Shown here one piece after another: positions 1 through 64,000 of a stretch of DNA of 64,000 nt (within the stretch, counting starts at the first letter, position 1; every line of letters begins with the position of its first letter). A program made the position numbers and the translations under genes. The notes beneath the pieces are model-generated. The model was not told the origin of the DNA. It did not search any database and worked only from the letters and a program-made list of their open reading frames with translations. Location of the stretch: the NCBI GenBank assembly GCA_016213015.1, contig JACRCE010000011.1:10586-74585 (forward strand), in the 5' to 3' direction. The stretch is from Deltaproteobacteria bacterium. GTDB lineage: Bacteria > Desulfobacterota > GWC2-55-46.

Positions 1-273
1 CCGCCGAGGTTGACGCCGACTATGGGAACCTTCCTGCCGGCGATGAGGCGCGCCGCGGCAAGCATGGTGCCGTCGCCTCCAAGAACTATCATGGCCTCGA
101 TTGCATCCGGCAGGTCGTCAAACGAAAGAGCCTCAGCCGCGCTTATCCTGTCCGCTAGGTACGGCGGTATGAAGACCTCTTTCCCCTTGCCCTTGATCCA
201 TACAGCCGCCTCGCGCCCAAAGGCAACGGCCTCGGCGGACGACGACTTTACCATGAGACCTATGCGCTTCATG
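1..273 (-). CDS. nadK: NAD(+) kinase, N-terminal part; 3' end runs off the window start
   Basis: The reverse-complement translation from the ATG at 273 reads MKRIGLMVKSSSAEAVAFGREAAVWIKGKGKEVF...MIVLGGDGTMLAAARLIAGRKVPIVGVNLGG, which contains the GGDGT motif diagnostic of NAD kinases. The 6-frame track does not list it because it is truncated at the edge. Confidence 0.8.
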
Positions 274-357
274 TCGCGCTCCCGTGAAAAGATAGGCTGT
301 AGGAAGAAATTATACGTGGCTAACAGTCTACAGCCTAACAGTCTACAGCCGGCAGTC

Positions 358-1374
358 CTACGGCTCTATCACGACCTTGAGCGAATCAGCGGCCTTAGCA
401 ACAAGACTAAAGCCCTTTGCCGTCTCGGCAAGCGGCAGACGGTGTGAAACCATGTCGCTGACCTTTACCCTGCCGGAAGCGATAAGGTCTATTGCGAGCA
501 TTGTATCATAAGGCGGCGAGGCATAAGAGTTGACAATGGTGATATTGTCCTTCCACAGATCGAAAAGCGGCATCGGATAGGTCTCGCCCGGCGCCTTCGG
601 CGCAAAGAACATCACGGCCCCGGCGCGCTCGACCGAGGCCAATCCCTGCGCTATGGCCGAGTCCGCGGAGGCGCATATCACAACTATGTCAGCTCCCCTG
701 CCAAGGCCGCTCCTTATCTTTTGAACCGCGTCCTTATCCGCCTTCACTGCGACGTCGGCCCCGGAGGCAAGCGCGGCCTCAATCCTGAAGTCGCTTATGT
801 CCGTGGCCGCTATCCTGCCGGCCCCAAGCGCCCTTGCGACTTTTATGTGCAACAGCCCGGACATGCCGCTGCCTATCACGAGCACGGTCTTTCCAGGCTC
901 CATTCCGCAGGCGCGAAGCCCCCTTATGACGCATCCCAAAGGCTCTGAAAAACTGCCCTCGACGAAACTAACGCTCTCAGGCAGGTGAAATACGCCCCTG
1001 TCAACGTTAATGGCCGGAACCCTGACGTACTCGCAAAACCCGCCGGGGTCGAAGTTGGTTGCGCGCAGCGTGTCGCACACCGAGTGGTTGCCTGACAAAC
1101 AATGCCTGCATGTGTTGCACGGCACATGATGCGCCGCCGTTACCCTGTCGCCGTTCTTGAAGCGTACAACCCCTGCGCCGACCTCGACAACGGTTCCGGC
1201 TATCTCATGGCCGAGTATGATCGGCGCTTTCTTTATGCGATACCACTCCATCACATCGCTTCCGCATATCCCGGAAGCCGCTATCTTGACGAGTATCTCG
1301 CCGTCGCCTATTTTTGGCGTAGGCACATCCTGTATGCGGACGTCGCTATTGTTGTAATATACCGCGGCCTTCAA
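358..1374 (-). CDS. Zn-dependent alcohol dehydrogenase (MDR family)
   Basis: The 338-aa ORF carries GHEIAGTVVEVG and the Cys-rich structural-zinc loop CNTCRHCLSGNHSVC, plus a GSGMSGL Rossmann motif. It overlaps the downstream aldolase gene by 4 nt. Confidence 0.85.
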   Translation of the reverse strand: MKAAVYYNNSDVRIQDVPTPKIGDGEILVKIAASGICGSDVMEWYRIKKAPIILGHEIAGTVVEVGAGVVRFKNGDRVTAAHHVPCNTCRHCLSGNHSVCDTLRATNFDPGGFCEYVRVPAINVDRGVFHLPESVSFVEGSFSEPLGCVIRGLRACGMEPGKTVLVIGSGMSGLLHIKVARALGAGRIAATDISDFRIEAALASGADVAVKADKDAVQKIRSGLGRGADIVVICASADSAIAQGLASVERAGAVMFFAPKAPGETYPMPLFDLWKDNITIVNSYASPPYDTMLAIDLIASGRVKVSDMVSHRLPLAETAKGFSLVAKAADSLKVVIEP

Positions 1375-2171
1375 GCGAACACCGTCTCCTTTTCACGCGA
1401 CAACGTATCAAACATGTCGTAAGCCTCTTTAAGCGGCAGATTGTTATGCACTATCTCGCGCACCGTGCGTATCATGGCAACCGGATGAGTAGACTGGAAT
1501 ATGTTGCGTCCCATGTCAACGCCGATTGCGCCGTGACTCACCGCGTCGAAGGAGAGCTTCAAGGCGTCTTTCTCAGGTATCTTCTTACCGCCCGCGATCA
1601 CAACCGGCACGGGGCAGTTCTTCACGACCTTCTCGAAGTCGTCGCAATAGTAGGTCTTTACGTAGTGCGCGCCAAGCTCTGCCGCTATCCTGCACGCAAG
1701 CCCAAGATACCTTGCGTCCCGCGCCATCTCCTTGCCGACTGCGGTTACGGCAAGCACAGGTACGCCATGCTCCTCGCCCTCGTTGACAAGCTCCGCAAGG
1801 GCAAGGAGCGTCTTTCTCTCAAGCTCCGACCCGACGAATATGGAAAGCGCGATGCCGGCCACGTTAAGCCTCAAGGCGTCCTTCATGGATACGGTCGTGC
1901 CTTCATCGGCAAGGTTTCCCAGTATGCTCGTCCCGCCGCTCACCCTCAAGACTATCGGGATGTCGGTGGCCGGATTGACGCACGCCCTTAAAACGCCCCT
2001 CGTGAGCATCAACGTGTCGGCGTAAGGCAACAGCGGCGCTATGGTCTTTCCCGGCTCCTGCAGTCCGGTAGTAGGCCCAAGGAAATACCCGTGGTCAACG
2101 GCAAGCATCACGGTCCTGCCGGTTTCAGGCCGTATTATCTTCGACAGACGATTCTTCATGCCCCAATCCAT
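1371..2171 (-). CDS. class I aldolase of the DhnA/LsrF family (fructose-bisphosphate aldolase / ADH-synthase-like)
   Basis: The 266-aa ORF has the LAVDHGYFLGP...VKTYY...IAGG layout typical of DeoC/DhnA-type TIM-barrel aldolases. A 4-nt overlap with the ADH gene suggests an operon. Confidence 0.7.
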   Translation of the reverse strand: MDWGMKNRLSKIIRPETGRTVMLAVDHGYFLGPTTGLQEPGKTIAPLLPYADTLMLTRGVLRACVNPATDIPIVLRVSGGTSILGNLADEGTTVSMKDALRLNVAGIALSIFVGSELERKTLLALAELVNEGEEHGVPVLAVTAVGKEMARDARYLGLACRIAAELGAHYVKTYYCDDFEKVVKNCPVPVVIAGGKKIPEKDALKLSFDAVSHGAIGVDMGRNIFQSTHPVAMIRTVREIVHNNLPLKEAYDMFDTLSREKETVFA

Positions 2172-2192
2172 AAAAATCCTCCTTATCTATGT

Positions 2193-2678
2193 TTAATTTA
2201 TACGTCTTACCCCGGCAGCGAAGCTTACCACGCGAGCGAGCGCGGCAACGGTCTTTCCCGATACAGGATGAACGAACTCCGGCGCTATCTCCTCAAGCGG
2301 CACAAGCACAAATGCGCGTTCATGGACAAACGGATGCGGTATCACCAATTCCGTGCCATTATACACGAGGCCGCCGTAAAAGATAATGTCAAGGTCGATA
2401 ATCCTCTCGCCCCAGCGCCTTGTTATCCGCCTGCCCATCGTTGATTCGATTGATTTGAGAAACTCAAGAAGCGCATCGGGCTCCAAAGCCGTTGACATCT
2501 CGACGACGGAATTTATAAACTTCTCTTGGTCAATCAACCCCCACGGCTCGGTTTCGTAAAGCGAGCTGCGCTTGACGACCCTTGCCTTTCGGACATTCGC
2601 TCCGAGCAACTCGACGGCCTTCAGGCAGTTAGCCTCCCTGTCGCCTGCGTTGGAGCCTATTGAGATGAATACGCGCAT
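2193..2678 (-). CDS. folK: 2-amino-4-hydroxy-6-hydroxymethyldihydropteridine pyrophosphokinase (HPPK)
   Basis: The internal start MRVFISIGSNAGDR followed by ...ETEPWG...IDLDII is the HPPK signature. The ATG is at 2678; the longer track ORF (to 2771) is an upstream in-frame extension. Confidence 0.85.
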   Translation of the reverse strand: MRVFISIGSNAGDREANCLKAVELLGANVRKARVVKRSSLYETEPWGLIDQEKFINSVVEMSTALEPDALLEFLKSIESTMGRRITRRWGERIIDLDIIFYGGLVYNGTELVIPHPFVHERAFVLVPLEEIAPEFVHPVSGKTVAALARVVSFAAGVRRIN

Positions 2679-2682
2679 TAAG

Positions 2683-2710
2683 ACCGTGAACCGTGAACCG
2701 TGAACCGTGA
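2683..2710. repeat. tandem heptamer (CCGTGAA)x4 immediately upstream of the folK start codon
   Basis: The sequence is accgtgaaccgtgaaccgtgaaccgtgaa. The same heptamer recurs near 19000-19030. Confidence 0.8.
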
Positions 2711-2777
2711 AGGCCATAAACCGTATAAAAGAAGAATCCTTACACGGTAACGGACAACGGTCACGCATCACGGCCCT

Positions 2778-4007
2778 TCAGAACTCCAACTCCAACGCCT
2801 TTAGCCGCTTCTTCATCTCCTCTATAACCCTGAACTCGTCGTCCTTGCCCTTTGCGGCGAAGGTGGCGGAAAAACGGAGGTATGCGCCCACGTCGTCCCA
2901 CGGCACGGACGATATGTGCGCCTCCTTTATCAGAAACTCGGAGACGTCCTCGGCTGAGTTGAACTTGACGTTGCCCTTTGCCCCCTTGGGTGCCTTTGCG
3001 TACATATAAAAAGAGCCTTTGGGCACTGACGCCGAAAATCTGCATTCGCTCAAGGCCTCGGCCATGAGCACGAGCCTTCTTTTGTACTTTGCCGCTATCT
3101 TTTCCGTTATATCGGGATTATCCAGCGCGTACACGCCCGCCTTCTGGATGGCGATGAACTGGCCGGAGTCGCAGTTGTCCTTGACATGCCCGAATGCGCC
3201 CACCACCTTCTCATTGCCAACGACAAAGGCAAGGCGCCAGCCGGTCATGTTGAACGCCTTTGAGAACGAATGTATCTCTATGCCGACCTCCTTTGCGCCG
3301 TCAACGGACAGGAAGCTAAGCGGCGCGGAATCGAAGGAGAGCGCCGCATAAGCCGCGTCATGCACGACCAGCAGCTCATGGGTGTGCGCGAACTCGACGG
3401 TCTCCTTGAAAAACTCGGTCGTCGCCGACGCGCCCGTGGGATTATTGGGATAGTTGATGTACAGGAGCTTGGCATTCTTGAGGTCAACAGCCTTTATAGC
3501 CTTGTAGTCCGGCAAGAATCCCCTCTCCTCGACCAGCGGCAGTTTAACGACGCGCCCGCCGTTCCACTCGGTATGCGTTCCGATTATCGGATACCCCGGC
3601 ACCGTCATAAGCGTTACGTCCCCCGCGTTTATAAACGCGTCCGGCAGCATGGCAAGCGCCGGCTTAGAACCGATGGAGTGTATGACCTCCTTTGCCGGGT
3701 CAATGCCTGTTACGCCGTAGACCTTTTCAAGATAGCGGGCCGCGGCCTCCTTCAACTCCATTATGCCGTTGTCGGCATACCCGCGGTTCTCCGGCTTTGC
3801 GCTCTCATGTTTCAGAGCCTCGACGACAATGGGAAACGCCATCTCATCCGGCTCGCCCACGCCGAAGTCAAGAAGCTCCATGGCCGGATTGTTCTTCTTG
3901 GCCTCGGCCTTTGCCCTCTTGATCTTCTCAAACTTGTATATCTTTGTATCCTTGCCAAAGCCCTTGCCGCCGATCCGCTCGGCAAAGAGCATCTGAATGT
4001 AGTCCAT
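2778..4007 (-). CDS. dapL: LL-diaminopimelate aminotransferase (methanogen/DapL2-type)
   Basis: The 409-aa ORF has N-terminal MDYIQMLFAERIGGKGFGKDTKIYKFEKIKRAK and PLP-fold motifs NYPNNPTGA...HSFSKAFNMTGWRLAF, which are characteristic of DapL. Confidence 0.8.
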   Translation of the reverse strand: MDYIQMLFAERIGGKGFGKDTKIYKFEKIKRAKAEAKKNNPAMELLDFGVGEPDEMAFPIVVEALKHESAKPENRGYADNGIMELKEAAARYLEKVYGVTGIDPAKEVIHSIGSKPALAMLPDAFINAGDVTLMTVPGYPIIGTHTEWNGGRVVKLPLVEERGFLPDYKAIKAVDLKNAKLLYINYPNNPTGASATTEFFKETVEFAHTHELLVVHDAAYAALSFDSAPLSFLSVDGAKEVGIEIHSFSKAFNMTGWRLAFVVGNEKVVGAFGHVKDNCDSGQFIAIQKAGVYALDNPDITEKIAAKYKRRLVLMAEALSECRFSASVPKGSFYMYAKAPKGAKGNVKFNSAEDVSEFLIKEAHISSVPWDDVGAYLRFSATFAAKGKDDEFRVIEEMKKRLKALELEF

Positions 4008-4041
4008 TAAAACTCTGCCTCCTGTTTATTGGCGCTCGCAA

Positions 4042-4821
4042 CTACGATTGACGCAACGCCGCAACCCGATTGACAAGCGCCCCTATCCCGGCGATGCTTA
4101 CCTCCACCTCGTCGCCCGGCTTTAACTTTCCCACGCCCGACGGCGTGCCCGTCGCTATACAGTCACCGGGCAATAGCGTCATTACGCGGGATACGAAACT
4201 TACCAGTTGAAACACGTTGAATATCATGTCCGCCGTTGACGTATCCTGCTTCAATTCACAGTTCAAGCGCGTCTGAATCCTTACGTCGAGAGGATTAAAC
4301 TCCGTCTCGATCCACGGGCCTATCGGCGCAAAGGTGTCAAAGCCCTTTGCGCGGGTATACTGCACGTCCTTGCCCTGCAGATCCCTTGCCGTTACGTCGT
4401 TGAAGCAACTATAGCCCAGAATATGCCCAACGGCCTCCTCAACAGGAACGTCCTTTGCCCTTGAGCCTATTACTATTGCAAGCTCTCCCTCGTAGTCGAC
4501 TCGCCGCGACATGTGGGCAGGGTAGATTATCTCCTCCCCCGGCCCTATCACGGCGGTAGAGGGCTTCATGAAAAGCATCGGCTCCTCGGGGAGAGGCTTA
4601 TTAAACTCGGCCGCATGCGCCCTGTAGTTCAAGCCTATCGCGACTATCTTAGACGGGACGCAAGGGGCAAGAAGTTTAACATCACAGAGCCGGTATACGC
4701 CAGTTTTTTTTATCGCATGAGCGCCTGACACAAACGGAGAGGTTTCAAGCGCATATACCAGATCGCCTTCCACCATGCCCCATGAAACAACGTCGCCGAT
4801 TGAAAACCTGCAAAGCCTCAC
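4042..4821 (-). CDS. fumarylacetoacetate-hydrolase (FAH) family protein
   Basis: The 259-aa ORF ends in the FAH-fold C-terminal motifs ...[17 protein letters not shown]. It overlaps argG by 4 nt. Confidence 0.75.
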
Positions 4822-6047
4822 CTTCCGCGCCCCTTGCCCGCGCCTTTGTCCATCATGGCCTTTATCTTGAGCCTCAGCGCGTTTATCTTTATAAACCCTT
4901 CGGCGTCCTTCTGGTCATAAACCGTATCCTCCTCAAAGGTGGCGAAGTCCGGGTGATAGAGCGACTTATCCGCCTTCCTGCCGACAACGGTCGCGCTTCC
5001 TTTATATAGCTTCATGCGCGCAACGCCGGTTACACCAACCGTCGCCTCGTCCACGAGGCGTTGCATGACCAGCCTCTCAGGCGAGTACCAGTAGCCGTTG
5101 TATATAAGCTCCGAATATCGCGGTGTTATGGAGTCTCTAAGGTGCATGACCTCCCTGTCCATGGTAAGCGACTCGACCGCCCTGCGCGCGCCGTGCAGTA
5201 TGGTCCCGCCCGGGGTCTCGTACACGCCCCTCGACTTTATGCCCACGTACCTGCTCTCAACCATGTCCACTCTGCCGATGCCGTGCGCCCCGCCGATCTC
5301 ATTCAAAAGCGCAAGGAGCTTTGCCGGAGAGAGCCGCTTTCCGTCAATCGACACAGGGTTGCCGTCCTCAAAGCCTATCTCCACGTAAACTGGTTTTGCG
5401 GGCGCCTTCTCAGGGGAGCACGTAATAACATACATATCCGCAGGCGGCTCGGCCCACGGGTCTTCAAGTATGCCGCCCTCGAAACTGATGTGAAAAAGAT
5501 TCCTGTCGGAGCTATAAGGCTTTGCCTTGGTAACCGGCACGGGTATGCCGTGAGTCGCCGCGTAACGCACGAGGTCGGCCCTGCCCTTCATGTCCCACTC
5601 GCGCCACGGGGCAATGACCCTTATATGAGGGTCAATGGAGTAGCAGGTCAGCTCGAACCGCACCTGATCGTTTCCCTTGCCGGTTGCGCCGTGGGAGACC
5701 GCGTCGGCCTTGACCGCCATTGCCACGTCCATCTGAGCCTTTGCGATGAGCGGCCTTGCGATGGACGTGCCTAGGAGATATGCGCCCTCGTAAACCGAGG
5801 CCGCCCTCAACATGGGAAATACGAAGTCCTTTACGAACTCCTCACGGAGGTCTTTTATGAATATCTTTTTAGCGCCGGTCTTTATCGCCTTTTCTTTAAG
5901 CCCGGCAAGCTCCGCGCCCTGACCGATGTCCGCTGAAAAGGCGATGACCTCGCAGTTGTAGCGCTCTATGAGCCACTTGATTATGACCGATGTGTCAAGC
6001 CCGCCCGAATAGGCAAGCACCACCCTCTTTACCGGGTTGTTCATCAT
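4818..6047 (-). CDS. argG: argininosuccinate synthase
   Basis: The 409-aa ORF has the N-terminal [11 protein letters not shown]-loop and is conserved along its full length. Confidence 0.95.
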
Positions 6048-6973
6048 TGCCGCTCATCCCCCTTCGTCAACAAAAATTCCAATACCGCCTTCTGCGCGTG
6101 CAAACGGTTCTCCGCCTGATCCCACACAACGGATTGACGCCCTTCCATCACCTCTTCGGTAATCTCCTCGCCCCTGTGCGCCGGAAGGCAGTGAAGGACT
6201 ATCGCGTCTTTGGCGGCTATCTTCAACACGGCCTCGTTTATCTGATAGCCGGCAAATGCCTTGCGCCTTTCGGTAGACTCGGCCTCCTGCCCCATGGAAG
6301 CCCATACGTCGGTATTCAGCGCCTGAGCGTCTTTGGCCGCCTCGACAGCATCATCGCACATCCGTATCTTGGCGCCCGGCCTTGATGCGGCCTCCTTAAA
6401 AAAAGCCTCGTCAGGCCGATACCCTTCAGGACAGGCCAGCCTTAATTCAAAGCCGAGAATGGAAGCGGCTTCTATCCATGAATTGGCCATGTTGTTGCCA
6501 TCGCCGATCCAGCAAACGCTCATGCCATCGTATCCGCCCTTTTTCTCGATGATCGTCATCAGGTCCGCAAGCACCTGACACGGATGATGCGAATCGGTAA
6601 GACCGTTGATTACAGGTATATCCGAGTACCTTGCAAACTCGGCGACTATGGAATGGGCAAATGTCCTTATAACCACCGCGTCAAGGTAGCGGCTCATAAC
6701 GCGGGCCGTGTCCTTGATCGGCTCGCCCCTGCCCATCTGCGAATCCTTCGGGCTGATGAAGATAGAGTAGCCTCCAAGCTGACTCATCCCCGCCTCAAAG
6801 GACAGCCGCGTACGGGTTGACGCCTTCTCAAACACGAGCCCAAGGGTCTTGCCGATGAGCGGCCTATACGGGATGCCTCTCTTTTGCCTCGCCTTGAGAT
6901 GAACCGCCCTTTTAAGAAGGGCGTCCAACTCATCCTTTGTCAGGTCCGATAATCTGAGAAAGTGCCTTGTCAT
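6044..6973 (-). CDS. argF: ornithine carbamoyltransferase
   Basis: The ORF contains the STRTR carbamoyl-phosphate motif and the HCLPA motif. It overlaps argG by 4 nt. Confidence 0.9.
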
Positions 6974-6993
6974 GTTAGATTCAACCGTCCTCC

Positions 6994-8196
6994 TTACGCC
7001 TTTTGCACCGCCCCAAGCACCGTGCGCAATATTGCGATCATCTCGTCAATCTCGTCCTTCGTAACGGTAAGGGCGGGAATGAAACGGAGCACCTTGTCGC
7101 CTACGCAGTTCAAGAGAAGCCCTCTCGCCAAGCTCTCCCTTACTATGTCCGTGCCCTTTATCCCATCGGCAAGCTCCACGCCGATTAAAAGCCCCTTGCC
7201 GCGCACCTCGATTATGAAAGGATAGTCCTTCTTGAGCGCGTTAAGTTTCTCAACCAGATAGTCGCCTGACTTAACGCAGTTCTCCAGCGCGCCTTTGTTG
7301 ATAACGACGTTGAGCGTTGCCAGACCGGCCGCGGTTGCAAGCGGGTTGCCGCCGAATGTCGAGGCATGGGTCCCGGGGGTAAACGCCTTTGCAACGGCGT
7401 CGGCAGCTATCATCGCGCCTATGGCGACGCCGCCGGCCAGCCCCTTGGCAAGGGTCATTATATCGGGGGTTGCGCCCCAGTGCTCATGGGCAAAGAGTTT
7501 TCCGGTCCTGCCGACGCCTGACTGCACCTCGTCGAAAACGAGAAGTATGCCGGATGAGTCGCACACGGCGCGAAGTTCCTTGAGGTACGCCTCATGCGGC
7601 ACGTTGACTCCGCCCTCGCCCTGTATCGGCTCGACCATCACGGCGGCCGTTGAATCGTTAATGGCAGACTTTACGGCCTTTATGTCGTTGAACGGCACAT
7701 AAGTGAACTTTTCAAGGAGAGGGGCAAACCCCTCCTGAAACTTCTTTTGCCCTGTCGCGGCCAGAGCGCCGAAGGTGCGTCCATGAAAGGACTTCTCCAT
7801 CGTTATTATCTGAAACCTTTTGGAACCTTTCAGGCTAAAATACTTTCTCACGAGCTTCATGGCCGCCTCGTTGGCCTCAGCCCCTGAGTTGCAGAAAAAG
7901 ACCTTGTCCCCGAACGAATTGTCGGTCAGGAGCTTTGCAAGACGCGCCTGCGGCTCTATGTGATAAAGGTTCGATATGTGCAAGAGAGTACCGGCCTGCT
8001 CCCTGATTGCCTCGACCACGTCTGGATGACAGTGCCCGAGGTTGCAGACCGCAAGACCGGATGTGAAATCAAGATACTCTCTTCCGTCAGCGTCCTTAAC
8101 CCTCCTGCCGTCCCCGCTTACGATCGCAACCGGAAAGCGGCCGTAGGTGTTCATTACGTGGCTGGAGGTAAGCTCCATTATCTCTTTGTTGCTCAA
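6994..8196 (-). CDS. argD: acetylornithine aminotransferase
   Basis: The 400-aa ORF is a class-III aminotransferase with the DEVQSGVGRTG motif. Confidence 0.85.
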   Translation of the reverse strand: MSNKEIMELTSSHVMNTYGRFPVAIVSGDGRRVKDADGREYLDFTSGLAVCNLGHCHPDVVEAIREQAGTLLHISNLYHIEPQARLAKLLTDNSFGDKVFFCNSGAEANEAAMKLVRKYFSLKGSKRFQIITMEKSFHGRTFGALAATGQKKFQEGFAPLLEKFTYVPFNDIKAVKSAINDSTAAVMVEPIQGEGGVNVPHEAYLKELRAVCDSSGILLVFDEVQSGVGRTGKLFAHEHWGATPDIMTLAKGLAGGVAIGAMIAADAVAKAFTPGTHASTFGGNPLATAAGLATLNVVINKGALENCVKSGDYLVEKLNALKKDYPFIIEVRGKGLLIGVELADGIKGTDIVRESLARGLLLNCVGDKVLRFIPALTVTKDEIDEMIAILRTVLGAVQKA

Positions 8197-8228
8197 TTCG
8201 GATGTCCTTTCAGATGTTTTCGGTTGCT

Positions 8229-9098
8229 TTAATGAGCCGCGCCCCTTTTAAGCCCTATGGCCGTGCCGACCCCCTCATCGGTAAAGACCTCGAGGAGCAC
8301 GGCGTGTTCGACCCTGCCGTCAATGATATGCGCCGTGGTTACGCCTCCGGCCACTGCCTCCATGCAACAGTTGAGCTTTGGGATCATGCCGCCGACGGCA
8401 ACCTTTTTCGTTATCAGGGAGCGCGCCTCGGACAGGCTCAACGACGAGATGAGCTTCTTGTTCTTGTCCATGACGCCCGCTACGTCCGTAAGGAGTATCA
8501 GTTTTTCCGCCTTCAAGGCCGATGCGATCCTTCCGGCCACGGTATCGGCGTTGATGTTGTAGCTCTCGCCGTCATCCCCGGCGCCCACCGGCGCGATGAC
8601 CGGTATGAAGTTGTTGGCCTCGAGCGTCCTTATGACGGACGGATTTATGGCCGCGATATCTCCGGCAAAACCCATGTCCTCGCCCTTAATGGCGATCTTT
8701 TTTGCGGTTATCAGGCCGCCGTCCTTGCCGCCGATGCCCACGGCCTTGCCGCCGTAGTGGTTTATGAGTCCGACTATCTCCTTGTTTATCTTGCCGACCA
8801 GCACCATCTCGACCACGTCCATGGTCTCGTCGTCGGTTACGCGAATGCCCTTTACGAACCTCGACTCCTTGCCAAGGCGGGCAAGGAGAGAGCCTATCTG
8901 CGGCCCGCCCCCGTGCACGATGACAGGGTTGATGCCGACGTACTTCATCAGCACCATGTCGCGGGCAAAGCTCTTTTTGAGCCCCTCCTCGACCATCGCG
9001 TTGCCGCCGTACTTGATGACGATGGTCTTGTCGTTGAACTTCCTGATGTAAGGCAACGACTCGAAGAGCGTTCTTATCTTCTCTATGTTTTTTTGCAT
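8229..9098 (-). CDS. argB: acetylglutamate kinase
   Basis: The track ORF runs to 9152, but the conserved start [21 protein letters not shown]...KYGGNAM begins at the ATG at 9098, which has a GGAG-rich region upstream. Confidence 0.85.
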
Positions 9099-9205
9099 GT
9101 TTGCCGTCCCCCGCTCCATCTGATAAAAAAAGAAACGCCACGGGGTGTCCATCTATGGACGCTGCATCGCCGTGGGTTTCCGTTTCGGATGTTTATGCCC
9201 TGCTG

Positions 9206-11485
9206 TTACTTAATCCCTTTGAGCGTAAGCCTTGCCTCCTCCGCGCCCTTATGCTTGTCGTTGAGCTTCAATGACCGCGTCAATTCTTCCTTTGCAAGAC
9301 GCATGTCGCCCTTCTTGAAGTAGGCCATGCCGAGGTGATAGCGGATCATGGCGTCGTCAGGCTGTTTTTCGGCGGCCTCTTTGATGTGCGTAACGGCCTT
9401 CAGGTACGTCTGCTTTTTATAGTATATCCAGCCTAACGTATCCGATATTCCCGCGTTGTCAGGGAGTTCTCCCTTTGCGGTTTCGGCAAGCGAGAGCGCC
9501 ACGTCGATATTGCCGTTGCCTTCGGCGTACAGCCACGCAAGGTTATTAGCCGCAGGCGCGAACTTAGGGTTTATCTCCAGCGCCTTCTTGTAATTCTTAA
9601 TAGCCTCGTCCGTCTTGCCTTGCTTTTCATATATGAGTCCGAGAAGCATGTACGGAGGCAGATGATCCGGCCTCTTGACGGACGCCTCGGCGTAGTGCTT
9701 CGCGGCCTTGTCGAGATCGCCTTTCTGGGCGTAGACGTTGCCGAGGTCTATATAGGCGTCTATGAAGTCGGCCTTTGTTTCAATCGCCTTCAAGAGCGCA
9801 TCCTCGGCGCTCTTGAAGTCCTTCAGGTACAGGTACGTCCTCGCAAGGATATGCTGGAAGACGGGATTTTTGGGCGAGACGGCGATCTGCGCCTTTATCC
9901 TCTCGACGGCCTTGTTGTTTTCCTTGTTGGACAGGTGTATCGCCGCTATCATGCCGAGCACGTCGGCGATATCGGGGTTGAGGGAAAGCGCCTTTTCAAA
10001 CTGCTCAAGCGATGCCCTGTTGTTCTTTTGCAATTGATACAACAGACCGAGTTTTGCGTACCCCCTCGGGTCCTTCGGCATAGCGACGATGAATTTTTCA
10101 AAATGCCCGCGCGCCTCAGCGGTCTTCGACTGTTTAAGGAGGATGTCTCCCGCAAGGAGGTTTGCGGCCGGATTCCCCGGATTTTTTGCCAGCACCTTCC
10201 CTGCCTCTTCCAGCGCCAATTTATAATCCCCTGACGCCGCGTGGATGGATGCAATGGCCAGGCGAGCGCCGGAGGCGGCCGGGTTCAACTTCAACGCCTC
10301 GGCATACTCCGACTTTGCGGCCTGACTATTTCCAACCGCCTGATACGCGGCGCCAAGGAAGTAGTGAGACTCGGCGGCGCGCGGCTCTTCCTTGATGGAA
10401 GCGCTCAGGTTTTCGGCCGCCTCCTTCGGCTTGTTGGCCGTAAGGAGCAGCCTGCCGTTAAGGTAGAGCGCATAAGCGTCCTTGGGGTGTTTCTTTAAGA
10501 TGGCGGCTATGCGCTCCTCCGCCTCCTTTGTTTTGTTCAACTCAAGGAACAGATTGGCAAGACTTTTCTCGATTGGCAGCGTCTCGGATGCCTTTTCCAA
10601 TCCCTTTTTAAGGGTCGCTTCCGCGTCCGACACCCTGTTGGTCGCCGCATAGAACTCGGAGAGCATCAGGTACGCGGCCGGGGCGGCCGGCTTGAGTTCG
10701 ATTAAAGAGAGGAAGGTCTTGTCGGCATCGGTCATTTTCCGCACCGCTATGTAAAAATTGGCAAGGGCCGCGAGCGCGTCCGGATTTTTCGGGTTCATCT
10801 CAACGGCCTTTTTCATCTCCGCTTCGGCCTCGGTCTTGTTGCCGCTGCTGAGGTACAGATTCGCAAGCGCAAGACGCGGCTCGATGGCATCGGGCTTGAC
10901 GCCGAGCGCCTTCCTATAATGCTTCTTGGCCGACTCGACATCCTTGCCGGCAAGATAAATGGCCGCGGCGGCCATATAGTGCGTAGGTTCGGTGGGGCCT
11001 GACTTGAGAATATCCTCTATCATCGATATGGCTTCCCGCGTCTTACCCTTACCGGCTAAGGCCGAAGCAAATAAAACCTTGCCTTCGACGTTCTCCTTTT
11101 CCTTATTAACGACAAGTTCGGCCTTTTCCTTCGCCTTATCATACTCCTGCGACAACAGATATAGTTGACCGATCTTGAGTTGCGCGTCAATCAGGCCGGG
11201 ATTTAAGTCAACCGCCGTTGAAAACTCGCGGAAGGCAAGTTGAAGGTTCGTGACGTTGCCGAGCTTCAGGTACGCAAGCCCGAGCTTATAGTGAGCCTCG
11301 GCGCTTTTCGGGTTTATCTGCACGGCATTCTTGAACTCTATGGCCGCTTCCCTATATTGAGACTGGGCGATGTACTCATCCCCTTTTTTAATGTGGCCTG
11401 CAAGTTTTTTCTCGGGGCTTGCACCGCAAGCAACGACAAAAAACGTTATACACACTATAACAAGTATATTTTTGAGAACTGTCAT
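9206..11485 (-). CDS. TPR-repeat lipoprotein (PEP-CTERM-system PrsT-like?)
   Basis: This is a ~760-aa protein built of consecutive TPR units. It starts MTVLKNILVIVCITFFVVACG, which is a signal peptide plus lipobox. The ATG at 11485 is preceded by GGAGGAG. It is adjacent to tRNA-Glu and a PEP-CTERM gene. Confidence 0.75.
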   Translation of the reverse strand: MTVLKNILVIVCITFFVVACGASPEKKLAGHIKKGDEYIAQSQYREAAIEFKNAVQINPKSAEAHYKLGLAYLKLGNVTNLQLAFREFSTAVDLNPGLIDAQLKIGQLYLLSQEYDKAKEKAELVVNKEKENVEGKVLFASALAGKGKTREAISMIEDILKSGPTEPTHYMAAAAIYLAGKDVESAKKHYRKALGVKPDAIEPRLALANLYLSSGNKTEAEAEMKKAVEMNPKNPDALAALANFYIAVRKMTDADKTFLSLIELKPAAPAAYLMLSEFYAATNRVSDAEATLKKGLEKASETLPIEKSLANLFLELNKTKEAEERIAAILKKHPKDAYALYLNGRLLLTANKPKEAAENLSASIKEEPRAAESHYFLGAAYQAVGNSQAAKSEYAEALKLNPAASGARLAIASIHAASGDYKLALEEAGKVLAKNPGNPAANLLAGDILLKQSKTAEARGHFEKFIVAMPKDPRGYAKLGLLYQLQKNNRASLEQFEKALSLNPDIADVLGMIAAIHLSNKENNKAVERIKAQIAVSPKNPVFQHILARTYLYLKDFKSAEDALLKAIETKADFIDAYIDLGNVYAQKGDLDKAAKHYAEASVKRPDHLPPYMLLGLIYEKQGKTDEAIKNYKKALEINPKFAPAANNLAWLYAEGNGNIDVALSLAETAKGELPDNAGISDTLGWIYYKKQTYLKAVTHIKEAAEKQPDDAMIRYHLGMAYFKKGDMRLAKEELTRSLKLNDKHKGAEEARLTLKGIK

Positions 11486-11711
11486 GAACTCCTCCACGCG
11501 CTCGTCGTTTTCATCAATAATCAGACAATTTTTGATTATATTGAAGCTATGCAGGCATGTCAATCAATTAAAAGATGGTTAGTCTGAATGGGTTTAGGCT
11601 GAAGGCTGAAAAGACCGATCACCGTGAGTTGCCTCGCCTTCGGCTGCGGCAACTCCCCCGGTCGACCCTTCGGGTTCTCATCCCTTGCATTTCGGAAGAT
11701 TCTATCTTTCT

Positions 11712-11787
11712 TGGTGATCCTATCGGGATTCGAACCCGAGTTTTGGCCTTGAGAGGGCCACGTCCTAGGCCTCTAGACGATAGGACC
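11712..11787 (-). tRNA. tRNA-Glu (anticodon CTC)
   Basis: The 76-nt sequence GGTCCTATCGTCTAGAGGCCTAGGAC GTGGCC CTCTCAA GGCCA ... GGTTCGAATCC ... TAGGATCACCA folds as a cloverleaf. It has a 7-bp acceptor stem with one G-T pair, the canonical Glu D-arm, anticodon loop CTCTCAA, and an encoded CCA. Confidence 0.85.
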
Positions 11788-12019
11788 GACAATGCAAGAC
11801 AGATACAATACCCGAATCCTGTGTGCTTGTCAAATAAAACCTGCCTTTTGAAACGGAGGCACGATGTAAACATTCGGCAAAAAACACGACCGAAGTGTCC
11901 ATTTTTTTTACAAAAAAGCCTTTGTCCAAACTGTTGAAAACCAGCAAGCCGGCACAGGGGCTACGCAAAAGCCTTTAGAATCAACCAGTTACATTGTATG
12001 GCCTCTTGTATGCCTATTG

Positions 12020-12035
12020 TGGCATAGGTCTTGCA
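12020..12035 (+). promoter_or_regulatory. candidate sigma54 (-24/-12) promoter TGGCATAGGTCTTGCA
   Basis: The GG-N10-GC spacing is exact and it matches the TGGCAC-N5-TTGCA consensus. It lies about 35 nt upstream of the PEP-CTERM gene ATG. Confidence 0.5.
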
Positions 12036-12070
12036 TTTATTTTATGTAAGTGCCGTAAACTAACTGTACA

Positions 12071-12853
12071 GTGCAAAAAATGAAAAAACAACTTGAAACC
12101 ACGACAATCTTCCTGCTCGCATTCGTTGCGTTTGCATTAGCGGCGTTCATACCGGCTCAGGTTCAGGCACTCCCTACCTTGCAGCTTGACATAGCAAATG
12201 GAGTGTACGACCCTGTGAGCAAGACGATCGTTTCGTCCGCCGACAAATTTACGTTGTATGCATTCCTATTGCCTGGAAAAACTCAGGCGCCGGTAACCGG
12301 CGCATACTATATCTCCGCGGCGCTCGTTGCTACGAATGGCAAGACAATAGGGGCAGGCAACTTCGGCAGCTTCTCCTTCAACGGCGTTCAAAAGAACGTT
12401 ACCAACGATATGGTCTTTGGGACGCCGCCGCTTGAGGCCAATCTGGCATTTGACCCAGGCGATCTTTCCAAACACGGCATATACCCGACGTACTTCAACG
12501 AGTTTTCATTCAAGTTCAACTCCAACAACGAAACGGCTCAATACAACACGCAAGACAGGGCCAAGGCAGGTACGCCGATCAACATCGCGCCGAATCCTAA
12601 CAACGGCAACATGTATTACGCGGCGTTTTCGGTGGATACGACGCTTCTCGCGCCCGGCTATGCCATACATTTCGACCTGTACAACGAGAAGGTCAGACGC
12701 GGGGATACCGATGTAAATCTCTTTGCTCCCTTCTCGCACGACGCTCAGTCAAGGGCAAAGGTGCCGGAGCCTGCCACGGCGCTGTTGATTGGCGCCGGAT
12801 TTGCCGGTCTGTGGCTACATGGCAAAAAACAGAAGGGCACCTCTAAAAATTAG
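12071..12853 (+). CDS. PEP-CTERM sorting-domain secreted protein
   Basis: The ORF has an N-terminal signal peptide and a C-terminus VPEPATALLIGAGFAGLWLHGKKQKG (PEP motif, hydrophobic helix, basic tail). The last residues TSKN and the TAG stop are encoded by the terminal inverted repeat of repeat element B1. Confidence 0.8.
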   Translation: MQKMKKQLETTTIFLLAFVAFALAAFIPAQVQALPTLQLDIANGVYDPVSKTIVSSADKFTLYAFLLPGKTQAPVTGAYYISAALVATNGKTIGAGNFGSFSFNGVQKNVTNDMVFGTPPLEANLAFDPGDLSKHGIYPTYFNEFSFKFNSNNETAQYNTQDRAKAGTPINIAPNPNNGNMYYAAFSVDTTLLAPGYAIHFDLYNEKVRRGDTDVNLFAPFSHDAQSRAKVPEPATALLIGAGFAGLWLHGKKQKGTSKN

Positions 12854-12970
12854 AGATTTTTTCCGCAATCAAGGAATGGCGAAAATAAAAAGTGGAGCAT
12901 ATATGTGAATATGTGAGCATTTTTATTTTAGCCATGACACAGAGCCCGGAAAAAAGATCAATTTTTAGAG
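12842..12970. mobile_element. MITE-like element, family B, copy B1 (intact, ~129 bp)
   Basis: It has imperfect ~24-bp TIRs TCTAAAAATTAGAGATTTTTTCCG ... CCGGAAAAAAGATCAATTTTTAGAG. The interior is homologous to the other B copies. Confidence 0.6.
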
Positions 12971-13074
12971 GTGGCCATAAAATAAGCGCTTGATTTTTAA
13001 GAAATCTGCCGCTATAATGCCCAAAAAGCATGTAGGTTGAAAATCCCGTACTAATAAGGTGAACGGATTAACGA

Positions 13075-13437
13075 ATGAACACCAATATCTGCCCAAGATG
13101 TTTGGACAAATTTTACACCGCCGTTACAGGAGTAGACCTTACCTGCCCGTTTTGCGGATTCATTCTCAAGTATGCGGATGTCAAAAGGCGTTGCGAGATG
13201 CGCTCCTCCATTGAAAGGGGATGTCTCCTTTCAAAAGGCGAGACCATCGTGAGCGCCAAAACCTTCGACATCTCAAGCAAAGGCGTAGGCATCACCTCAA
13301 ACGGCATACTGCCGTTCGTTACCGACGAAGTGATGAACGTCATCGTCAAGGAGTTTGACATAGACTCCACGGCCCGCATCGTCTGGGTACAAAAGTTTGA
13401 AAGCGCCATTTACAAGGCTGGGCTGAAGTTTTGTTAG
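13075..13437 (+). CDS. PilZ-domain protein with N-terminal Cys4 zinc ribbon
   Basis: The ORF has a CPRC...CPFC ribbon followed by RRCEMRSS and DISSKGVGI, which match the PilZ RxxxR / DxSxxG c-di-GMP-binding motifs. The gene has lower GC than its neighbours. Confidence 0.55.
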   Translation: MNTNICPRCLDKFYTAVTGVDLTCPFCGFILKYADVKRRCEMRSSIERGCLLSKGETIVSAKTFDISSKGVGITSNGILPFVTDEVMNVIVKEFDIDSTARIVWVQKFESAIYKAGLKFC

Positions 13438-13594
13438 CTGACGGCAGTGAAGGCGCGTAAGCTGTAGCGGCTGTTGGCCGGGTCAACACCTTAGTAGCCC
13501 TACCCGCGAAAAACATCCTGCTGGAAATACCTCGCCGGATTTGTTAGTATCACCTCTCCCCGCTTAAAACGCGCGGGGACATGTCTTAATTCAC

Positions 13595-14851
13595 GTGAGT
13601 CCTGACAGAAAAAAAAGTATAGGCATTGCCCTCGATCTCGGCACGACCACCGTTGTCTGCGCGGCAATGACCCTGAACGACCGCGAAGTCATCGGCAGAC
13701 AGGCGCGTCCAAATCCGCAATCGGCATGGGGCGCGGACGTAGTGGCAAGGATGAGCGCGCTGAAGGCCGACGCTGAACTACTTCCGGCAATGTCGGAACT
13801 GACTGTCGGCGTCTGCAACGAAATGATACGCTCATTTGCATCGCCGGCCGAAATGGATGAGATTGTCGTTGCCGGTAATCCTGTAATGCAGGCGATCCTT
13901 CTGAGGGTGTCCCCTCTTTCCCTTGCCCTGCCGCCGTACAGGCCGCCGTTCAAGGAAGCGCAGAGGGTACAAGCCGATAGATTCGGCTTCGACACGCGGA
14001 CCGGCGCGGGGTTGTACGTCTTCCCGCAGATAGGCGGTTTCGTGGGCGGGGACGCCGTGGCGGTCGCTTTATCGCTCAACATGGGCAAGCGCCATAATGC
14101 CGATAACGCGGTCATTGCTATTGACATCGGCACGAACAGCGAGGTAATCCTCTCCGCTGGAGAAAAGCTGTTCGCGGCAAGCGCGCCTGCAGGCCCGGCA
14201 TTCGAGGCGGCGGGGGCAAGATGCGGCATGATTGCTCAGGCCGGCGCCATGCAGGGCGTGAGCATCACGGGCGACAGGGTAACGCTTGATGTAATAGGCA
14301 ACGTAGCGCCGAAAGGCATCTGCGGCTCCGGCCTTGTAGACGCGGTTGCCGCGTTGCTTGACAGAGGGGTCATCGCCCCTTCAGGCAGGATAAAAGACAA
14401 AGACGAGATACCGGACAACCTTTCAGGCAGAATAAAAAAGGACGGGGAGGCCAACGCATTCGTGCTCCACCGGGGAGCTTCAGGCGACATCTGTCTTTTT
14501 CAGGAGGACATACGCGCCCTTCAAAACGCGAAGGCCGCCATACGCGCAAGCATATCCATGCTCATGCTCAAAGCGAAGATAAGCCCTGGCCGCGTCGAGA
14601 AGATATATATATCCGGGGCCTTTGGATCCAATCTGAAGAGCGCGTCTTTATCAAGACTGGGCATCATTGATCCCCTCTGGCGCGATATCGTCTCTCCAGT
14701 CGGAGACGCGGCGCTTGACGGCGCAATGATGGCGCTTGGGTCCGACCCTGCCAAGAAAGAGGCCGAGCGGATAGCGGAAGACGCGAAGTTCGTAGCGTTA
14801 TCCGGAAGCGCGCAGTTCGAGCGGGAGTTCATAAGCAATATGACGTTTTAG
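13595..14851 (+). CDS. ASKHA-fold ATPase-like protein (DUF4445 / RACo C-terminal-domain-like)
   Basis: The 418-aa ORF has a GTG start, IGIALDLGTTTV and IAIDIGTNSE (two sugar-kinase/actin-like phosphate loops), and ICGSGL. Confidence 0.55.
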   Translation: MSPDRKKSIGIALDLGTTTVVCAAMTLNDREVIGRQARPNPQSAWGADVVARMSALKADAELLPAMSELTVGVCNEMIRSFASPAEMDEIVVAGNPVMQAILLRVSPLSLALPPYRPPFKEAQRVQADRFGFDTRTGAGLYVFPQIGGFVGGDAVAVALSLNMGKRHNADNAVIAIDIGTNSEVILSAGEKLFAASAPAGPAFEAAGARCGMIAQAGAMQGVSITGDRVTLDVIGNVAPKGICGSGLVDAVAALLDRGVIAPSGRIKDKDEIPDNLSGRIKKDGEANAFVLHRGASGDICLFQEDIRALQNAKAAIRASISMLMLKAKISPGRVEKIYISGAFGSNLKSASLSRLGIIDPLWRDIVSPVGDAALDGAMMALGSDPAKKEAERIAEDAKFVALSGSAQFEREFISNMTF

Positions 14852-14867
14852 AGAAACACTGGAAGAT

Positions 14868-15374
14868 ATGAAAAAAGCGATCCGCATATTAAATGAGCTT
14901 GTCGAAAAAGGCGTTGTCGAGCAATACGCCCTTGGCGGCGCCGTGGCGGTTTTATTCTATACGGAAACGCTCAACACCAAGGACGTGGATGTATTCGTAA
15001 CCACGCACGTTACAAAATCTAAAACCGGCATCGTACATCTCGGCTCCATATACGAGCATCTGAAAAAAGCCGGTTACAAAATGGACGGCCAATACTTCAT
15101 CGTAGACGGCGTCCCCGTTGACTTCATAGCGGCTTATGACGACCTAACCATGGAGGCCGTGGATAACGCGGCGGATAAATTGTACGGCGGGATAAAGGTC
15201 AGGGTTTTCAGACCGGAGCATCTCATGGCCATAGCCTTGCAAACCGGAAGGCCGCAGGACTTAAGAAAGATAGATTTGCTGAAGACGCAAACCGCGCTCG
15301 ACGAAAAATTTTTAATGGCCACATTGAAGCGCCACGGCTTGGTTGAAAAATGGAGAAGATATGCCGACGGATAA
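14868..15374 (+). CDS. nucleotidyltransferase-fold protein (minimal Pol-beta-like NTase)
   Basis: The 168-aa ORF contains LGGAVAVLFYTETLNTKDVDVFV, which fits the hG[GS]-x(9-13)-DxD NTase signature. Its function is unknown. Confidence 0.45.
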   Translation: MKKAIRILNELVEKGVVEQYALGGAVAVLFYTETLNTKDVDVFVTTHVTKSKTGIVHLGSIYEHLKKAGYKMDGQYFIVDGVPVDFIAAYDDLTMEAVDNAADKLYGGIKVRVFRPEHLMAIALQTGRPQDLRKIDLLKTQTALDEKFLMATLKRHGLVEKWRRYADG

Positions 15375-15564
15375 AAAAAGGCTTTTCAAGGAAGCCCTGA
15401 AACACAACCGCGCAATATTTGCCTCAAAGGAAAAGATGCGCCTGATATGGGCGAAAAAGCCGGTGGAGGAAAAGATTGCCGAGCTTATAAAACTGCAAGA
15501 GGCAACGGCCGTCCTTCATCCCGAGTTGAGGAGCTTAATCCCGTGGAGGTTGAAAAAACGATGA
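15343..15564 (+). CDS. small basic helical protein (73 aa), hypothetical
   Basis: It overlaps the NTase gene by 32 nt. Its TGA stop overlaps the purH ATG (ATGA), which suggests translational coupling. Confidence 0.35.
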   Translation: MKNGEDMPTDKKRLFKEALKHNRAIFASKEKMRLIWAKKPVEEKIAELIKLQEATAVLHPELRSLIPWRLKKR

Positions 15565-17138
15565 AGAAGATACACAGGGCGATAATAAGCGTAACAGACA
15601 AGACCGGCGTCGTGGAGCTGGCAAAGGAGCTTCACGCGGCCGGGGTGGAGATAATATCAACAGGGGGAACGGCCGATCTTCTCAAGAGGTCGGGCGTTGC
15701 CGTAATCCCCATATCGTCCTACACCGGCTTTCCAGAGATGCTTGACGGAAGGCTCAAAACGCTCCACCCCAAGATACACGGCGGCATCCTCGGACGCCGC
15801 GCCGACGAGGCGCATCTCAAGGACATGCGGACGCACGGGATACTGCCCATTGACATGGTGGTCGTGAACCTTTACGCCTTCGAGCAGACAATCGCCAAGG
15901 GGGCAGGCTTTGCCGAGGCCGTGGAAAACATTGACATCGGCGGGCCGACCATGATCCGCGCCGCGGCAAAGAACCACGAGGACGTGGCCGTGGTGGTTGA
16001 CCCTGCGGACTATCAAAAGATACTCTCAGAGATGAAGGCAAAGAAGGGGATGCTCTCGCTCAAGACGCGCCTTTCCCTTGCGAAAAAATGCTTTCAGCTC
16101 ACGGCGCGCTACGACGCCGCGATATCCAACTACCTCGGCGGCTTGCCGGACTCGGCGGAGGACGCGCCCAAGACCTTCCCTGACACCTATACCGTCCAGC
16201 TCGAGAAGGTGCAGGACTTGAGATACGGAGAGAACCCGCACCAGAGCGGGGCATTCTATAAACCTCATTCAAACGGCGACGACGCGGACGCCGGCTTTAC
16301 GCAGTTGCAGGGCAAAGAGCTTTCCTACAACAACATCCTCGACATGAGCGCGGCAATGAATCTCGTCGGCGACTTTCATGAAAAGGCCGCAGTCATCATA
16401 AAACACAACAACCCGTGCGGCGTGGCGCTGTCGAAGACAGGGTTGCTTGACGCTTACGCCTTGGCTTATGCGTGCGACAAGACCTCGGCCTTCGGCGGCA
16501 TAGTCGCTTTCAACGGCAAGGTGGACTCAACGCTCGCTCAGACGCTGAACGGAATATTCCTCGAGGCAATCATAGCCCCTGCCTTCGACGCTGCCGCGCT
16601 TTCAACCTTCAACGCCAAGAAGAACCTCCGCGTCATAGAAGCGCCATCGCTGGGCAAGCGCATGCCGCAAAATCGTTTCATCTACGACATAAAAAACGCG
16701 CTCTCAGGCGTACTCCTCCAGAGCCATGACGTTGAAAGCGCGAAGGAGTTGAAGACCGTGACGAAAAGGGCGCCTGATGAAGCCGAGCTTGAAGACCTGC
16801 TGTTTGCATGGACGTGCTGCAAACACGTAAAGAGCAACGCCGTCATTTTCGCGCATTGTCAAGCCGCCATAGGCATAGGCGCTGGACAGATGTCGAGGAT
16901 AGATTCAACGCGCATAGCGGCCATCAAGGCGCAGGAAGCCGGCCTTGAGGTCGAGGGCGCGGTCATGGCCTCCGACGCCTTCTTCCCATTCAGGGACAAC
17001 GTGGACATGGCGGCAAAGCACGGCCTCAAAGCCATTATCCAGCCCGGCGGCTCCATAAGGGACGAAGAGATCATAAAGGCCGCGGACGAGCACGGCATAG
17101 CAATGGTATTTACCGGCATAAGACACTTCAAGCACTAA
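15561..17138 (+). CDS. purH: bifunctional AICAR transformylase / IMP cyclohydrolase
   Basis: The conserved start is MKKIHRAIISVTDKTG at 15561, preceded by GGAGG. The track ORF begins earlier at 15447. Homology runs the full length. Confidence 0.95.
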   Translation: MKKIHRAIISVTDKTGVVELAKELHAAGVEIISTGGTADLLKRSGVAVIPISSYTGFPEMLDGRLKTLHPKIHGGILGRRADEAHLKDMRTHGILPIDMVVVNLYAFEQTIAKGAGFAEAVENIDIGGPTMIRAAAKNHEDVAVVVDPADYQKILSEMKAKKGMLSLKTRLSLAKKCFQLTARYDAAISNYLGGLPDSAEDAPKTFPDTYTVQLEKVQDLRYGENPHQSGAFYKPHSNGDDADAGFTQLQGKELSYNNILDMSAAMNLVGDFHEKAAVIIKHNNPCGVALSKTGLLDAYALAYACDKTSAFGGIVAFNGKVDSTLAQTLNGIFLEAIIAPAFDAAALSTFNAKKNLRVIEAPSLGKRMPQNRFIYDIKNALSGVLLQSHDVESAKELKTVTKRAPDEAELEDLLFAWTCCKHVKSNAVIFAHCQAAIGIGAGQMSRIDSTRIAAIKAQEAGLEVEGAVMASDAFFPFRDNVDMAAKHGLKAIIQPGGSIRDEEIIKAADEHGIAMVFTGIRHFKH

Positions 17139-17160
17139 TAAAACATAGGCACAATACCTC

Positions 17161-18408
17161 ATGAAAGTCCTTGTAATAGGAAGCGGCGGCAGGGAACACG
17201 CCCTTGTATGGAAGCTCAAGCAAAGTCCCCTCGTCAAGAAGATATATGCGGCGCCGGGCAACCCCGGAACAGCGGCGATTGCCGAGAACGTGCCCATCGA
17301 CTCGCTCGACGCGGGACGCCTTAAGGATTTTGCGCTCAAGAACAAGATAGACCTTACGATAGTTGGGCCCGAGGCGCCTCTTGCGCTCGGCTTATGCGAC
17401 CTGTTCAGGACGAACAAGCTTGCCGTCTTCGGCCCGTCGAAAAAGGCCGCCCAGCTTGAGGCGAGCAAGGTCTTTGCAAAATCATTGATGGTCAAGTACG
17501 ACATCCCGACAGCGGACTACCGCGCGTTTGATGCGCTTGACGAGGCCGTCAGGCACGTCAAACAGGGCAAGCCGCCGTTCGTCATAAAGGCGGACGGTCT
17601 TGCAGGCGGCAAAGGCGTCATAATCTGCAAAGAGACGGACGAGGCCGTTGTGGCCCTGAACGCGATGATGAGCGGCGCGGGGCGCGTGCTCATAGAGGAG
17701 TTTCTTGAGGGCGAGGAGGCTTCATTCCTCGCCATAACCGACGGCAGGGCCATCGCGCCGCTTGCCCCGGCGCAGGATCACAAGACCATCTTCGACGGAG
17801 ACAAAGGGCCGAACACCGGCGGCATGGGCGCGTACTCTCCGGCGCGGATAGTAACCCCGGCCATCGAAAAGGAGATAATGCAGACCATCATCCGTCCGGT
17901 GGTAGACGCCCTGCAGAGCGAATACATCCCGTTTTGCGGCGTAATCTATGCCGGGCTGATGATCGTCAACGGAAGACCGAAAACCCTGGAGTTCAATGCG
18001 CGTTTCGGAGACCCTGAAACACAGCCGATATTGATGCGTCTTGATGAAGACCTTGCCGGACTCCTGCTCCTCGCCGCACAGGGAAGGCTCAGAGAGAGGC
18101 CGCTCCGCTGGAAAGACAACGCCTCGGCCTGCGTTGTCATGGCATCGGAAGGGTATCCGGGAGAATATACCAAAGGCGCTGAGATAACCGGCATAAAAGA
18201 GGCCGAGGCCGAAGAGAACGTAAAGGTCTTTCACGCGGGCACCGCGATGAAGGACGGAAAACTCGTTACGGCCGGCGGCAGGGTGCTCGGCGTAACGGCT
18301 CAAGGACATGGTCTACGCGAGGCCGTTGACGCGGCGTACAAGGCGGTGGAAAAGATACACTTCAAAGGCGCGCAGTTCAGGCGCGACATAGGGAAAAAGG
18401 GGTTATAG
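17161..18408 (+). CDS. purD: phosphoribosylamine--glycine ligase
   Basis: The 415-aa ORF starts MKVLVIGSGGREHAL and has an ATP-grasp fold. Confidence 0.95.
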   Translation: MKVLVIGSGGREHALVWKLKQSPLVKKIYAAPGNPGTAAIAENVPIDSLDAGRLKDFALKNKIDLTIVGPEAPLALGLCDLFRTNKLAVFGPSKKAAQLEASKVFAKSLMVKYDIPTADYRAFDALDEAVRHVKQGKPPFVIKADGLAGGKGVIICKETDEAVVALNAMMSGAGRVLIEEFLEGEEASFLAITDGRAIAPLAPAQDHKTIFDGDKGPNTGGMGAYSPARIVTPAIEKEIMQTIIRPVVDALQSEYIPFCGVIYAGLMIVNGRPKTLEFNARFGDPETQPILMRLDEDLAGLLLLAAQGRLRERPLRWKDNASACVVMASEGYPGEYTKGAEITGIKEAEAEENVKVFHAGTAMKDGKLVTAGGRVLGVTAQGHGLREAVDAAYKAVEKIHFKGAQFRRDIGKKGL

Positions 18409-18416
18409 GCGGTTAA

Positions 18417-18470
18417 GGGTTGAAAGACGGTTCAGAGATAACCATAAACCGTCTTCCAACCGTCTTTAAC
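18417..18470. repeat. hairpin repeat, family E (GTTGAAAGACGGTT ... AACCGTCTT..AAC)
   Basis: This inverted repeat lies between purD and purE and is followed by the AGGAGG RBS of purE. A second copy is at 18967-19012. Confidence 0.6.
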
Positions 18471-18480
18471 AGGAGGCCAT

Positions 18481-18981
18481 ATGTCTTCAAAACCGGTCGT
18501 AGGCATTCTCATGGGGAGCGATTCAGACCTGGCCGTAATGCGGGAGGCGGAGAGCGCGCTCAAGACGCTTGGCGTGCCATGCGAGATGACCATATCGTCG
18601 GCGCACAGGACGCCTGAGAGGACCGGCGAGTATGCGAAAACGGCCGTAAAGCGCGGCATAAAGGTCATAATCGCCGGGGCCGGAAGCGCGGCTCATCTTG
18701 CAGGGTTCGTTGCCGCGCATACCCCCTTGCCCGTAATCGGCGTGCCCATCGATTCAGGTCCGCTCAAAGGGCTTGACGCCCTTCTTGCAACCGTTCAGAT
18801 GCCTGGCGGAGTGCCAGTCGCATCGATGGCGCTTGGCAAGGCAGGGGCAAGGAACGCGGGCATCTTCGCGGCCCAGATACTTGCCGTATCGGACAAGGCG
18901 CTGGCAAAAAGGCTTGCCTCATATAAAAAGACGCTCGCAAGACAGGTTGAGGAAAAGGCAAGGAAGTTGAAAGACGGTTGA
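18481..18981 (+). CDS. purE: N5-carboxyaminoimidazole ribonucleotide mutase
   Basis: The 166-aa ORF has the signature GILMGSDSDL...IAGAGSAAHL. Confidence 0.9.
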   Translation: MSSKPVVGILMGSDSDLAVMREAESALKTLGVPCEMTISSAHRTPERTGEYAKTAVKRGIKVIIAGAGSAAHLAGFVAAHTPLPVIGVPIDSGPLKGLDALLATVQMPGGVPVASMALGKAGARNAGIFAAQILAVSDKALAKRLASYKKTLARQVEEKARKLKDG

Positions 18982-19012
18982 GAAATAACCGTGAACCGTC
19001 TTTAACCATGAA
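18967..19012. repeat. hairpin repeat, family E copy 2
   Basis: The sequence is GTTGAAAGACGGTTgagaaataaccgtgAACCGTCTTTAAC. It overlaps the 3' end of purE. Confidence 0.6.
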
Positions 19013-19014
19013 CC

Positions 19015-19632
19015 GTGACCGTGAAACCTCTCATAATCACCGGCGAAGACCTCTTTGATTGCATCAAAGAGGTCTTCGCAAGAGGCGGGATAATAGCCTT
19101 TCCCACCGAGACCTTTTACGGCCTTTGCGTTGACCCGTTCAATCCAACGGCCATACAAGCCCTGTTCAACCTCAAGGGACGGCCTGAGTTAAACCCTGTT
19201 GCGCTCATCGTAAAAGACGCGCCCATGCTTGATACGATCGTCTCCGTGATACCGCCGGTTGCCCGGTCCCTCATGGACCGTTTCTGGCCCGGCCCGCTTA
19301 CCATCATATTCAAGGCAGGCCCCGGCTTGTCGATGGAACTCACGGCCGGAACAGGCACAATCGGCGCGCGCGTTTCAAGCAACGTCATTTGCCAAAGGCT
19401 TGTTGCCTCTTTCTCATCCCCGATCACCGCAACCAGCGCAAACCCGTCCGGTCTCCGAGCCGCAACGACGGCCCAAGAAGTGATCGCTTACTTCAACGGC
19501 TCTATTGACGTTGTAATTGACGGCAAGGAAACTCCGGGCGGACACGGCTCGACCGTCGTTGACGTAACCAATAACCGCGTCAAGATCATCCGCGAAGGCG
19601 TAATCCCTTCATCGTCCCTGTTCATAAAATAA
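19015..19632 (+). CDS. tsaC: L-threonylcarbamoyladenylate synthase (TsaC/YrdC family)
   Basis: The 205-aa ORF has the YrdC-fold motifs FPTETFYGL and SANPSG. Confidence 0.8.
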   Translation: MTVKPLIITGEDLFDCIKEVFARGGIIAFPTETFYGLCVDPFNPTAIQALFNLKGRPELNPVALIVKDAPMLDTIVSVIPPVARSLMDRFWPGPLTIIFKAGPGLSMELTAGTGTIGARVSSNVICQRLVASFSSPITATSANPSGLRAATTAQEVIAYFNGSIDVVIDGKETPGGHGSTVVDVTNNRVKIIREGVIPSSSLFIK

Positions 19633-19792
19633 TCCTAAAGGTGCGGCATTACTCCGCCGATAAGATAAATAGCGGCGGAATTACCTTGTTGTAACTCTTA
19701 TCAACAACACGGCTCAATCAAGTCAACGACTCTTCACAACCAAAGGTGTTAGGGTATGCTGCGCCATGACTCATCAGGGAGGGGGTATTGCC

Positions 19793-21913
19793 ATGAATAT
19801 TCTAAAGAGCGTGAGCATCAAAAACTTTCTCAGCGTCGTTGTATGGCTTCTTGTAGTGATGCTTGTGATACAATCCGCATTGGACATCAAAAGACTCGTA
19901 TACAACAACGACGAGCTTAAAAGGATACTGGCCGTAGACGAACTGTCAAACGGCATCCTCGTTGCCTCCGGTTTTGAGGCAAAGGAGCGCGGCGTTACGT
20001 CAATGGCGCTCTCTTCAAGCTCTGCCGTCGACTCCGGCGTGCGTCAAAAGATGCAGGATATGAGGGACAAGGGCGACGACGCCTATAAAAAAGCGCTGAC
20101 GGCCGGAGGCGTCCTGTCCGGCATGGGCGCGATGGGGAGCCTCCAACGCGAAGCGTTGCAAAGGTCTCAGAAGATGCACGCGGACCTTGAGGCCGCAAGA
20201 CGCGCAATTGACTTGGAACTCGGCAACGCGGTCAAGAACTACAGCCCGCAGGTGTGGATAAGGCTCATCACCTCGGTCATCGACTCCAAGGCCGAACTCC
20301 GGCTTGCCGCAAGGGAGCTGGCCAACGGCAGTGCGGTTCAGGACTCCCTGAGAGCCAACATGGATATGAAAGACGCCATCTGGCATGTGAGCGAGTACGC
20401 GGGCAGGGAGAGGGCCGCCATGGCCTATTATGTAACCTCCAGAAAGCCGATCGACGAAGCGGGCATGGCCAAACTCAATACCTTCAGGGCGGTAGTGGAG
20501 AAGAACCTGTTGCGCATCATGCAACTCAAGGCGTCCAAGGACACCGGCGCCGACGTGCTCTCCGCCATATCGAGGATGGAGGCGATATACCTCGGCAGTT
20601 TCAGCGAGGTGCGTAGATCGGTATACGACTCTGCCCAGACCGGCGCCTATCCCATAACCGGCAAGGAGTGGATAGAAAAGAGCACCGAGGCGATAGATAC
20701 GATACTCGCGGTTGACGTTGCCTCTGCAAAGATGATGGACGGCAAGGTCGAGACCGGTGTTGCCTCGTCAAGGCGCGATATGGCGATTACCGTCGGCGCT
20801 TTCGGCGTCATAATCGGCATCGGCCTCTTTGCGCTCCTCGTCATAAAACGCAAGGTTACGGCCCCCATGCGCCACCTTACCGAGGCCATAGCCGAGGTGG
20901 AAAAGAGCGGAGACCTTACCGTAAAGCTGAATATCACGTCAAAGGACGAGACCGGCATGATAGCCTCTTCCTTCAACAGGATGATGGACAAGTTCCATGA
21001 CATCATAAAGGAGATCCACGCCGGAGCCGAGCATCTGGCCTCGTCGTCCGAGGAGCTTTCCGCTACCGCGGCCCAGATAGCCGCGGGCACGCAGACGCAG
21101 GCGTCAAGGGCGACTCAGGTCTCGACCTCATCGAACGAAATGAGCTCGACCATCATAGAGGTTACGAAGAACATCGGAGGCGCGGCACAGGCGGCAAAGG
21201 AGGCCGGCGACGTGGCCGTAACCGGCGGCGTTCAGGTTCAAAAGACCATAAACAGCATGAAGGATATCTCCGGCACGGCGCGTGAGGCGAGCAGGATAAT
21301 ATCCGCGCTCGGCGGCCGTTCAAGCGAGATAGGCGGCATCATAGGCGTCATAAACGACATAGCGGACCAGACGAACCTCCTTGCGCTCAACGCGGCCATA
21401 GAGGCCGCAAGGGCCGGGGATCAGGGCAGGGGCTTTGCCGTGGTGGCCGACGAGGTGAGAAAACTCGCCGAAAAGACGATGCAGGCCACCAAGGAGATAG
21501 GCGCCATGATAAAGGCCATGCAGGACGAGACCAAAAGGGCCATCGCCTCGGTTGACGGCGAGGTAAAGGCGGTCGAGGGAGGCGTGAAACTGGCCGAGGA
21601 CGCCGGGGGCGCATTGAAGGCGATAGTCGGCAAGGTTGACGTCGTTACCTCTATGATACACCAGATAACCAGCGCCATGGAGGAGCAGTCCGCCGTAACC
21701 GAACAGATATGCGGGGACGTGGAGGCCGTGGCCAACGTCGCTACAGAGACCACGACGAGCGCAAAGCAGATAGCACGGGCGAGCGAGGAGCTGGCGCAGT
21801 TGGCGGCGGGCCTGAAGTCCAACGTGGACATGTTCAAGGTGATGAAGACGATAGGCGCGGCTGCCGGCACAGCCCTGCCCATGGCGCGAAAGCGCGTGCT
21901 CTCGGCCGTGTGA
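19793..21913 (+). CDS. methyl-accepting chemotaxis protein with a large periplasmic helical sensor (possibly NIT-type), HAMP and MA domains
   Basis: The ATG at 19793 is preceded by GGAGGGGG. The protein has two TM segments flanking a ~290-aa sensor, and the signalling-domain motif [32 protein letters not shown]. Confidence 0.9.
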
Positions 21914-21953
21914 TGCGGTTATCCGTTAACGGTTAACGATGAAGGCATAAAAG

Positions 21954-21995
21954 AAGCCCCTCCCCTTTTTTCAAGGGGAGGATGGGAGGGGTTGT
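21954..21995 (-). terminator. GC-rich hairpin with T-tract (read on the minus strand) downstream of osmC
   Basis: The hairpin is CCTCCCC-ttgaaaaaa-GGGGAGG followed by cttcttttat on the minus strand. A second hairpin, CCCCGTTGC...GCAACGGGG, sits at 22030-22062, between the convergent MCP and osmC genes. Confidence 0.4.
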
Positions 21996-22087
21996 CGTAA
22001 GGCGTAAATACAACCTCCCCGCTCCCCGTTGCAACGCTTCGCGGCAACGGGGGCCCCGCCTCCTTGGCAAGTAAGGGATTACAGAGG

Positions 22088-22609
22088 TCACCCTATCCTC
22101 AACTCCGTCTCAAGCGGAATCGGGTTGGTGAGGCAGTAGACCGCAGGGCATCTTTGCCTTGACAGCTCTTCAAGCTCTTTTATCTTCTCCTTGGGCGCGT
22201 CGGCCTCGACATACAGCGTGAACTTGACCTTCTCTGCAATGGGGTTTTCCGAAAGGCCGAAGACCTTTGAAAAGTCGATGTTGCTCTCGGCGATCACCCT
22301 GAGTTTTTTGAGTTGAATCCCCTCCATCGCAGCCATTGTCGCAAAGGTCGCCACGTAGCATGAGGCGCTACCGTAGAGGCAGTATATCATCGGGCCGGGC
22401 TTTAATCCGCCTCCGCCGAGAAACGACGGCTGGTCTGCCTCAAGAATGACCTTGCCGTTTTCAAAACTCACCTCTGCCTTGAACTGCGCCCCGGCGGAAA
22501 GACTCCACTCCCCTTCCACCTTGTTGGTCTTTTTGGCCTTTGATAAATCCTTTTGTACGGATGCAACGGTTTCCTTCAGCTTGTCCACGTTGACGTTATT
22601 GACGCCCAT
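22088..22609 (-). CDS. OsmC/Ohr-family peroxiredoxin-like protein
   Basis: The 173-aa ORF has the OsmC fold, with paired Cys in CLYGSASCYV and a second Cys in the C-terminal half. Confidence 0.8.
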   Translation of the reverse strand: MGVNNVNVDKLKETVASVQKDLSKAKKTNKVEGEWSLSAGAQFKAEVSFENGKVILEADQPSFLGGGGLKPGPMIYCLYGSASCYVATFATMAAMEGIQLKKLRVIAESNIDFSKVFGLSENPIAEKVKFTLYVEADAPKEKIKELEELSRQRCPAVYCLTNPIPLETELRIG

Positions 22610-22633
22610 ATTTCAAACCCCCCTTTTACAACG

Positions 22634-23680
22634 TTATTCAAGTTTCAATTGCCGGCCCCTTGTCCTCGACTCCACCCTGCCGATTATAGCGCATCCAGCG
22701 CCCTGCGCCACAAGCCGCTTTACAAGCCTTGCACAACTTGCCTTTGGCGCTGAAATCAGAAGACCTCCCGACGTCTGCGGGTCATATCCAAAAAGTTCCA
22801 TCGGCCCGCTCACTCCCGATACACGGACATCCTTTCCAAAAGATGCCCTGTTCCTCTCTAAGCCGCCCGGCCTTGCGGCCTTGTTGCCAACGAGCCGCAT
22901 GGCGGCTTTGAACACGGGCACATCCCCTGCCCTGATTACGATGTTCACGCCGGAGCCTTTGGCCATCTCCATCGCATGGCCAATGAGTCCATAGCCGGTT
23001 ATGTCGGTGCAGGCATTTACCTTGACGCCCGTCATGGACAGGGAAGCCGCTTTGTTCAGCGCCTTCATGCTCTTTATAGCCTCGGATGCGGCTGTGGTTG
23101 AAAGAATCCCGCGCTTCAAGGCGGTCGTTACTATCCCCGTGCCAATGGGTTTCGTGAGTATGAGCACATCCCCGGGACGCGCCGTAGAGTTCCTAATGAC
23201 CTTATCCCTGTCAACGAACCCGGTTACTGAAAGACCATATTTGACCTCGTTGTCTACAATGGAGTGTCCGCCCGCAAGGACCACCCCTGCCTCTTTGAGC
23301 TTTGAAAGACCGCCCTTCAATATACGCTCAAGCACGCCAAGGCCGAGCGTATCTGGAAAGCAGACGATATTGAGCGCAAAGGCGGGCGTGCCGCCCATTG
23401 CATAGATGTCGCTCAGGGCATTTGACGCGGCTATCTGGCCAAAGGTGAACGGGTCGTCAACAACCGGCGGGAAAAAATCCAGCGTCGCAACCACGGCCTT
23501 ATCGCCATGAATTTCATAGACCGCCGCGTCATCGGCCGTGCCGAAACCTACCATAAGCGAAGCGCTTTTTTGAACTGGCAAACGGCGCAGAACCTGCGCC
23601 AGAGGGCTTGCGCCCATCTTGGCCGCTCAACCGGCGCAGCTTGCCCAGTTCGTGAGCTTTATCTTGCGTCCTTGGTTCAA
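22634..23680 (-). CDS. selD: selenide, water dikinase (selenophosphate synthetase), Sec-containing, with a non-ATG (TTG) start and in-frame UGA
   Basis: The track ORF starts at the internal Met codon 23617. Extending upstream in frame gives (TTG at 23680) LNQGRKIKLTNWASCAG-U(TGA at 23629..23627)-AAKMGASPLAQVL..., which aligns with E. coli SelD IRLTQYSHGAGC17GCKISPKVL. The GGTPAFALNIV...LAGGHS motifs follow. Confidence 0.75.
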
Positions 23681-23697
23681 GGCTCAAGCCCTTTCTT

Positions 23698-25629
23698 TCA
23701 TCTCAGTGTTCGCACGTCGCCATTCCTGAGCGTAACGCGCTCCTTGTCAAAATATTCCAGTATCTCTATGGCGAGCTTTCTGCCACAACCGACGATGTCC
23801 CTGAACTCAGCCGCCTTTATGCCGTGCTTTGCCTTTATGTGCTCAATCATGGCAACGCGCGAGGCCGCCTCAGCCTCGACGCGGATATAACTGCCTTCCT
23901 TGAGCTTGACAAGCACACCGGTCTTTTGCAGATACCCCAACACCCGCTTAACGTCACTGTCTTTGAACAAGAGTTTCCCCAGCGCCTCAGTACCGATATG
24001 TCCGAAACCGTCGGCAACGATTGCGGCCCTTAGCGCGCGCTCTATATCGGCGTCAACGCCGGTAAGTTTCAATACCGGCGAATGAGAGGCCATTGCAACG
24101 AGATGCCCGTCCTTTTTCAAGACCTTCCGCTCGACAAGCGAGGCAATGACATCCGCAAAAAACTCATTTTTACGGTCTTTCATCCGCATTGCCGCATAGA
24201 GTGTTTCTTCATCAAGCCCGGCTTGAACGGGGCGCGCCGTATGATGCGCTGACAGAGCGCCAAGCGTCTTGCCCTCTATCTCCTCGGCCCATTTATTGCT
24301 TGCCGCCCAATGACCGATTACCTTGAGAGAGCGCGCAAAATCCTTTTCAGGCGCGCGCTCGTTGAGCATGAGGCCGAGCGTTCGCAAGTCGATTACAACA
24401 ACACTGTCAAGCAGACCGCAAATGACATCAGGCGTATCGTTATTATACAGAAATCCGGCATCCGCAAGACGCGGAGCAAGGGATGGCGACGGATACGGCA
24501 GGACAACAATGCCGCCGCCGATGGTCATGTTCCTTGCCGGGTCTCTCAATATGAATCTGTCCCCCCTTAGCATGGGCAAAGGGGTCTTGAGATACAACCT
24601 GCCAAGCACGGCCTTTTGACGCGCAACGGTAGTCCCGATAAAACGCACCGAGGCGAGCGTCTCGGCCGTGAGGTGATGCACCTTAACGTTTGAAAGGAAT
24701 TTTCCGTCAAAAGATGCCTCCTCCACAAATTCTATAAGGCAGTCCGCCTGAAACCTGTTGGCCGGCGAAGCGTTGAAAAAGGCCGCGAGTTCCTTGGAAC
24801 ATACCATAAAACCCCTGCGAACGTCCTTATGTTCAACGCCGGACAGGTTCAGGGCAACACGCTGTCCGGTACGCGCCGCGTACGCGTCCTTATGTGTGCT
24901 TTGTATGCCGCGCACCCTGACATGAGCGCCGGTCGGAAATATCATTGCCTCATCGCCCTTTTTGATCGAGCCTGACGCAACCGTGCCTGTAACGACCGCT
25001 CCAAACCCCTTTACCGCGAATGAACGGTCTATCGGCAGTCTGAACGGAACGTCATCGGAATCTCTAACAGACCTTTCAACGTATCCGGCGATCAGCGCCT
25101 TGAGTTCCTCAATCCCCTGCCCGGTGCGCGTTGACGTGGAGCACACGGGGGACACTGAAAGCGTTGTGCCTTTTACAAGCGCCTCGATGTCGCGTTTAAC
25201 CGCCTTCAAACGCTCGCCGGTTGCGAGGTCGGCCTTCGTTATGACGAATATCGCGCCCCTTATGCCGAGGAGCCTGATTATCTCAAGGTGCTCCCTTGTC
25301 TGCGGCATCACGCCGTCATCCACGGCCACGCACACGAGGGCAAGGTCGATCCCCGTCGCGCCCGCGAGCATGTTGCGTATGAACCGCTCATGCCCAGGCA
25401 CGTCGACTATGGCGATGCGCGCAAGGCCGCGTCGGGTTTGAACGTCCGTGTGTGCGAAGCCCAAGTCAATGGAGATGCCGCGCCTCTTCTCCTCTGCAAG
25501 AGAGTCCGTGTCCATGCCGGTCAAAGCCCTCACGAGCGCGGTCTTGCCGTGGTCGATATGCCCGGCAGTGCCAAGGGTGAAGGTCAAAGGGATTGGACTA
25601 TCCGATGTTTTGTCTGATGATTGCATCAT
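23698..25629 (-). CDS. selB: selenocysteine-specific translation elongation factor
   Basis: The ORF has [11 protein letters not shown] and DVPGHERF G-domain motifs and a long C-terminal extension typical of SECIS-binding winged-helix domains. The probable start is ATG 25629 or 25626; the track uses TTG 25656. Confidence 0.85.
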
Positions 25630-25707
25630 GGCAATTATGTGGGTCTTTCCAAACAAGGCGTCTTATAAAAATATCTTGTCCGCGTCGAGTTGTCCAGCCC
25701 TAAGTAA

Positions 25708-25787
25708 GACGGTTATCTGTGGACGGTTATCGGTTTAAGGATAATTATTCTTTCACCTGCACCGATAATTGATAACCGATAACCGTC
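25708..25787. repeat. palindromic intergenic repeat, family D, copy D1 (GGTTATCGG / CCGATAACC arms)
   Basis: The sequence is gacGGTTATCtgtggacGGTTATCGGTTTAAGGATAATTATTCTTTCACCtgcaCCGATAAttGATAACCGATAACCgtc. Confidence 0.65.
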
Positions 25788-25904
25788 TTTGCTGATTTTA
25801 CAGACCGGCCTTTGTGTGGTAGGATTGAGCATTCGATCGGCATAACTCAAACTGTAAGCACACCGGACAAACCTGACGGCTTGGATAAAGGATAACAAAT
25901 TATT

Positions 25905-27608
25905 ATGGCTAATATACTTTTTGAACCCGGTTCCCCATCTTTCATGGATCTCATTGGAAACGGCAAGATACACGTCGTTCCCAGATACCAGAGGGATTAT
26001 TCGTGGAATTATGAAGAATGGGATGATCTATGGAATGACATTGAAGGCATTAAAACCGAAAAGATACATTATATGGGTTACGTGGTTTTGCAAAAAACAG
26101 ATGACCCGCTGAAATTTTTGGTTATAGACGGCCAACAAAGAATAACCACGTTAAGCATTCTGGCGCTTGGCGTTATCAAGGTATTGGAAGACTGGGTCGA
26201 GCAAGGCGTGGACGCGGCCAACAACAAAAGAAGGATTGCAATTCTTTCGGATAAATTTATCGGATTTACTCCAGCCGCGTCTCTCATGCCTGTAAGCAAG
26301 TTACACCTTAACCGCAACAATGACGGCTTTTATAAAAGTTATTTGATACGGCGGCGCAAACCAACGGCGATTGGAAAGTTGAAGCCGTCGGAAAAAAAGA
26401 TGTGGAGGGCATTCGAGTTCTTTTGCGATAAATTGAAAAAAAGATTCGATGACGATAAGGACGGGGCAACGCTTTCGGACTTTCTGGAAACGACCATTTC
26501 AATGAATCTTGTCTTTACCTCTATTACGGTAGGAAATGATCTGAATGCCTATAAAGTATTTGAGACTCTGAATGCAAGGGGCGTCAAACTTTCAACAGGA
26601 GACCTGATTAAAAACTATCTGTTTGCCGAGGTGGCAAAAACAAGCGAGCATGATCTGGATGAAGCGGAAAGACAATGGCAAAGGATAAACGACATCCTGC
26701 AACAGATCGAACTGCCTGTATTTTTAAGGCACTATTGGAATTCAGCTCATACATTGGAACGAAAAAATACCCTTTACAAAGCCCTGAATAGCGAAGTAAG
26801 AGGCGCCGCCGCCGTATTTAATCTACTTGGGGACATGGATAAGCTGGCTCTTGTTTATACGGCACTTGACAAACCATCCGATACCTTATGGAGCAAGGAA
26901 CAAGCCGTCCTTATAGAAGAACTGTCTTTAGTCAGTAGAACACAGCCTTTTCCTTTATTGCTGGCCGCTTACAAGCATATAAAGCCGTTAGATGAGGCGG
27001 AATTTACCAAGATAATAAGGGATTTAGTTGTCGTGTCTTTTCGTTATAATACCGTCAGCGGATTGAATCCCAATACACAGGAAGAAGCATATAACAAAAC
27101 GGCTATTGGTATCAGTAAGGGAACGTATAAAACCGCGCGCGACGTGTTTAACGGTTACACAAAGGAATTATATGTGGCTGATGAGAAATTTGAAAACGAC
27201 TTTACCTACATGACAATGAACACCACGCGCAATAAAACACTGGCAAGGTATCTTTTATGCAAAATGGAAAGACAACTCTCCGCCATACCGGTTGATTGGA
27301 ACGACAGTAAAGTTACCATTGAACATATACTTCCTGAAAATCCCAATTCCGAATGGGAAAAATGGTTCGACGCTGAACAACAGAATGAAAGCATCTACCG
27401 TATAGGCAACCTTACCTTGCTGGAAACAGGCAAAAACAAAGATTGCGGAAATAAGCTTTTTGCCGAAAAAAAAGACATCTATGCGACAAGTCAATACCTG
27501 CTTACCAAAAACAAAACATGCTTTAACGAATGGAAGCCTGAAGTCTTATTAAGAAGACAGCAAGGGATGGCCTCTCTTGCTAAAACCGTTTGGAAGGTTC
27601 AGTATTAA
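25905..27608 (+). CDS. DUF262/DUF1524 protein (GmrSD-like type IV restriction / ParB-like NTPase + His-Me-finger nuclease)
   Basis: The N-terminal motifs are VPRYQRDYSW and IDGQQRITT. The C-terminal motif is TIEHILPEN...RIGNLTLLETGKN. GC content is markedly lower (~40-45 %) than the ~60 % of flanking genes. Confidence 0.75.
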   Translation: MANILFEPGSPSFMDLIGNGKIHVVPRYQRDYSWNYEEWDDLWNDIEGIKTEKIHYMGYVVLQKTDDPLKFLVIDGQQRITTLSILALGVIKVLEDWVEQGVDAANNKRRIAILSDKFIGFTPAASLMPVSKLHLNRNNDGFYKSYLIRRRKPTAIGKLKPSEKKMWRAFEFFCDKLKKRFDDDKDGATLSDFLETTISMNLVFTSITVGNDLNAYKVFETLNARGVKLSTGDLIKNYLFAEVAKTSEHDLDEAERQWQRINDILQQIELPVFLRHYWNSAHTLERKNTLYKALNSEVRGAAAVFNLLGDMDKLALVYTALDKPSDTLWSKEQAVLIEELSLVSRTQPFPLLLAAYKHIKPLDEAEFTKIIRDLVVVSFRYNTVSGLNPNTQEEAYNKTAIGISKGTYKTARDVFNGYTKELYVADEKFENDFTYMTMNTTRNKTLARYLLCKMERQLSAIPVDWNDSKVTIEHILPENPNSEWEKWFDAEQQNESIYRIGNLTLLETGKNKDCGNKLFAEKKDIYATSQYLLTKNKTCFNEWKPEVLLRRQQGMASLAKTVWKVQY

Positions 27609-27635
27609 AAATATTCGACGGTTACGAGCCAATCC

Positions 27636-28397
27636 ATGTCCATCAAACCCAAGGCGGCCTTTTTCTCGTTCACCTGTTGCGAGGGGTGCCAGCTCATGAT
27701 ACTGAGCTGCGAGAAGGAACTGCCGTCCATACTCGAACATATCGAGATAGTCAACTTCCGCGAGGCCATGACCGAACGGAGCGAGGACTATCAGGCGGCC
27801 TTCATCGAAGGCTCCGTCAGCAAACGTGAAGAAATCAAAAAACTCAAAAAGATACGTGAAAAGGCAAAGGTGGTGGTTGCCCTTGGCGCGTGCTCCGCAA
27901 TTGGCGGACTTAATTGCCTTAAAAACCGCTTCCAGATGGACTATCTAAGGAAAGAGGTCTACGGGCAGGACGGCCTGAAGTTCAAGGCCTTTGAAACCAT
28001 ACCGGCAAGGCCCATTGACTCGATAATCCATGTCGACTACTATATACACGGCTGTCCCATACCCAAAAAAGAGTTCCTGTCCGTCCTGACCTCCCTGCTC
28101 ATGGGAAGCGTCCCACGCATCGTGAACCACCCGGTTTGCGTAGACTGCAAGATAGCGGGAAATATCTGCGTGTTCGAGAAGGGCTTAACCTGCCTCGGCC
28201 CGATAACAAGGGCCGGATGCGACGCGGTCTGTATTACTTACGGATGCGTATGCTGGGGATGCAGGGGGCCGGTCGACGACCCGAACACCGCGGCGCATAA
28301 GGAAACGCTTCTAAGACACGGCCTTTCAGCCGATGACGTATCGCTCGCTTTGAGTCTTTACGGCGCTCACAAAACAAAGACTACCTCTAAAAATTAG
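27636..28397 (+). CDS. [NiFe]-hydrogenase small subunit, group-3 (MvhG/VhuG-like)
   Basis: The ORF has the N-terminal FSFTCCEGCQ motif and distal [4Fe-4S] Cys clusters (CVDCK...C, CxxGCxxxC...CWGCRGP). The TAG stop at 28395-28397 lies within the terminus of repeat B2. Confidence 0.85.
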   Translation: MSIKPKAAFFSFTCCEGCQLMILSCEKELPSILEHIEIVNFREAMTERSEDYQAAFIEGSVSKREEIKKLKKIREKAKVVVALGACSAIGGLNCLKNRFQMDYLRKEVYGQDGLKFKAFETIPARPIDSIIHVDYYIHGCPIPKKEFLSVLTSLLMGSVPRIVNHPVCVDCKIAGNICVFEKGLTCLGPITRAGCDAVCITYGCVCWGCRGPVDDPNTAAHKETLLRHGLSADDVSLALSLYGAHKTKTTSKN

Positions 28398-28654
28398 GGA
28401 AGCTCTGATTAATTCGCCAATCCGTCATTCTCGCTCCGCGAAGCAATCTCGTCTTCAAGGAAATCAATAAGTTACGAGATTGCCGCGCCGCAAAAGCGCG
28501 GCTCGCAATGACAAATAAGAATTAATCAGAGCTTCCTTAGATAGTTTTCCCGAGGTCAAGGAAGGGCGAAAATAAAAAGCGTAGCATATATGCAATATGT
28601 GAGCATTTTTATTTTAGCCATGACGCAGAGATCGGGAAAAATAGCAATTTTTAA
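28385..28654. mobile_element. family-B MITE-like element copy B2 carrying a nested family-A MITE
   Basis: The B TIRs are cctctaaaaattag ... gggaaaaatagcaatttttaa. The interior is homologous to B1 (agcatatatgcaatatgtgagcatttttattttagccatgac). Confidence 0.6.
28398..28536 (+). mobile_element. MITE family A, copy A1 (139 bp)
   Basis: It has perfect 17-bp TIRs GGAAGCTCTGATTAATT / AATTAATCAGAGCTTCC and is flanked by a 4-bp direct duplication TTAG (28394-28397 and 28537-28540). Confidence 0.8.
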
Positions 28655-29944
28655 ATGAAAAAAGACCTCCACATAAAGATAGATGAAATAACCCGCGTCG
28701 AGGGACACGGCAACGTGGTCATTGACGTAAAGAAGGGCGTGGTTAAGGATGTCGCTCTTGAGATAATCGAGTCCCCCCGGTTTTTCGAGATGATGTTAAG
28801 GGGCAGAAGATACGACGAGGCACACCACATCATGTCGCGCATCTGCGGCATCTGCGCGGTGAGCCATACGTCGGCCTCTCTCAAGGCCATAGAGTCGGCA
28901 ATGGGCATTCGCATCTCAAGGCAGGCGACGCTATTGAGGAAACTCGCCTTTGCGGGCGAGATGCTTCAGAGCCATATACTGCATCTGTACTTTCTCGTAT
29001 TCCCTGACTTTTTAGGCGAAGGCTCGATAGTGCCGATATTGAAGACCCATCCTGAGATAGCAAGGAAGGGTCTTGAACTCAAGAGGCTCGCCAACGAGAT
29101 ATGCGCCGTCGTGGCCGGCAGGCACATCCACCCGATATCGCTCGCCCCCGGAGGCGTGGCGCATCTGCCGACCGCTCAGGAACTTAAAAAACTCCGCTCC
29201 AGCCTCGATGCCTCCTTTGACGACCTTGAGTTCACTTATGACCTGCTCTCAAAGGTTCACGTGCCGGAGTTCGAGAAAAGGCGCGACTTCGTGTCGCTGA
29301 AGTCGCGGGGAGAGTACGGCGCTTACGCCGGAGAGCCGGCATCAAGCGAGGGCTACGCCATTACGGCCAAGACCTACACGAAAAAGATTCGGGAGTACAC
29401 GGTTGCCCACTCCGCGGCAAAGCAGGCAAGAAGTCCGAAGGGCGCCTTCATGGTAGGCGCCCTCGCAAGGGTCAACAACAACTGGAAAAGGCTCTCACAG
29501 CGCTCGCGCGCTATAGCCGAGAAGGCCGGATTGAGGCCGCCATGCTTCAATCCGTTTCACAACAACACGGCCCAACTCGTGGAATGTTTTCAGATGACCG
29601 GGGACGCGATACGGATGATAGACGCCCTGCTTGAGGCCGGATTGAAGCCGGAGCCGTTGAAAAAACCCAAGGGATGGGGCATCGGCATAGGCATCGTCGA
29701 GGCCCCGCGAGGGACGCTCTACCACGAATACCGGATAAACAGGGACGGCTTTGTCGAGGCCGCGGAGTGCGTCATACCCACGGCGCAGAATCTAAGGGCT
29801 ATCGAAGAAGACCTCCGCGCCTTCGTGCCGCTCATAATGGATAAGCCGAAAGAGGAGATACGGCGTATAGTGGAGACGCTCGTAAGGGCCTATGACCCGT
29901 GCATATCGTGTTCGACGCATATAATGGACGTAAGATTCGTTTAG
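28655..29944 (+). CDS. [NiFe]-hydrogenase large subunit, group-3
   Basis: The ORF has the N-terminal RICGICAVSH motif and the C-terminal DPCISCSTH motif, followed by a short IMDVRFV tail. The first Cys is Cys and not Sec, so this is NiFe, not NiFeSe. The ATG directly abuts the end of MITE B2 and no SD is visible. Confidence 0.9.
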   Translation: MKKDLHIKIDEITRVEGHGNVVIDVKKGVVKDVALEIIESPRFFEMMLRGRRYDEAHHIMSRICGICAVSHTSASLKAIESAMGIRISRQATLLRKLAFAGEMLQSHILHLYFLVFPDFLGEGSIVPILKTHPEIARKGLELKRLANEICAVVAGRHIHPISLAPGGVAHLPTAQELKKLRSSLDASFDDLEFTYDLLSKVHVPEFEKRRDFVSLKSRGEYGAYAGEPASSEGYAITAKTYTKKIREYTVAHSAAKQARSPKGAFMVGALARVNNNWKRLSQRSRAIAEKAGLRPPCFNPFHNNTAQLVECFQMTGDAIRMIDALLEAGLKPEPLKKPKGWGIGIGIVEAPRGTLYHEYRINRDGFVEAAECVIPTAQNLRAIEEDLRAFVPLIMDKPKEEIRRIVETLVRAYDPCISCSTHIMDVRFV

Positions 29945-29953
29945 AGGGAAAGA

Positions 29954-31075
29954 TTGCGTATAAACATCGCTAAAGCGCCGCTCCTTGAGCGGATACTCCA
30001 GAGGCAGATAGTCTCTTCCAAATCCGAAGACGTTGACCTCAAGGCCGTGCTCCGGGAGATACTCCTTCGGGCAAACAGGTTCGTGCCCTCGGAGTCGGGT
30101 TCCATACTGCTTGACGCGCCCGCCGGGGATGAAACCGACAAGGCGCTTGCCAAGCTCTACTTTGTGGCATGCTTCGGCAAGGGTTCCGTCGCTCTCGTCA
30201 ATACCACGCTGCCTTCAAGCACGGGTATAGCGGGCAGGACATACTCGACAGGAAAGCCGTACATAAGCAAAAAGGTGTCCAGAGACAAATGCTTCTACCC
30301 GGGCCTCGACAAAAAAACAAAGTTCTGCACGAAGTCCATCGTATGCGCGCCGATAAAATTGAAAAAACATACAATCGGCGTAATAGAGTTGATCAACAGG
30401 CTCTCCGACATAAACTACACGTCAAAGGATTTGTCGCTCCTTAAGATATTCGCCGAATACACCTCAAAGCTCATCCAGAACGCGCTTGACGCAAAGACCT
30501 TCGAAATACTCTCGAAAAAGGACAACCTCACGTCGCTTTACAACGACCGGTACTTCTACAATCAGCTTACAAAGGAAACGGCGCGCTCAATCAAGCGCGG
30601 GACGGACTTGAGTCTCATCTTCATGGATCTGGACAGGTTCAAGGAGGTCAACGACACCTACGGACACCTTGCCGGAAGCCGGGTGCTGACCGAGGTCGGC
30701 TGTATAATAAAAGATACGCTTCCCACCGCTGATTCAAGAGGCATTCGCTACGGCGGGGACGAATACGTCGTGATACTGCCGGGGTTGAATCTCGACGAGG
30801 CGGCCGACTACGCGGAAAAACTGAGAATGGCCATTCAGGAGTTCACGTTCCTGACGAAAAGGCTCCACGCAAACGCCAAACCCATAATGCTCAAGGGTCA
30901 TATAACAAGCTCGATCGGGGCGGCCTCTCTCATGGAGAACGTGGAGGAGGCCGGCAGCGTCAACGAGATACGCGACAACCTGATAAAACAGGCGGACACG
31001 GCCATGTACAAGTCCAAACAGAACGGCAGAAACCTTATAACAGTTGCCCCGGCCGGAGGCAAAAAGAAAAGCTGA
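29954..31075 (+). CDS. GAF-domain diguanylate cyclase (GGDEF)
   Basis: The ORF has a TTG start with gagggaaag upstream. An N-terminal GAF domain is followed by RYGGDEYVV (intact GGDEF-type A-site). The upstream inhibitory-site motif RxxD is not clearly seen. Confidence 0.8.
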   Translation: MRINIAKAPLLERILQRQIVSSKSEDVDLKAVLREILLRANRFVPSESGSILLDAPAGDETDKALAKLYFVACFGKGSVALVNTTLPSSTGIAGRTYSTGKPYISKKVSRDKCFYPGLDKKTKFCTKSIVCAPIKLKKHTIGVIELINRLSDINYTSKDLSLLKIFAEYTSKLIQNALDAKTFEILSKKDNLTSLYNDRYFYNQLTKETARSIKRGTDLSLIFMDLDRFKEVNDTYGHLAGSRVLTEVGCIIKDTLPTADSRGIRYGGDEYVVILPGLNLDEAADYAEKLRMAIQEFTFLTKRLHANAKPIMLKGHITSSIGAASLMENVEEAGSVNEIRDNLIKQADTAMYKSKQNGRNLITVAPAGGKKKS

Positions 31076-31077
31076 AA

Positions 31078-31167
31078 ACGGTTATCAGTTATCGGTAGTC
31101 GGTTATCGGTTTGAAAACAATGATTCTTTCACCTTCGCCGATAACCAATTACCGATTACCGATAACC
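31078..31167. repeat. family D palindromic repeat, copy D2
   Basis: The sequence is aacGGTTATCagttatcggtagtcGGTTATCGGTTTgaaaacaatgATTCTTTCACCttcgCCGATAAccaattaCCGATtaCCGATAACC. It has the same orientation as D1. Confidence 0.65.
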
Positions 31168-31544
31168 TTCTTCACCAGCCTCAACTCCTCAGGCAACCTC
31201 ATCGGCTTGCCGTCATTTCCGACCGAGGCAAGCGTTACGCTGCCCTCAACCAGAGTCTTCTCCTGCTTGAACAAGACGTGTTCAAACGTAATGGTCGCGC
31301 CCGTTGCGCCTGAGAGACGCGTATCGAGGATGAGCAGGTCGTCATATCTCGCCGGTGCGATATATCGCGCCTCCACGCTCCGCACCACGAATATCACGCC
31401 TGAGGTGTGCAGTTCTCCAAGCGAAACACCCCGCTCTCTCAACAACTCCGTCCTGCCGCGCTCGAAGTATCGCAGATAGTTGGCGTAGTAGACCACGCCT
31501 CCGCAGTCGGTGTCCTCGTAATATATCCTTATCGGTATACGCAT
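31149..31544 (-). CDS. acyl-CoA thioesterase, YbgC/4HBT family
   Basis: The 131-aa ORF begins MRIPIRIYYEDTDCGGVVYYANYLRYFERGR, a hotdog-fold signature. Confidence 0.8.
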   Translation of the reverse strand: MRIPIRIYYEDTDCGGVVYYANYLRYFERGRTELLRERGVSLGELHTSGVIFVVRSVEARYIAPARYDDLLILDTRLSGATGATITFEHVLFKQEKTLVEGSVTLASVGNDGKPMRLPEELRLVKKVIGNR

Positions 31545-31547
31545 CTC

Positions 31548-32270
31548 CTATGTATGCCCCTTGAGCCTCTCAAGCGCCTCCTTTGCGGCCATCTGCTCGG
31601 CCTCCTTCTTGGACCCGGCGACGCCCCTTCCTTGTCGGAGTCCGTTTATCACGACCTCCACCTCAAAGGTCTTTTTATGGGACGCGCCGGTCTCGTTGAT
31701 AAGGACATACTTGGGGGCCTGCTTATAGAGGCTCTGAACAAGCTCCTGCAGAGCGGGCTTATAATCGAAATGACCTTGTCCGCCCTGCGCCTGCTCGATT
31801 GACGCTGAAAAAAGGGACGCAACATAAGAGGCGGTCAGGTCATGGCCGCGCTCGAAATACACGGCGGCGATGAACGCCTCGAACACGCCGGCGAGTATGG
31901 CCGTATTCTCCCTGCCATTGGATGCGCGTTCTCCCTTGCCGAGGAGCAGGTACTTGCCGAGCTTCATCGCCTTTGCCGTCTCGGCAAGCGCCCTTCTGTT
32001 TACAAGCCGCGCGCGAAGGCGCGTCAGTTCGCCCTCGTTGACGGCGGGGAACATCCGGTAGAGCGTCTCGCTTATGGCCGCGCTCAGGATAGCGTCCCCA
32101 AAAAATTCCAGCCTTTCGTTGCACTCCAGCGCGGCAAACCCCAAGGCGCCCGGCTCGTTAAGGAATGACTTGTGGGTAAAGGCGGTCTTCAAGATCGCTG
32201 TTGACGCAAACCCGAAAGGCAGGGTTGAGATGAACTCGGCCATGGATTCGTCGAACGTCTTGTTATTCAT
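31548..32270 (-). CDS. rnc: ribonuclease III
   Basis: The ORF has the ERLEFFGDA catalytic signature and a C-terminal dsRBD (KKTFEVEVVINGL...GSKKEAEQMAAKEALERL). The ATG is at 32270; the track ORF extends further to 32441. Confidence 0.9.
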   Translation of the reverse strand: MNNKTFDESMAEFISTLPFGFASTAILKTAFTHKSFLNEPGALGFAALECNERLEFFGDAILSAAISETLYRMFPAVNEGELTRLRARLVNRRALAETAKAMKLGKYLLLGKGERASNGRENTAILAGVFEAFIAAVYFERGHDLTASYVASLFSASIEQAQGGQGHFDYKPALQELVQSLYKQAPKYVLINETGASHKKTFEVEVVINGLRQGRGVAGSKKEAEQMAAKEALERLKGHT

Positions 32271-32877
32271 CCAACTCCCTGAGCACGGATTGTATATGCG
32301 CCCATGTATCGTTCCTGAGCGATTTTTGTTTGTCAAGCGCGTCAAGGCCGTGCGTAAGCATGAGCCTTGCGCCGTTGTAGTCGTAAAAACTTCCGTATCG
32401 AAGGGCCTCGTCATCGAGCAACGCCCTTCCCGCGCATTCACCGAAGGCGACTATAACCCGAAAGGACATGGTTGACAACTCTCTTGCGAGAAAACTTCTG
32501 CACAGCCGGACGCGCTGAAAGGCCGCCTCAAGGCCGCCTTCCGGCGGCGAAGGGCACTTGAAGGCGCATGTTACGTAAACCTTGTCCCTAACCAGTCCTG
32601 ATTTTTCAAGGAGGCTCGCAAGGAGCGCGTCTTCGGATTTATTGCACGACGCGCTCAGCACGATGACCAGTCCTGATACAGCCTCTCCGACGCCATAAAC
32701 CTTGTTTGCGCTCGCGCCTGAGTCGCACAGCGCGCAAGAGGCGATCTCGGCGCGCAATGCGGCCTGAGCGCCTCTTGCACCCTCGCGCCGGATAAAGTTC
32801 ACCCCGGATGAGCGCAAAAGATCAAGAGAGCCGACAAGGCTTGAGAGTATGTCGTTATATTCCCTGATTATATCCAT
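32263..32877 (-). CDS. uracil-DNA glycosylase, family 4
   Basis: The ORF has the family-4 UDG Cys pattern CALCDS...GEAVSGLVIV..., with the ATG at 32877. It overlaps the rnc start by a few nt. Confidence 0.75.
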   Translation of the reverse strand: MDIIREYNDILSSLVGSLDLLRSSGVNFIRREGARGAQAALRAEIASCALCDSGASANKVYGVGEAVSGLVIVLSASCNKSEDALLASLLEKSGLVRDKVYVTCAFKCPSPPEGGLEAAFQRVRLCRSFLARELSTMSFRVIVAFGECAGRALLDDEALRYGSFYDYNGARLMLTHGLDALDKQKSLRNDTWAHIQSVLRELDE

Positions 32878-32880
32878 TAG

Positions 32881-33062
32881 CGCGGTTATCGGTGGACGGT
32901 TATCCGTTATCGGATTAAGGATAAGGAAAACCACCTCACCCTACCCTCTCCCCCTTGGGGAGAGTAGAAAAAAACGAAACTCTTTCTTAGGGAAGCAATT
33001 AATCAGAGCTTCCTTAATTATCTTTTTCCTTCACCGATAACCGTCAACTGATAACCGATAAC
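32881..33062. repeat. family D palindromic repeat, copy D3, expanded by an internal insertion containing a family-A MITE remnant
   Basis: The D arms are gcGGTTATCGGtggacGGTTATCcGTTATCGGaTTAAGGATAA ... TTATCTTTTTCCTTCACCGATAACCgtcaactGATAACCGATAAC. The interior carries the hairpin ctctcccccttggggagag and, at 32991-33013, GGAAGC+AATTAATCAGAGCTTCC, flanked by TTAG/TTAA. Confidence 0.6.
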
Positions 33063-33083
33063 AGCCTTTACATATATGCGGCC

Positions 33084-33956
33084 TTGCTGTACCATATTTT
33101 TATGGTACTAACAGCGGTTGTCTTACTTGTCGTCCTGCTCGTCATGCCGGATGCCGCCGATGCGTGGGGGCCGGCGACGCACCTTGAACTCGCGCTCACG
33201 GCGCTCAACAACGCCTCCGTCGTTTCCGCACCGGTCAGGTCGCTCATCGAACATTTCCCTTACGACTTCCTTTACGGCAACATAAGCGCAGACATCTATG
33301 TCGGTAAAAATCTCGTTGAGGAGTTGAAGCACTGCCATAACTGGAAGGCCGGTTTCGCCCTCCTGAAAAACGCAAAGTCCGGCTCTCAGAGGGCGTTTGC
33401 CTACGGGTATCTCTCCCATCTCGCGGCGGACACCGTGGCTCATAATCACTTCATCCCCGAAAGGATGCTTCGCTCGTTCTCCGCAAGGACATTGAGGCAC
33501 GTCTACTGGGAGATGCGGGCCGACGCCCTGGCCGACAAACGTGTCTGGCGCCTGCCGAAAAGGATCGCGGCTCAGGCCGCTGAAGACAACGACGCCCTGT
33601 TGAACGCAACTATTGAGGGCGCTCCGTTATCGTTCAGAACGAACAAGACCATATTCTCAAGCATCATGAGCATCAACAGGATGAAGCACTGGCACAGGAT
33701 GCTCGATCTGCTCTCCGTTACGTCAAGATGGTCTCTCGACAAACAGGAAAGGGAGTTGCACTTCAACGACTCCCTTGACGCCATAATGGGACTTCTCAAA
33801 TCCCCGCTCAAGGCGCCTTGCCTCAAAAAAGACCCCATCGGCAGACTCAACCTTGCCCTTGCCTCCACGGCGAGAAAACGCCTGAGGGCAATGAAAAAGG
33901 CCGGCCTCGCATGGGAAGAGGCGCTTTCAGAGGAACTCGCCAAAGTAGCGCCCTGA
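33084..33956 (+). CDS. secreted zinc-dependent phospholipase C / S1-P1 nuclease-like protein
   Basis: The ORF has a signal peptide, then AWGPATHLELA...HLAADTVAHNHF His-rich zinc-ligand motifs. Family assignment is tentative. Confidence 0.5.
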   Translation: MLYHIFMVLTAVVLLVVLLVMPDAADAWGPATHLELALTALNNASVVSAPVRSLIEHFPYDFLYGNISADIYVGKNLVEELKHCHNWKAGFALLKNAKSGSQRAFAYGYLSHLAADTVAHNHFIPERMLRSFSARTLRHVYWEMRADALADKRVWRLPKRIAAQAAEDNDALLNATIEGAPLSFRTNKTIFSSIMSINRMKHWHRMLDLLSVTSRWSLDKQERELHFNDSLDAIMGLLKSPLKAPCLKKDPIGRLNLALASTARKRLRAMKKAGLAWEEALSEELAKVAP

Positions 33957-34320
33957 TAAAAATTAGAAATTTTTTTCGAGGTCAAGGAAGGGCGAAAATA
34001 AACTTGTCCTCGTGGTATCTATCGAGCAAAGCGGAGCATATAATTAAGGAAGCTCTGATTAATTCGCCGACCCGTCATTCTCGCTCCGCGAAGCAATCTC
34101 GTCTTCAAGGAAATCAACAACTTAGAGATTGCCGCGCCGCGAAAGCGCGGCTCGCAATGACAAAATAAGAATTAATCAGAGGTTCCTTAATATATGAACA
34201 TTGGGCCAACCGCAAAAGCGCGGTTAGGCCCTGCAAGGAAGCTCACGCTCTCTTTGAAGCCCGTCTTATTGCGCCCTGACGCCCGTAACGTAACAGTCGG
34301 GGAAAATAGCAATTTTTACC
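33957..34320. mobile_element. family-B element copy B3 (long variant) carrying a nested family-A MITE at a different internal site
   Basis: The left TIR is aaaaattagaaatttttttcgaggtcaagg and the right TIR is cggggaaaatagcaatttttacc. Its terminus overlaps the TAA stop of coaBC (34316-34318). Confidence 0.55.
34048..34186 (+). mobile_element. MITE family A, copy A2 (139 bp)
   Basis: The TIRs are GGAAGCTCTGATTAATT / AATTAATCAGAGGTTCC (one mismatch). It is flanked by the 4-bp duplication TTAA (34044-34047 and 34187-34190). Confidence 0.8.
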
Positions 34321-35500
34321 GCGACTTGAGCCTTACCACCCTGTCCAGTATCCTGTCCGCGATATCATCCTTGTTGAGAGGCGGAACCGCCTCAATCTCG
34401 CCGTCCCTATTGATTATCAGCACCTCGTTGGTCGCGCCGGCGAGACCGGCTGGGCCGTTCGCAACCACCATGTCGAGATTCTTGTCTTTAAGTTTCTTCC
34501 TCGCGTTCTCTTCAAGGTTTTCGGTCTCGAGCGCGAAACCGACGAGGAACTGTCCCTTCTTTTTCCTGCCCATCTGCTTCAATACGTCCTCAGTCCTTTC
34601 AAGCTCAACGCTCAGCGTGCTTGCGTCCTTCTTGACCTTCTCGGAATAGCTCTTTTTCGGCCTGTAATCGGATATCGCCGCGGCCATTATCACCAGAGTG
34701 GACTGCGGGTAGTACCTTACCGCGGCCTCGTTCATCTCCTCGGCGGTAGAGACGCTCACGCAGGTTACGCCGGACGGCCTCGGCAGATCTGTGGGCCCGC
34801 TTATGAGCACGACCTCCGCCCCTCTTCTTTTGGCCGCCCTCGCAAGGGCGTAGCCCATCCTGCCGGACGAGGCGTTGGACACGAAACGCACCGGGTCTAT
34901 GGCCTCCCTTGTAGGCCCGGCCGTAACCAGCGCCTTTTCACCCTTCAAATCCTTGCGCGTCAGCGCCTCGCAAGCGGCCTCAAATATCTCCTCAACCCCG
35001 GCAAGCCTGCCCTTGCCGATGCTTCCACACGCAAGCGCGCCCTCGCCGGGTCCCACGAACTTATAGCCGACGGATAGCAGCCCTTCGACGTTGCCCTTTA
35101 CAATCGGGTTTTCCCACATGCGATCGTTCATGGAAGGCGCTATGAGCACCGGGCACGCCGCGGCCATTATTATCGTGGTAAGCGGATCGTCGGCAATGCC
35201 TGACGCGATCTTGCCGATGACGTTTGCCGTCGCGGGAGCAACGATGATCAGGTCGGACTTTTGCGCCAGTTCGATATGATTGATTGAAACATCGCTTCCC
35301 CGCTCGAAAAGAGAGGTTGAGACAAGGTTCTTCGCGAGCGTTGAAAGGCTCAAAGGCGTTATAAACTCCTGAGCCGAGCTTGTCATCACGGGCAAAACCG
35401 TTGCCTCGCCCTTGACAAGCAACCGGACAAGCTCAAGCGCCTTGTACGCGGATATGGCGCCGCTAACGCCCAAGACTATCCTCTTATCCTTGATTATCAA
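34316..35500 (-). CDS. coaBC: bifunctional phosphopantothenoylcysteine decarboxylase / phosphopantothenate-cysteine ligase
   Basis: The 394-aa ORF has an N-terminal flavoprotein domain (RIVLGVSGAISAYKA) and a C-terminal CoaB domain. Confidence 0.9.
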   Translation of the reverse strand: MIIKDKRIVLGVSGAISAYKALELVRLLVKGEATVLPVMTSSAQEFITPLSLSTLAKNLVSTSLFERGSDVSINHIELAQKSDLIIVAPATANVIGKIASGIADDPLTTIIMAAACPVLIAPSMNDRMWENPIVKGNVEGLLSVGYKFVGPGEGALACGSIGKGRLAGVEEIFEAACEALTRKDLKGEKALVTAGPTREAIDPVRFVSNASSGRMGYALARAAKRRGAEVVLISGPTDLPRPSGVTCVSVSTAEEMNEAAVRYYPQSTLVIMAAAISDYRPKKSYSEKVKKDASTLSVELERTEDVLKQMGRKKKGQFLVGFALETENLEENARKKLKDKNLDMVVANGPAGLAGATNEVLIINRDGEIEAVPPLNKDDIADRILDRVVRLKSR

Positions 35501-36135
35501 CCGCCGGCCTCCCCGGTTATATACGGATTCGTCTTCTCTTCTTTTCCAATGGTCGTGGCATCGCCGTGTCCGGGATAGACCTTGACGGCATGGCCAAGCG
35601 GCAGAATCTTATTGCGTATCGAATCCATTATTACAGCGAACGAACCGCCGTCCAAATCGGTCCTGCCGACGCTTCCGGCAAAGAGCGTATCGCCGGTAAA
35701 AAGCCGTCCACCCGCTTCGTCGTAAAGACAGACCCCGCCGCGTGTGTGTCCCGGCGTATGGATGACCCTGAGCGTGATGCCGCCCGCGTTTATAAGGGAG
35801 CCGTCTTCAAGTATGACGTCCGGCCGTTTCTGCGGCTCGGTCTTTACGCCGAATATCACGCCGTGCTCGTGCGCCTCAAGAAGCATGTCCACGTCCACGC
35901 CGTGCATGGCCACCGGACAGTTGAAGACTCGCCTAAGCTCCTCGTCGGCCCCGACGTGATCAAAATGCCCGTGCGTGTTGACGATCCACCTGACCTTGAA
36001 CCCGTTTTTTTTCACGACGGAGATTATCGCCTGAGCGTCCCCGCCCGGGTCTATTATAACGGCCTCCTTGCTCGAATCATCGGAGAGGACGTAGCAGTTG
36101 ACCTCCAGAGCCCCTACCGTAAGCGTTTTCAGCAT
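35497..36135 (-). CDS. MBL-fold metallo-hydrolase (glyoxalase-II-like)
   Basis: The ORF has the HGHFDHVGA zinc-binding motif. It overlaps the coaBC start by 4 nt. Confidence 0.8.
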   Translation of the reverse strand: MLKTLTVGALEVNCYVLSDDSSKEAVIIDPGGDAQAIISVVKKNGFKVRWIVNTHGHFDHVGADEELRRVFNCPVAMHGVDVDMLLEAHEHGVIFGVKTEPQKRPDVILEDGSLINAGGITLRVIHTPGHTRGGVCLYDEAGGRLFTGDTLFAGSVGRTDLDGGSFAVIMDSIRNKILPLGHAVKVYPGHGDATTIGKEEKTNPYITGEAGG

Positions 36136-36288
36136 AATACTCCCTGCCTTATGAATATATGCAAGCGAGGAACGTCAGAACAAAGCAGACCAAGGCGCGA
36201 CGAGAGTGAGGAGCGAGGCGCGCTTTTTCTGTGCGCCGCAACGACGAGCCGGGAGCAACGCAGGTATGCGAAGTTATGACGTTCCTCG

Positions 36289-38802
36289 TCATGCCTGCCA
36301 TTTCTTTATCTTCTCCACGTACCTCGTAACGAGCGACATTGCCTCGCGCTCGGTAGCGGCCTCGGCAATGATATGGAAGTAGGGCTGGTCCTGACTCGGA
36401 TAGGCCACGAGCCAGTCCTCCCCTAAGTTTATCTTTATGCCGTCGATCAACATAGTGCTGAGGTCCTGCGCGTCCTCGGCGAGCCGCCTCATCACCATGC
36501 CCTTGTGCTCGAACGGACACGTAACCTTCTCCTTAACTATAATGCTCGGCGGCAGTTCTCTTATGAGCCTATGGAGTCTCGTCTGTTGCCTTGCAAGCAT
36601 CTCCAGTATCTTCACGATTGCGTACATGCCGTCGAAGTTCGGCTGAAACTGCGGAAATATGAAGCCTCCTGTCGGCTCGCCCACGAGGAGCGTTCCCTCG
36701 TCGGATGCGGCCTCCATAAGCCCCCTCGCGCTCGTCTTGGTGCGCTTTACGGTAAAGCCGTAGGTCTGGGCAAGCCTGTCAACGGCGCGGGATGCGGTAA
36801 CCGGCACGGCCACAGCCCCCTTCTTTTCGTCGTCCCTGTGGCACTTGAGCGCAAGGAGCGTAACCATGTTCAGGGCCGTGTCGCCGTCGAGTATCTCGCC
36901 GGTATCGTCCACGAGGAATATCTTTTCACCTCCGGCGTCGAGGAGCACGCCGAGGTCCGCCTTCAATGACCTGACTATCGACGAGAGCTGGTTGAGCGCC
37001 CTTTGAAACTCCTCGGCGGTCTTCGTGGTCTTTGAGCCGTCGAGATTGGCGTTGAGCGCGATTACGTCGCAGTTGAGCGCCCCGAGTATCGCCGGGAATA
37101 TGCGCGATGAAGAACCGTAGGAGTAGTCGAGCACGAGTTTGAAGGCCGCTTTTTTGACGACCCCGGCGCCCACCGTGGACATGAAGCCGTTCTGGTAGCG
37201 CTCAAAGCCGTGTATTGGAAAGGACATCTCCCCTGTCTCGTCCATCGCCATCCTTGCGAAGTCCTCCCTGAAAAAGAGCCGCTCAACCGACTTTTCATAA
37301 CCGGGATGCAGGTCAAGCCCCTTGTTGTCGAAGAACTTCATGTCGAGTATCTGAGACTCGAAAGGCGACCTGCGCGTGTGTATCCCGCCCGCCTCCAAGC
37401 CGCCCCTTGCAAGAAACCGGCAGACCGGCATGGGCGTTACGCCGTAGTCGTAGACGTTCACGCCGGATGAGAGTATGCCCGTCATCACGGCCCTGTTTAT
37501 CATCCTTGACGTCTTGTGCGCGTCCCTGCTCGTCGACACGGCCGACCCCTTGGGGAGAGAGGCGCCGTAGGCCGCGCCGAGCTTTGCCGCAAACTCCGGG
37601 GTTATCTCTATGTTGGCGAGGCCGGTTACGCCGTAGGTGGAGAAGATGTGCCTCGACCACTTCTCACCCCATATAAGGCTTGATGCAAGGGTGGCCTCGT
37701 CCTCGACCGTCTTTCTCGGCCAGACCTTTACGTTGGCCTTTACCGTGGCCATTCGCCCTATCGAACAATGGTCGCTGACTATGACCCCTTCGGCAAGATG
37801 CGCGCCTTCGTGTATCTCGGTTGAAGAGCTTACCACGGCCTCCTGCATGACGGCGCGCCCTCCCACCTTTACGCCGTCCCAAAGCACGGAGTCTATGATG
37901 GTCGCGCCCTGCTCCACGACCGTGCCTGAGCCGATAATGGAGTTCACTATCCTCGCGTCCGCGGCGACAGAGCAGTTGTCGCCTATTACGACCGTTCCTT
38001 CAAGCTTTGTCGTGAAGTCTATCTTCGAACCCGCGCCTATCCATATCCGCCTGTCGTTTATCTTTTCCCCGGGTATCCTGACGCTGACGCGGCCGGAGAG
38101 GATGTCCATATTGGCGGCGCGGTACTCCTCAAGGCTCCCCACGTCCTTCCAATACCCCTCGGTTACATAGCCGTACAAGGCTCTCCCATCGGCCAGAAGG
38201 CGCGGAAAGAGGTCCTTGCTGAAGTCGAACTCCTTGTCTTGCGGGATGTACTCGATCACCTCTTTTTCAAGTATATAGATGCCGGTGTTTATGGTGTCGC
38301 TGAAGACCTCTCCCCAGCCCGGTTTTTCAAGAAATCTGATGATCCTGCCGTCCTTGTCCGTTATGACTATGCCGAACGACAGGGGGTTGTCAACGCGGGT
38401 AAGGACGATGGTCGCGATGGCCTTTGACCTCGCGTGAAACTCAAGCGCCTTTTGTATGTCTATGTCGGTAAGCACGTCCCCGCTTATGACGAGCGTGGTC
38501 ACGCCCTCGCCTTCCCATCTCCTCATGGCAAGGCCCACGCTTCCGGCGGTGCCGAGGTCAACGCCGGCCGTTATGTAATCAATGTTGACGCCAAGGCCGC
38601 CCCCGTTGCCGAGGTGAGCGGTTATCATCTCCGGCTGAAAAAAAAGAAGGGCGGTAATGTCCGTAATCGAATGGGTCTTCAAAAGCTCTATGATGTGCGC
38701 GATCATGGGCCTGTTGGCCATCGCCACCATAGGTTTGGGCAGGTTGTTGGTAAGCGGCCTCAATCTCGTGCCGAATCCGCCGGCCATTATAACGCTCTTC
38801 AT
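36289..38802 (-). CDS. sugar-phosphate nucleotidyltransferase fused to a phosphohexomutase-like domain (837 aa)
   Basis: The N-terminus MKSVIMAGGFGTRLRPLT is a GMPP/G1P-NTase fold with a left-handed beta-helix. The C-terminal ~450 aa resembles PGM/PMM, but the catalytic-loop position reads GGIHTRRSPF rather than the canonical TASHNP. Confidence 0.7.
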   Translation of the reverse strand: MKSVIMAGGFGTRLRPLTNNLPKPMVAMANRPMIAHIIELLKTHSITDITALLFFQPEMITAHLGNGGGLGVNIDYITAGVDLGTAGSVGLAMRRWEGEGVTTLVISGDVLTDIDIQKALEFHARSKAIATIVLTRVDNPLSFGIVITDKDGRIIRFLEKPGWGEVFSDTINTGIYILEKEVIEYIPQDKEFDFSKDLFPRLLADGRALYGYVTEGYWKDVGSLEEYRAANMDILSGRVSVRIPGEKINDRRIWIGAGSKIDFTTKLEGTVVIGDNCSVAADARIVNSIIGSGTVVEQGATIIDSVLWDGVKVGGRAVMQEAVVSSSTEIHEGAHLAEGVIVSDHCSIGRMATVKANVKVWPRKTVEDEATLASSLIWGEKWSRHIFSTYGVTGLANIEITPEFAAKLGAAYGASLPKGSAVSTSRDAHKTSRMINRAVMTGILSSGVNVYDYGVTPMPVCRFLARGGLEAGGIHTRRSPFESQILDMKFFDNKGLDLHPGYEKSVERLFFREDFARMAMDETGEMSFPIHGFERYQNGFMSTVGAGVVKKAAFKLVLDYSYGSSSRIFPAILGALNCDVIALNANLDGSKTTKTAEEFQRALNQLSSIVRSLKADLGVLLDAGGEKIFLVDDTGEILDGDTALNMVTLLALKCHRDDEKKGAVAVPVTASRAVDRLAQTYGFTVKRTKTSARGLMEAASDEGTLLVGEPTGGFIFPQFQPNFDGMYAIVKILEMLARQQTRLHRLIRELPPSIIVKEKVTCPFEHKGMVMRRLAEDAQDLSTMLIDGIKINLGEDWLVAYPSQDQPYFHIIAEAATEREAMSLVTRYVEKIKKWQA

Positions 38803-38822
38803 CCGTATGCCCCATTCCGAAG

Positions 38823-38911
38823 CCGATAATCGGTTGACGGTTATCAGTGAAGGTGAACGAATAATTATCCTTAAACCGATAACTGATAACCGTCTTATAA
38901 CCGATAACCGT
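38823..38911. repeat. family D palindromic repeat, copy D4 (inverted orientation)
   Basis: The sequence is ccGATAAtCGGttgacGGTTATCagtGAAGGTGAAcGAATAATTATCCTTAAACCGATAActGATAACCgtcttataaCCGATAACCG. Confidence 0.65.
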
Positions 38912-38917
38912 TCTTAC

Positions 38918-39715
38918 TTACAACGTCTGCATTACCCATGTTACCCTGCCGACAATCGCAACTTCTCCGGCGCTCGCCGTAAGCTCCGGGAACTGCGGGT
39001 TATCGGGCCGCATAATCAACGCATTATTGCCCTTGAATATGCGCCGCACTGTGACGCTTCCGCTTGCCGTCCTTACGATGTATATCGCGCCGTCCCTTAG
39101 CGTTAAATCCCTATACTGTATCCCGACGATTGCGCCGTCTCTTATGGTGGCCTCCATGCTGTCGTCCGACACGCTAAAGGCAACCGGGCCCGCCTTTGCC
39201 AGAAGCTCTGAAACGATCAGCGTATCAACCGGTACGCGCAGGAGCGCGTTAGCAGGGTCTTTCAACAACTCAAGCCTGTACACGTTGATCGAGATCATCT
39301 CTTGCGGGGAGCGCTCGTCTTGGACGCCGCCCCCGGCCTCAAGGCCGCGCCAATCTATCACCGGCTCCTCTGCCCTCGCGTATTGATTGAGCGCGGCATC
39401 AACCACGGCGTACATGCCTTCATCGTTGACGTGTCCATACTGCCCTTGTGCCCGCGCAGGGACCTGCGAAGGCATAATCCCCTTGCCTGACATAAGCCAC
39501 TCCATGTTAACGCCTAACTTCAGGCATATTAACTCGGTTAACGACGCGCCGGGAGACCTCTTGCCCTGCTCAATCATGGTTATATAAGCCGGAGATACGT
39601 TCAATAAGGCCGCAAATTCAGCGCGGTTAAGCCTGCCGCGTACGATGCCGATCCTGCTTGCGATGCTTGACTTCCGACGGCCTTCCGAACCGTTGTTAAT
39701 TCTTTTTCTTGACAT
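38918..39715 (-). CDS. XRE-type HTH + S24 (LexA/CI-like) peptidase repressor
   Basis: The N-terminal HTH is AEFAALLNVSPAYITMIEQGKRSP, followed by a long linker. The C-terminal S24 fold (...SMEATIRDGAIVGIQ...) has a conserved Ser-Lys dyad region. Confidence 0.7.
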   Translation of the reverse strand: MSRKRINNGSEGRRKSSIASRIGIVRGRLNRAEFAALLNVSPAYITMIEQGKRSPGASLTELICLKLGVNMEWLMSGKGIMPSQVPARAQGQYGHVNDEGMYAVVDAALNQYARAEEPVIDWRGLEAGGGVQDERSPQEMISINVYRLELLKDPANALLRVPVDTLIVSELLAKAGPVAFSVSDDSMEATIRDGAIVGIQYRDLTLRDGAIYIVRTASGSVTVRRIFKGNNALIMRPDNPQFPELTASAGEVAIVGRVTWVMQTL

Positions 39716-39738
39716 TGTTAACTTTGTTAAGTTATCAT
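39709..39738 (+). promoter_or_regulatory. sigma70-like promoter (TTGACA-N18-TATCAT) with embedded direct repeat TGTTAAC / TGTTAAG; the -35 element overlaps the start codon of the divergent repressor gene
   Basis: The sequence is cTTGACAttgttaactttgttaagtTATCATacc. The CAT inside TTGACAT is the ATG of the minus-strand S24 repressor. Confidence 0.45.
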
Positions 39739-39876
39739 ACCTTCAACGAAGCGGTGACTCTCAGCCAATGAATAAAGTCTAATGTGTTTTTGCCCGCAAG
39801 TCAACGTCTAAGACGCACGGGGTATCGTATGCCGCGCTATCCGTTGATTATAAACCTTCTTCGGGATGATACGGAC

Positions 39877-40020
39877 ATGGACGAGAAAAAAAACGACGAG
39901 ACATTCATCTGCCCGGTATCCGGCATGGAGGTAACCATGAAGATTTGCGAACTGTCCATCGAGGCAAACCCGGACGTCTGCAGACTATGCACAGTCCATC
40001 GCCCGCCGTTTAACTCGTAA
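39877..40020 (+). CDS. small Cys4 protein (47 aa), hypothetical
   Basis: The product is MDEKKNDETFICPVSG...ICELSIEANPDVCRLCTVH. No clear SD is present. The track ORF starts further upstream at 39784. Confidence 0.3.
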   Translation: MDEKKNDETFICPVSGMEVTMKICELSIEANPDVCRLCTVHRPPFNS

Positions 40021-40122
40021 CTGTAAATCCTGCCGACGTCTTGCTGAAAACCATTGACTTTACCATGTCCGTATGTTAAAAATCACCGACCAATCGAAAT
40101 GAAAGGTCGCGGTAGAAACGCC

Positions 40123-40353
40123 ATGTCCGAGCCTGAAAAAGATACCGGCCCAGGTGGAGTGCTCAGGGGGCTGTCCACGCTCGCCTCGATGGGCATTACA
40201 ATGGTTGCCTCTACCTTTATCGGACTGATTATCGGCATCTATCTGGACAAATATTTCTCGACAAAGCCGTGGCTCACGATAATCTTTCTCGTTTTCGGCA
40301 TAGCGGCGGGCTTTAAGAACATACATACACAGACGAAAAAGTATGTCTCATAA
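40123..40353 (+). CDS. atpZ: AtpZ-like small membrane protein (putative F0F1-ATPase-associated subunit)
   Basis: It has two TM helices (LSTLASMGITMVASTFIGLIIGIYL / WLTIIFLVFGIAAGF) and sits immediately upstream of atpI-atpB. Confidence 0.55.
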   Translation: MSEPEKDTGPGGVLRGLSTLASMGITMVASTFIGLIIGIYLDKYFSTKPWLTIIFLVFGIAAGFKNIHTQTKKYVS

Positions 40354-40759
40354 CCCCGCTGAAAAGGGCGATGTCAACAAGGCCGGAGCCGCAAAAACGG
40401 CAAGCGGTTTTGCGCGCATGGCGATTTGGGGCGGCGCAATAGCCGCAGTTGCAGGCTTGCTGCTCAGCAACCGGCCTACAACGGGTTTTGCGGTCGGATG
40501 GATGATAGCCGCCGTCAACATGTCATGGCTTTTAAGGATTGCAAGGCGTTGCCTTGAGCTAACCCCGGAAAAAGCGGCGAGGTCGGGCGCGCGTACCTAT
40601 TACCTGAGATTCGCGGCAACGGCGCTTGTGTTCACTATAGTCGTATCAAGGAAGCTCATAGATCCTGTGCCGCTTCTGGCCGGGTTTAGCGGTTCGTTGT
40701 TTCTTATCATCGGCATTATGATCGCGGTTGCAAGGGAGGAGTTCAGACAAGATGCATGA
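40343..40759 (+). CDS. atpI: ATP synthase protein I
   Basis: It is a 138-aa multi-TM protein in the canonical position before atpB. It overlaps atpZ and atpB. Confidence 0.6.
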   Translation: MSHNPAEKGDVNKAGAAKTASGFARMAIWGGAIAAVAGLLLSNRPTTGFAVGWMIAAVNMSWLLRIARRCLELTPEKAARSGARTYYLRFAATALVFTIVVSRKLIDPVPLLAGFSGSLFLIIGIMIAVAREEFRQDA

Positions 40760-41408
40760 GATAATACTGCCGACTTTCGGGCTGTACGCGCACACGGCGA
40801 TGATGATCTACATAATCATCGGCCTTGCGATATTTTCAATCCTCCTTACAAAAAGGCTTGCCCTCGTGCCGGGACAGACTCAATCGCTCATAGAGCTTGT
40901 GATCAGCGCCTTCGCAGGCATGGTGGACGAGAACATGGGGCACAAGGGAAGAAAATACTTTCCGCTTGTCATGACCCTTGCGGTCTTGATATTCGCGTCG
41001 AACGTCATGGGACTCATACCGGGTTTCTTGCCGCCGACCGCCAATCTCAACGCTACCGCCGGGCTCGCCCTTGTAGTGTTCTTCGCAACCCATATAATAG
41101 GCTTCAAGGAGCATGGCGTTAAATACCTCAAACACTTCGTCGGGCCTGTCTGGTGGATGTTCCCGATCATGATACCTATAGAGATAATCGGCCATCTGGC
41201 AAGGCCGCTCTCATTGTCACTCCGTCTGTTCGGCAACATGATGGGCCATGAGCAGATAGTCATGGTGCTCCTGATACTCATGCCTGTAGCCTATCCGCTT
41301 CTTGCCATATCAACGGTGATGGGTGTGCTCGTCGTATTTCTGCAGACGTTCATCTTCTCGCTCCTTACCATGCTGTACATCGCCAGCGCGCTCGAAGAGG
41401 CGCACTGA
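40752..41408 (+). CDS. atpB: F0F1 ATP synthase subunit a
   Basis: The ORF has the LSLSLRLFGNMMGHE essential Arg-helix motif, with the ATG at 40752. No atpE follows. Confidence 0.9.
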   Translation: MHEIILPTFGLYAHTAMMIYIIIGLAIFSILLTKRLALVPGQTQSLIELVISAFAGMVDENMGHKGRKYFPLVMTLAVLIFASNVMGLIPGFLPPTANLNATAGLALVVFFATHIIGFKEHGVKYLKHFVGPVWWMFPIMIPIEIIGHLARPLSLSLRLFGNMMGHEQIVMVLLILMPVAYPLLAISTVMGVLVVFLQTFIFSLLTMLYIASALEEAH

Positions 41409-41644
41409 TATGGCGGGCGGACCTGTAGGGTGGGCAATGCCCTTCCTACGACTGTCCAATAACCTTACAACTCCTTTTTGAATCTAACCTATTGATATAA
41501 TTTAAAAACCATCGCAATTGAAGCCGCTGGTTCGCCCCGTGCTGTAACCGTGCTGTAAAAATATCTGACAGTCTTTGGTTTTACAAAAGTGTGCGCCCTA
41601 TTAATTTGCTAATAAAATCAAGCTGTTTTGAATATTGGTTGGTT

Positions 41645-41660
41645 TGGCACGAAGAATGCG
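41645..41660 (+). promoter_or_regulatory. candidate sigma54 (-24/-12) promoter TGGCACGAAGAATGCG
   Basis: The GG-N10-GC spacing is exact. It lies about 45 nt upstream of the PEP-CTERM gene ATG at 41704. Confidence 0.45.
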
Positions 41661-41703
41661 TCACTAATATGTAAGGCATATCTATTCCATATCGGAGGAG
41701 AAA

Positions 41704-42345
41704 ATGAAAAAGTTTATTCTGTCCTGCGTATTCGCCATCGGGCTGGTTTTTTGTGGCTCAAAGGCTCAGGCAGCGCCTGTCTCATGGATTGACTGGTCTA
41801 CCACCTCATCCGGCACGCTGACAATCGGGTCAACAACCTCTGGCGTTTCCTTAACAGGTCCTGCAGGCAGCCTTGTTAACGGCAACTACTACTACAGTTC
41901 CTTCCCCGCCACATACAACGGATTGGCCCCATCTGATCTAATTCAAATTTGGGGCACAGGCATCTTTAATCTGACATTCAGCAGCCCTGTTCTCGACCCT
42001 TACATTGCGCTGGTCAGCGTTGGGCAAGGCGGCCTTCCGGTTACATACAGCTTTAACAATCCGTTCTCCGTCATATCGTCAGGCCCGAACTTCTGGGGAT
42101 ATGGGGGCTACTCAGTGAGCGGGAATAACTTTACAGGGTATGAGTACAACGGCGTACTGCAATTCACCGGGGCATATAGTTCCATATCCTTCAGCGTCAA
42201 CCAACCGGAGTATTGGCACGGCTTCAACTTCGGCGCTTCCAGCTTGGCGCAAACGGCCGCCGTGCCCGAACCTTCCACGCTTCTCCTTCTCGGCACTGGC
42301 CTTGTCGGACTTGCGATAAGAAAAAGGTTTAAGACAAAAGGTTAA
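41704..42345 (+). CDS. PEP-CTERM sorting-domain secreted protein
   Basis: The ORF has a signal peptide, a Ser/Gly/Thr-rich body, and the C-terminus VPEPSTLLLLGTGLVGLAIRKRFKTKG. The ATG is preceded by GGAGGAG. Confidence 0.8.
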   Translation: MKKFILSCVFAIGLVFCGSKAQAAPVSWIDWSTTSSGTLTIGSTTSGVSLTGPAGSLVNGNYYYSSFPATYNGLAPSDLIQIWGTGIFNLTFSSPVLDPYIALVSVGQGGLPVTYSFNNPFSVISSGPNFWGYGGYSVSGNNFTGYEYNGVLQFTGAYSSISFSVNQPEYWHGFNFGASSLAQTAAVPEPSTLLLLGTGLVGLAIRKRFKTKG

Positions 42346-42377
42346 TTGTGGTTTCCTGCAGGCTACCGGGTCGTATT

Positions 42378-42417
42378 AAAAAAACCCCGTCGCTCGTTGA
42401 AGAGCGACGGGGTTTTT
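42378..42417. terminator. bidirectional rho-independent terminator
   Basis: The hairpin is aaaaaaaCCCCGTCGCTCgttgaaGAGCGACGGGGttttt. It sits between convergent genes. Confidence 0.8.
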
Positions 42418-42453
42418 AACGTTGTGGCAAGTCCTTCTTGCTCCTCGTAAGCC

Positions 42454-43404
42454 TTACTTCACCTCGCTTACCAGCACCTTGCCTTCCAGCATCTTCGGCA
42501 TCCACATCAAGCCGTGCTTCCTGACGTACAGAAAATCGGCAGGCCCGCGCACCTCTTCGCTGAGTGAGCGCGTTGACAACTCGCCTGTCTTGAGATTAAA
42601 GACGCGCAGGACGCCGGACTTGTCAAACGAAACCCAGTCCGAGAATATCAGGTTGTCGTCGTCAAACCTTGCGAGGCCGTCGAGATAACCAAGCGGCTTG
42701 GTCAAACTTTGATAGCTGTGCTCGCCGCCCTTATACTCAACTACGCCAAGCTCTCCGTTGCCTTGTTTGCCGTCGCCGAATCCCGCCACATAAAGTTTAT
42801 CCGCCTTTTTATCGTAATACAGGCCGTTTGGGCCTTTGATGCCATGTGCAATTGCCTTGTAAGAGGTTGAGTCCGCATCCTGCCCGATGGTTATCATGTA
42901 GACCTTGCCGATGTCGGTCGCCGACAAAAAGAGGGTCTGCTCATTGAACACCTCAAGATCATTCAAAAAGCCGCTCTTCTCCGACGACAGGTCAAGGTCA
43001 AAGACCTTCTCCCGCGTCTTTATATCAAAGCCGACGACCCTGTCAACGTCGGCAACATAGAGCGTATCCTTGATGATCGCCATGCCCTTTGGCGAATTGA
43101 GATGCCCATCCTTTGGCAGATAGTTCCTGTTCAGTATCATACCGTCATGGCCTATCTCGGTTATGAAGCCGTCGTTGTCCTTTGCGTAGTGGACAAGTTT
43201 GTCCCCCATGTTAGATACGAATATCCGCTTGCAGTCCTCGGTCATAACAACTGATTCAGGGGAAGAAAAACCCTGAATGGTCATTGGAGAGACGGCCTTG
43301 TGCTTCATGGCCATACATCCGGCAATCATAATGACGGACGCAGCCACGAGGACGGTCTTGACGAACCTTACGACATCATTGCTCTTCATACGCTGCCTCC
43401 TCAT
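42454..43404 (-). CDS. lipoprotein with predicted beta-propeller (SMP-30/NHL-like) fold
   Basis: The ORF has a signal peptide plus lipobox (IMIAGC). Repeated ...G.D....YV.D... blades suggest a beta-propeller. Its start overlaps the glyQ stop (ATGA). Confidence 0.5.
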
Positions 43405-44294
43405 TCTTGTACGACGTTTGTCGGGTCTTTTTTCAACAACGGGAAGCCCATCTCTTCGCGGGTCTTGAGATATGTCCGTGCGGTGTCCCTTGCAAGCGCC
43501 CTTACGCGGCCTATATAGCTCGTCCTCTCGGCAACGCTTATCGCGCCCCTTGCGTCAAGGAGGTTGAACGTATGCGAGCACTTGAGGCAGTAGTCATAAG
43601 CCGGGAGTGAAAGTCCCTTTTCAATAAGTCGTTTCGATTCGGCCTCGTACATGTCGAACAGTTTGAAGAGCATGGCCTTGTCCGATTCGTCGAAGTTGTA
43701 GCCTGACTGCTCGATTTCATTCCTCTTGTGCACGTCCCCATAGGCAACGCCATCAGTCCACTTAAGGTCGAAGACGTTGTCAACGCCCTGCAGATACATG
43801 GCTATCCTTTCAAGGCCATAGGTTATCTCGCCTGAGACGGGCTTCAAGTCAATGCCGCCGGCCTGCTGGAAGTACGTGAACTGGGTTATCTCCATGCCGT
43901 CAAGCCAGACCTCCCAGCCAAGCCCCCACGCGCCGAGCGTCGGAGACTCCCAGTCGTCCTCCACGAACCTTATGTCATGGGCAAGCGGGTCGATGCCCAA
44001 CTCCTTAAGGCTCATCAGGTATATGTCTTGAATATCGTCCGGCGACGGTTTAAGTATAACCTGAAATTGATAGTAGCGCTGGAGCCTGTTGGGGTTTTCG
44101 CCGTAGCGCCCGTCCGTGGGACGCCTCGACGGCTCCACGTAGGCCGCCTTCCACGGCTCAGGCCCGAGCACGGCCAAAAAGGTCGCGGGGTTAAAGGTGC
44201 CTGCGCCCTTCTCGATGTCGTAAGGCTGTTGTATGACGCAGCCCCTTTTTGCCCAAAACTGCTGGAGCCTCATTATCACGTCCTGAAAAAGCAT
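43401..44294 (-). CDS. glyQ: glycine--tRNA ligase alpha subunit
   Basis: The ORF begins [26 protein letters not shown] and is conserved along its full length. The ATG at 44294 is preceded by AGGAGG. The track ORF starts at GTG 44309. Confidence 0.9.
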
Positions 44295-44324
44295 AGCCCT
44301 CCTTGCCACATGCGATTATGATAG

Positions 44325-44462
44325 GGAAGGTCTGATTAATTCTTATTTTGTCATTGCGAGCCGCGCTTTCGCGGCGCGGCAATCTCTAAGTTGTTGATTT
44401 CCTTGAAGACGAGATTCTACGCTGCGCGAGAATGACGGGTCGGCGAATTAATCAGAGCTTCC
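44325..44462 (-). mobile_element. MITE family A, copy A4 (138 bp, inverted orientation)
   Basis: The TIRs are GGAAGGTCTGATTAATT / AATTAATCAGAGCTTCC. It is flanked by the 4-bp duplication ATAG (44321-44324 and 44463-44466) and lies about 30 bp upstream of the glyQ start. Confidence 0.8.
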
Positions 44463-44597
44463 ATAGGCAAACATAGCAAAAAAAAGCGCGAAAGTCATCA
44501 TGGAAATAATCAGGCGGCTTATACCTCCGGGACGCACAAAAACAACGTTCAGGGTGTATACTGTAACGTCGTCAGGATTACCAAAAGGATACCCACT

Positions 44598-45062
44598 ATG
44601 ATAATTATAAAATTTCTTCATCTCCTCAGCCTTTCGATATGGGTCGGCTCAATGGTATTTTTCAGCTTCCTTGCGGCTCCGGCCATATTCAAGAAACTGC
44701 CGAGGGAAACGGCTGGCGACGTGGTAGGCGAGATATTTCCGAAGTACTGGCTCCTCGGTTATACAGCTTGCGTAACCGCCGTCCTTACGCTCGTAATAAT
44801 GTCGGTTGAGGGAGGTTCAATTCCGACGGCACGAATGACGGTCATCGCGGCTATGACGCTCATTGTCTTTTGTAACGGCCTTGTCGTGGCGACAAAGGCA
44901 AGAAGGATAAAGGCCGAAATAAGAGTTGCCGGGCAACAGGATGAAAAGGACGGGCTCAAGGCACGGTTCAAAAGACTTCACGCCGTGAGCGCAGTCCTTA
45001 ACATGGCAAGCCTTATCCTCGGTACCGCCTTGATATTCCTTACCACAATGGAACTACGCTGA
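44598..45062 (+). CDS. DUF4149-like integral membrane protein
   Basis: The 154-aa ORF has four TM helices and begins FLHLLSLSIWVGSMVFFSF. Confidence 0.5.
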   Translation: MIIIKFLHLLSLSIWVGSMVFFSFLAAPAIFKKLPRETAGDVVGEIFPKYWLLGYTACVTAVLTLVIMSVEGGSIPTARMTVIAAMTLIVFCNGLVVATKARRIKAEIRVAGQQDEKDGLKARFKRLHAVSAVLNMASLILGTALIFLTTMELR

Positions 45063-45189
45063 TGACTTTAACATCGCCATCCGGTAAAACCGCGCCTGAT
45101 AAGCATATCTCAACGATATTGCAAAATCTTGAAGATGATTTCATCCCTTTTCATCTATCTCTCCTTACTTACCTTGTAAATCAGGTCGC

Positions 45190-45217
45190 CTTGACAATCT
45201 CCCTCCAACTGTTATAA
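45190..45217 (+). promoter_or_regulatory. near-consensus sigma70 promoter TTGACA-N16-TATAAT
   Basis: The sequence is cTTGACAatctccctccaactgtTATAATat. It sits about 215 nt upstream of the OMP gene, implying a long 5' UTR that contains a GGCGAA/TTCGCC hairpin. Confidence 0.5.
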
Positions 45218-45434
45218 TATAACTATTAGCACCGCTTGACATGAGGCATAACCATGCTAAGATTAAACGGTTTCATCGTGTTCATGTCTTTTTTTCCATT
45301 GGCCATCGGTTTTTTGATCTATTGCATCTGGTCAGGCGAAAGCCGCGATTCGCCGGAAAGAGGCAACCTCGACGCAAGCGCTCAAGCATCATGAAAACCA
45401 TCCAACGGCTCAATACCTAAACAAAGGAGGTTTT

Positions 45435-46727
45435 ATGCTACGGAGCATGTCGATTGCACTCGCAACAATCTTTCTGGCGATAACGGCCGTATTCTACGTC
45501 TCGCAAGACAGCCTTGCGGCCCCGACGTTCGCAAGACAAACGGGCATGGCCTGCAACACCTGCCACTTTCAGCACTTCCCGACCCTGAACGCCTTTGGCA
45601 GGGCATTCAAATCAGGCGGCTACACCATGGCAGGGGGACAGAGCCTTCTGGAGGGGGATCTCCTTTCCATGCCGTCGAGCCTCAACGCCTCTCTTGTAAC
45701 GAAGATACGGTATCAGAAAAGAAACGGCGACAGCGGCAACGCCGGCGCCTCTACGTCCAATCAGGAGATGAACAAAGGCACGTTGCAGTTCCCTGACGAG
45801 GCCGCGCTTCTTATCGGCGGACGCGCAGGGGAACATATCGGCTTTTTGCTTGAGGCTTCATTGAAGGACTCGGCCACGACCGGGACGACCATGTTCACGT
45901 CTTACAAGATGCCGGTGGTATTCGACGCGGCAGGGACGAAGTTGAGCGTGATACCGTTCACCACGGACGCGGCAGGGCCGTCTTACGGCTTTGAGATATT
46001 GAACACCGGCGCGGTAAGGATGCTTCGTCCTCTTGAACACCGCAATGACACGTCGGCGCAACAGTACGTCGGCACCGACGGCGCGGCAACCGGCTTTGCA
46101 TTCGTTGCCGCTCATAACCTCGTGCATGCCAACTACACGGCATGGTACCCGGCGCACGGGGACTCGGACGCGGGGCCGTACATGGGTTATTTCAGGGCCG
46201 CAATAACCCCGACGATCGCGGGCTGGGACATTGCCGCAGGCACTCAAGTTTGGCGCGGAAGCTCCAAATCAGGCGGAGAGACTGCGCCGACGCGCGTGGC
46301 GGGCAGGGCATTCGCGCTTGACGCACAGGCGCAGGGCACTGCGGGAAAATTGCCATTGGGAGCGTATCTCACCTACACACGCGCCCCTAAATCAAAACCC
46401 ACGTGCACGACCTGTACCGACTCCAACACTAATATGTATAATACGAGCCTTAACAAAACAAAATCCGCATGGACCGCAACGGCCGAGGCCGGCGTCATCC
46501 CGAACAGGGTTACGCTTGCGGCAAGCTACAGGAACGGCAAGGATGGGGACCCTGACGGAGACAACAAGGACGGGGACAACGCAAAGATGCTTGGCGCGGT
46601 CTATACGATCGCGCAGAATCTACAACTTCAACTAAATAACTCTTGGTTCTCTGGAAGCGCAAAAACAGGCAGCATGAGGGCTAACGGCAATATGCTTACC
46701 ACTGTGATGCTGTTCGGCGCGTTTTAG
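45435..46727 (+). CDS. outer-membrane beta-barrel protein with an N-terminal CxxCH motif
   Basis: The ORF has a signal peptide, then ARQTGMACNTCHFQHFP (a single CXXCH), then alternating amphipathic beta-strand-like segments. The C-terminal residue is Phe (...VMLFGAF), typical of OMPs. RBS AAGGAGG is upstream. Confidence 0.6.
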   Translation: MLRSMSIALATIFLAITAVFYVSQDSLAAPTFARQTGMACNTCHFQHFPTLNAFGRAFKSGGYTMAGGQSLLEGDLLSMPSSLNASLVTKIRYQKRNGDSGNAGASTSNQEMNKGTLQFPDEAALLIGGRAGEHIGFLLEASLKDSATTGTTMFTSYKMPVVFDAAGTKLSVIPFTTDAAGPSYGFEILNTGAVRMLRPLEHRNDTSAQQYVGTDGAATGFAFVAAHNLVHANYTAWYPAHGDSDAGPYMGYFRAAITPTIAGWDIAAGTQVWRGSSKSGGETAPTRVAGRAFALDAQAQGTAGKLPLGAYLTYTRAPKSKPTCTTCTDSNTNMYNTSLNKTKSAWTATAEAGVIPNRVTLAASYRNGKDGDPDGDNKDGDNAKMLGAVYTIAQNLQLQLNNSWFSGSAKTGSMRANGNMLTTVMLFGAF

Positions 46728-46746
46728 TCGGCTTCCATTCGTCGTC

Positions 46747-46783
46747 AAAAGGGGAGGGCTGATAAAACCCTCCCCTTTTTATT
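46747..46783 (+). terminator. rho-independent terminator
   Basis: The hairpin is aaaaGGGGAGGGctgataaaaCCCTCCCCttttt. Confidence 0.8.
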
Positions 46784-46793
46784 GGAATAAGGG

Positions 46794-47696
46794 GTGCTGA
46801 TGAACAACACGCAACCACAGCGCAACAGGACAGGCGCGGCCTATCCAACTATTTTTTCTCTTTTTCTTCTGCTCTCGGCCTGCGCCGCCCCGCTTGAGAT
46901 CAACACGCGCATCGATAAAGCCTCCCTTCATGACAAGGCGCTGGTCAGCGCACCGGTTACAGTGTACATCCAACCGTTCATTGACAACCGCGACCAATCG
47001 AAAAGTCCATTCAAAGACCCGCGCACCATCGGACGGGTGAACGTGCCGATCTCGGACATGATCGGCGACTCCTTGACACTTTCAGAGGACATACCGGTAA
47101 TAGTAACAAGCGCGTTTGCAAACGGACTAATCGCCGCCGGTTATGCGATAGCCCAAGAGGAGAAGGACGCGGACTTCATGATCTCAGGCACGGTTGAGGA
47201 GTTTTCGCTTAACCTCGACGCAAGGGATGCGTTGAACATCGGCCTGTCGGGACGGATCGTCGAGAGGGAAACCAACAGGGTGATATGGGCGGGTGTCGAA
47301 ACGGAAAAGACGGACAGATACGCTGGAGTGATGGGCAACTCAAGGGCAACGATAACCAAGTACATCGCCTCGTCGCTGTACAAGCTGGTCAACAACGTGC
47401 TTGTCAAGGCCACCCCAATGATTGAAAACACCCGCGCCGTCTACCGGCCGAACATTGACAAAGAAAACACAGCGATACCGGCCTCCACGGGCAGGGCCGT
47501 CGTGCTTGCCGAGCCGGTGCGTTCAAAGGTCTATATAAACGACGTCTACTACGGCCTCACCCCGCTGAAATTGGACATCGCTCCGGGCGTATACGAGATT
47601 ACCGTAAAACACAGAGGCTTTAAGGACGCAATGGAAAATATCTCGGTCAGACAAGGGCAGATTACCGAGATGGAGGTTGTATTGGAAAAGGAGTAG
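46794..47696 (+). CDS. PEGA-domain lipoprotein
   Basis: The ORF has a signal peptide plus lipobox (LLLSAC). The C-terminal ~70 aa is VYINDVYYGLTPLKLDIAPGVYEITVKHRGF, a PEGA-like beta-sandwich. Confidence 0.55.
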   Translation: MLMNNTQPQRNRTGAAYPTIFSLFLLLSACAAPLEINTRIDKASLHDKALVSAPVTVYIQPFIDNRDQSKSPFKDPRTIGRVNVPISDMIGDSLTLSEDIPVIVTSAFANGLIAAGYAIAQEEKDADFMISGTVEEFSLNLDARDALNIGLSGRIVERETNRVIWAGVETEKTDRYAGVMGNSRATITKYIASSLYKLVNNVLVKATPMIENTRAVYRPNIDKENTAIPASTGRAVVLAEPVRSKVYINDVYYGLTPLKLDIAPGVYEITVKHRGFKDAMENISVRQGQITEMEVVLEKE

Positions 47697-47767
47697 CCTG
47701 AACAAATTTTGAGTTTTTCAACAAATTGGAGGTCCATGCGATACTCATTCCAGCCTTTTATTGGTTG

Positions 47768-48238
47768 CCTTTAAAAATTAGGGAGGCTCTGATTAATTCT
47801 TATTTTGTCATTGCGAGCCCAGCACCACTTTGGATTATGAAAGCGTGTTCCTTGGCAAATTCCTTCGTGCAACAAAGTGGTGCTGGGTTGATTTCCTTGA
47901 AGACGAGATTCTACGCTGCGCGAGAATGACGGATCGGCGAATAAATCAGAGCTTCCTTAGATAGTTTTTCCGAGTTCAAGGAAGGGCGAAAATAAACTTG
48001 TCCTCGCGTGTATTTAGCGGGGAAAGCGCAGCATATACGTTAATATGTGAGCATTGGGCTACCTCCCCCATTCCCCCCCTTAGTAAGGGGGGGAATGGGG
48101 GAGGTAGCCTCGGCAAGGAATTGCTCATTTTGAAAGCGCGTCTTATCGCGCCTGCGGCGCGAGCCGACGGGCAACCGATGTATTTTCGCCCTGACACCCG
48201 TAACGCAATCGGTCGGGAAAAATAGCAATCTTTAGAGG
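47768..48238. mobile_element. composite repeat: family-B long variant (B4) with nested A3 and a 53-bp perfect palindrome
   Basis: The B TIRs are cctttaaaaattag ... cgggaaaaatagcaatctttagagg. The interior is homologous to B3. The palindrome is ggctacctcccccattccccccc-ttagtaa-gggggggaatgggggaggtagcc at ~48057-48109. Confidence 0.55.
47782..47956 (+). mobile_element. MITE family A, copy A3 (175 bp; internal hairpin module replaced)
   Basis: The TIRs are GGAGGCTCTGATTAATT / AAATCAGAGCTTCC. The TSD is TTAG (47778-47781 and 47957-47960). The internal hairpin is CCCAGCACCACTTT...AAAGTGGTGCTGGG instead of CCGCGC...GCGCGG. Confidence 0.75.
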
Positions 48239-48244
48239 CAGCCA

Positions 48245-49627
48245 CTACATCTCCACCATCTCCCCGTCCTCCGGCGTATGCACCTTGAAGCCGAACCTCT
48301 CCCTTGCAAGGGATGCAAGCGACTCTCTCGCCTCTTTTTCGCCGTGCACCATATAGACCTCAGGCGAATCGTTGAAGGCGGCAAGCCATTCAAGAAGTTC
48401 CTCTCTCCCTGCATGTGCTGAAAAGCCGTTTATCGTGTATATCGGCGCCTTGACGACCACCTGTTCGCCGAGCACTGACACGGACTTTGCGCCGTCAACG
48501 AGCCGTCTGCCAAGCGTGCCTTCGGCCTGATAGCCGACGAATATTATCCCGCATTCGGAGCGCCAGAGGTTATGCTTGAGGTGATGCCGTATCCTGCCCC
48601 CTTCGCACATGCCGCTTCCGGCTATGATGATGCAACCGGATTTGACCATGTTGAGCTTCATGGAGTCTTCCACGGAGCGCACGAAATGCATCCTCATGGA
48701 AAAGTCCTTCTGCTTGCCGGTAAAGAGCCTTCTTGCCTCGTCGTCAAAGCACTCCGGGTGCGCCGCGTATATCCTTGTAACCGCCTCGGCCAGCGGGCTG
48801 TCAAGATATACGTCTATCTTGTAAAGACGCCCCTCGCGCACGAGGTTGTTGATGATGTAAAGCAGGTCTTGCGTCCTGCCGACCGCGAAAGACGGGATGT
48901 AGACGTTGCCGCCGCGCTTGAAGGTGGTCTTGATGGCGGCCGTCAATTCGCCTATGCTCTCGTTTATCGGCTTATGAGACCTGTTGCCGTAGGTGGACTC
49001 CATGATAACGTAGTTCGCGCCCTCGGGCTTGAACGGGTCTTTTATTATTGGGTTGTCCTTTTTGCCGATGTCTCCTGAGAAGACTAATTTCTTTTCGACG
49101 CTCGAGTCCTGAAACCATATCTCCACCGAGGCCGAACCAAGGATATGCCCGGCATCCAGAAACCTGTACTTGACGCCGTTGCCGAGATGAAAGACCTTGT
49201 CATACGGTTTGGTATCGAAGAGCGGCAGGAGGTTTTCAACGTCTTCGGTGGTGTAGAGCGGTTCGGCCGGGGCCATGCCTGTCCTCATCCCCTTTTTCGT
49301 AAGCCACTCGGCGTCGCTTTGCTGGATACCGGCCGAGTCATAGAGCATCGGCTCAAGCAGGTCCCGCGTGGGAGAGGTCGTTATTACCCTGCCCTTGAAG
49401 CCTTCCTTCAGCGCCTTTGGCAGCATCCCTGAATGGTCTATGTGCGCGTGGGTTACGAAGATGTAGTCCAACTCAACGGGATTGAACGGGAAGGGGCGCT
49501 TGTTGGCATCGTCTGAGCCGTTGCCCTGACGCATGCCGCACTCCACCAGAATCCTGAGCCTGTTGACCTCTATATAATAACAGGACCCGGTTACGGTGCT
49601 TGCGCCTCCTACGAATCGAAGCTTCAA
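48245..49627 (-). CDS. beta-CASP / MBL-fold ribonuclease (RNase J / CPSF-like RNA-metabolising metallo-beta-lactamase)
   Basis: The ORF has the HAHIDHSG motif followed by beta-CASP and C-terminal RNA-specificity domains. It is 460 aa. Confidence 0.75.
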   Translation of the reverse strand: MKLRFVGGASTVTGSCYYIEVNRLRILVECGMRQGNGSDDANKRPFPFNPVELDYIFVTHAHIDHSGMLPKALKEGFKGRVITTSPTRDLLEPMLYDSAGIQQSDAEWLTKKGMRTGMAPAEPLYTTEDVENLLPLFDTKPYDKVFHLGNGVKYRFLDAGHILGSASVEIWFQDSSVEKKLVFSGDIGKKDNPIIKDPFKPEGANYVIMESTYGNRSHKPINESIGELTAAIKTTFKRGGNVYIPSFAVGRTQDLLYIINNLVREGRLYKIDVYLDSPLAEAVTRIYAAHPECFDDEARRLFTGKQKDFSMRMHFVRSVEDSMKLNMVKSGCIIIAGSGMCEGGRIRHHLKHNLWRSECGIIFVGYQAEGTLGRRLVDGAKSVSVLGEQVVVKAPIYTINGFSAHAGREELLEWLAAFNDSPEVYMVHGEKEARESLASLARERFGFKVHTPEDGEMVEM

Positions 49628-49888
49628 GGTTATGCTCCCTCAAGCTGTGTTGGCGTCGTTACCTTAATTTTACCATAACGAGACGGCAAAGAATAGACGG
49701 ATGTTTTCCGGATGTCAAAAAAATGTCGAACAACGGCTTGAAACATTTGGACATGTAGAGCAGCGGCGTCAAAAGCATGGTTGACAGACAAATAAAATCG
49801 TGTTTAATTATGCTTATGGATGTTAACGGGGCGAGGCGTCTCAAGCTGTTTACCAATGCAATCAAAAGACGGAAGGGAGGCAGACAAG

Positions 49889-50083
49889 ATGCTGATGGAA
49901 GAGATAAAGAAAAAGGCTAAGGCCGCTGGAATCAAGACCGTGCCCGCAAGGACGAAAAAGCTGGAGCTTGTAAGGCAGATACAGACCGCTGAGGGCAACT
50001 TCCCGTGCTTTGGGACGGCTGACGGCTTTTGTGATCAATTGACCTGCTGTTTTTATAAGGACTGCATAGGCAAGGATTACTGA
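49889..50083 (+). CDS. small protein with Rho-N/HeH-like N-terminus and Cys-rich C-terminus
   Basis: The product is MLMEEIKKKAKAAGIKTVPARTKKLELVRQIQ (HeH-like) followed by CFGTADGFCDQLTCCFYKDC. The ATG at 49889 is preceded by GGGAGG. The track ORF starts at 49820. Confidence 0.45.
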   Translation: MLMEEIKKKAKAAGIKTVPARTKKLELVRQIQTAEGNFPCFGTADGFCDQLTCCFYKDCIGKDY

Positions 50084-50171
50084 TACGGTAGTGCAAGTCA
50101 AGCCGTATCATTGGAAAGTATTAACGTTTGCGGAACATCACGATTGTTATTTTCACGCTTGAGGCTCAAAC

Positions 50172-50203
50172 AATAGAGCCGCCAATTCATGGGCGGCTCT
50201 ATT
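50172..50203. terminator. bidirectional terminator hairpin AATAGAGCCGCC-caattcatg-GGCGGCTCTATT
   Basis: It sits between convergent genes. A T-tract follows on the minus strand. Confidence 0.6.
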
Positions 50204-50223
50204 CCATTTCAATCGGACGACCT

Positions 50224-50709
50224 TCATACCTGCTCAACGTTCTTTATCTCATGGGCGTATTTTTTAATAGTGGCTTCCACGCCGGATTTGAGAGTCAATG
50301 CCGCTGACGGACAACCGTTGCAAGCGCCTGTCAGCTTTACCCTTACCGTGCCGGACGCCTCTTGAATCTCCACAAGCTCGACGTTTCCGCCATCCGCCTG
50401 AAGGTGCGGACGCACCTCGGCGAGCGCGGTATTAACCTTGCTCAGGAGCGCCTCTCCCGTTGCCTTGGGCAGTGCGAGTTTTTTGATATTGACCACCCAT
50501 CCGTCTGTTGTTCCCTTTGACACGTAGTCCCATGCGTAGGTATCCTTGTACGCACCCTCGAACTGATACCTAAGCGGCTTGGGGTCGAAATCATTCGTTA
50601 TCTGGAGCGTGGCCTCCTCGGCCAGCTTATCCCACGTATCGAGCACACGCGGGTGTCTCTCATGCACAGGTACCTTCCGCAAATCCATCTTAACGACGCT
50701 GGCATCCAT
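50224..50709 (-). CDS. NifU/Nfu-like Fe-S cluster protein with N-terminal DUF2249-like domain
   Basis: The C-terminal segment VELVEIQ...VRVKLTGACNGCPSAALTLKSGVE is a Nfu-type CxxC domain. Confidence 0.65.
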   Translation of the reverse strand: MDASVVKMDLRKVPVHERHPRVLDTWDKLAEEATLQITNDFDPKPLRYQFEGAYKDTYAWDYVSKGTTDGWVVNIKKLALPKATGEALLSKVNTALAEVRPHLQADGGNVELVEIQEASGTVRVKLTGACNGCPSAALTLKSGVEATIKKYAHEIKNVEQV

Positions 50710-50863
50710 GATGGCCTCCGAGTACGATGTCTTTGACGTATCTTGTTATATTATACTAAAAAGGGTCATTATGCGAGGAGATTTATGTCAGCTTCGAACG
50801 TCTTGCTGAAAAGGGACTAATGCCGAAGGGGACTCGGTCTTCGCTCCTCGCTCCCGCTTCCTC

Positions 50864-50965
50864 CCCAGCACCACTTGAATGAAAATTCAGCATCTAAGGC
50901 ATATACGCGGCTTTTTAGTATTTAACGTTTCTGAAGGCATGCTTACACAAACAAGTGGTGCTGGG
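50864..50965. repeat. long hairpin repeat (family C): CCCAGCACCACTTG ... CAAGTGGTGCTGGG
   Basis: It has 14-bp perfect arms separated by ~70 nt. The same arm sequence forms the internal hairpin of MITE A3 (47812-47890). Confidence 0.55.
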
Positions 50966-51009
50966 TCGGCGCTCGTAAGGCGTTCTATTCCCTCATCAAA
51001 ATCAGAATT

Positions 51010-51049
51010 AAAAATGGGGAGACAGAAAAAAACCTGTCTCCCCATTTTT
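51010..51049. terminator. bidirectional rho-independent terminator downstream of tRNA-Leu
   Basis: The hairpin is aaaaaTGGGGAGACAGaaaaaaaCCTGTCTCCCCAttttt. Confidence 0.8.
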
Positions 51050-51054
51050 AATTC

Positions 51055-51139
51055 TGGTGCCGAAGGGGGGACTCGAACCCCCATGGATCTCTCCACTACC
51101 CCCTCAAGATAGCGTGTCTACCAGTTTCACCACTTCGGC
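51055..51139 (-). tRNA. tRNA-Leu (anticodon GAG)
   Basis: This is an 85-nt class-II tRNA: GCCGAAG TG GTGAAACTGGTAGACAC GCTATC TTGAGGG GGTAG, a long variable arm TGGAGAGATCCAT, GGGGGTTCGAGTCCCCC, and CTTCGGC ACCA. The anticodon loop has U33, G37 and GAG. Confidence 0.85.
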
Positions 51140-51153
51140 ATTTGAAAAAAAAC

Positions 51154-51492
51154 TTATTTGTTCGTTGTCGGCTGCGGGAGCGCGTCGGGCTGTGCCTGCG
51201 TCGCCTGCGGAGCGGCAGGCGCCGTTACCGCCGGAACGTCGCTCATCACGGACGTCTGCTTTACCCTTGACGACTGATACGTAAGGTACAAAGATGTCAG
51301 CATGAATATTCCGGCGCATACGCCCGTAACCTTGGCAAGAAGGGTTGCCGGACCCGCGCTTCCGAAAAGGGTCTGACTCCCCGCGCCGCCAAAGGCCGAA
51401 CCCATGTCCGCGCCCTTTCCGACCTGCAAGAGCACGGACACGATCATCGCTATACTCACGAGGATATGGATTACGATTATCGCTGTATACAT
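51154..51492 (-). CDS. secG: preprotein translocase subunit SecG
   Basis: The ORF has the motif LLQVGKGADMGSAFGGAGSQTLFG and two TM helices. Confidence 0.85.
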   Translation of the reverse strand: MYTAIIVIHILVSIAMIVSVLLQVGKGADMGSAFGGAGSQTLFGSAGPATLLAKVTGVCAGIFMLTSLYLTYQSSRVKQTSVMSDVPAVTAPAAPQATQAQPDALPQPTTNK

Positions 51493-51773
51493 TGGTTGTC
51501 CTGTAGCCCTGCGTAAACGTTGTTCTCAAAGATGAAGACAAGCGGACATTTTACACGGTTGGCAAAATAATGCAAGCATTTTAATTACCCGCCTTTTTTG
51601 TAAAAAAGGCGGGCCAAAAAACTTCTAATTGGGGATAATCAATCTTACCTGACGGAAACTCATGTTGCCCGCGACGCTTCACACATACCCTTCCTTATGT
51701 TAAGATTGCCTTGAATGACAAACGGCTATAGTTTCAGCGCAAATCTAAGCGCTTCGCCTCCCTAACACGTCAG

Positions 51774-52295
51774 ATGGCCGAAAACAACGGTAAACGCAAC
51801 AACAATAAAAATCATCCGCTGAATAAAATCAAGCGGCGCGCACGGCTTTGGTATCTCAAGTTGCTGCGTCTCGACGACCCGCCTGAGAGGATAGCGCGCG
51901 GGGCTGCCATTGGCGTACTCATGGGCGTTTTGCCCACGTTCGGCCTCGGAGGTCTGCTGTCTCTGGCCTTTGCATGGGCGCTTCGTGGCAACAAGGCCGC
52001 GGCCATAATAGGAAGCGCCATCGTGAATCCGCTGACCGCGCCATTCTTCTGGACAGCGAGCATACTGACCGGAAGCGTTATCCTCGGTCGGGACTCCGAC
52101 GCCGTATTCGCAACCTTTAAGAACGAAGACCTGCTTAACGCCGCAGGCGAGGCCGCGCTGGTATATATGGCGGGCAACGCCGTGCTTTCAGCGGTCTTTA
52201 CGATCGCGTCGTACTTTCTGGTGAAAACGGCCATAACCGGCTACAGGGCGAGGAAGGAACGAAAAAGACGGGAACGGGAGGCCAACCTCTCTTGA
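51774..52295 (+). CDS. DUF2062-family membrane protein
   Basis: The ORF has a basic N-terminus followed by LRLDDPPERIARGAAIGVLMGVLPTFGLG. Confidence 0.5.
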   Translation: MAENNGKRNNNKNHPLNKIKRRARLWYLKLLRLDDPPERIARGAAIGVLMGVLPTFGLGGLLSLAFAWALRGNKAAAIIGSAIVNPLTAPFFWTASILTGSVILGRDSDAVFATFKNEDLLNAAGEAALVYMAGNAVLSAVFTIASYFLVKTAITGYRARKERKRREREANLS

Positions 52296-52409
52296 TGCAA
52301 GATGCGGCTTTACCGTCCGACTACCTTGCAAATATCTTGTAAAAGCAGTAGACGCTCACGCCTGCCACCACTCCCCACGATGTAATGAGAAATATCCATC
52401 CCGCGTAAC

Positions 52410-53960
52410 TCAAAGGCGCCTCCTTTTCCACGCGACCCTGACCAGCCAGAGATGGACGAGGAGGAGAAGCGCGAGAAAACCCCGCGTAATCCAGATGCCG
52501 CCGTCCCCCTTTGCGAGGACGCCGGGAAGCTGTTCATAAGTCCACGCCATCAGTATGGCCGCGATGAAGACAGGCGTTACGTACTTCATTATGTAGAAAA
52601 AAAACTTGGGTATCTTTATCTGAGCGCCCCTTTGCATCTCCTCCCATGCGTTAGACGATCCGAATATCCAGAAAAATATCATTACCTCGAAAAATGCCAG
52701 CACGACCAGTCCGAAGGTCCCTGCCCAGAAGTCCATCTCGTCGAGCGCGCCGCTTACGAGCATGGGCAAATGCGCGGAGCCGAAGAAAAAGACGGCAAGC
52801 GCGATGACGGAGCGCTTCCTTGACCAGCCAAGCTCATCCTCAAGAAAGGCTATTGCCGGCTGAGCAAGCGCGACAACAGACGTTATGCCCGCGAAGAACA
52901 GGAGCATGAACCATAGGAATCCGAAGAACTGGCCATAGCTTATATGCGTGAATATCGCGGGCATGCTTATGAAGCCCAGCTTGAACGCCCCGCCGTGCGA
53001 AATATCCCGCGCCCCGTCAAGGCCGAAGAATATCACGGCGGCCGTGAGCGCGATGGTCGAGCCGATGATCACCTCGGCAAATTCGTTGAGGGAGGCCGCA
53101 GTAAGGCCGGAGAGCGCTATGTCGTCGTCTTTTTTCATGTAGCTTGCGTAGGTAACGATGGCCCCCATGCCGAGCGAGAGCGTGAAAAAGACCTGTCCGG
53201 CGGCGGCAAGCCACGTCTTTGCGCTGAAAAGCCCTGTAAGGTTCGGCTCCCACAGGAACGACAGCCCTGCCTGCGCCGTATAATCAGGATTCGTCGGCGA
53301 ACTCATGGAGAGCACCCTTACAAACAGGACAAGGCCGAATACGAACAGAAGCGGTATGGCGATCTTGTTGAGTATCTCGATGCCCTTTGAAACGCCCTTG
53401 CCCAATATCCACATGCCCATTCCAAGGGTGATGATGAAGAACAGATAGGCCAGCGGCGTAGGCGACATGATGGCTCCGCTTGTGGTCTGGCCTATGTAAT
53501 CGCCCAGATACCTCTGGTACGGGGCGAGATAAGCCGCGGTTGACAACGCCTGAACCCCTGCCTCTGGATGAGGATACGAGCCGAACAGCGAAAAGATGCT
53601 GAAGGCAAGGGTCCATGAGCAGATGTAAATATAATATACGAGCACCACGAGCGGCAGAAATATGCCGAGGATGCCGACGTACTTGGCGGCCCTGTTCTTC
53701 CACAGCGCGTCGAACATGCCCGGGGTCGTGCCGTGCCCCAACGAGCCGCCGTAGCGTCCTATGCCCCATTCAATCCACATAAGCGGCACGCCAAGGACGA
53801 GGAGCGACACGAAGTACGGGATCATGTACGCGCCGCCGCCGTTCTCAGCGGCCTGCACCGGAAAGCGAAGGAAGTTGCCGAGCCCAATGGCGTTGCCCGC
53901 CATCGCCAAGATAAGCCCCCACCTTGAGTTCCACTGCTCCCTCTTGCCGTTATCGGCCAT
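52410..53960 (-). CDS. sodium-dependent transporter (NSS/SNF family)
   Basis: The N-terminal motif is WNSRWGLILAMAGNAIGLGNFLRFP, and the protein has ~12 TM helices. Confidence 0.85.
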   Translation of the reverse strand: MADNGKREQWNSRWGLILAMAGNAIGLGNFLRFPVQAAENGGGAYMIPYFVSLLVLGVPLMWIEWGIGRYGGSLGHGTTPGMFDALWKNRAAKYVGILGIFLPLVVLVYYIYICSWTLAFSIFSLFGSYPHPEAGVQALSTAAYLAPYQRYLGDYIGQTTSGAIMSPTPLAYLFFIITLGMGMWILGKGVSKGIEILNKIAIPLLFVFGLVLFVRVLSMSSPTNPDYTAQAGLSFLWEPNLTGLFSAKTWLAAAGQVFFTLSLGMGAIVTYASYMKKDDDIALSGLTAASLNEFAEVIIGSTIALTAAVIFFGLDGARDISHGGAFKLGFISMPAIFTHISYGQFFGFLWFMLLFFAGITSVVALAQPAIAFLEDELGWSRKRSVIALAVFFFGSAHLPMLVSGALDEMDFWAGTFGLVVLAFFEVMIFFWIFGSSNAWEEMQRGAQIKIPKFFFYIMKYVTPVFIAAILMAWTYEQLPGVLAKGDGGIWITRGFLALLLLVHLWLVRVAWKRRRL

Positions 53961-53965
53961 ATTCG

Positions 53966-54382
53966 TTAATTTCCCTTTTGCCTCGGACAGACTATCTTCG
54001 TAAGTTTTGCCTCGTAGCTTTCAGGCACTATGTAGCCCCACCTTGTCGGGTACATCTCAGAGGCGTTCGGGAGTTCCACGACGACGCCGCTTACGCCATC
54101 GTAGCCGTACTTTATAAGGGTGCGTAGTTTCCGCTCGGAACAGCTTATCTCCCAAAGGGCAAGCGAGTATACCTTTGACTTGACCTCCAGCTTTACCCAG
54201 ACGTTTACAATGTTCGCCGAAGGAAAGACAACGCTCTCCGCGTCGTAGTAGTACGATATGGAGTTATCGCCGCTCGTGTGAAAAAACCTCCACTCCGCGG
54301 CCGTTTGAGACGCGCCGCTGCCCGACGGCATGAGACTCGCGCCTATCACAGCCAAAACAATCAGCGTTGAAAGCCTACGCAT
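53966..54382 (-). CDS. secreted hypothetical protein (138 aa)
   Basis: It has a signal peptide (MRRLSTLIVLAVIGASLMPSGSGA) and no recognisable domain. Confidence 0.4.
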   Translation of the reverse strand: MRRLSTLIVLAVIGASLMPSGSGASQTAAEWRFFHTSGDNSISYYYDAESVVFPSANIVNVWVKLEVKSKVYSLALWEISCSERKLRTLIKYGYDGVSGVVVELPNASEMYPTRWGYIVPESYEAKLTKIVCPRQKGN

Positions 54383-54408
54383 GGCATCCTCCTCTTATAA
54401 CCCTTGAA

Positions 54409-55854
54409 CTATTGCCTCGCAAAATCATCGTCAAATCTGACGATATCGTCCTCCTCGACAATAGCGCCGTTCTGCACCTCGATTATCTCAAGCGGCTTAT
54501 CCACCGGGTTTTCCAACCTGTGCTTCACCCCGCGCGGTATGTATGTGCTCTGGTTGACGCCTATCTCCACCGTCTCTTCGCCGCGTTGCACCCGCGCCGT
54601 GCCTGAAATCACCACCCAGTGCTCGCTCCGATGTGCGTGCATCTGCAAACTCAGCCTTCTGCCGGGAAGCACGCAAATCTTCTTTATCTTGTATCCCTGG
54701 CCCTGTTCGAGGAGGGTATACGAACCCCAAGGACGATTGATTGTCCTATGATGCTCATATTCGGAATAGCCCTTCTTCTTCACCAACCCGACTATGTCCT
54801 TGACCTCCTGCGCCCTGTCCTTGGGGCATACAAGGGTCGCATCCGGCGTATCTACTATTATGAAATCCTCGAGGCCGATGGCCGCGACAAGCCGCTCGCA
54901 ACCGAAGATTATCGAGTTACGGCTCCCTATCTCAACGACCCTGCCCCTTATGACGTTGCCTCTCTCGTCGGATGGAAGTACGTCCGACATGGAGCGCCAA
55001 CTGCCGACGTCGGACCAGTCGAAGGCCGTTGGTATGACGACCATGTCTTTGGCCTTTTCAAGCACGCCGTGATCTATTGAAATGGCCTCCATGCCTTTAT
55101 AGGCGTCCTCTATGGGCGCTCCGCGCCTTAACGCATCAAGACCGGCCCTTATGCCGGGCAGGTGTTTTTCTATCTCAGCAAGGATGACGCTCGCCTTCCA
55201 CGCGAAGATACCGCTGTTCCAATAGTAGCCGCCGTCTTTCAGATATTGCTTGGCGCGCCTCATGTCCGGTTTTTCCACGAAGCTGTCGACTCGCATCACC
55301 TCAAACCCGTTGACCTTGTTCAGCGGCTTGCCGTGGGCCTTGATGTACCCGTAACCGGTCTCAGGCGACGTGGGCGCTATGCCGAGGGTTACGAGACGAT
55401 CGTCCTGAGCTACGCTTACGGCTGCTTTGAGCGTTTTAACAAAACTTTTTCCGTCGCCGATGATATGGTCGGCGGGCAGGACGGCCATTATCGCGTCAGG
55501 GTCTTTTTCCTGTATCCTGAAGGCCGCAAGGGCTATGGCAGGAGCCGTGTTCCTGCCGAACGGCTCGATGATGTAACCGGGAAGGGCGGCGATGCCGTCA
55601 TAAGCAAGGTGCGTCCTTATTATCTCGGCCTGAGCCGCGCTGGTAACTATATTGACGCACTCATGCGGCATGAGCGGTTCAAGCCGCCTTATGGTCGCCC
55701 TCAACAGGCTCTCATCCCCTGCGACCTTCAAGACCTGCTTAGGGGCGGTCTCCCTGGACAAAGGCCAGAAACGGCTGCCGATGCCTCCGGCAAGTATGGC
55801 CGCATAGAATCCGCCGGTTGTGCGCGTCCCTTTTCCCGTTGCCTTCTTTTTCAC
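54409..55854 (-). CDS. manC: mannose-1-phosphate guanylyltransferase / mannose-6-phosphate isomerase (cupin C-terminus)
   Basis: The ORF has AAILAGGIGSRFWPLSRETAPKQ and a C-terminal cupin. The start is reassigned to the GTG at 55854, which overlaps the rfbB TGA stop (GTGA). The track start at 55932 would overlap rfbB by 82 nt. Confidence 0.8.
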   Translation of the reverse strand: MKKKATGKGTRTTGGFYAAILAGGIGSRFWPLSRETAPKQVLKVAGDESLLRATIRRLEPLMPHECVNIVTSAAQAEIIRTHLAYDGIAALPGYIIEPFGRNTAPAIALAAFRIQEKDPDAIMAVLPADHIIGDGKSFVKTLKAAVSVAQDDRLVTLGIAPTSPETGYGYIKAHGKPLNKVNGFEVMRVDSFVEKPDMRRAKQYLKDGGYYWNSGIFAWKASVILAEIEKHLPGIRAGLDALRRGAPIEDAYKGMEAISIDHGVLEKAKDMVVIPTAFDWSDVGSWRSMSDVLPSDERGNVIRGRVVEIGSRNSIIFGCERLVAAIGLEDFIIVDTPDATLVCPKDRAQEVKDIVGLVKKKGYSEYEHHRTINRPWGSYTLLEQGQGYKIKKICVLPGRRLSLQMHAHRSEHWVVISGTARVQRGEETVEIGVNQSTYIPRGVKHRLENPVDKPLEIIEVQNGAIVEEDDIVRFDDDFARQ

Positions 55855-56954
55855 GACCTCTCCTTCAACCTTGCCCCGTAGTTGGACTCGTAAAAACGCA
55901 TATATTCGCCGGACAGTATTCTTTCCCACCATCGGCGATTGGCTATATACCAGTCAACCGTCCTTTGCAGACCGTCTTCAAAGGAATGGCGCGGACTCCA
56001 GCCAAGCTGGGCCTCTATCTTGGAGCAGTCTATCGCGTATCTTCTGTCGTGCCCGGGCCTGTCCTTGACAAAGGTGATGAGGCTCTCTCGCGGCTTATCG
56101 CAAGGATAGAGCGCGGCCAATCCCTTATCCTTGACCGCCTCGTCTATCATGGAGCAGACGCGCCTTACTATGTCGATGTTGGCTCTCTCGCTCCTCCCGC
56201 CGACGTTGTATGTCTCGCCAAGAGCGCCATGTTCAAGCGCAAGATAGAGCGCCTCGCAGTGATCCTCCACGTACAGCCAGTCCCTTACGTTCCGCCCGTC
56301 GCCGTAGACCGGAATAGGAGCGCCTTTCAATGCGTTTATTATTACAAGCGGCATGAGCTTTTCAGGAAACTGATACTGCCCGTAGTTGTTCGAGCAGTTG
56401 GTCGTTATCACGGGCAGGCCGTAAGTATGAAAGTAGGCGCGGACGAGATGATCCGACCCTGCCTTTGTCGCCGAGTACGGGGAGTTCGGGCTGTACGCGG
56501 TCTTCTCGGTAAAATAACCTTCATCTCCGAGAGAGCCGTATACCTCGTCGGTGGAGACGTGCAAAAACCTTGCGCCATGCGCCTTCAACGCGCCGTCTGA
56601 GAGCCAATGCCTCTTTGCTGTCTCAAGGAGCGTAAACGTGCCTAATACGTTCGTCTCTATGAACGCCTTAGGGCCGGTTATCGAACGGTCTACGTGCGAC
56701 TCGGCGGCAAGATGCGCCACCGCGTCGATCGCCTCCTTGGCAAAGATAGATTCGACAAGAGGCGCATCGGTTATATCTCCCTTGACAAAGTTGAAACCGG
56801 TCTCCTTTTCAACTGCCTTGAGGTTTTCAATGTTCCCGGCATAAGTGAGTTTGTCGAGAACCGTAACGCGCGCGTCCGGTCTTTTCGAGCGCAGATAAGC
56901 AACGAAGTTGGCGCCTATGAAACCGGCCCCTCCTGTAACGAGGATGCTACGCAT
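55851..56954 (-). CDS. rfbB: dTDP-glucose 4,6-dehydratase
   Basis: The ORF has MRSILVTGGAGFIGANFV and the YSATKAGSDHL catalytic triad region. Confidence 0.9.
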   Translation of the reverse strand: MRSILVTGGAGFIGANFVAYLRSKRPDARVTVLDKLTYAGNIENLKAVEKETGFNFVKGDITDAPLVESIFAKEAIDAVAHLAAESHVDRSITGPKAFIETNVLGTFTLLETAKRHWLSDGALKAHGARFLHVSTDEVYGSLGDEGYFTEKTAYSPNSPYSATKAGSDHLVRAYFHTYGLPVITTNCSNNYGQYQFPEKLMPLVIINALKGAPIPVYGDGRNVRDWLYVEDHCEALYLALEHGALGETYNVGGRSERANIDIVRRVCSMIDEAVKDKGLAALYPCDKPRESLITFVKDRPGHDRRYAIDCSKIEAQLGWSPRHSFEDGLQRTVDWYIANRRWWERILSGEYMRFYESNYGARLKERS

Positions 56955-57837
56955 AGCTTTTACCGTAAAGCGCGGACATGGTGTTTTTAAGCGCCGCCGC
57001 CCAATGAGGTATGACGAGGCCGCACGCCTTTTTTATCTTTGTCTTGTCAAGAACCGAATAGGCCGGTCTTCTCGCGCTCGTCGGATAGTCCTTGCTCAAT
57101 ATAGGCTCTATGGAGCGGCACTTCAAAGACAAGCCGTGCAAACGCGCCTCATTGAGTATAGCCACGGCAAAGTCATACCAGCTTGCCACGCCTTCGTTCG
57201 AGAAATGATACACACCGCTCTTCGCGGTCCCGTCAAAGCGCCTCTGCAGGAGAGCGATGACGGCGTCCGAAAGGTCTGTTGTGCTCGTCGGCGCTCCGAC
57301 CTGATCATACACTACGTTGAGCCTCTCGCGCTCCGAGGCCAGTCTGATTATCGTCTTCACGAAGTTGGCGCCTGATGCGCCGTAGAGCCATGACGCGCGG
57401 ATTATCGCATATTCGCTCATGCGCCTTGCGATCTCAATCTCTCCGGCGAGCTTTGATTCACCGTACACGTTCAAAGCGGCAGTTTGGTCGTCTTCGTTGT
57501 ATGGCGAGGATTTTTTCCCGTCGAACACGAAGTCGGTGGATATGTGTATGAGTTGCGCGCCATGTCCTTGAGCAGTCCTCGCAAGGAGCGCCGGGCCGTC
57601 CCTGTTGACTGAAAACGCCTTGTCTCTTTCCTTTTCCGCAAGGTCTACCTTGGTGTACGCGGCGCAGTTGATTATAGCGTCCGGCTTTAACGAGCCGACA
57701 ACCCTCGCAATCGCCCTTGCGTCGGTTATGTCCAGCGCCTCCCTGTCAAAGGGGATTACAATTGCGCCGGACTTGTCAAGACGCAACAAGAGGTCTGTCC
57801 CAAGTTGTCCGTTAGCTCCCGTTATTAGTATCTTCAC
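56947..57837 (-). CDS. rfbD: dTDP-4-dehydrorhamnose reductase
   Basis: The ORF begins MKILITGANGQLG and has an SDR fold. Confidence 0.85.
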   Translation of the reverse strand: MKILITGANGQLGTDLLLRLDKSGAIVIPFDREALDITDARAIARVVGSLKPDAIINCAAYTKVDLAEKERDKAFSVNRDGPALLARTAQGHGAQLIHISTDFVFDGKKSSPYNEDDQTAALNVYGESKLAGEIEIARRMSEYAIIRASWLYGASGANFVKTIIRLASERERLNVVYDQVGAPTSTTDLSDAVIALLQRRFDGTAKSGVYHFSNEGVASWYDFAVAILNEARLHGLSLKCRSIEPILSKDYPTSARRPAYSVLDKTKIKKACGLVIPHWAAALKNTMSALYGKSYA

Positions 57838-57852
57838 GGCAGGAAATCCATT

Positions 57853-58332
57853 TTAATCGAGCTTGTACGGCGATGCAGCGTCTTCTTCGTGGCGAATCTC
57901 GTCAACCGCCTCGCATCGATCCTTGCCCTTGAACAGCCTGTTCGGGCAGTTTATGACGACGCCGTCGTTGTTGCCTACGTTCTTGTATGCGTGGACTATG
58001 CCCTTTGGAACGATGACGATACTCGGTGAGGATTCACCGGCGATGAAGACCATCTTATGGTTGCGCGTCAAGGACGACCCTCTATTGTCCCAAAGATATA
58101 CCTTGAAGTCCGAAGGGCCGATGAAACAGAAGTAATCGGCCTGTTCAACATGCTCATGCGGGCCGCGCGCAACGCCGGGTCTTGTGAGGGAAACATAAGT
58201 CATGACCGGCAGATATTCGCCCTCAAGCTCGTCCGAGCGGAAAAGTTCCATGAGCCAGCCGCGCCCGTCCGAGTATCTCTTGAGCGGCCTTATGAGCACG
58301 TCCTTTATGTCCGCGTCAATGAAGGTGGTCAT
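57853..58332 (-). CDS. rfbC: dTDP-4-dehydrorhamnose 3,5-epimerase (short cupin-type RmlC)
   Basis: The 159-aa ORF has an RmlC-like cupin fold. Its position between rfbA and rfbD supports the call. Confidence 0.7.
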   Translation of the reverse strand: MTTFIDADIKDVLIRPLKRYSDGRGWLMELFRSDELEGEYLPVMTYVSLTRPGVARGPHEHVEQADYFCFIGPSDFKVYLWDNRGSSLTRNHKMVFIAGESSPSIVIVPKGIVHAYKNVGNNDGVVINCPNRLFKGKDRCEAVDEIRHEEDAASPYKLD

Positions 58333-58333
58333 G

Positions 58334-59419
58334 TCAAACCTCTACCACGGAATCATCGCCTATCATGAGCCTTAAAGCCTCGTGCTTATGAAGGCATTTT
58401 ACGACCTTCGCGTTCCTGCCGATGAGGCTGTCCTCAAGCCGGGAGATGCCGGTTATCTCGGCTCCGGCCAGAATGACCGAATGTTCGATAATCGACCGGC
58501 GTATGACCGCGCCCGGGCCCACGCTCGTAAAAGGCCCTATAAAACTGTCCTCAACGACGGCCCCGTTGCCGACGACTATGGGGCCGCGAAGCGTGCTGTT
58601 TTTTATCATTGCGCCGTCCTCCACGGTAACGCGCCCGGTTATGGTCGAAGAGTCGTCTATTGCGCCCGACAGAGAACGCTTGAACCACTCGTCGAGCACC
58701 ACCGTGTTGGCCGCAAGCAGGTCGTCTTTTTTTCCGGTATCGAGCCACCATGTGTCGAGGATGAAGCTCTTCACCGGCCTTTTCATCTCGATGAGCCGTT
58801 GCACCGCGTCGGTAATCTCAAGTTCGCCTCTGTTGGAAGGCCGTATCTTGTCGATGGCCTTATGTATGGCCTTTGAGAATATGTAAACACCGACAAGCGC
58901 AAGGTTGCTCCTTGGCTCAACCGGCTTTTCCTCAAGCCCGAGTATCTTACCCGCCTCGTCCACCTCAGCCACGCCGAAGGCCGACGGATTATCTACCGGT
59001 TTTAAGAGTATCATGGCGTCGACCCGGGAGGAGCGAAACGTCTTGACGAAATCGCTGATGCGGCAGCCGATGAGGTTGTCCCCAAGGTACATGACGAACG
59101 GAGAATTACCGAGAAAACGCCGTCCCGTGAGCACCGCATGGGCAAGTCCCTTTGGCTCGGCCTGAAGGATATAGGTGATATTCAGCCCCCAAAAAGAGCC
59201 GTCTCCCATCACGGCCTTTATCTCCTCGCCGGTCTCCGGGGAGATGATGACGCCGACCTCTTTTATGTCCGCGTCGGCTATGTTGTCGAAGACGTAGGAA
59301 AGTATGGGCCTATTAGCTATCGGCACAAGCTGCTTTGCGCCCGTGTAGGTCAGGGGCCTTAGCCTCGTGCCCTTGCCGCCCGCAAGCACCAGCGCCTTCA
59401 TGTCAATGGTCTTTGTCAT
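58334..59419 (-). CDS. rfbA: glucose-1-phosphate thymidylyltransferase (long form with C-terminal LbH)
   Basis: The ORF has MKALVLAGGKGTRLRPLTYTGAKQL. Confidence 0.85.
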   Translation of the reverse strand: MTKTIDMKALVLAGGKGTRLRPLTYTGAKQLVPIANRPILSYVFDNIADADIKEVGVIISPETGEEIKAVMGDGSFWGLNITYILQAEPKGLAHAVLTGRRFLGNSPFVMYLGDNLIGCRISDFVKTFRSSRVDAMILLKPVDNPSAFGVAEVDEAGKILGLEEKPVEPRSNLALVGVYIFSKAIHKAIDKIRPSNRGELEITDAVQRLIEMKRPVKSFILDTWWLDTGKKDDLLAANTVVLDEWFKRSLSGAIDDSSTITGRVTVEDGAMIKNSTLRGPIVVGNGAVVEDSFIGPFTSVGPGAVIRRSIIEHSVILAGAEITGISRLEDSLIGRNAKVVKCLHKHEALRLMIGDDSVVEV

Positions 59420-59427
59420 GTATTGCC

Positions 59428-60876
59428 TTATATCCCCGCCGAAAGCCCCGATTCAACCGCCTCAAGCCGTCCCTTCATAAACGCCTTTGCCCCGTCGAGA
59501 AGCGATAAATCCGTTGCCTCGAACCTGAGCACCAGCACGGGCTGCGTGTTAGACGCCCTCACCAGCGCCCATCCGCCGTCGAAGTTTATCCTCAGCCCGT
59601 CTATCCTTATTACGTCCTTCACCCGTATGCCGCTGTCGCCGGCGCCGATGGCCTTGTCAAGCCTTTCGATTACCTCGAACTTTTTGTCGTCGGCGCAATC
59701 GATGCGTATCTCCGGCGTAACGATCGTCTCGGGCATACCGGCAAGGAGGCTGGAAAACACGAAGGCAGGATTCTTTACGCGCATATCAGCCATTATCTCT
59801 ACCAGCCTGCACGAGGCGTATATCGCGTCGTCAAAACCGAAGTACCTGTCCGCGAAGAATATATGGCCGCTCATCTCGCCGGCCATGGCGGCCTTCAACT
59901 CCTTCATCCTCGCCTTTATGAGTGAGTGTCCGGTCTTCCACATGACGGGAACGCCTCCGGCCTTTGCTATCTCGTCGTACATGGTCTGCGAGCACTTGAC
60001 CTCTCCGACTATGGTCGAGCCGGGTTTTACCGCGAGTATCGCCTTCGAGAAGATAACCATGAGCCTGTCTCCCCAGACCACGGCCCCCTTTTCGTCAACC
60101 ACCCCGATCCTGTCCGCGTCCCCGTCATAAGATACTCCGAAGTCGGCCTTCTCGCGCCCAACCGCCTCCATGAGATGCTTTAGGTTGGCCTCTACCGTGG
60201 GGTCGGGATGATGATTAGGGAAACGTCCGTCAGGCTCGGAAAAAAGCTCTATCACCTCGCAGCCAAGTCTCCTTAAAAGCGCGGGGGCAACAGGCCCTGC
60301 CGTGCCGTTGCCGGAATCAAGCACTACCTTAATAGGCTTATTAAGAGTCGGCAGGTTGAAAAGAGAGGCCGCATGAGCGACGTAACGCTCCACTATGTCA
60401 ACGGCCTCCACGCTTCCATGCTTCACGGCCTCAAGCGGCTTGCCGACGACCTCGGCGCGTATTATCCTTTTCAACTCCTGAATCTCGCCGCCGTGTATGG
60501 TCTCACATCCGACGCTGACCTTGAACCCGTTGTACTCAGGCGGGTTGTGGCTTCCGGTTATCATCACGCCGCCGTTGATGTCGTCAATAACGCGCATGGA
60601 AAAATACTGGAGGGGCGTGGGGCAGACGCCTATGTCAACGCAGTCAACACCGCTTGTGGTAAGCGCGTTGATGAGCGCGTCACGCAAAGCCGCCCCGCTT
60701 AATCTCACGTCCCTGCCCACGGTTATCTTCAATCGGCCCTTCTTGAACGCGCCGCGCCTCTTGGCATACAGGGCATAACCCCGGCCTATCAAGGCGGCCG
60801 TCTCCGGCGTAAGGTCCTTGCCGAATATGCCCCTTATGTCATACTCCCTGAAGATAGCATCCGATAGTCCCGCCAT
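59428..60876 (-). CDS. phosphomannomutase / phosphoglucomutase
   Basis: The ATG at 60876 is preceded by AGGAAGGGA. The product MAGLSDAIFREYDIRGIFG ... contains the TGSHNPPEYNGFK active-site loop. Confidence 0.85.
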   Translation of the reverse strand: MAGLSDAIFREYDIRGIFGKDLTPETAALIGRGYALYAKRRGAFKKGRLKITVGRDVRLSGAALRDALINALTTSGVDCVDIGVCPTPLQYFSMRVIDDINGGVMITGSHNPPEYNGFKVSVGCETIHGGEIQELKRIIRAEVVGKPLEAVKHGSVEAVDIVERYVAHAASLFNLPTLNKPIKVVLDSGNGTAGPVAPALLRRLGCEVIELFSEPDGRFPNHHPDPTVEANLKHLMEAVGREKADFGVSYDGDADRIGVVDEKGAVVWGDRLMVIFSKAILAVKPGSTIVGEVKCSQTMYDEIAKAGGVPVMWKTGHSLIKARMKELKAAMAGEMSGHIFFADRYFGFDDAIYASCRLVEIMADMRVKNPAFVFSSLLAGMPETIVTPEIRIDCADDKKFEVIERLDKAIGAGDSGIRVKDVIRIDGLRINFDGGWALVRASNTQPVLVLRFEATDLSLLDGAKAFMKGRLEAVESGLSAGI

Positions 60877-60877
60877 T

Positions 60878-61378
60878 CTATAGTCCCTTCCTGGCCAATC
60901 GTTTTTCTTTTCTGAGCGCCTTGAAAAAACCCTTGAGAAGGCTTGTTGCCTCGTGTTCCATGACCCTTGACGTAACACGCACCCTGTGGTTGAGCCTTGA
61001 GTCGTTTGATAGATCGTAAAGCGTCCCGCATGCCCCGGCCTTCGGGTCAAAGGCCGCGAAGACCAGTCTTGGGACGCGGGCCTGAATGATAGCGCCCATG
61101 CACATGAGACAGGGTTCCAGCGTAACGTAGAGCGTCGTAGCCTCAAGACGCCATGACTTCAATTGCTTGGACGCGCGCCTTAGAACGATCATCTCGGCGT
61201 GCGCAAGAGGGTCTTGACCCGACTCACGGAGGTTATGAGCGGCGCAGATGACCTCCTGATCTCTGACCATGACCGCGCCGATGGGAACCTCGCCTTTGTT
61301 CGCGGCCTTTTGAGCCTCTTTTATCGCCTTTGCCATGAAAAAGGCGTCCACGTCCTCGTGTATTTGCATTGATTTCAA
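60878..61378 (-). CDS. tadA: tRNA-specific adenosine deaminase
   Basis: The ORF has the CDA-fold zinc motifs HAEM and PCLMC. Confidence 0.85.
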   Translation of the reverse strand: MKSMQIHEDVDAFFMAKAIKEAQKAANKGEVPIGAVMVRDQEVICAAHNLRESGQDPLAHAEMIVLRRASKQLKSWRLEATTLYVTLEPCLMCMGAIIQARVPRLVFAAFDPKAGACGTLYDLSNDSRLNHRVRVTSRVMEHEATSLLKGFFKALRKEKRLARKGL

Positions 61379-61504
61379 GAGAAAAACAACTGGTCAACCG
61401 GCAGTATAATATCCCTTAAATCGCCGGTTTTTGCAAATATTTTCTGTACTCTGTACTATCGTCCCCAGAGCTTCCAGCTTTGGAACGAGGGACCTGCGAG
61501 TCGC

Positions 61505-64000
61505 TCACCACTCCACCCACGCCGAATGAGCCGGATAATACAACCCTTTGCGTATCTCCCTTGTTTCACCAAGCGCCTTGAGCGCAACGGCGTAGCGCTC
61601 CAATTGCGGGGCGTATCTTTCCTTCTCGTTTTTTATGAACTCATCGAGTCCGCCGCCTTCGTGGGCGCCGGTCTTGTAGTCAATAATCCATCTTACGCCA
61701 TCTGCGACAAACGTCCTGTCAATCACGGATTTGACAAGGCGATTGTCAATGACGGACGTTATCGGCCATTCAGCGGCGCTCTCGGGGTGAGACTCAAGTA
61801 TCCAGCGTCCCCGCGCATCCTTCAATGTCCTTGCAATGGCCGCGATGCAGTCATCGGCAGAGGCCGAGGCGTCCGCCGCGTTAAGACCAAGGGACTTCAG
61901 ATGCGCCAGCGCCCTGTTTTTTCCCGCCTTGACGCGGGCATCATCCCATTTGTCAGAGCCTTCCCTTGAAATAACGGCAAGGCAGCGATGCACCACGCTT
62001 CCGACATGCCGTATCCTCGCCCCGGCCCAATCGTACACCGGTTCAAGGTCATTGCTCTCGACATCCGGCGCTGTCACTGATGCAACCGCAGGCACAGCCA
62101 AAGGAAGCGTAAACGGACATGGAAGCCTTCTCAACAAAGGTTGAACGGCCCGCGCCTCTTGCGTTGTTTCGGAAGGCCCTGTCGCCTCCGGCTCAGGCAG
62201 CAGATCGCGTATCAAGGCGAAAAAAGATTTTTTGTCAATCTTGCTCTCAACGCCTTCCTCCCTCAAATTAATGCCGACATGGCCGAAAAGAAACAGCCGC
62301 TTTCTTGCCCGCGTGCAGGCCACGTAGAAAAGCCGCGCTTGTTCAAGATCGGCCTTTGTGTTTTGCATACGACGGAGGTAGTCATATACGCCGCTTGACT
62401 CGGATGCGTCCTTTTTCTCCATCGGCGCAAGCAAAAGAGCGTCCTCCCTTTCCAACCACAAGAGGAGCTTTTTCCCTTCCGGCCGAGGCCGCCTGCCGAG
62501 GCCCGGCAGTATGACGTTGTCGAATTCAAGCCCCTTTGCCTTGTGTATGGTCATAATGTCAATGTGTGCATCAGGCGCGGCATGAGCGGCATAGAGCGCC
62601 TTCAACCTTGCCTCAACGTCCTTGGTGGCGTCAAGGCCCCCTGCCGTTGACACTGATTCTATAACCCTGAAGAACGCCTCGGCATCCTTCATTCCGGCAT
62701 CGGTACGCGCCGTTGCCGGGCCGCCGAGTTCTATCCACAGCCCCTCCACAAGCCCTCTGAAGCCGACCCTTCCGACAAGGCTCAACGCCTTTGACAGAAA
62801 CTCGCGGATATGAAGGGCGCGGTCGCGACCGTCATCAGAGAGGCCGCGCAGACGCTCATCGTCATTGAGAAGCGACGATACCGCGCTTTTCGACGCCCCC
62901 GCGCAAAGGCGCAAAAGGTCGTCGAGTTTCATGCCGCAAAGCGGAGAGCGAAGAACGGCAAGCCAAGCTATCCTGTCATAAGGATGCGAGAGCGCCCTTG
63001 CAAGCGCATACAAATCCTGCACTACCGGGGTATGCCGGAGCTGGTCGAAATCCTGCGCCCTGAACGGGACGCCTCCTTTTTTCAACGCGGACACGATACC
63101 GGCCGCATGGGAGCGCGACCTGCATAGCACGGCAACGCTCTCATCTTTAGGGATGCTCTCTATCAAGGACACAATCCTGTCCGCCTCGGTTGCGTCTGTC
63201 CGTCCGGCAAAGGACGCAATCTCCGGCGGAGAGCCGCCGGGAATCACGGCGCTTGACTTAGAATATCGTATCGCGCCGACTACTGCGTCGTCCTTTGAAG
63301 GCATGGCCCGGCCAAAGGCGTCGTTAACCCAATCCACAATGCCTGCATCGCTCCTGAAGTTGCTCCTGAGGTCGATGGGGATAAGATTGACGTTGCCGAT
63401 GCCATTGCGCTTCGCGTCGAGAAAAAGCCCCACGTCCGAGTCCCTGAAAAGGAATATGGACTGCATCGGGTCTCCAACGACAAACAGGGTTCTGCCGTCG
63501 CCCCTCTCCCATCCACGGACAAGGGACGCGAGGAGCGCAAGCTGCGCGTAAGAGGTGTCCTGATATTCATCAACGAGTATGTGGCGGATACTCCAATCCA
63601 GCGAAAGCATCAGATCGGTCGGCGCATCGTCCGGCCCGAGCGCCTCCACGGCTGAAAGCGCGACCGACTGAAAGTCCACCTCGCGCCTTTCCATAAACAC
63701 CTCCTCAAGGCGCTTGACCGCGGATGGAAGCAGATGAATAAGCGCCGACAGGGTGCGCCACTCCTCGTCCGTATATGCCGGAGCAGGGAGTTGCTTCAAA
63801 GCGGCCAGCCTTCCAAGAAGGCCGTCCTGCTCGGAGAGCGCGGCAACGAGTTCAAGGAAGTCCGTCTTTCTCTCCTTGCCTGCCTTGTCGGCTGGAAAGC
63901 CGTTTCTCTTATCCACTTTAATGCGCCATTTGTCATCATCGGTCAAAAGGAGCTTCCTTATGGCCTGCCAGCGTCCGAAATCATCGGCGCTTGCCGACGG
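61505..64000 (-). CDS. UvrD-family helicase / PD-(D/E)xK nuclease (AddA/RecB-like); C-terminal ~830 aa are in the window and the N-terminus runs past the window end
   Basis: Helicase motifs ILVDEYQDTS and VVGDPMQSIYLFR are present, and the C-terminal RecB-type nuclease motif is RWIIDYKTG. The reading frame remains open to position 64000, so the Walker-A N-terminal domain lies outside the window. Confidence 0.75.
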   Translation of the reverse strand, partial: PSASADDFGRWQAIRKLLLTDDDKWRIKVDKRNGFPADKAGKERKTDFLELVAALSEQDGLLGRLAALKQLPAPAYTDEEWRTLSALIHLLPSAVKRLEEVFMERREVDFQSVALSAVEALGPDDAPTDLMLSLDWSIRHILVDEYQDTSYAQLALLASLVRGWERGDGRTLFVVGDPMQSIFLFRDSDVGLFLDAKRNGIGNVNLIPIDLRSNFRSDAGIVDWVNDAFGRAMPSKDDAVVGAIRYSKSSAVIPGGSPPEIASFAGRTDATEADRIVSLIESIPKDESVAVLCRSRSHAAGIVSALKKGGVPFRAQDFDQLRHTPVVQDLYALARALSHPYDRIAWLAVLRSPLCGMKLDDLLRLCAGASKSAVSSLLNDDERLRGLSDDGRDRALHIREFLSKALSLVGRVGFRGLVEGLWIELGGPATARTDAGMKDAEAFFRVIESVSTAGGLDATKDVEARLKALYAAHAAPDAHIDIMTIHKAKGLEFDNVILPGLGRRPRPEGKKLLLWLEREDALLLAPMEKKDASESSGVYDYLRRMQNTKADLEQARLFYVACTRARKRLFLFGHVGINLREEGVESKIDKKSFFALIRDLLPEPEATGPSETTQEARAVQPLLRRLPCPFTLPLAVPAVASVTAPDVESNDLEPVYDWAGARIRHVGSVVHRCLAVISREGSDKWDDARVKAGKNRALAHLKSLGLNAADASASADDCIAAIARTLKDARGRWILESHPESAAEWPITSVIDNRLVKSVIDRTFVADGVRWIIDYKTGAHEGGGLDEFIKNEKERYAPQLERYAVALKALGETREIRKGLYYPAHSAWVEW

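Follow-up and report, generated by a model that had tools for sequence, protein, structure and literature searches.

Short C-terminal tails and stop codons donated to unrelated genes by a probable MITE of groundwater Deltaproteobacteria

Two unrelated proteins encoded in the window (the whole 64-kb stretch of DNA that was analysed), a PEP-CTERM protein and the small subunit of an [NiFe]-hydrogenase, end in the same residues, TSKN. Very probably, the DNA encoding these tails belongs to a MITE, a non-autonomous DNA transposon here called family B, which inserted in the same frame at the ends of both genes. This donation of tails involves no new biological principle. What the loci provide is a worked example, at the level of sequence, of a MITE rewriting C-termini and stops, complete with empty sites, a gene-end relic, footprints and an order of events. 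The hosts are uncultured groundwater Deltaproteobacteria, a lineage in which such elements were previously undescribed.

The shared tails and the genes that carry them

Both genes close with ACC TCT AAA AAT TAG, as the original prediction had stated, and the last 15 nt of the PEP-CTERM ORF (12839-12853, ACCTCTAAAAATTAG) are the same as those of the hydrogenase small-subunit ORF (28383-28397). TSKN and its stop had been assigned to the element terminus, which is correct, but the element-derived part is longer than these 15 nt and starts 4 nt earlier (GGGC in one gene, GACT in the other); five residues and a stop are supplied to each gene. When the family-B terminus is read inward, there is a TAA in one frame (..CTC TAA) and a TAG in another (..TCT AAA AAT TAG). 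Because stops are present in two frames, a gene that is hit near its end is closed after at most five element-encoded residues: host proteins terminate 0 or 7 nt into TAAAAATT, depending on the frame. The TAG frame gives a tail of the form x-[A/T/V]-S-K-N, in which the variable residue is encoded by an RCC or GTC codon at terminus positions 5-7. The PEP-CTERM and hydrogenase tails are identical because the two insertions share a frame. The features at the PEP-CTERM locus are:

12835-12976, unstranded: B1, an intact, compact family-B copy of 142 bp, with left terminus GGGCACCTCTAAAAATT and right terminus AATTTTTAGAGGTGGCC
12831-12834, unstranded: left copy (AGAA) of the B1 target duplication, the right copy (ATAA) being at 12977-12980
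12836-12853, plus strand: element-encoded end of the PEP-CTERM gene, GGC ACC TCT AAA AAT TAG (GTSKN and stop)
12979-12993, plus strand: relic of the old PEP-CTERM 3' end, AAAATAAGCGCTTGA (K I S A stop), pushed downstream by B1

The gene (ORF 12071-12853) encodes an NF038141 choice_anch_N (choice-of-anchor N) protein with a TIGR02595 PEP_CTERM domain, ending in ...GKKQKGTSKN; base 12835 of B1 also finishes the preceding AAG codon. Positions 12842-12865, to which the tail had originally been assigned, are only a part of the left terminus of B1. At the orthologous site of L004-L008, B1 is absent. The orthologue in L004, where the empty site reads CGTAAAATAAGC, is 86% identical and ends in ...GRKRKISA, and the last 15 nt of its gene are identical to the relic. 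B1 would have entered the gene four codons ahead of the stop, changing K-I-S-A-stop into (K)-G-T-S-K-N-stop. The relic also shares bases with the -35 of a promoter-like site at 12990-13018, which is conserved.

An effect of the tail on PEP-CTERM sorting, which had been raised as a possibility, is unlikely. TIGR02595 scores 21.1 bits on the window protein (cutoff 16; residues 231-255 of 260) versus 22.6 bits on the empty-site orthologue, GTSKN lies beyond both the end of the model and the basic cluster, and the 29 residues between the PEP motif and the C-terminus are within the family range of 22-37. Loss of the signal, suggested by a missing precomputed Pfam hit for P0121, was rejected when the direct scan scored above cutoff.

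At the hydrogenase locus, the corresponding features are:

28379-28653, unstranded: B2, a family-B copy between the small- and large-subunit genes, with a complete left terminus, GACTACCTCTAAAAATT
28380-28397, plus strand: element-encoded end of the small-subunit gene, ACT ACC TCT AAA AAT TAG (TTSKN and stop)
28398-28536, unstranded: a family-A MITE nested in B2 at the TTAG of the B terminus, with the duplication TTAG at 28394-28397 and 28537-28540

The small subunit (ORF 27636-28397) ends in ...AHKTKTTSKN, and the outer terminus of B2, GACTACCTC, matches GACTGCCTC of copies L016 and L033. B2 is truncated on the right, where it stops at AATTTTTA, 1 nt ahead of the large-subunit ATG (28655). 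In the outgroup L003, where the site is empty, the orthologue ends in ...AHPAKMK and the two subunit genes overlap as an ATGA stop/start. B2 would have entered the small-subunit gene about three codons ahead of its stop, turning (K)-M-K-stop into (K)-T-T-S-K-N-stop and breaking the ATGA overlap with the large-subunit gene. The insertion, with the identical truncated right junction, is also found in the H52/Hainich lineage (L001, L025, L058). The tree of the locus is ((window, L055), (L056, H52)), with L003 as the outgroup (four-point bootstrap 500/500). Filled loci in different sub-clades share this unusual right junction, which dates the insertion to their common ancestor and makes L055 and L056 products of later decay; neither L055 nor L009 qualifies as a simple empty site, each holding other inserts. 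A translationally coupled hydrogenase operon has thus long tolerated a structured insertion of 275-320 bp between its subunit genes.

Once inserted, copies decay by nesting of other MITEs, by deletion of a terminus or by outright loss, and it is because of this decay that the hydrogenase tail keeps changing among relatives. Close relatives end in KMK, TTSKN, TVSKN, TVSKIR, KTT or LPFLKER; a slip in the A5 run of the B terminus turns SKN into SKIR, and the TVSKN allele is present, with the element, in five separate assemblies. Across homologues, the tail after LYG is hypervariable.

The comparison of orthologues that had been proposed as a check thus comes out in favor of an element-derived tail, since the repeat-free orthologues end in KISA and KMK; the reading of TSKN as ancestral sequence was not borne out. 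Among 120 homologues of each protein, the SKN ending occurs only in the window's own cluster. Tails of the [A/T/V]SKN type are found on other proteins in relatives, namely ScpA (...DEDASKN), CobA-HemD (...KGASKN) and LeuD (...KGASKN), and GlgA ends in ...QGCL via the TAA frame. The gene/element junctions are not assembly artefacts, since the same junctions recur in independent Logan assemblies, with an identical small subunit (P0367) and an identical coaBC (P0241). The rewritten tails are predicted to be, most likely, neutral, and the insertions were probably harmless to both proteins. For annotation, [A/T/V]SKN and GxL tails on unrelated proteins of these MAGs are to be read as element scars and not as conserved motifs, and they may slightly mislead gene callers and Pfam-style models of C-termini such as PEP-CTERM.

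Anatomy, dispersal and mobility of family B

The intact element is 142 bp long and bounded by a 17-nt terminal inverted repeat (TIR), GGCWRCCTCTAAAAATT; B1, B4 and the majority of copies in relatives carry this repeat at each end. Of 61 paired copies, 32 have an inner length of 124 bp, the most common value. Family B has no coding capacity of its own, its sole ORFs being read-through frames, and B1 is predicted to fold as a single long hairpin, both as RNA (-58.3 kcal/mol, z -9.3) and as DNA (-35.3 kcal/mol, z -9.6). Insertion duplicates 4 bp of A/T-rich target of the T-T-N-A type (TTAA, TAAA, TTGA, TTCA); perfect duplications are TTAA, TAAA, TCAA, TTTC and TTCA, and also CTCA. When the duplications were compared in different registers, 40 of 48 positions were identical at register 0 versus 2-20 when shifted, and in a metagenome set 94 of 152 versus 24-54. 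This rules out an IS630-like duplication of TA, a model that also predicted an implausible ancestral read-through of coaBC. The idea that the outer 9 nt are a separate short palindrome, or a fixed target for a shorter element, was rejected as well: in 390 kb, the short outer palindrome CCTCTAGAGG never occurs alone and GAGGCAGCC is almost confined to family-B ends, and the 4-bp duplication lies outside the outer 9 nt.

Four copies (B1-B4) are present in the window. The sequence ACCTCTAAAAATT has three exact matches there (both ends of B1 and the left end of B2) and three more with two mismatches, including both ends of B4. The total of six compares with 1.43 expected from shuffles and was reached in none of 100 shuffles. 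Related Deltaproteobacteria MAGs in the genome collection hold about 27 copies, and metagenomes a further 55 left ends; dozens of copies are dispersed over at least eight related groundwater MAGs and, in addition, over metagenomes. Orthologous sites are polymorphic for the element, with empty sites in L004 (PEP-CTERM), L003 (hydrogenase) and L050 (coaBC/PLC). In its size, TIRs, target duplication and dispersed, polymorphic copies, family B has the properties of a MITE.

Two further features of the window belong here:

47763-48243, unstranded: B4, a long-form family-B copy with both outer termini, GGTTGCCTT and GAGGCAGCC
44325-44462, unstranded: a solo family-A MITE with TIR GGAAGSTCTGATTAATTC and duplication ATAG

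B4 contains a nested family-A copy (47782-47956) in the orientation opposite to that in B2, and a perfect 26+26 palindrome (48057-48109); its flanks, TATT and ACTA, form no clear duplication. A single nucleotide separates the right end of B4 (GAGGCAGCC, 48235-48243) from the stop (48245-48247, minus strand) of a beta-CASP metallo-beta-lactamase gene; this is a fourth case of adjacency to a gene end, which had previously been missed. The solo copy indicates that family A moves independently of B.

A transposase acting in trans presumably mobilizes family B. Across some 1.2 Mb of related loci, we found neither an autonomous partner with matching TIRs nor paired B termini 600-4000 bp apart that enclose a transposase, and for this reason both mobilization in trans and the IS family are presumptions. 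IS5-type insertion sequences and their MITE derivatives have TIRs starting with GG and a YTAR-like target duplication of 4 bp. Family A (GGAAGCTCTG..., with duplications TTAG, TTAA and ATAG) presumably fits this type best, and family B in part (TTAA, TAAA), but family B also targets TTCA, TTGA and TTTC, and no transposase partner was found. We take IS1380 and IS701, which are other families with 4-bp duplications, to be candidates for family B as well.

Insertions at gene ends and their possible roles

The third copy in the window lies between two convergent genes:

33957-34318, unstranded: B3, a decayed long-form family-B copy without outer termini and without target duplication
34316-34318, minus strand: coaBC stop TAA, the first three bases of the TAAAAATT end of B3

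B3, which holds a nested family-A copy at 34048-34186, is flush between the TGA (33954-33956) of a Zn-dependent phospholipase-C-like (PLC-like) gene and the final sense codon of coaBC. The original prediction had B3 beginning directly after this TGA and overlapping the coaBC stop at its other end, and so it does: B3 starts at 33957, and the TTA with which it finishes (34316-34318) is the coaBC TAA read on the other strand. The broader claim, that insertion rewrote C-termini and stops, holds for the PEP-CTERM and hydrogenase genes but not for these two. CoaBC is 394 aa long and ends in ...RVVRLKSR with or without the element, as do the orthologues P0243-P0245, and the PLC-like gene has retained its length and its TGA. 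The empty site in L050 reads CGT TAA TCA, in which the two convergent stops (TAA and TCA) abut. B3 sits exactly between them, and thus there was no rewriting at the level of protein; the ancestral ends were kept, with the coaBC TAA now being physically element DNA.

Why do the copies sit at gene ends? With a genome that is about 90% coding, most of this clustering could be expected, the copies that we see being the survivors of selection, located between genes or within the final few codons of a gene. If so, the quick stops in the B terminus would widen the zone in which an insertion is tolerated. The target sequence alone is insufficient as a cause of stop-codon adjacency: 116 of the 157 TTAA sites are under ORF cover, and because such tetramers are abundant inside ORFs, the flush stop-codon junctions are not accounted for by the target alone. 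Moreover, the outer 9 nt and the duplication are missing from B2 on the right and from B3 on both sides, so that a simple insertion model needs extra deletions.

It is conceivable, if rather improbable, that family B instead seeks out stop codons, with TTNA tetramers that include a TAA or TGA, or lie next to one, as a preferred safe harbor. A second mode of integration or repair, free of duplication and with the TAAAAATT end replacing the host stop, has also been considered. The former would make adjacency to gene ends an evolved property of the element and not survivorship alone, and the latter would keep essential C-termini (coaBC, HslU) exactly. Five of the eight family-B ends in the window overlap a stop codon or are at most 1 nt away, the coaBC/PLC empty site is a TTAA built from two abutting stops, and in relatives L019, L039 and L102 the stop is inside the target duplication. 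Truncated ends are flush on the native last codons of coaBC and of HslU in GWA2_54_12 (...DLSRYIL), as well as at an aminotransferase-like ORF in BACT1 and a 237-aa ORF, all with unchanged proteins, and by manual count genes are directly adjacent to about 6 of 10 truncated ends versus about 8 of 35 complete ones. However, in larger samples only about 9 of 55 left ends touch a long ORF, and the perfect duplications TTCA, TTTC and CTCA contain no stop codon on that strand. The coding density of about 90%, together with selection, by itself predicts enrichment at gene ends, and flush junctions can result from microhomology deletion between TAA repeats (TAA-GGCNNCCTC-TAA) after an ordinary insertion.

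Less probable still is that B copies have been co-opted by the host as gene-end modules, whether as a 3' hairpin that stabilizes or processes mRNA, as a terminator or as a spacer, including a structured or AU-rich spacer that would allow the large subunit to be translated without a Shine-Dalgarno sequence. The hairpin is highly stable, the core is strongly conserved in several MAG species, and the hydrogenase insertion has persisted through about 11% nucleotide divergence without damage to either gene; the AU-rich truncated right end of B2 is immediately 5' of the large-subunit ATG. There is also precedent in the Correia and QMITE hairpins, for which a role as RNase III substrates or regulators has been discussed (PMC2229807, PMC5896051, PMC10969869). 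On the other hand, family B has the target duplications, the presence/absence polymorphism and the nesting and decay that are typical of selfish elements, and the hydrogenase copy was lost in two of four ingroup lineages that kept the operon. B1 and B2 contain no terminator-like site, and no promoter-like site other than a weak 9/12 match on the minus strand of B1. The hairpin is not followed by a U-run, the sequence after B1 being GGCCATAAAATAAG, which sets it apart from intrinsic (SPRITE-like) terminators. An Rfam search at gathering thresholds returned two tRNAs only and no RNA family matching family B. A hairpin juxtaposing the small-subunit stop and the large-subunit start was discarded: the predicted B2 fold lacks the terminal AU pairing between them, and there is no covariation between the window and the H52 lineage.

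That TSKN is ancestral or convergent protein sequence, or a chimera of repeat assembly, can practically be dismissed, given the different endings of the empty-site orthologues, the old PEP-CTERM 3' end that persists 3' of B1 (which refutes it for that gene) and the identical junctions across independent assemblies. The element-free L056 reads ...AAG ACT ACC TGA, by which the hydrogenase Thr codons could be native, but ACT ACC is better read as a footprint, since GACTACCT of L056 equals the outer terminus of B and L056 falls inside the clade of the B-carrying ancestor.

Comparison with known systems

Coxiella, Neisseria, enterobacteria and Rickettsia already provide documented cases of MITEs that donate tails and stops, and the mechanism is familiar. 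The closest likeness is to QMITE1 and QMITE2 of Coxiella burnetii, TIR hairpin elements that extend 1-50 bp into functional genes at their 3' ends (PMC5896051). As in family B, these are small hairpins at gene 3' ends that donate tails: one copy gives EnhC a C-terminal extension of 33 residues with the stop directly after, and an indel adjacent to a QMITE switches the tail between strains, similar to the A5-run slip in family B (PMC5896051). QMITE2 is also a hot spot for insertion of IS1111 (PMC5896051), much as the TTAG of family B takes family A. However, the host is of another phylum and the sequences are unrelated, and QMITE2 has copy-specific direct repeats where family B has a regular 4-bp T-T-N-A duplication. 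In contrast to the EnhC extension, family-B tails are short and stereotyped ([A/T/V]SKN, GxL), because two of the three frames meet a stop within the first five codons of the terminus.

The Correia elements of Neisseria and the RU and ERIC elements of enterobacteria (Delihas) are abundant inverted repeats of 100-170 bp with A/T-rich targets (PMC2229807, PMC2759123), and resemble family B in their fusion to ORF ends and long RNA hairpins. Correia elements, however, have a TA duplication as well as IHF and promoter motifs (PMC2229807), whereas in family B the duplication is of 4 bp and we detected no motifs of this kind. RU and ERIC fusions mostly add long translatable stretches, where family B brings an immediate stop. 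REP/BIME sequences, which are RAYT-mobilized, extragenic imperfect palindromes of 20-40 nt without a duplication, differ from the 142-bp family B and its 4-bp duplication. Rickettsia palindromic elements (RPEs) are mobile palindromes that modify, but do not destroy, the products of unrelated housekeeping genes (PMC10969869). They do so in frame and are translated as internal peptides; family B forms no internal in-frame peptide, but terminates translation and replaces the extreme C-terminus only.

Origin of the shared C-terminal tail

The choice-of-anchor N protein with a PEP-CTERM domain (ORF 12071-12853) ends in ...GKKQKGTSKN*, and the group-3-type [NiFe]-hydrogenase small subunit (PF01058; ORF 27636-28397) ends in ...AHKTKTTSKN*. 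The final 15 nt are common to both genes (ACCTCTAAAAATTAG). Searched with a 13-nt version, the window gives three exact and three near matches, where 1.4 would be expected by chance; they mark the ends of a repeat present in four copies, family B:

B1, 12835-12976: intact form, 142 bp
B2, 28379-28653
B3, 33957-34318
B4, 47763-48243

The original prediction, that insertion of this repeat had rewritten C-termini and stop codons, was accurate in all its sequence statements when the ORF ends, the 15-nt string and the B3 junctions were re-read. Empty-site orthologues, from loci lacking the element, confirm that the element terminus encodes the TSKN tail in both genes. TSKN is absent from repeat-free orthologues, and among 120 homologues per protein SKN ends occur only in the window's own clusters. 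The interpretation holds for two of four genes, since the coaBC and phospholipase-C-like proteins were not altered.

The PEP-CTERM orthologue on five contigs (L004-L008; cluster P0122, 86% identical) ends in ...GRKRKISA* (GGC AGA AAA CGT AAA ATA AGC GCT TGA), and 78 nt further downstream lies the PilZ gene that is also its neighbor in the window. The last 15 nt of the orthologue, AAAATAAGCGCTTGA, are retained in the window at 12979-12993, just past the right copy of B1's target duplication. The empty-site 3' end and the relic downstream thus place the entry of B1 at (A/G)TAA, four codons short of the stop, with element DNA from the third base of AAG on (G GGC ACC TCT AAA AAT TAG). B1 is structurally intact, and the closest relative of the window lacks it; its insertion is therefore recent. 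A promoter-like TTGATT-17-TATAAT (10/12) at 12990-13018, after the old gene end and upstream of PilZ, is shared with the empty-site relative; the -35 box overlaps the former PEP-CTERM stop, and the site is intact with B1 just upstream.

The concern that the new tail might affect PEP-CTERM sorting finds no support. TIGR02595 scores 21.1 bits on the window protein (residues 231-255 of 260), still above the cutoff of 16, and 22.6 bits on the empty-site orthologue. The PEP motif, helix and GKKQK basic cluster all lie upstream of the insertion, and the PEP motif is 29 residues from the C-terminus (family range 22-37). Exosortase substrates have their C-terminal region cleaved off during sorting, and that of the window protein would presumably be removed as well. 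In a 78%-identical relative (L009, Logan SRR22388064), another insert of ~150 nt (1163-1320, TAAA duplication) sits at almost the same spot and supplies the tail ...KARRAGL*; upstream of its PilZ gene is one more insert, of ~120 nt (1386-1510), between copies of a 22-nt duplication.

Read inward, the B terminus meets TAA in one frame (GGC NNC CTC TAA) and TAG in another (..RCC TCT AAA AAT TAG); the third frame is the sole open one, for ~20 codons. The two tails are identical because B1 and B2 both happened to insert in the TAG frame. Terminus positions 5-7 set the first tail residue: A for GCC, T for ACC and V for GTC. Unrelated genes in relatives carry the same element scar: ScpA (...DEDASKN* in L048 and L139, with a TGAAAATT variant in L045 that stops ScpA three codons earlier), a CobA-HemD fusion (...YFKGASKN*, L091), LeuD (...KIKGASKN*, L081) and, in the TAA frame, glycogen synthase (...YQGCL*, L018). 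In several further genes (L019, L039, L102) the stop codon falls within the target duplication that borders the terminus.

Family B and its companion repeats

The left end of B1 is GGGCACCTCTAAAAATT and the right end its reverse complement, GGCCACCTCTAAAAATT; the entire length is an imperfect palindrome that folds into a single hairpin (RNA, -58.3 kcal/mol, z = -9.3; DNA, -35.3 kcal/mol, z = -9.6). Across copies the terminus is GGCWRCCTCTAAAAATTAG, and the modal inner length is 124 bp among the copies from the genome collection and the metagenome matches listed. A right-end motif scan of a species-representative genome collection yielded ~27 true copies, every one in uncultured "Deltaproteobacteria bacterium" MAGs (H52-bin143_1, H5_GWC, GWA2_54_12, several NC_groundwater bins and SJ296), and a left-end scan of metagenomes at least 55 more left ends. 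A 4-bp target duplication lies directly outside the nine outer bases: flank identity is 40/48 at the correct register versus 2-20/48 shifted in 12 complete elements, and 94/152 versus 24-54/152 in 38 further elements. Perfect duplications (TTAA, TAAA, TCAA, TTTC, TTCA and similar) indicate a T-T-N-A type target; B1 itself is flanked by AGAA and ATAA. The repeat matches no Rfam family, a scan of B1 and B2 found no terminator-like sites, and the single promoter-like match within them is weak (9/12, minus strand of B1). No larger element with family-B ends was found among the related loci searched. In all testable respects family B is a MITE, with a putative transposase partner.

A second MITE family, family A (TIR GGAAGCTCTGATTAATTC; duplications TTAG, TTAA, ATAG), is found in L043 and in the window:

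28398-28536: family A, in B2
34048-34186: family A
44325-44462: family A, solo
47782-47956: family A, in B4
32990-33016: family A, fragment

In B2 and B4 it occupies the identical TTAG of the B terminus but points in opposite directions, which marks the two as separate insertion events. The same TTAG is occupied in another genome (L043), which makes the B terminus a recurrent family-A target. In B2 the duplicated TTAG includes the TAG stop of the small subunit. B4 also contains a perfect 26+26-nt palindrome (48057-48109; GGCTACCTCCCCCATTCCCCCCCTTA / TAAGGGGGGGAATGGGGGAGGTAGCC), and B3 has a different hairpin at the equivalent position. A third intergenic family, with GGTTATCGGT / ACCGATAACC motifs often in inverted pairs, lies at:

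18419-18460
18966-19003
21916-21948
25706-25795
31067-31173
32883-33074
38820-38920

MITE ends at gene 3' ends and MITE-supplied tails are already known. The Coxiella elements QMITE1 and QMITE2 overlap the 3' ends of functional genes, EnhC has a MITE-supplied C-terminal extension, and Coxiella MITEs are hot spots for other elements (PMC5896051). Correia, RU and ERIC elements form ORF fusions (PMC2229807, PMC2759123), and Rickettsia RPEs insert in frame (PMC10969869). Family B is a newly described example that acts like these elements and is unrelated in sequence, but differs in its regular 4-bp duplication and short, stereotyped tails.

Insertion at gene ends

B3 starts, as predicted, directly past the TGA of the Zn-dependent phospholipase-C-like (PLC-like) gene (PF00882) and overlaps the coaBC stop, its last three bases being the reverse complement of the coaBC TAA. 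Orthologues of coaBC at 88-89% identity end in ...RVVRLKSR*, as in the window, and the length of the PLC-like protein is unchanged (...ELAKVAP* versus ...ELAKVAL*). B3 therefore rewrote no protein; the sole change is that the three bases of the coaBC TAA are now supplied by the element. In a relative (L050) the two genes meet stop to stop, the coaBC TAA running straight into the reverse complement of the PLC-like TGA (CGT TAA TCA); this leaves zero intergenic DNA and forms a TTAA target. A B-free junction from Hainich (L049 4176-4200, ENA ERZ1292631) reads CGCGG-T-GAGGCAGCC-CTGAA-TCA, in which the 9-nt GAGGCAGCC matches the B outer terminus and forms the coaBC TGA; it is probably the footprint of a lost B copy. 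The right end of B4, a case absent from the original prediction, lies 1 nt from the beta-CASP gene stop.

Why do these elements sit at stop codons? ORFs cover about 90% of the window, whose G+C content is 54%. Most TTAA-like tetramers fall in ORFs (116 of 157 TTAA) and only about 3% lie within 3 nt of a stop codon, which rules out target sequence alone as the cause. Selection would purge insertions elsewhere in genes, and the quick stops in the B terminus would stretch the region where insertion is tolerated to include a gene's last few codons.

Truncated B ends, without the outer 9 nt and the duplication, tend to sit flush with native last codons (coaBC, HslU with ...DLSRYIL*, an aminotransferase-like gene) or with the hydrogenase large-subunit start codon. 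Two element-free orthologous sites (L049 and L056) carry 8-9-nt pieces of the outer terminus. The conservative explanation for flush ends is post-insertion deletion via TAA...TAA microhomology; a second integration mode, replacing the host stop codon, seems improbable.

History of the hydrogenase junction

The outgroup small subunit (P0002, locus L003) ends in ...AHPAKMK* (CAC CCC GCA AAG ATG AAA TGA). In the window, what follows ACA AA is a complete B terminus (GACTACCTCTAAAAATTAG, to be compared with GACTGCCTC of L016 and L033); the element therefore encodes T-T-S-K-N*. Five states occur at this junction among close relatives:

L003: large-subunit ATG overlapping the small-subunit stop as ATGA
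Window: B with nested family A, ...TTSKN*
H52/Hainich lineage (L001, L025, L058): B with another nested repeat, ...TVSKN*
L056: without the element, AAG ACT ACC TGA AGACGAAATG, ...KKTT*
L055 (GCA_040960375.1), 2235-2330: copy of yet another repeat family, ...LPFLKER*

One H52/Hainich allele (L058 2250-2265, L059, P0365) has lost one A from the A5 run, changing ...TVSKN* to ...TVSKIR*; this homopolymer makes the tail slippage-prone. The L056 junction retains eight outer B bases, GACTACCT. The repeat family in L055 opens with a hairpin (CTTACCTTTCTTGAAAGAAAGGTAAG) and is multi-copy in related loci (L040, L035, L024, L034, L039, L050/L051), elsewhere nested in B copies.

A neighbor-joining tree of both subunit genes (1,977 nt, L003 outside) gives ((window, L055), (L056, H52)), with a four-point bootstrap of 500/500. 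Within the ingroup, no two loci are further apart than the two that carry B, yet their unusual right junction (...TTTA|AATGAAAAAAG) is the same. This is most simply read as a single insertion in a common ancestor, with later nesting and two separate decay events; recombination across lineages may also have produced the pattern.

The large-subunit start (28640-28657) is without a recognizable Shine-Dalgarno in all alleles. In the window, where the ATGA overlap is broken, only the AU-rich truncated B2 end, AGCAATTTTTAAATG, precedes it. Directly upstream of the hydrogenase operon is a 567-aa ORF (25905-27608), which we take from its N-terminal motifs to resemble a DUF262/GmrSD-type protein; SelB is in that place in L003 and L055. 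The ORF may be an inserted island, since the third-family repeat at 25706-25795 lies on its border.

What the first reader, a model, noticed from the sequence alone, without database searches (positions are those of the whole stretch)
13075..15564. An uncharacterised four-gene module (Zn-ribbon PilZ, ASKHA-fold protein, minimal nucleotidyltransferase, 73-aa basic protein) translationally coupled into purH
Upstream of purHDE lie a PilZ-type c-di-GMP receptor with a Cys4 ribbon; a 418-aa ASKHA (DUF4445, RACo-C-terminal-like) protein lacking the usual ferredoxin domain; a 168-aa Pol-beta-fold NTase (GG...DVDV); and a small basic protein whose TGA overlaps the purH ATG (ATGA). The NTase and small-protein pair resembles NTase-type toxin-antitoxin or defence modules, but neither part matches a family I can name. 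The ASKHA protein could be an ATP-dependent activase. The grouping with a c-di-GMP sensor directly before purine-biosynthesis genes is not a pattern I recognise.
Basis: inference. Interest (0 to 1): 0.5.

Follow-up and report, generated by a model that had tools for sequence, protein, structure and literature searches.

The report
Toxin–antitoxin-like cassette inserted before purH
The four genes are real but do not form one module: a mobile two-gene cassette, made of a small nucleotidyltransferase most like the tuberculosis tRNA toxin MenT1 and a 67-residue basic helical partner, has landed between an old, conserved gene pair (a ferredoxin-less RACo-like ATPase and purH), and the PilZ gene is only a local neighbour.

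Summary
All four ORFs and the ATGA overlap with purH are present as described. The small ORF most likely starts at ATG 15361 (67 aa), not TTG 15343.

The four-gene module is not supported. Comparative loci separate three units:
1. **Backbone.** A ferredoxin-less RACo-like ASKHA gene directly followed by purH-purD-purE-Sua5 is conserved from close relatives to Geobacterales.
2. **PilZ.** The Zn-ribbon PilZ gene is a neighbour only in the closest relatives.
3. **Cassette.** The NTase and small ORF form an autonomous cassette. The pair recurs, always overlapping, in more than 10 unrelated contexts: next to DNA methylases, a transposase, ParE/RelE toxins, and on a plasmid. It is absent from the same site in 82% relatives, and the NTase is cleanly deleted in an 84% relative.

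The NTase is Pfam DUF2204. Its model is closest to the M. tuberculosis toxin MenT1 (Foldseek E 2e-7, TM about 0.67). It shares the T-x-D-x-D active site and an RPQD motif with MenT1.

The partner is a very basic helical hairpin. It resembles MenA1 in size and helical build but has no detectable sequence or fold match to it, it lies downstream of the NTase, and in some family members it is fused to the NTase C-terminus.

Best reading: an uncharacterised MenAT1-like toxin–antitoxin pair. Toxicity is inferred, not shown. Interest is moderate.

The parts
14868..15374 (+). 168-aa minimal Pol-beta-fold nucleotidyltransferase of Pfam DUF2204. This is the MenT1-like putative toxin and the first gene of the cassette.
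   Evidence: Pfam PF09970 E 2.5e-8. AF2 model pLDDT 90.3. The top five Foldseek PDB hits are all MenT1 (8an5, 8an4, 8rr5), E 2e-7, TMq 0.65-0.68. The profile search against PDB hits only MenT1, E 0.008. T37-K-D39-V-D41 aligns with MenT1 T39-R-D41-V-D43, and R128-P-Q-D131 aligns with MenT1 R146-P-Q-D149.
15361..15564 (+). 67-aa very basic helical partner protein, the putative antitoxin or regulatory subunit and second gene of the cassette. Its ATG overlaps the NTase 3' end by 14 nt, and its TGA overlaps the purH ATG.
   Evidence: Found directly downstream of, and overlapping, every full-length NTase homologue examined. dN/dS is 0.10-0.27. AF2 predicts helices 3-32, 35-52 and 54-59, pLDDT 81. 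pI 10.45, net charge +9.7. No Pfam, NCBIfam, PADLOC or PDB match. It is homologous to the C-terminal tails of fused NTase homologues (hhalign 95%, E 3e-8).
13595..14851 (+). 418-aa ferredoxin-less RACo/RamA-like ASKHA ATPase. It is a backbone gene, the conserved upstream partner of purH, and is not part of the cassette.
   Evidence: Pfam RACo_middle plus RACo_C_ter. Below the NCBIfam AcsV and RamA cut-offs. Matches RACo 3zyy residues 205-615. It sits directly upstream of purH in L009-L014, L048, L112, L113 and six Geobacterales/Desulfuromonadales genomes.
13075..13437 (+). 120-aa Zn-ribbon plus PilZ protein with canonical c-di-GMP-binding motifs. It is a separate gene with its own promoter-like site and is a neighbour only in close relatives.
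   Evidence: Pfam PilZ E 1.1e-6. Motifs read from the sequence. There is a 157-nt gap to ASKHA. It is 92-94% identical in L008 and L010-L012 but absent upstream of ASKHA in L013, L014, L025, L112 and L113.
12990..13018 (+). Sigma-70-like promoter match (TTGATT-17-TATAAT) upstream of the PilZ gene.
   Evidence: Consensus scan, 10 of 12 matches. This is a pattern match only.
15561..17138 (+). purH (AICAR formyltransferase / IMP cyclohydrolase), the first gene of the purH-purD-purE-Sua5 backbone. Its ATG overlaps the cassette's stop codon.
   Evidence: NCBIfam purH equivalog, 739 bits. ATGA read from the sequence.
17161..19632 (+). purD, purE and a Sua5/YciO/YrdC-family gene, the rest of the conserved backbone.
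   Evidence: ORFs. The same order is seen in L009-L014, L112 and L113.

Best explanation
The region holds three unrelated units, not one module.

(1) Backbone. ASKHA-purH-purD-purE-Sua5 is an old conserved gene order. The ASKHA protein is a ferredoxin-less RACo/RamA-type ATPase.

(2) PilZ. The Zn-ribbon PilZ gene is an independent upstream neighbour.

(3) Cassette. The NTase gene and the 67-aa ORF form a self-contained two-gene cassette inserted between ASKHA and purH. In this lineage it has been squeezed against both neighbours: 16 nt after the ASKHA stop, and an ATGA junction with purH. It is therefore probably transcribed with the operon.

How the cassette most likely works. It resembles the MenAT1 toxin-antitoxin system of M. 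tuberculosis. The NTase would use an NTP and the D39/D41 metal site to add nucleotides to an RNA 3' end, most likely tRNA CCA ends, and so block translation. The small helical partner would bind the NTase and hold it inactive. It might also induce auto-phosphorylation of the conserved T37, as MenA1 does at MenT1 T39.

Shown: cassette autonomy, the insertion/deletion polymorphism, fold and motif similarity to MenT1, and purifying selection on both genes. Inferred: toxicity, the RNA target, neutralisation by the partner, and T37 phosphorylation.
For: Cassette autonomy:
- NTase homologues of 42-77% identity all carry the homologous small ORF overlapping their 3' end. Their surroundings are unrelated: a methylase/ResIII island (L001), hemerythrin (L004), an RND pump and efp (L005), a DNA methylase (L099), a DDE transposase (L107), ParE plus DUF4258 (L106), panB (L097), and a Methylovirgula plasmid beside CopG/RelE (L111).
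- None of these loci has ASKHA, PilZ or purH.

Insertion and deletion at this site:
- L011/L012 (ASKHA 82% identical) have a 67-nt empty spacer.
- L009/L010 (84%) have the NTase deleted exactly between two TGAAAAA repeats, with the small ORF kept.
- L008 (76%) has the cassette with spacers, flanked by a perfect 12-nt direct repeat.

Loss asymmetry:
- There are two independent NTase losses with the small ORF kept (L009/10 and L108-110).
- No intact NTase lacks the partner among 14 distinct loci.

Similarity to MenT1:
- Foldseek top five hits, E 2e-7, TM 0.65-0.68.
- MenT1 is the only PDB hit of the profile search. hhalign gives E 1.3e-4.
- The T-x-D-x-D and RPQD residues correspond to the functionally tested MenT1 residues T39 and D41, and to the modelled residues R146 and D149 (PMC11375011).
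- The partner matches MenA1 in size and two-helix build (PMC10435456).
Against: - No experiment has tested toxicity or neutralisation.
- By Pfam the NTase is DUF2204, not AbiEii/DUF1814, the family of MenT1. MenT1 K137, which is essential, aligns to Ala here.
- Gene order is reversed relative to MenAT1: the NTase comes first.
- The partner has no detectable similarity to MenA1.
- The partner is strongly basic (net +8 to +12), which suits a nucleic-acid-binding accessory at least as well as an inhibitor.
- In about 5% of the best family representatives the partner is fused to the NTase C-terminus. That is compatible with fused TA systems but equally with a two-part enzyme.
- PADLOC and PHROGs give no hit, and there are no homologues in phage collections.
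- In L009 the retained small ORF has lost its ATG through an A7-to-A6 frameshift, so its retention may simply be decay in progress.
Confidence: 0.55

Rival explanations
1. Two-part enzyme, not a toxin-antitoxin pair. The small basic helical protein is an obligatory accessory or substrate-binding subunit, for example an RNA- or tRNA-binding tail. It gives the minimal NTase its substrate affinity, and the complex is the active, non-toxic or conditionally used enzyme.
For: - The partner is very basic (pI 10-11.5).
- It is translationally coupled downstream by an 8-14-nt overlap.
- It occurs as a C-terminal fusion to the NTase in several family members.
- There is a precedent from established knowledge: the NTase/helical-partner pairs HI0073/HI0074 were first read as two-subunit enzymes, and kanamycin NTase carries its helical domain fused.
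Against: - The patchy presence/absence among close relatives, and the association with restriction-modification genes, TA genes, a transposase and a plasmid, are typical of selfish or defence cassettes.
- The closest structure is a bona fide toxin.
- The NTase was lost twice while the partner was kept, and the reverse was never seen.
- Fused toxin-antitoxin proteins are known (from my own knowledge: CapRel-type), so fusion does not discriminate between the two readings.
Confidence: 0.25
2. A small-molecule (antibiotic) nucleotidyltransferase of the ANT(2'')-Ia or LnuA kind. On this reading it is a mobile resistance gene rather than a toxin.
For: Foldseek finds ANT(2'')-Ia and LnuA at E 1e-4 to 5e-4, TM about 0.5. 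The gene has a mobile, patchy distribution.
Against: - MenT1 matches better (E 2e-7, TM 0.65-0.68).
- MenT1 alone shares the T-x-D-x-D and RPQD motifs.
- Resistance NTases have no obligatory small partner gene, to my knowledge.
- NCBIfam, which carries the resistance-gene models, gives no hit.
Confidence: 0.07
3. One reading: PilZ, ASKHA, NTase and the small protein form one functional module that links c-di-GMP sensing to purine biosynthesis.
For: All are co-directional and closely spaced. The last three are tightly packed (16-nt gap, 14-nt overlap, ATGA) and probably co-transcribed in this genome. PilZ-ASKHA-NTase-small-purH recurs in one 76% relative, L008.
Against: - The grouping dissolves in every other comparison.
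- A 157-nt gap and a separate promoter-like site set PilZ apart.
- L010 has another gene between PilZ and ASKHA.
Confidence: 0.04

Closest known systems
MenAT1 (Rv0078A/Rv0078B) toxin-antitoxin system of Mycobacterium tuberculosis (PDB 8AN4, 8AN5, 8RR5; PMC10435456, PMC11375011)
   Same: - A minimal, stand-alone Pol-beta-fold NTase of under 200 aa. It is the best structural match (E 2e-7, TM 0.65-0.68) and the only sequence-profile hit in the PDB.
- A shared T-x-D-x-D active-site string that includes the MenT1 phospho-acceptor position, and a shared RPQD motif.
- The partner is a protein of about 67 aa (MenA1 is 68 aa) with a long helix plus a shorter helix and no DNA-binding domain.
- The two genes overlap.
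   Different: - A different Pfam family: DUF2204 rather than AbiEii/DUF1814.
- Only 18-21% identity.
- The MenT1 K137 equivalent is Ala.
- Gene order is reversed, with the NTase upstream.
- The partner shows no sequence or fold match to MenA1, is strongly basic, and is fused to the NTase in some members.
- No functional data exist.
AbiEi/AbiEii and MenA3/MenT3 (DUF1814 NTase toxins with COG5340 antitoxins)
   Same: NTase toxin logic. A conserved Ser/Thr lies next to the catalytic Asp pair and is phosphorylated for neutralisation (PMC11375011).
   Different: Those toxins are about 290 aa with a large C-terminal domain. Foldseek to TglT/MenT3 gives only E 0.075. Their antitoxins are roughly 200-aa wHTH proteins encoded upstream. 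Nothing comparable is present here.
MNT-HEPN modules (minimal NTase antitoxin plus HEPN RNase toxin)
   Same: The NTase gene comes first, a helical partner gene comes second, and the two overlap.
   Different: The partner here is 67 aa and has no Rx4-6H HEPN motif (invariants: K, R, A, E, K, Q, P, W, L). The NTase is larger than an MNT, and the Foldseek match to the MNT complex 7ae9 is insignificant (E 0.058).
RACo / RamA / AcsV corrinoid reductive activases (for the ASKHA gene)
   Same: The middle and ASKHA ATPase domains are shared: Pfam E 1e-38 and 1e-63, and 3zyy E 7e-53.
   Different: It lacks the N-terminal [2Fe-2S] domain and linker (RACo residues 1-204). It scores far below the AcsV and RamA family cut-offs (237 against 800 bits; 94 against 500 bits). 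It belongs to a distinct clade of about 415 aa that sits upstream of purH.

Membership tests
Pfam DUF2204 (PF09970) nucleotidyltransferases | Score above the Pfam gathering threshold | tested here: met
   34.2 bits against a cut-off of 20.3, E 2.5e-8, residues 3-140. More distant family members (P0030, P0036) fall below threshold.
MenT / AbiEii (DUF1814, PF08843) NTase toxins | Match to the AbiEii/DUF1814 profile | tested here: not met
   The window NTase gives no PF08843 hit even at E<=10, whereas a MenT1 fragment hits it at 8.7e-9.
MenT / AbiEii (DUF1814, PF08843) NTase toxins | Pol-beta motifs I (hGG/S) and II (DxD), with a Ser/Thr phospho-acceptor two residues before the first Asp | tested here: met
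   G23, G24 and D41 are invariant, and D39 and T37 are conserved in at least 90% of 21 homologues. They align with MenT1 T39, D41 and D43.
MenT / AbiEii (DUF1814, PF08843) NTase toxins | C-terminal motifs III/IV, including the essential Lys (MenT1 K137) and Asp (D152) | tested here: inconclusive
   R128-P-Q-D131 aligns with MenT1 R146-P-Q-D149. K137 aligns with Ala and D152 with Lys in the sequence alignments. No residue-level structural superposition was available.
MenT / AbiEii (DUF1814, PF08843) NTase toxins | Overall fold closest to MenT toxins | tested here: met
   The Foldseek PDB top five hits are all MenT1, E 2e-7 to 6.5e-6.
MenT / AbiEii (DUF1814, PF08843) NTase toxins | Growth inhibition through nucleotide addition to tRNA 3' ends | not testable with these tools
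   Needs expression and tRNA-seq or in-vitro assays.
Toxin-antitoxin modules in general | Two small co-directional overlapping genes whose pairing is conserved while the genomic context is not | tested here: met
   At least 10 distinct contexts, always paired with an 8-14-nt overlap.
Toxin-antitoxin modules in general | Presence/absence polymorphism among close relatives, and links to mobile or defence DNA | tested here: met
   An empty site in L011/L012, a partial deletion in L009/L010, and neighbours that include a methylase, a transposase, ParE and a plasmid.
Toxin-antitoxin modules in general | One product is toxic and the other neutralises it | not testable with these tools
   The only indirect evidence is loss asymmetry: the NTase was lost twice with the partner kept, and never the reverse.
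MenA1-type antitoxin | Sequence or fold similarity to MenA1 (Rv0078B) | tested here: not met
   The profile search against PDB does not list 8an5 MenA1 at E<=10. Foldseek with the small-protein model returns nothing. Only size and two-helix build are alike.
MNT-HEPN modules | Partner carries the HEPN Rx4-6H motif and a four-helix fold | tested here: not met
   There is no invariant His, and the invariant residues are K, R, A, E, K, Q, P, W, L. The protein is 67 aa with two main helices.
RACo/RamA/AcsV corrinoid activases (ASKHA gene) | N-terminal [2Fe-2S] ferredoxin domain plus middle and ASKHA domains; score above the NCBIfam cut-off | tested here: not met
   The middle and ASKHA domains are present. 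The ferredoxin domain is absent, with an in-frame stop at 13565-13567. AcsV scores 237 against 800 bits and RamA 94 against 500 bits.
PilZ c-di-GMP receptors | PilZ profile above threshold plus the RxxxR and D/NxSxxG motifs | tested here: met
   29.3 bits against 22.5. R39-C-E-M-R43 and D65-I-S67-S-K-G70 are read from the translation.

The most novel reading that the evidence does not exclude
The DUF2204 NTase and its basic helical module may be a split-or-fused, self-inhibited abortive-infection effector of the CapRel type. On this reading the helical module, encoded separately here and fused in other members, both silences the NTase and senses a trigger such as a phage protein or a shortage of nucleotides. 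Release would let the NTase cap tRNA 3' ends. In this genome its capture into the purHDE operon would tie the toxin/partner ratio to the expression of purine biosynthesis.
Probability: 0.15. Interest if true: 0.65.

Novelty: new variant of a known kind. Interest (0 to 1): 0.4.

Why it matters
DUF2204 is a sizeable NTase family with no published function. The profile search found 3,010 clusters at 50% identity, and full-text searches found no study of it.

Linking it structurally and by active-site motifs to MenT1 gives a concrete, testable hypothesis for the whole family: tRNA 3'-end nucleotidylation held in check by a small partner. The partner is a previously undescribed 65-70-aa basic helical protein. 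It occurs both split and fused, which would make a useful system for studying how NTase toxins are regulated.

For genome annotation, the result shows that tight packing and an ATGA junction with a housekeeping operon do not imply shared function. Separately, the conserved pairing of a ferredoxin-less RACo-like ATPase with purH is an unexplained gene linkage worth a genetic test.

Tried and rejected
- PADLOC and PHROGs gave no significant hits for any of the four proteins.
- NCBIfam had nothing for the NTase or the small protein.
- Rfam found no riboswitch or RNA family in 12800-15700 at E<=1, and only two tRNAs in the whole window. A ZTP or purine riboswitch ahead of purH was therefore not found.
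- A 17-nt inverted repeat around the small ORF start was tested as a conserved translational-coupling hairpin across 11 homologues. RNAalifold predicted no conserved pairs, so it was rejected.
- The small-protein model returned nothing from Foldseek against PDB, and its profile search gave only chance-level hits.
- Phage and viral collections contain no homologues of the NTase.
It was rerun with the narrower alignment A4.
- N-terminal extensions of the Geobacter ASKHA ORFs were inspected as possible fused PilZ or ferredoxin domains. They translate to low-complexity P/S/R-rich sequence and are not coding.
- Terminator and promoter scans were at background level, apart from the promoter-like site before PilZ.
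- The HEPN/MNT reading was rejected on motif and size.
Full report
**1. Observation.**
- The PilZ protein (13075-13437) passes the Pfam threshold. It has a Cys4 ribbon (C6, C9, C24, C27) and both c-di-GMP motifs (R39xxxR43, D65xS67xxG70).
- The 418-aa protein (13595-14851) has RACo_middle plus RACo_C_ter domains and matches RACo 3zyy residues 205-615 of 631. An in-frame stop at 13565-13567 excludes an upstream ferredoxin domain.
- The 168-aa NTase (14868-15374) has G23G24 and D39-V-D41 and belongs to Pfam DUF2204.
- The small ORF ends in a TGA that overlaps the purH ATG as ATGA at 15561-15564.
- One correction: the conserved start of the small ORF is ATG 15361 (67 aa, GGAG six bases upstream), not TTG 15343.
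- The window is a contig of a 'Deltaproteobacteria bacterium' MAG.

**2. The NTase and small ORF form an autonomous pair.**
Homologues of the NTase at 42-77% identity were located on their contigs. In every case a homologous ORF of 64-72 aa overlaps the NTase 3' end, while the surroundings are unrelated:
- a DNA methylase / DUF1828 / DUF2442 / ResIII island (L001-L003);
- hemerythrin and mutL/miaA (L004);
- an RND efflux pump and efp (L005-L007).

A metagenome scan added 18 loci, all with the small ORF and none with ASKHA, PilZ or purH. Their neighbours include a second N6/N4 DNA methylase, a DDE transposase, ParE and DUF4258 toxins, and panB. A 31%-identical copy lies on a Methylovirgula plasmid beside a CopG/RelE pair, again with an overlapping basic ORF.

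Both genes are under purifying selection (dN/dS 0.06-0.15 for the NTase and 0.10-0.27 for the small ORF). The NTase family is large: 3,010 clusters at 50% identity with E<=1e-3, almost all stand-alone proteins of 160-180 aa.

**3. The cassette is an insertion into a conserved backbone.**
- The closest relatives keep the synteny argB-TPR-(PEP-CTERM)-PilZ-ASKHA-purH-purD-purE-Sua5-MCP.
- L011/L012 (ASKHA 82% identical) have only a 67-nt spacer between ASKHA and purH.
- L009/L010 (84%) have lost the NTase precisely between two TGAAAAA repeats, one at the NTase start and one near its 3' end. They keep the small ORF at 84% identity and the ATGA junction. The ORF's ATG is lost to an A7-to-A6 frameshift, and NCBI annotates a 55-aa GTG-started remnant, P0041.
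- L008 (76%) has the whole cassette with an 80-nt spacer upstream and an 88-nt spacer downstream. It is flanked by a perfect 12-nt direct repeat, TTTCCGTGCCGT.
- The ATGA coupling to purH is therefore a local result of compaction, not a property of the cassette.
- A second, independent NTase truncation that keeps an intact small ORF is seen in L108-L110.
- No locus has an intact NTase without the partner.

**4. ASKHA-purH is the real conserved linkage, and PilZ is not part of it.**
ASKHA proteins of about 415 aa without a ferredoxin domain lie directly upstream of purH-purD-purE in:
- L013, L014 and L048 (43-47% identical);
- L112 and L113 (51-54%, with alr-mlaEFD upstream);
- six Geobacterales/Desulfuromonadales genomes (35-39%).

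The other 68 loci from the genome scan show no purH within the flanks fetched. Most of them encode ORFs of about 500-780 aa, the size range that includes full-length RACo-like proteins with an N-terminal extension. PilZ is absent upstream of ASKHA outside the closest relatives. In the window it is separated by 157 nt and has its own promoter-like site.

DUF4445/RamA-like proteins have genetic evidence for B12 reactivation of methionine synthase (PMC5764234). Whether the ferredoxin-less clade next to purH does something comparable in one-carbon metabolism is open.

**5. What the cassette resembles.**
- The AF2 model of the NTase is confident (pLDDT 90.3, pTM 0.86).
- Its five best PDB matches are all MenT1, the Rv0078A tRNA-modifying toxin (E 2e-7 to 6.5e-6, TMq 0.48-0.68). 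Next come TM1012, ANT(2'')-Ia and LnuA at E of about 1e-4.
- MenT1 is also the only PDB hit of the sequence profile (E 0.008). hhalign gives E 1.3e-4.
- The alignments put T37-K-D39-V-D41 on MenT1 T39-R-D41-V-D43. In MenT1, T39 is the phospho-acceptor and D41 binds Mg2+. They also put R128-P-Q-D131 on MenT1 R146-P-Q-D149.
- MenT1 K137 has no counterpart. By Pfam, MenT1 is AbiEii/DUF1814 while the window protein is DUF2204.
- MenT1 is neutralised by MenA1, a 68-aa two-helix protein without a DNA-binding domain. MenA1 both sequesters the toxin and induces its auto-phosphorylation (PMC10435456, PMC11375011).
- The window partner is 67 aa and is predicted as a long helix (3-32), a turn at K33-P34 and a second helix (35-52). 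It shows no sequence or fold match to MenA1 or anything else. It is encoded downstream rather than upstream and is very basic (net about +10).

**6. A complication: fused forms.**
Seven of the 150 best family representatives are 216-255 aa, with the NTase at the N-terminus and a basic tail. A profile-profile comparison shows that these tails are homologous to the core of the small protein (residues 16-54; probability 95%, E 3e-8). The partner is thus a module that can be split or fused. This fits a cis/trans inhibitory domain, as in fused toxin-antitoxins (my own knowledge). It fits an accessory RNA-binding subunit equally well.

**7. Verdict.**
High confidence:
- the four genes are not one module;
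- the NTase/small pair is a mobile two-gene cassette inserted into ASKHA-purH;
- the NTase is a DUF2204 protein whose nearest characterised relative is MenT1.

Moderate confidence (about 0.5): it works as a toxin-antitoxin pair in the MenAT1 manner. The main rival (about 0.25) is a two-part NTase in which the basic partner is a substrate-binding subunit.

It is best classed as a new variant of a known kind. It sits in a different family, with reversed gene order, an unrelated partner and split/fused forms. The literature searches run here found no characterisation of DUF2204 or of this pair.

Noticed in passing
window 13595-17138; L013, L014, L015, L025, L032, L035, L038, L046, L048, L112, L113: A ferredoxin-less RACo/RamA-like ASKHA gene of about 415 aa lies directly upstream of purH-purD-purE. 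This holds across these MAG lineages and Geobacterales/Desulfuromonadales (ASKHA identity down to 35-39%). None of the other 68 related loci fetched has purH nearby. The linkage is conserved and unexplained.
   Followed up: partly
L009:1494-1730 and L010:3750-3986, against window 14852-15564: In the closest relative the NTase gene is deleted exactly between two TGAAAAA microhomologies. The small ORF is retained at 84% identity, but an A7-to-A6 change in the poly-A run removes its ATG, and NCBI annotates a 55-aa GTG-started remnant. The same contig is seen in 4 samples.
   Followed up: yes
L008:3476-3487 and L008:4261-4272: A perfect 12-nt direct repeat, TTTCCGTGCCGT, flanks the NTase/small cassette. 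One copy is 7 nt after the ASKHA stop and the other 13 nt after the small-ORF stop. It may be a target-site duplication or a recombination footprint. About 0.03 such pairs are expected by chance in 1 kb (my own estimate, not a tool result).
   Followed up: partly
proteins P0167, P0191, P0194, P0201, P0233, P0260, P0277: These NTase family members of 216-255 aa have a C-terminal basic tail that is homologous to the separately encoded small partner (hhalign 95%, E 3e-8). They are natural NTase-partner fusions.
   Followed up: yes
L108:613-1093, L109:297-777, L110:263-743: This cassette copy has lost the first 70 or so residues of the NTase, including the GG and DxD motifs, while the small ORF is intact. 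It is a second, independent NTase inactivation.
   Followed up: partly
window 25905-27608 (+): A 567-aa GmrSD-type (DUF262/DUF1524) type IV restriction enzyme lies in a 43.5% GC patch of a genome that is otherwise about 55% GC. It sits between a selB-like gene and what look like hydrogenase subunit genes. It is probably a horizontally acquired defence gene.
   Followed up: partly
window 12071-12853 (+); L010:1578-2219: A PEP-CTERM 'choice-of-anchor N' protein lies just upstream of the PilZ gene. In L010 a further PEP-CTERM gene is inserted between PilZ and ASKHA, so this intergenic neighbourhood is variable.
   Followed up: no
window 15350-15377 and 15561-15588: The start region of the small ORF (ATGGAGAAGATATGCCGACGGATAAAAA) is 71% identical to the start region of purH (ATGAAGAAGATACACAGGGCGATAATAA). 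This is probably chance in A/G-rich starts, though it could have favoured recombination.
   Followed up: no
window 11712-11787 (-): A tRNA-Glu (CTC) gene lies between the TPR gene and the PEP-CTERM gene, about 1.3 kb upstream of PilZ. It was not linked to the cassette.
   Followed up: no

Follow-up and report, generated by a model that had tools for sequence, protein, structure and literature searches.

Related selD genes encode either cysteine or selenocysteine (Sec) in the catalytic loop of selenophosphate synthetase. In a metagenome-assembled genome (MAG) of an uncultured deltaproteobacterium, the gene is listed from an internal ATG that lies a few codons after an in-frame UGA. Is this UGA a stop codon, or is it read as Sec within a longer gene, and if so, which RNA structure would direct the recoding? 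The question was addressed in a DNA stretch of 64,000 nucleotides that contains the gene (the window; all positions refer to it). SelD and FdhA are reported to be the most widespread bacterial selenoproteins, and SelD is listed for many Deltaproteobacteria (PMC1794560). A survey of more than 5200 genomes places SelD among the five most widespread selenoprotein families (PMC9312934). Prokaryotic selenoprotein genes are usually misannotated, according to Mariotti et al. 2015 (PMC4561486). With a probability of about 0.9, selD at this locus is a selenoprotein gene that starts at TTG 23680, reads the UGA as Sec and uses a hairpin downstream of it, the distal hairpin, as its SECIS. The features of the locus are collected in Table 1.

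Table 1. Features of the selB-selD region. Positions are those of the window; in RNA numbering, the U of the UGA is +1.
Feature	Position	Strand	Remarks
Full-length selD (selenide, water dikinase)	22634..23680	minus	348 codons, with codon 18 for Sec; TAA stop at 22636-22634
selD start codon TTG	23678..23680	minus	no other start from in-frame TGA 23686-23684 to the Sec codon
In-frame UGA, predicted Sec residue 18	23627..23629	minus	aligned with Cys17 of E. coli SelD (3U0O)
Internal ATG	23615..23617	minus	start in ORF list and public annotation (327-aa product)
TGA closing the selD frame upstream of TTG	23684..23686	minus	57 nt 5' of the Sec codon; same distance in L081
Distal hairpin (candidate SECIS), GGCGCAG-GUU-CUGCGCC	23584..23600	minus	RNA +30..+46; 8 bp with U29-G47 (23583-23601)
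Proximal hairpin (predicted), AGA-U-GGGC GCAA GCCC UCU	23601..23619	minus	RNA +11..+29; bulged U14, 4-bp upper stem
Predicted whole element	23571..23629	minus	lower stem RNA 1-8 with 51-59, UGA included; encloses both hairpins
selB (Sec-specific elongation factor)	23698..25656	minus	stop TGA 23700-23698; listed from TTG 25656
OsmC-like gene	22088..22609	minus	24 nt downstream of selD; Pfam OsmC
Promoter-like site upstream of selB	25668..25696	minus	consensus scan only, 9/12 matches
Terminator-like hairpin and T-rich tail after OsmC-like gene	21958..21982	minus	consensus scan; 10-bp stem, 6 G-C pairs

Results

Reading frame and start codon of selD

Translation of the minus strand from 23680 reads LNQGRKIKLTNWASCAG up to the TGA at 23629-23627 and continues as AAKMGASPLAQVLRRLP... 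to the next stop, the TAA at 22634. Between the TGA that closes the frame upstream and the Sec codon, the TTG is the only ATG, GTG or TTG. It is placed 51 nt (17 codons) 5' of the Sec codon and 17 nt past the selB stop, and a Shine-Dalgarno-like run, AAAGGG, ends 8 nt upstream of it. Two Cys homologues (P0003 and P0005) begin at the position matching this TTG. MNQGRKIKLT and MDQGRKIKLT are the first residues of Cys homologues. The N-termini of the full-length Cys homologues, MNQGRKIKLTDWANCAGCAAK and MDQGRKIKLTEWASCAGCAAK, match the extension from the TTG residue for residue. A further ATG (23701-23699), which overlaps the selB stop, was considered as the start and ruled out, as the TGA at 23686 follows five codons later. 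This ATG, within the sequence ATGA, opens a 5-codon mini-ORF (23684-23701, minus strand) whose TGA lies two codons before the selD TTG. The closest relative, locus L081, also has a short ATG..TGA mini-ORF (about 3868-3876), and its TGA is likewise 57 nt upstream of the Sec codon. The mini-ORF may be due to chance, or it may be related to translational coupling.

The start at ATG 23617 is given both in the ORF list and in the public record. The latter is a 327-aa protein named SelD from a Deltaproteobacteria bacterium MAG (P0001), 100% identical in the protein search. Most other matches in the protein search, with 320-329 aa and starts at varied internal Met residues, bear the hallmark of truncated Sec forms. 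At the position of the internal ATG, the relatives have I, L, V or M (AAKIG, ASKVG, AAKLG); as Met22 is variable, the internal ATG is not a conserved start. Gene callers that misread the UGA as a stop drop the first 21 codons of selD. Thus the 327-aa public form is an artefact of the UGA taken as a stop, and the catalytic loop is missing from it. These observations bear out the original prediction in several respects: the annotated frame starts at an internal Met, its in-frame extension restores the conserved N-terminus, TTG 23680 is the sole start available after selB, and automated pipelines truncate the gene.

The residue at the UGA and its state in relatives

The extended protein matched the SelD equivalog model TIGR00476 of NCBIfam with 372.6 bits (cut-off 125) over residues 8-313, the N-terminal extension being included in the match, and NF002098 with 321.1 bits (cut-off 299). 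The domains AIRS (PF00586) and AIRS_C (PF02769) are precomputed for the identical protein P0001. Structures of SelD from E. coli and A. aeolicus match the extended protein at E values of 1e-63 to 1e-66. In the alignment with E. coli SelD 3U0O (E 2e-63), residues 6-336 are set against residue 5/6 to about 335, and the N-terminus is gapless. CAG-U-AAK stands opposite GAG-C-GCK of 3U0O without a gap, so that U18 falls on Cys17, as had been predicted, and K21 falls on Lys20, three residues after the Sec position. Both Cys17 and Lys20 of E. coli SelD are required for activity. Judged from sequence, the product is a selenophosphate synthetase with a predicted Sec at the equivalent of the catalytic Cys17, in the glycine-rich N-terminal loop.

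For comparison at the DNA level, 160 loci from genomes and metagenomes were sampled, together with L081. The codon aligned with the TGA of the window is TGA in 102 of 157 related selD loci and TGT or TGC in the other 55, so that alignment with Sec-containing relatives agrees with the original assignment. A start codon is present between the preceding in-frame stop and the UGA in every Sec form with a readable upstream region. The usual distance from these starts to the Sec codon is 51 or 54 nt. Most loci use ATG, and L081 and L082 use TTG; the distance of 51 nt is found with the TTG of L081 and L082 and with the ATG of L051 and L003. L081, with 86% amino acid identity in SelD, retains the TTG, the TGA 57 nt before the Sec codon, the UGA, the hairpin and the gene order selB-selD-OsmC-like.

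A conserved hairpin downstream of the UGA

The distal hairpin begins 26 nt after the UGA and consists of a perfect 7-bp stem and a loop of three nucleotides, G37 U38 U39. With the additional U-G pair (8 bp), it folds at -13.0 kcal/mol (z -3.6). Perfect 7-bp hairpins with a loop of 3-10 nt number 88 in the window, and about 0.03 of them would be expected by chance within the range of positions permitted downstream of any one codon. The hairpin by itself is only mildly unlikely and constitutes weak evidence, and the weight rests on the comparative data.

The comparison comprised 95 Sec forms and 47 Cys forms; the codons after the UGA align without gaps, and positions are directly comparable. Two classes of hairpin were seen. 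In class B, the type of the window, positions +30..36 pair with +40..46 around a loop that starts at +37 and has the sequence GUN in 35 of 36 cases. At least six of the seven pairs are formed in 36/95 Sec forms and 1/47 Cys forms, and all seven in 31/95 and 0/47, respectively (Fisher p 6e-7 for the fully paired stem). In class A, +16..23 pair with +27..34 around a loop at +24, mostly GGA; this arrangement is present in 41 of the 95 Sec forms and 2 of the 47 Cys forms. When the classes were combined, one or the other was found in 77/95 Sec forms against 3/47 Cys forms (p 2e-18), and 18 of the 95 Sec forms have a hairpin at neither position.

The pairing of class B is accompanied by covariation. 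Over all 95 Sec sequences its covariation score was 0.277, compared with 0.152 in shuffles, where the observed value was reached in 0 of 500, and with at most 0.155 in slid controls with the partners moved by 1-3 columns. On the relatives sharing the class B stem, RNAalifold predicted exactly the distal hairpin and no other structure; this set had been selected by pairing, which makes its 98% pairing circular, and the independent evidence from class B consists only of the diversity of pair types and the contrast between Sec and Cys forms. Changes on both sides, i.e. compensatory ones, occur at five of the seven stem pairs, and at one stem position the pair is GC in 16, CG in 11, UA in 3 and AU in 1, counts which overstate the number of independent events because the sequences are related.

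Could the stem be a by-product of protein conservation? The encoded peptide itself covaries with the class B stem (AQVLR, AQVLG, MQVLH, TQVLS, SQVLR). When the peptide of the window was recoded synonymously with the codon usage of the window, all seven pairs were obtained in 1.0% of trials. Where the peptide permits full pairing, the stem is realised in 31 of 36 Sec forms and in none of nine Cys forms. Both results make it unlikely that the hairpin merely follows from conservation of the protein.

Thirty class B sequences, the window and L081 being excluded, were used for a covariance model, which matched 23629-23570 with 52.9 bits and nothing else credible in the window; the model also picks up coding-sequence homology, and the match shows class membership rather than structure per se. 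No SECIS family of Rfam was matched, either at gathering thresholds or at E values up to 10 on 23480-23720. In Rfam, the hairpin matched only a model of a trypanosomatid snoRNA, a meaningless result that was discarded. In the bSECISearch model, the stem has 4 bp or more, and the loop, of 3-14 nt, is separated from the UGA by 16-37 nt. The distal hairpin, with a stem of 7-8 bp and the loop GUU located 33 nt after the UGA, is within these limits. The hairpin had been proposed as a candidate apical part of a SECIS. It is present at the position and distance given for it, and its consensus fold, its compensatory changes and its near absence from Cys forms speak for that proposal.

The proximal hairpin and the lower stem

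Two further structures, missed in the original prediction, are seen when the 60 nt from the UGA are folded as a single sequence. In the minimum free energy (MFE) structure (-30.3 kcal/mol, z -3.1), the UGA is part of a lower stem, and a proximal hairpin precedes the distal one. The lower stem and the proximal hairpin are single-sequence predictions only. In the register of the window, the lower stem is 43% paired in relatives and is devoid of covariation support there.

These structures bear on the question of which hairpin SelB would recognize. The gene could encode Sec while the SelB-binding element is the proximal hairpin, or both hairpins together. The E. coli fdhF SECIS has its loop at +22..+25 and a bulged U17. 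The proximal hairpin resembles it in position, with its loop at +19..+22, and in shape, as its upper stem of 4 bp has a bulged U on the 5' side. Its folding energy is -10.1 kcal/mol (z -3.4), and L081 keeps it through a U-G pair. In addition, the region +10..+30 is more stable in the Sec forms of class B (-5.9 kcal/mol) than in the Cys forms (-2.8 kcal/mol; p 3e-8). Sec and Cys forms are distinguished by the specific hairpins alone, and not by the folding energy of the whole +1..+60 (p 0.69). Against assigning SelB binding to the proximal hairpin, its register is not conserved (44% paired in relatives, and absent from the RNAalifold prediction), its loop GCAA has no G-U dinucleotide, and the strong Sec-specific conservation and the GUN loop belong to the distal hairpin. 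We therefore consider a SelB-binding proximal hairpin quite unlikely and retain the distal hairpin as the candidate SECIS, while a proximal hairpin of variable register may form part of the element.

The UGA as a stop or as a standard codon

If the UGA were a real stop, selD would be either a pseudogene that arose by a TGC-to-TGA change, or a gene whose true product is the 327-aa protein from ATG 23617. This is the form given by the public annotation and the mechanical ORF list. Moreover, neither tRNA-Sec nor SelA is encoded nearby: ARAGORN and Rfam scans of the 64-kb window detected no tRNA-Sec, only tRNA-Glu and tRNA-Leu, and no SelA domain was found among the 43 ORFs scanned across the window, in line with the original statement that selA and selC are not in it. 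The 17 codons before the UGA are, however, conserved at the protein level with the Cys homologues. UGA is the majority state in relatives and is followed by a Sec-specific hairpin, and an intact selB is kept next door. The 327-aa form, for its part, would be without the loop that bears the Cys17 and Lys20 equivalents, and would start at a Met that is not conserved in relatives. A real stop is thus very improbable.

Of 36 domain-supported genes in the window, 16 end in TGA, selB among them, which makes TGA the most frequent ordinary stop. The code is therefore standard, and the UGA of selD needs local recoding. Many other TGA-interrupted frames in the window are chance cases; besides selD, none is in a domain-supported gene. 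Reading of the UGA as a standard amino acid, by a reassigned code (Trp or Gly) or near-cognate read-through, is close to negligible: Trp does appear at the Sec position in two database entries, P0021 and P0118 (GGWAAK, SGWAAK), but the loci L107 and L108, which match P0021, have a plain TGA there, so that these are gene-caller artefacts, apparently of a TGA=Trp table, and the TGA of selB stands where that protein has been matched to the end of its family profile.

Operon context and neighbouring genes

SelB matched TIGR00475 with 342.7 bits (cut-off 242) over profile positions 3-580 of 581, i.e. at full length; its true start may be an ATG a few codons into the listed frame. The winged-helix domain of SelB in Pfam is present in the L081 homologue. 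A gap of 17 nt from selB to selD, the promoter-like site upstream of selB and the terminator-like hairpin after the OsmC-like gene suggest that selB and selD are probably on one transcript, the OsmC-like gene probably being the last gene of the operon. The adjacency of selB and selD recurs in the closest relatives, consistent with the predicted co-operonic arrangement. Among the sampled loci, only the closest relatives have the complete arrangement selB-selD-osmC-like, the OsmC-like gene following selD in L081 (4948-5466), L082 (4405-4923) and L084 (3180-3680).

The OsmC-like protein contains Cys rather than Sec, and its score against the NCBIfam model 'OsmC-related (seleno)protein' (NF041052) was 70.6, short of the cut-off of 95. 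It is better conserved than SelD: its identity to the homologues in L081, L082 and L084 is 92, 79 and 74%, respectively, compared with 86, 55 and 53% for SelD. A functional link of this protein to selenium handling is possible.

Other genes of the window were noted in passing. A low-GC stretch (24001-28000, GC 0.487) contains a GmrSD-family restriction endonuclease gene (25905-27608, plus strand), with selB on one side of it and divergently oriented hydrogenase genes on the other. Since the gap from selB to the hydrogenase genes is only 228 nt in L081, the GmrSD gene looks like an inserted defence gene. The NiFe hydrogenase small and large subunits are encoded at 27636-28397 and 28655-29944 (plus strand), with a 258-nt ORF-free gap between them. 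The large subunit was considered as a [NiFeSe] selenoenzyme and rejected, as it ends in DPCISCSTH, the Cys form, despite the Pfam name NiFeSe_Hases. Elsewhere, a 316-aa ORF (42454-43404, minus strand) without a Pfam match at E 1e-5 is directly downstream of glyQ (43401-44309) with a 4-nt overlap, and there is no room for a full-length glyS downstream of glyQ.

Discussion

The best-supported reading of the locus is standard bacterial insertion of Sec, with the following course of events. Translation of selD would start at TTG 23680, 17 nt past the selB stop. In the mRNA just 3' of the UGA, the distal hairpin (23600-23584) would present its apical loop containing G and U, to which SelB with GTP and Sec-tRNA(Sec) would bind. 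SelB would then deliver Sec-tRNA(Sec) to the ribosome at the UGA, and Sec would be inserted for codon 18, within the catalytic loop of SelD. The proximal hairpin (23619-23601) and the UGA-containing lower stem may draw the distal loop nearer to the ribosome. The reading frame, the homology, the alignment of Sec with Cys, the conservation of the start and the covarying hairpin are observed in the sequences; SelB binding to the distal hairpin, co-transcription with selB and selenium incorporation at the UGA are predicted.

For this gene, the outcome is a correction of annotation and not a discovery, as Sec-containing SelD and lineage-specific SECIS shapes have already been published; the case opens no new question. 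The corrected SelD, translated from the TTG, is 348 residues long with a predicted Sec at residue 18, compared with a 327-aa public record without the catalytic loop. The correction marks an uncultured organism as a probable Sec user, and other UGA-interrupted genes are therefore expected elsewhere in its genome. The locus is also a further clean example of an RNA hairpin that constrains the codons, and even the amino acids, of a coding stretch.

How does selD of the window compare with known systems? With E. coli SelD (PDB 3U0O) it shares the fold family and length, the N-terminal loop and Lys20 included; the E. coli enzyme has Cys17 and needs no recoding, whereas the present gene has a predicted Sec. 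With the bacterial Sec-SelD genes of Deltaproteobacteria, Clostridia and Pasteurellales it shares the UGA at the Cys17 equivalent, a SECIS-like structure downstream within the coding sequence and frequent mis-annotation. Nothing essential sets it apart from them; the present copy has a TTG start and the arrangement selB-selD-osmC-like.

Models of the bSECIS of Sec-SelD by lineage are given in Supplementary S6 (Fig. SM6.1) of Mariotti et al. 2015 (PMC4561486). The proteobacterial models have two nested stems with an apex of 3-4 nt, stem 2 of the deltaproteobacterial model being within stem 1; in the Clostridiales model, stem 2 is downstream of stem 1, and a further UGA-containing stem is often predicted in these elements (PMC4561486). 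Classes A and B are consistent with these lineage-specific descriptions (PMC4561486). In the MFE structure, the present gene resembles the Clostridiales model in that the UGA is followed by two hairpins in succession, of which the second has an apex of 3-4 nt. The nested deltaproteobacterial model is of the class A type (loop at +24), unlike the present gene, though the MAG is labelled Deltaproteobacteria. A Clostridiales-type order of hairpins in a MAG so labelled is a minor curiosity. One could imagine that the selB-selD-osmC-like module, with its SECIS of the Clostridiales type and not of the sampled deltaproteobacterial nested type, is a horizontally moved cassette for selenium utilisation, with the closely linked and unusually well-conserved OsmC-like protein as an undescribed selenium-handling partner; we regard this as unlikely.

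The best-characterized likeness is to the SECIS of E. coli fdhF, also a stem-loop located 3' of the UGA within the coding sequence. The apical sequence of fdhF is CA-GGU-C-UG, with the loop 18 nt after the UGA; its minimal element has a bulged U 5' of the upper stem and about 11 nt from the UGA to the hairpin. In the present gene, GCA-GGUU-CUGC resembles this apex, with G and U in the loop. The two differ in that the loop is here 33 nt after the UGA, in that the distal stem is perfect and the only bulged U is in the proximal hairpin, and in that the distal hairpin is separated from the UGA by a second hairpin. By analogy, the distal hairpin would work like the fdhF element without being of the same minimal type.
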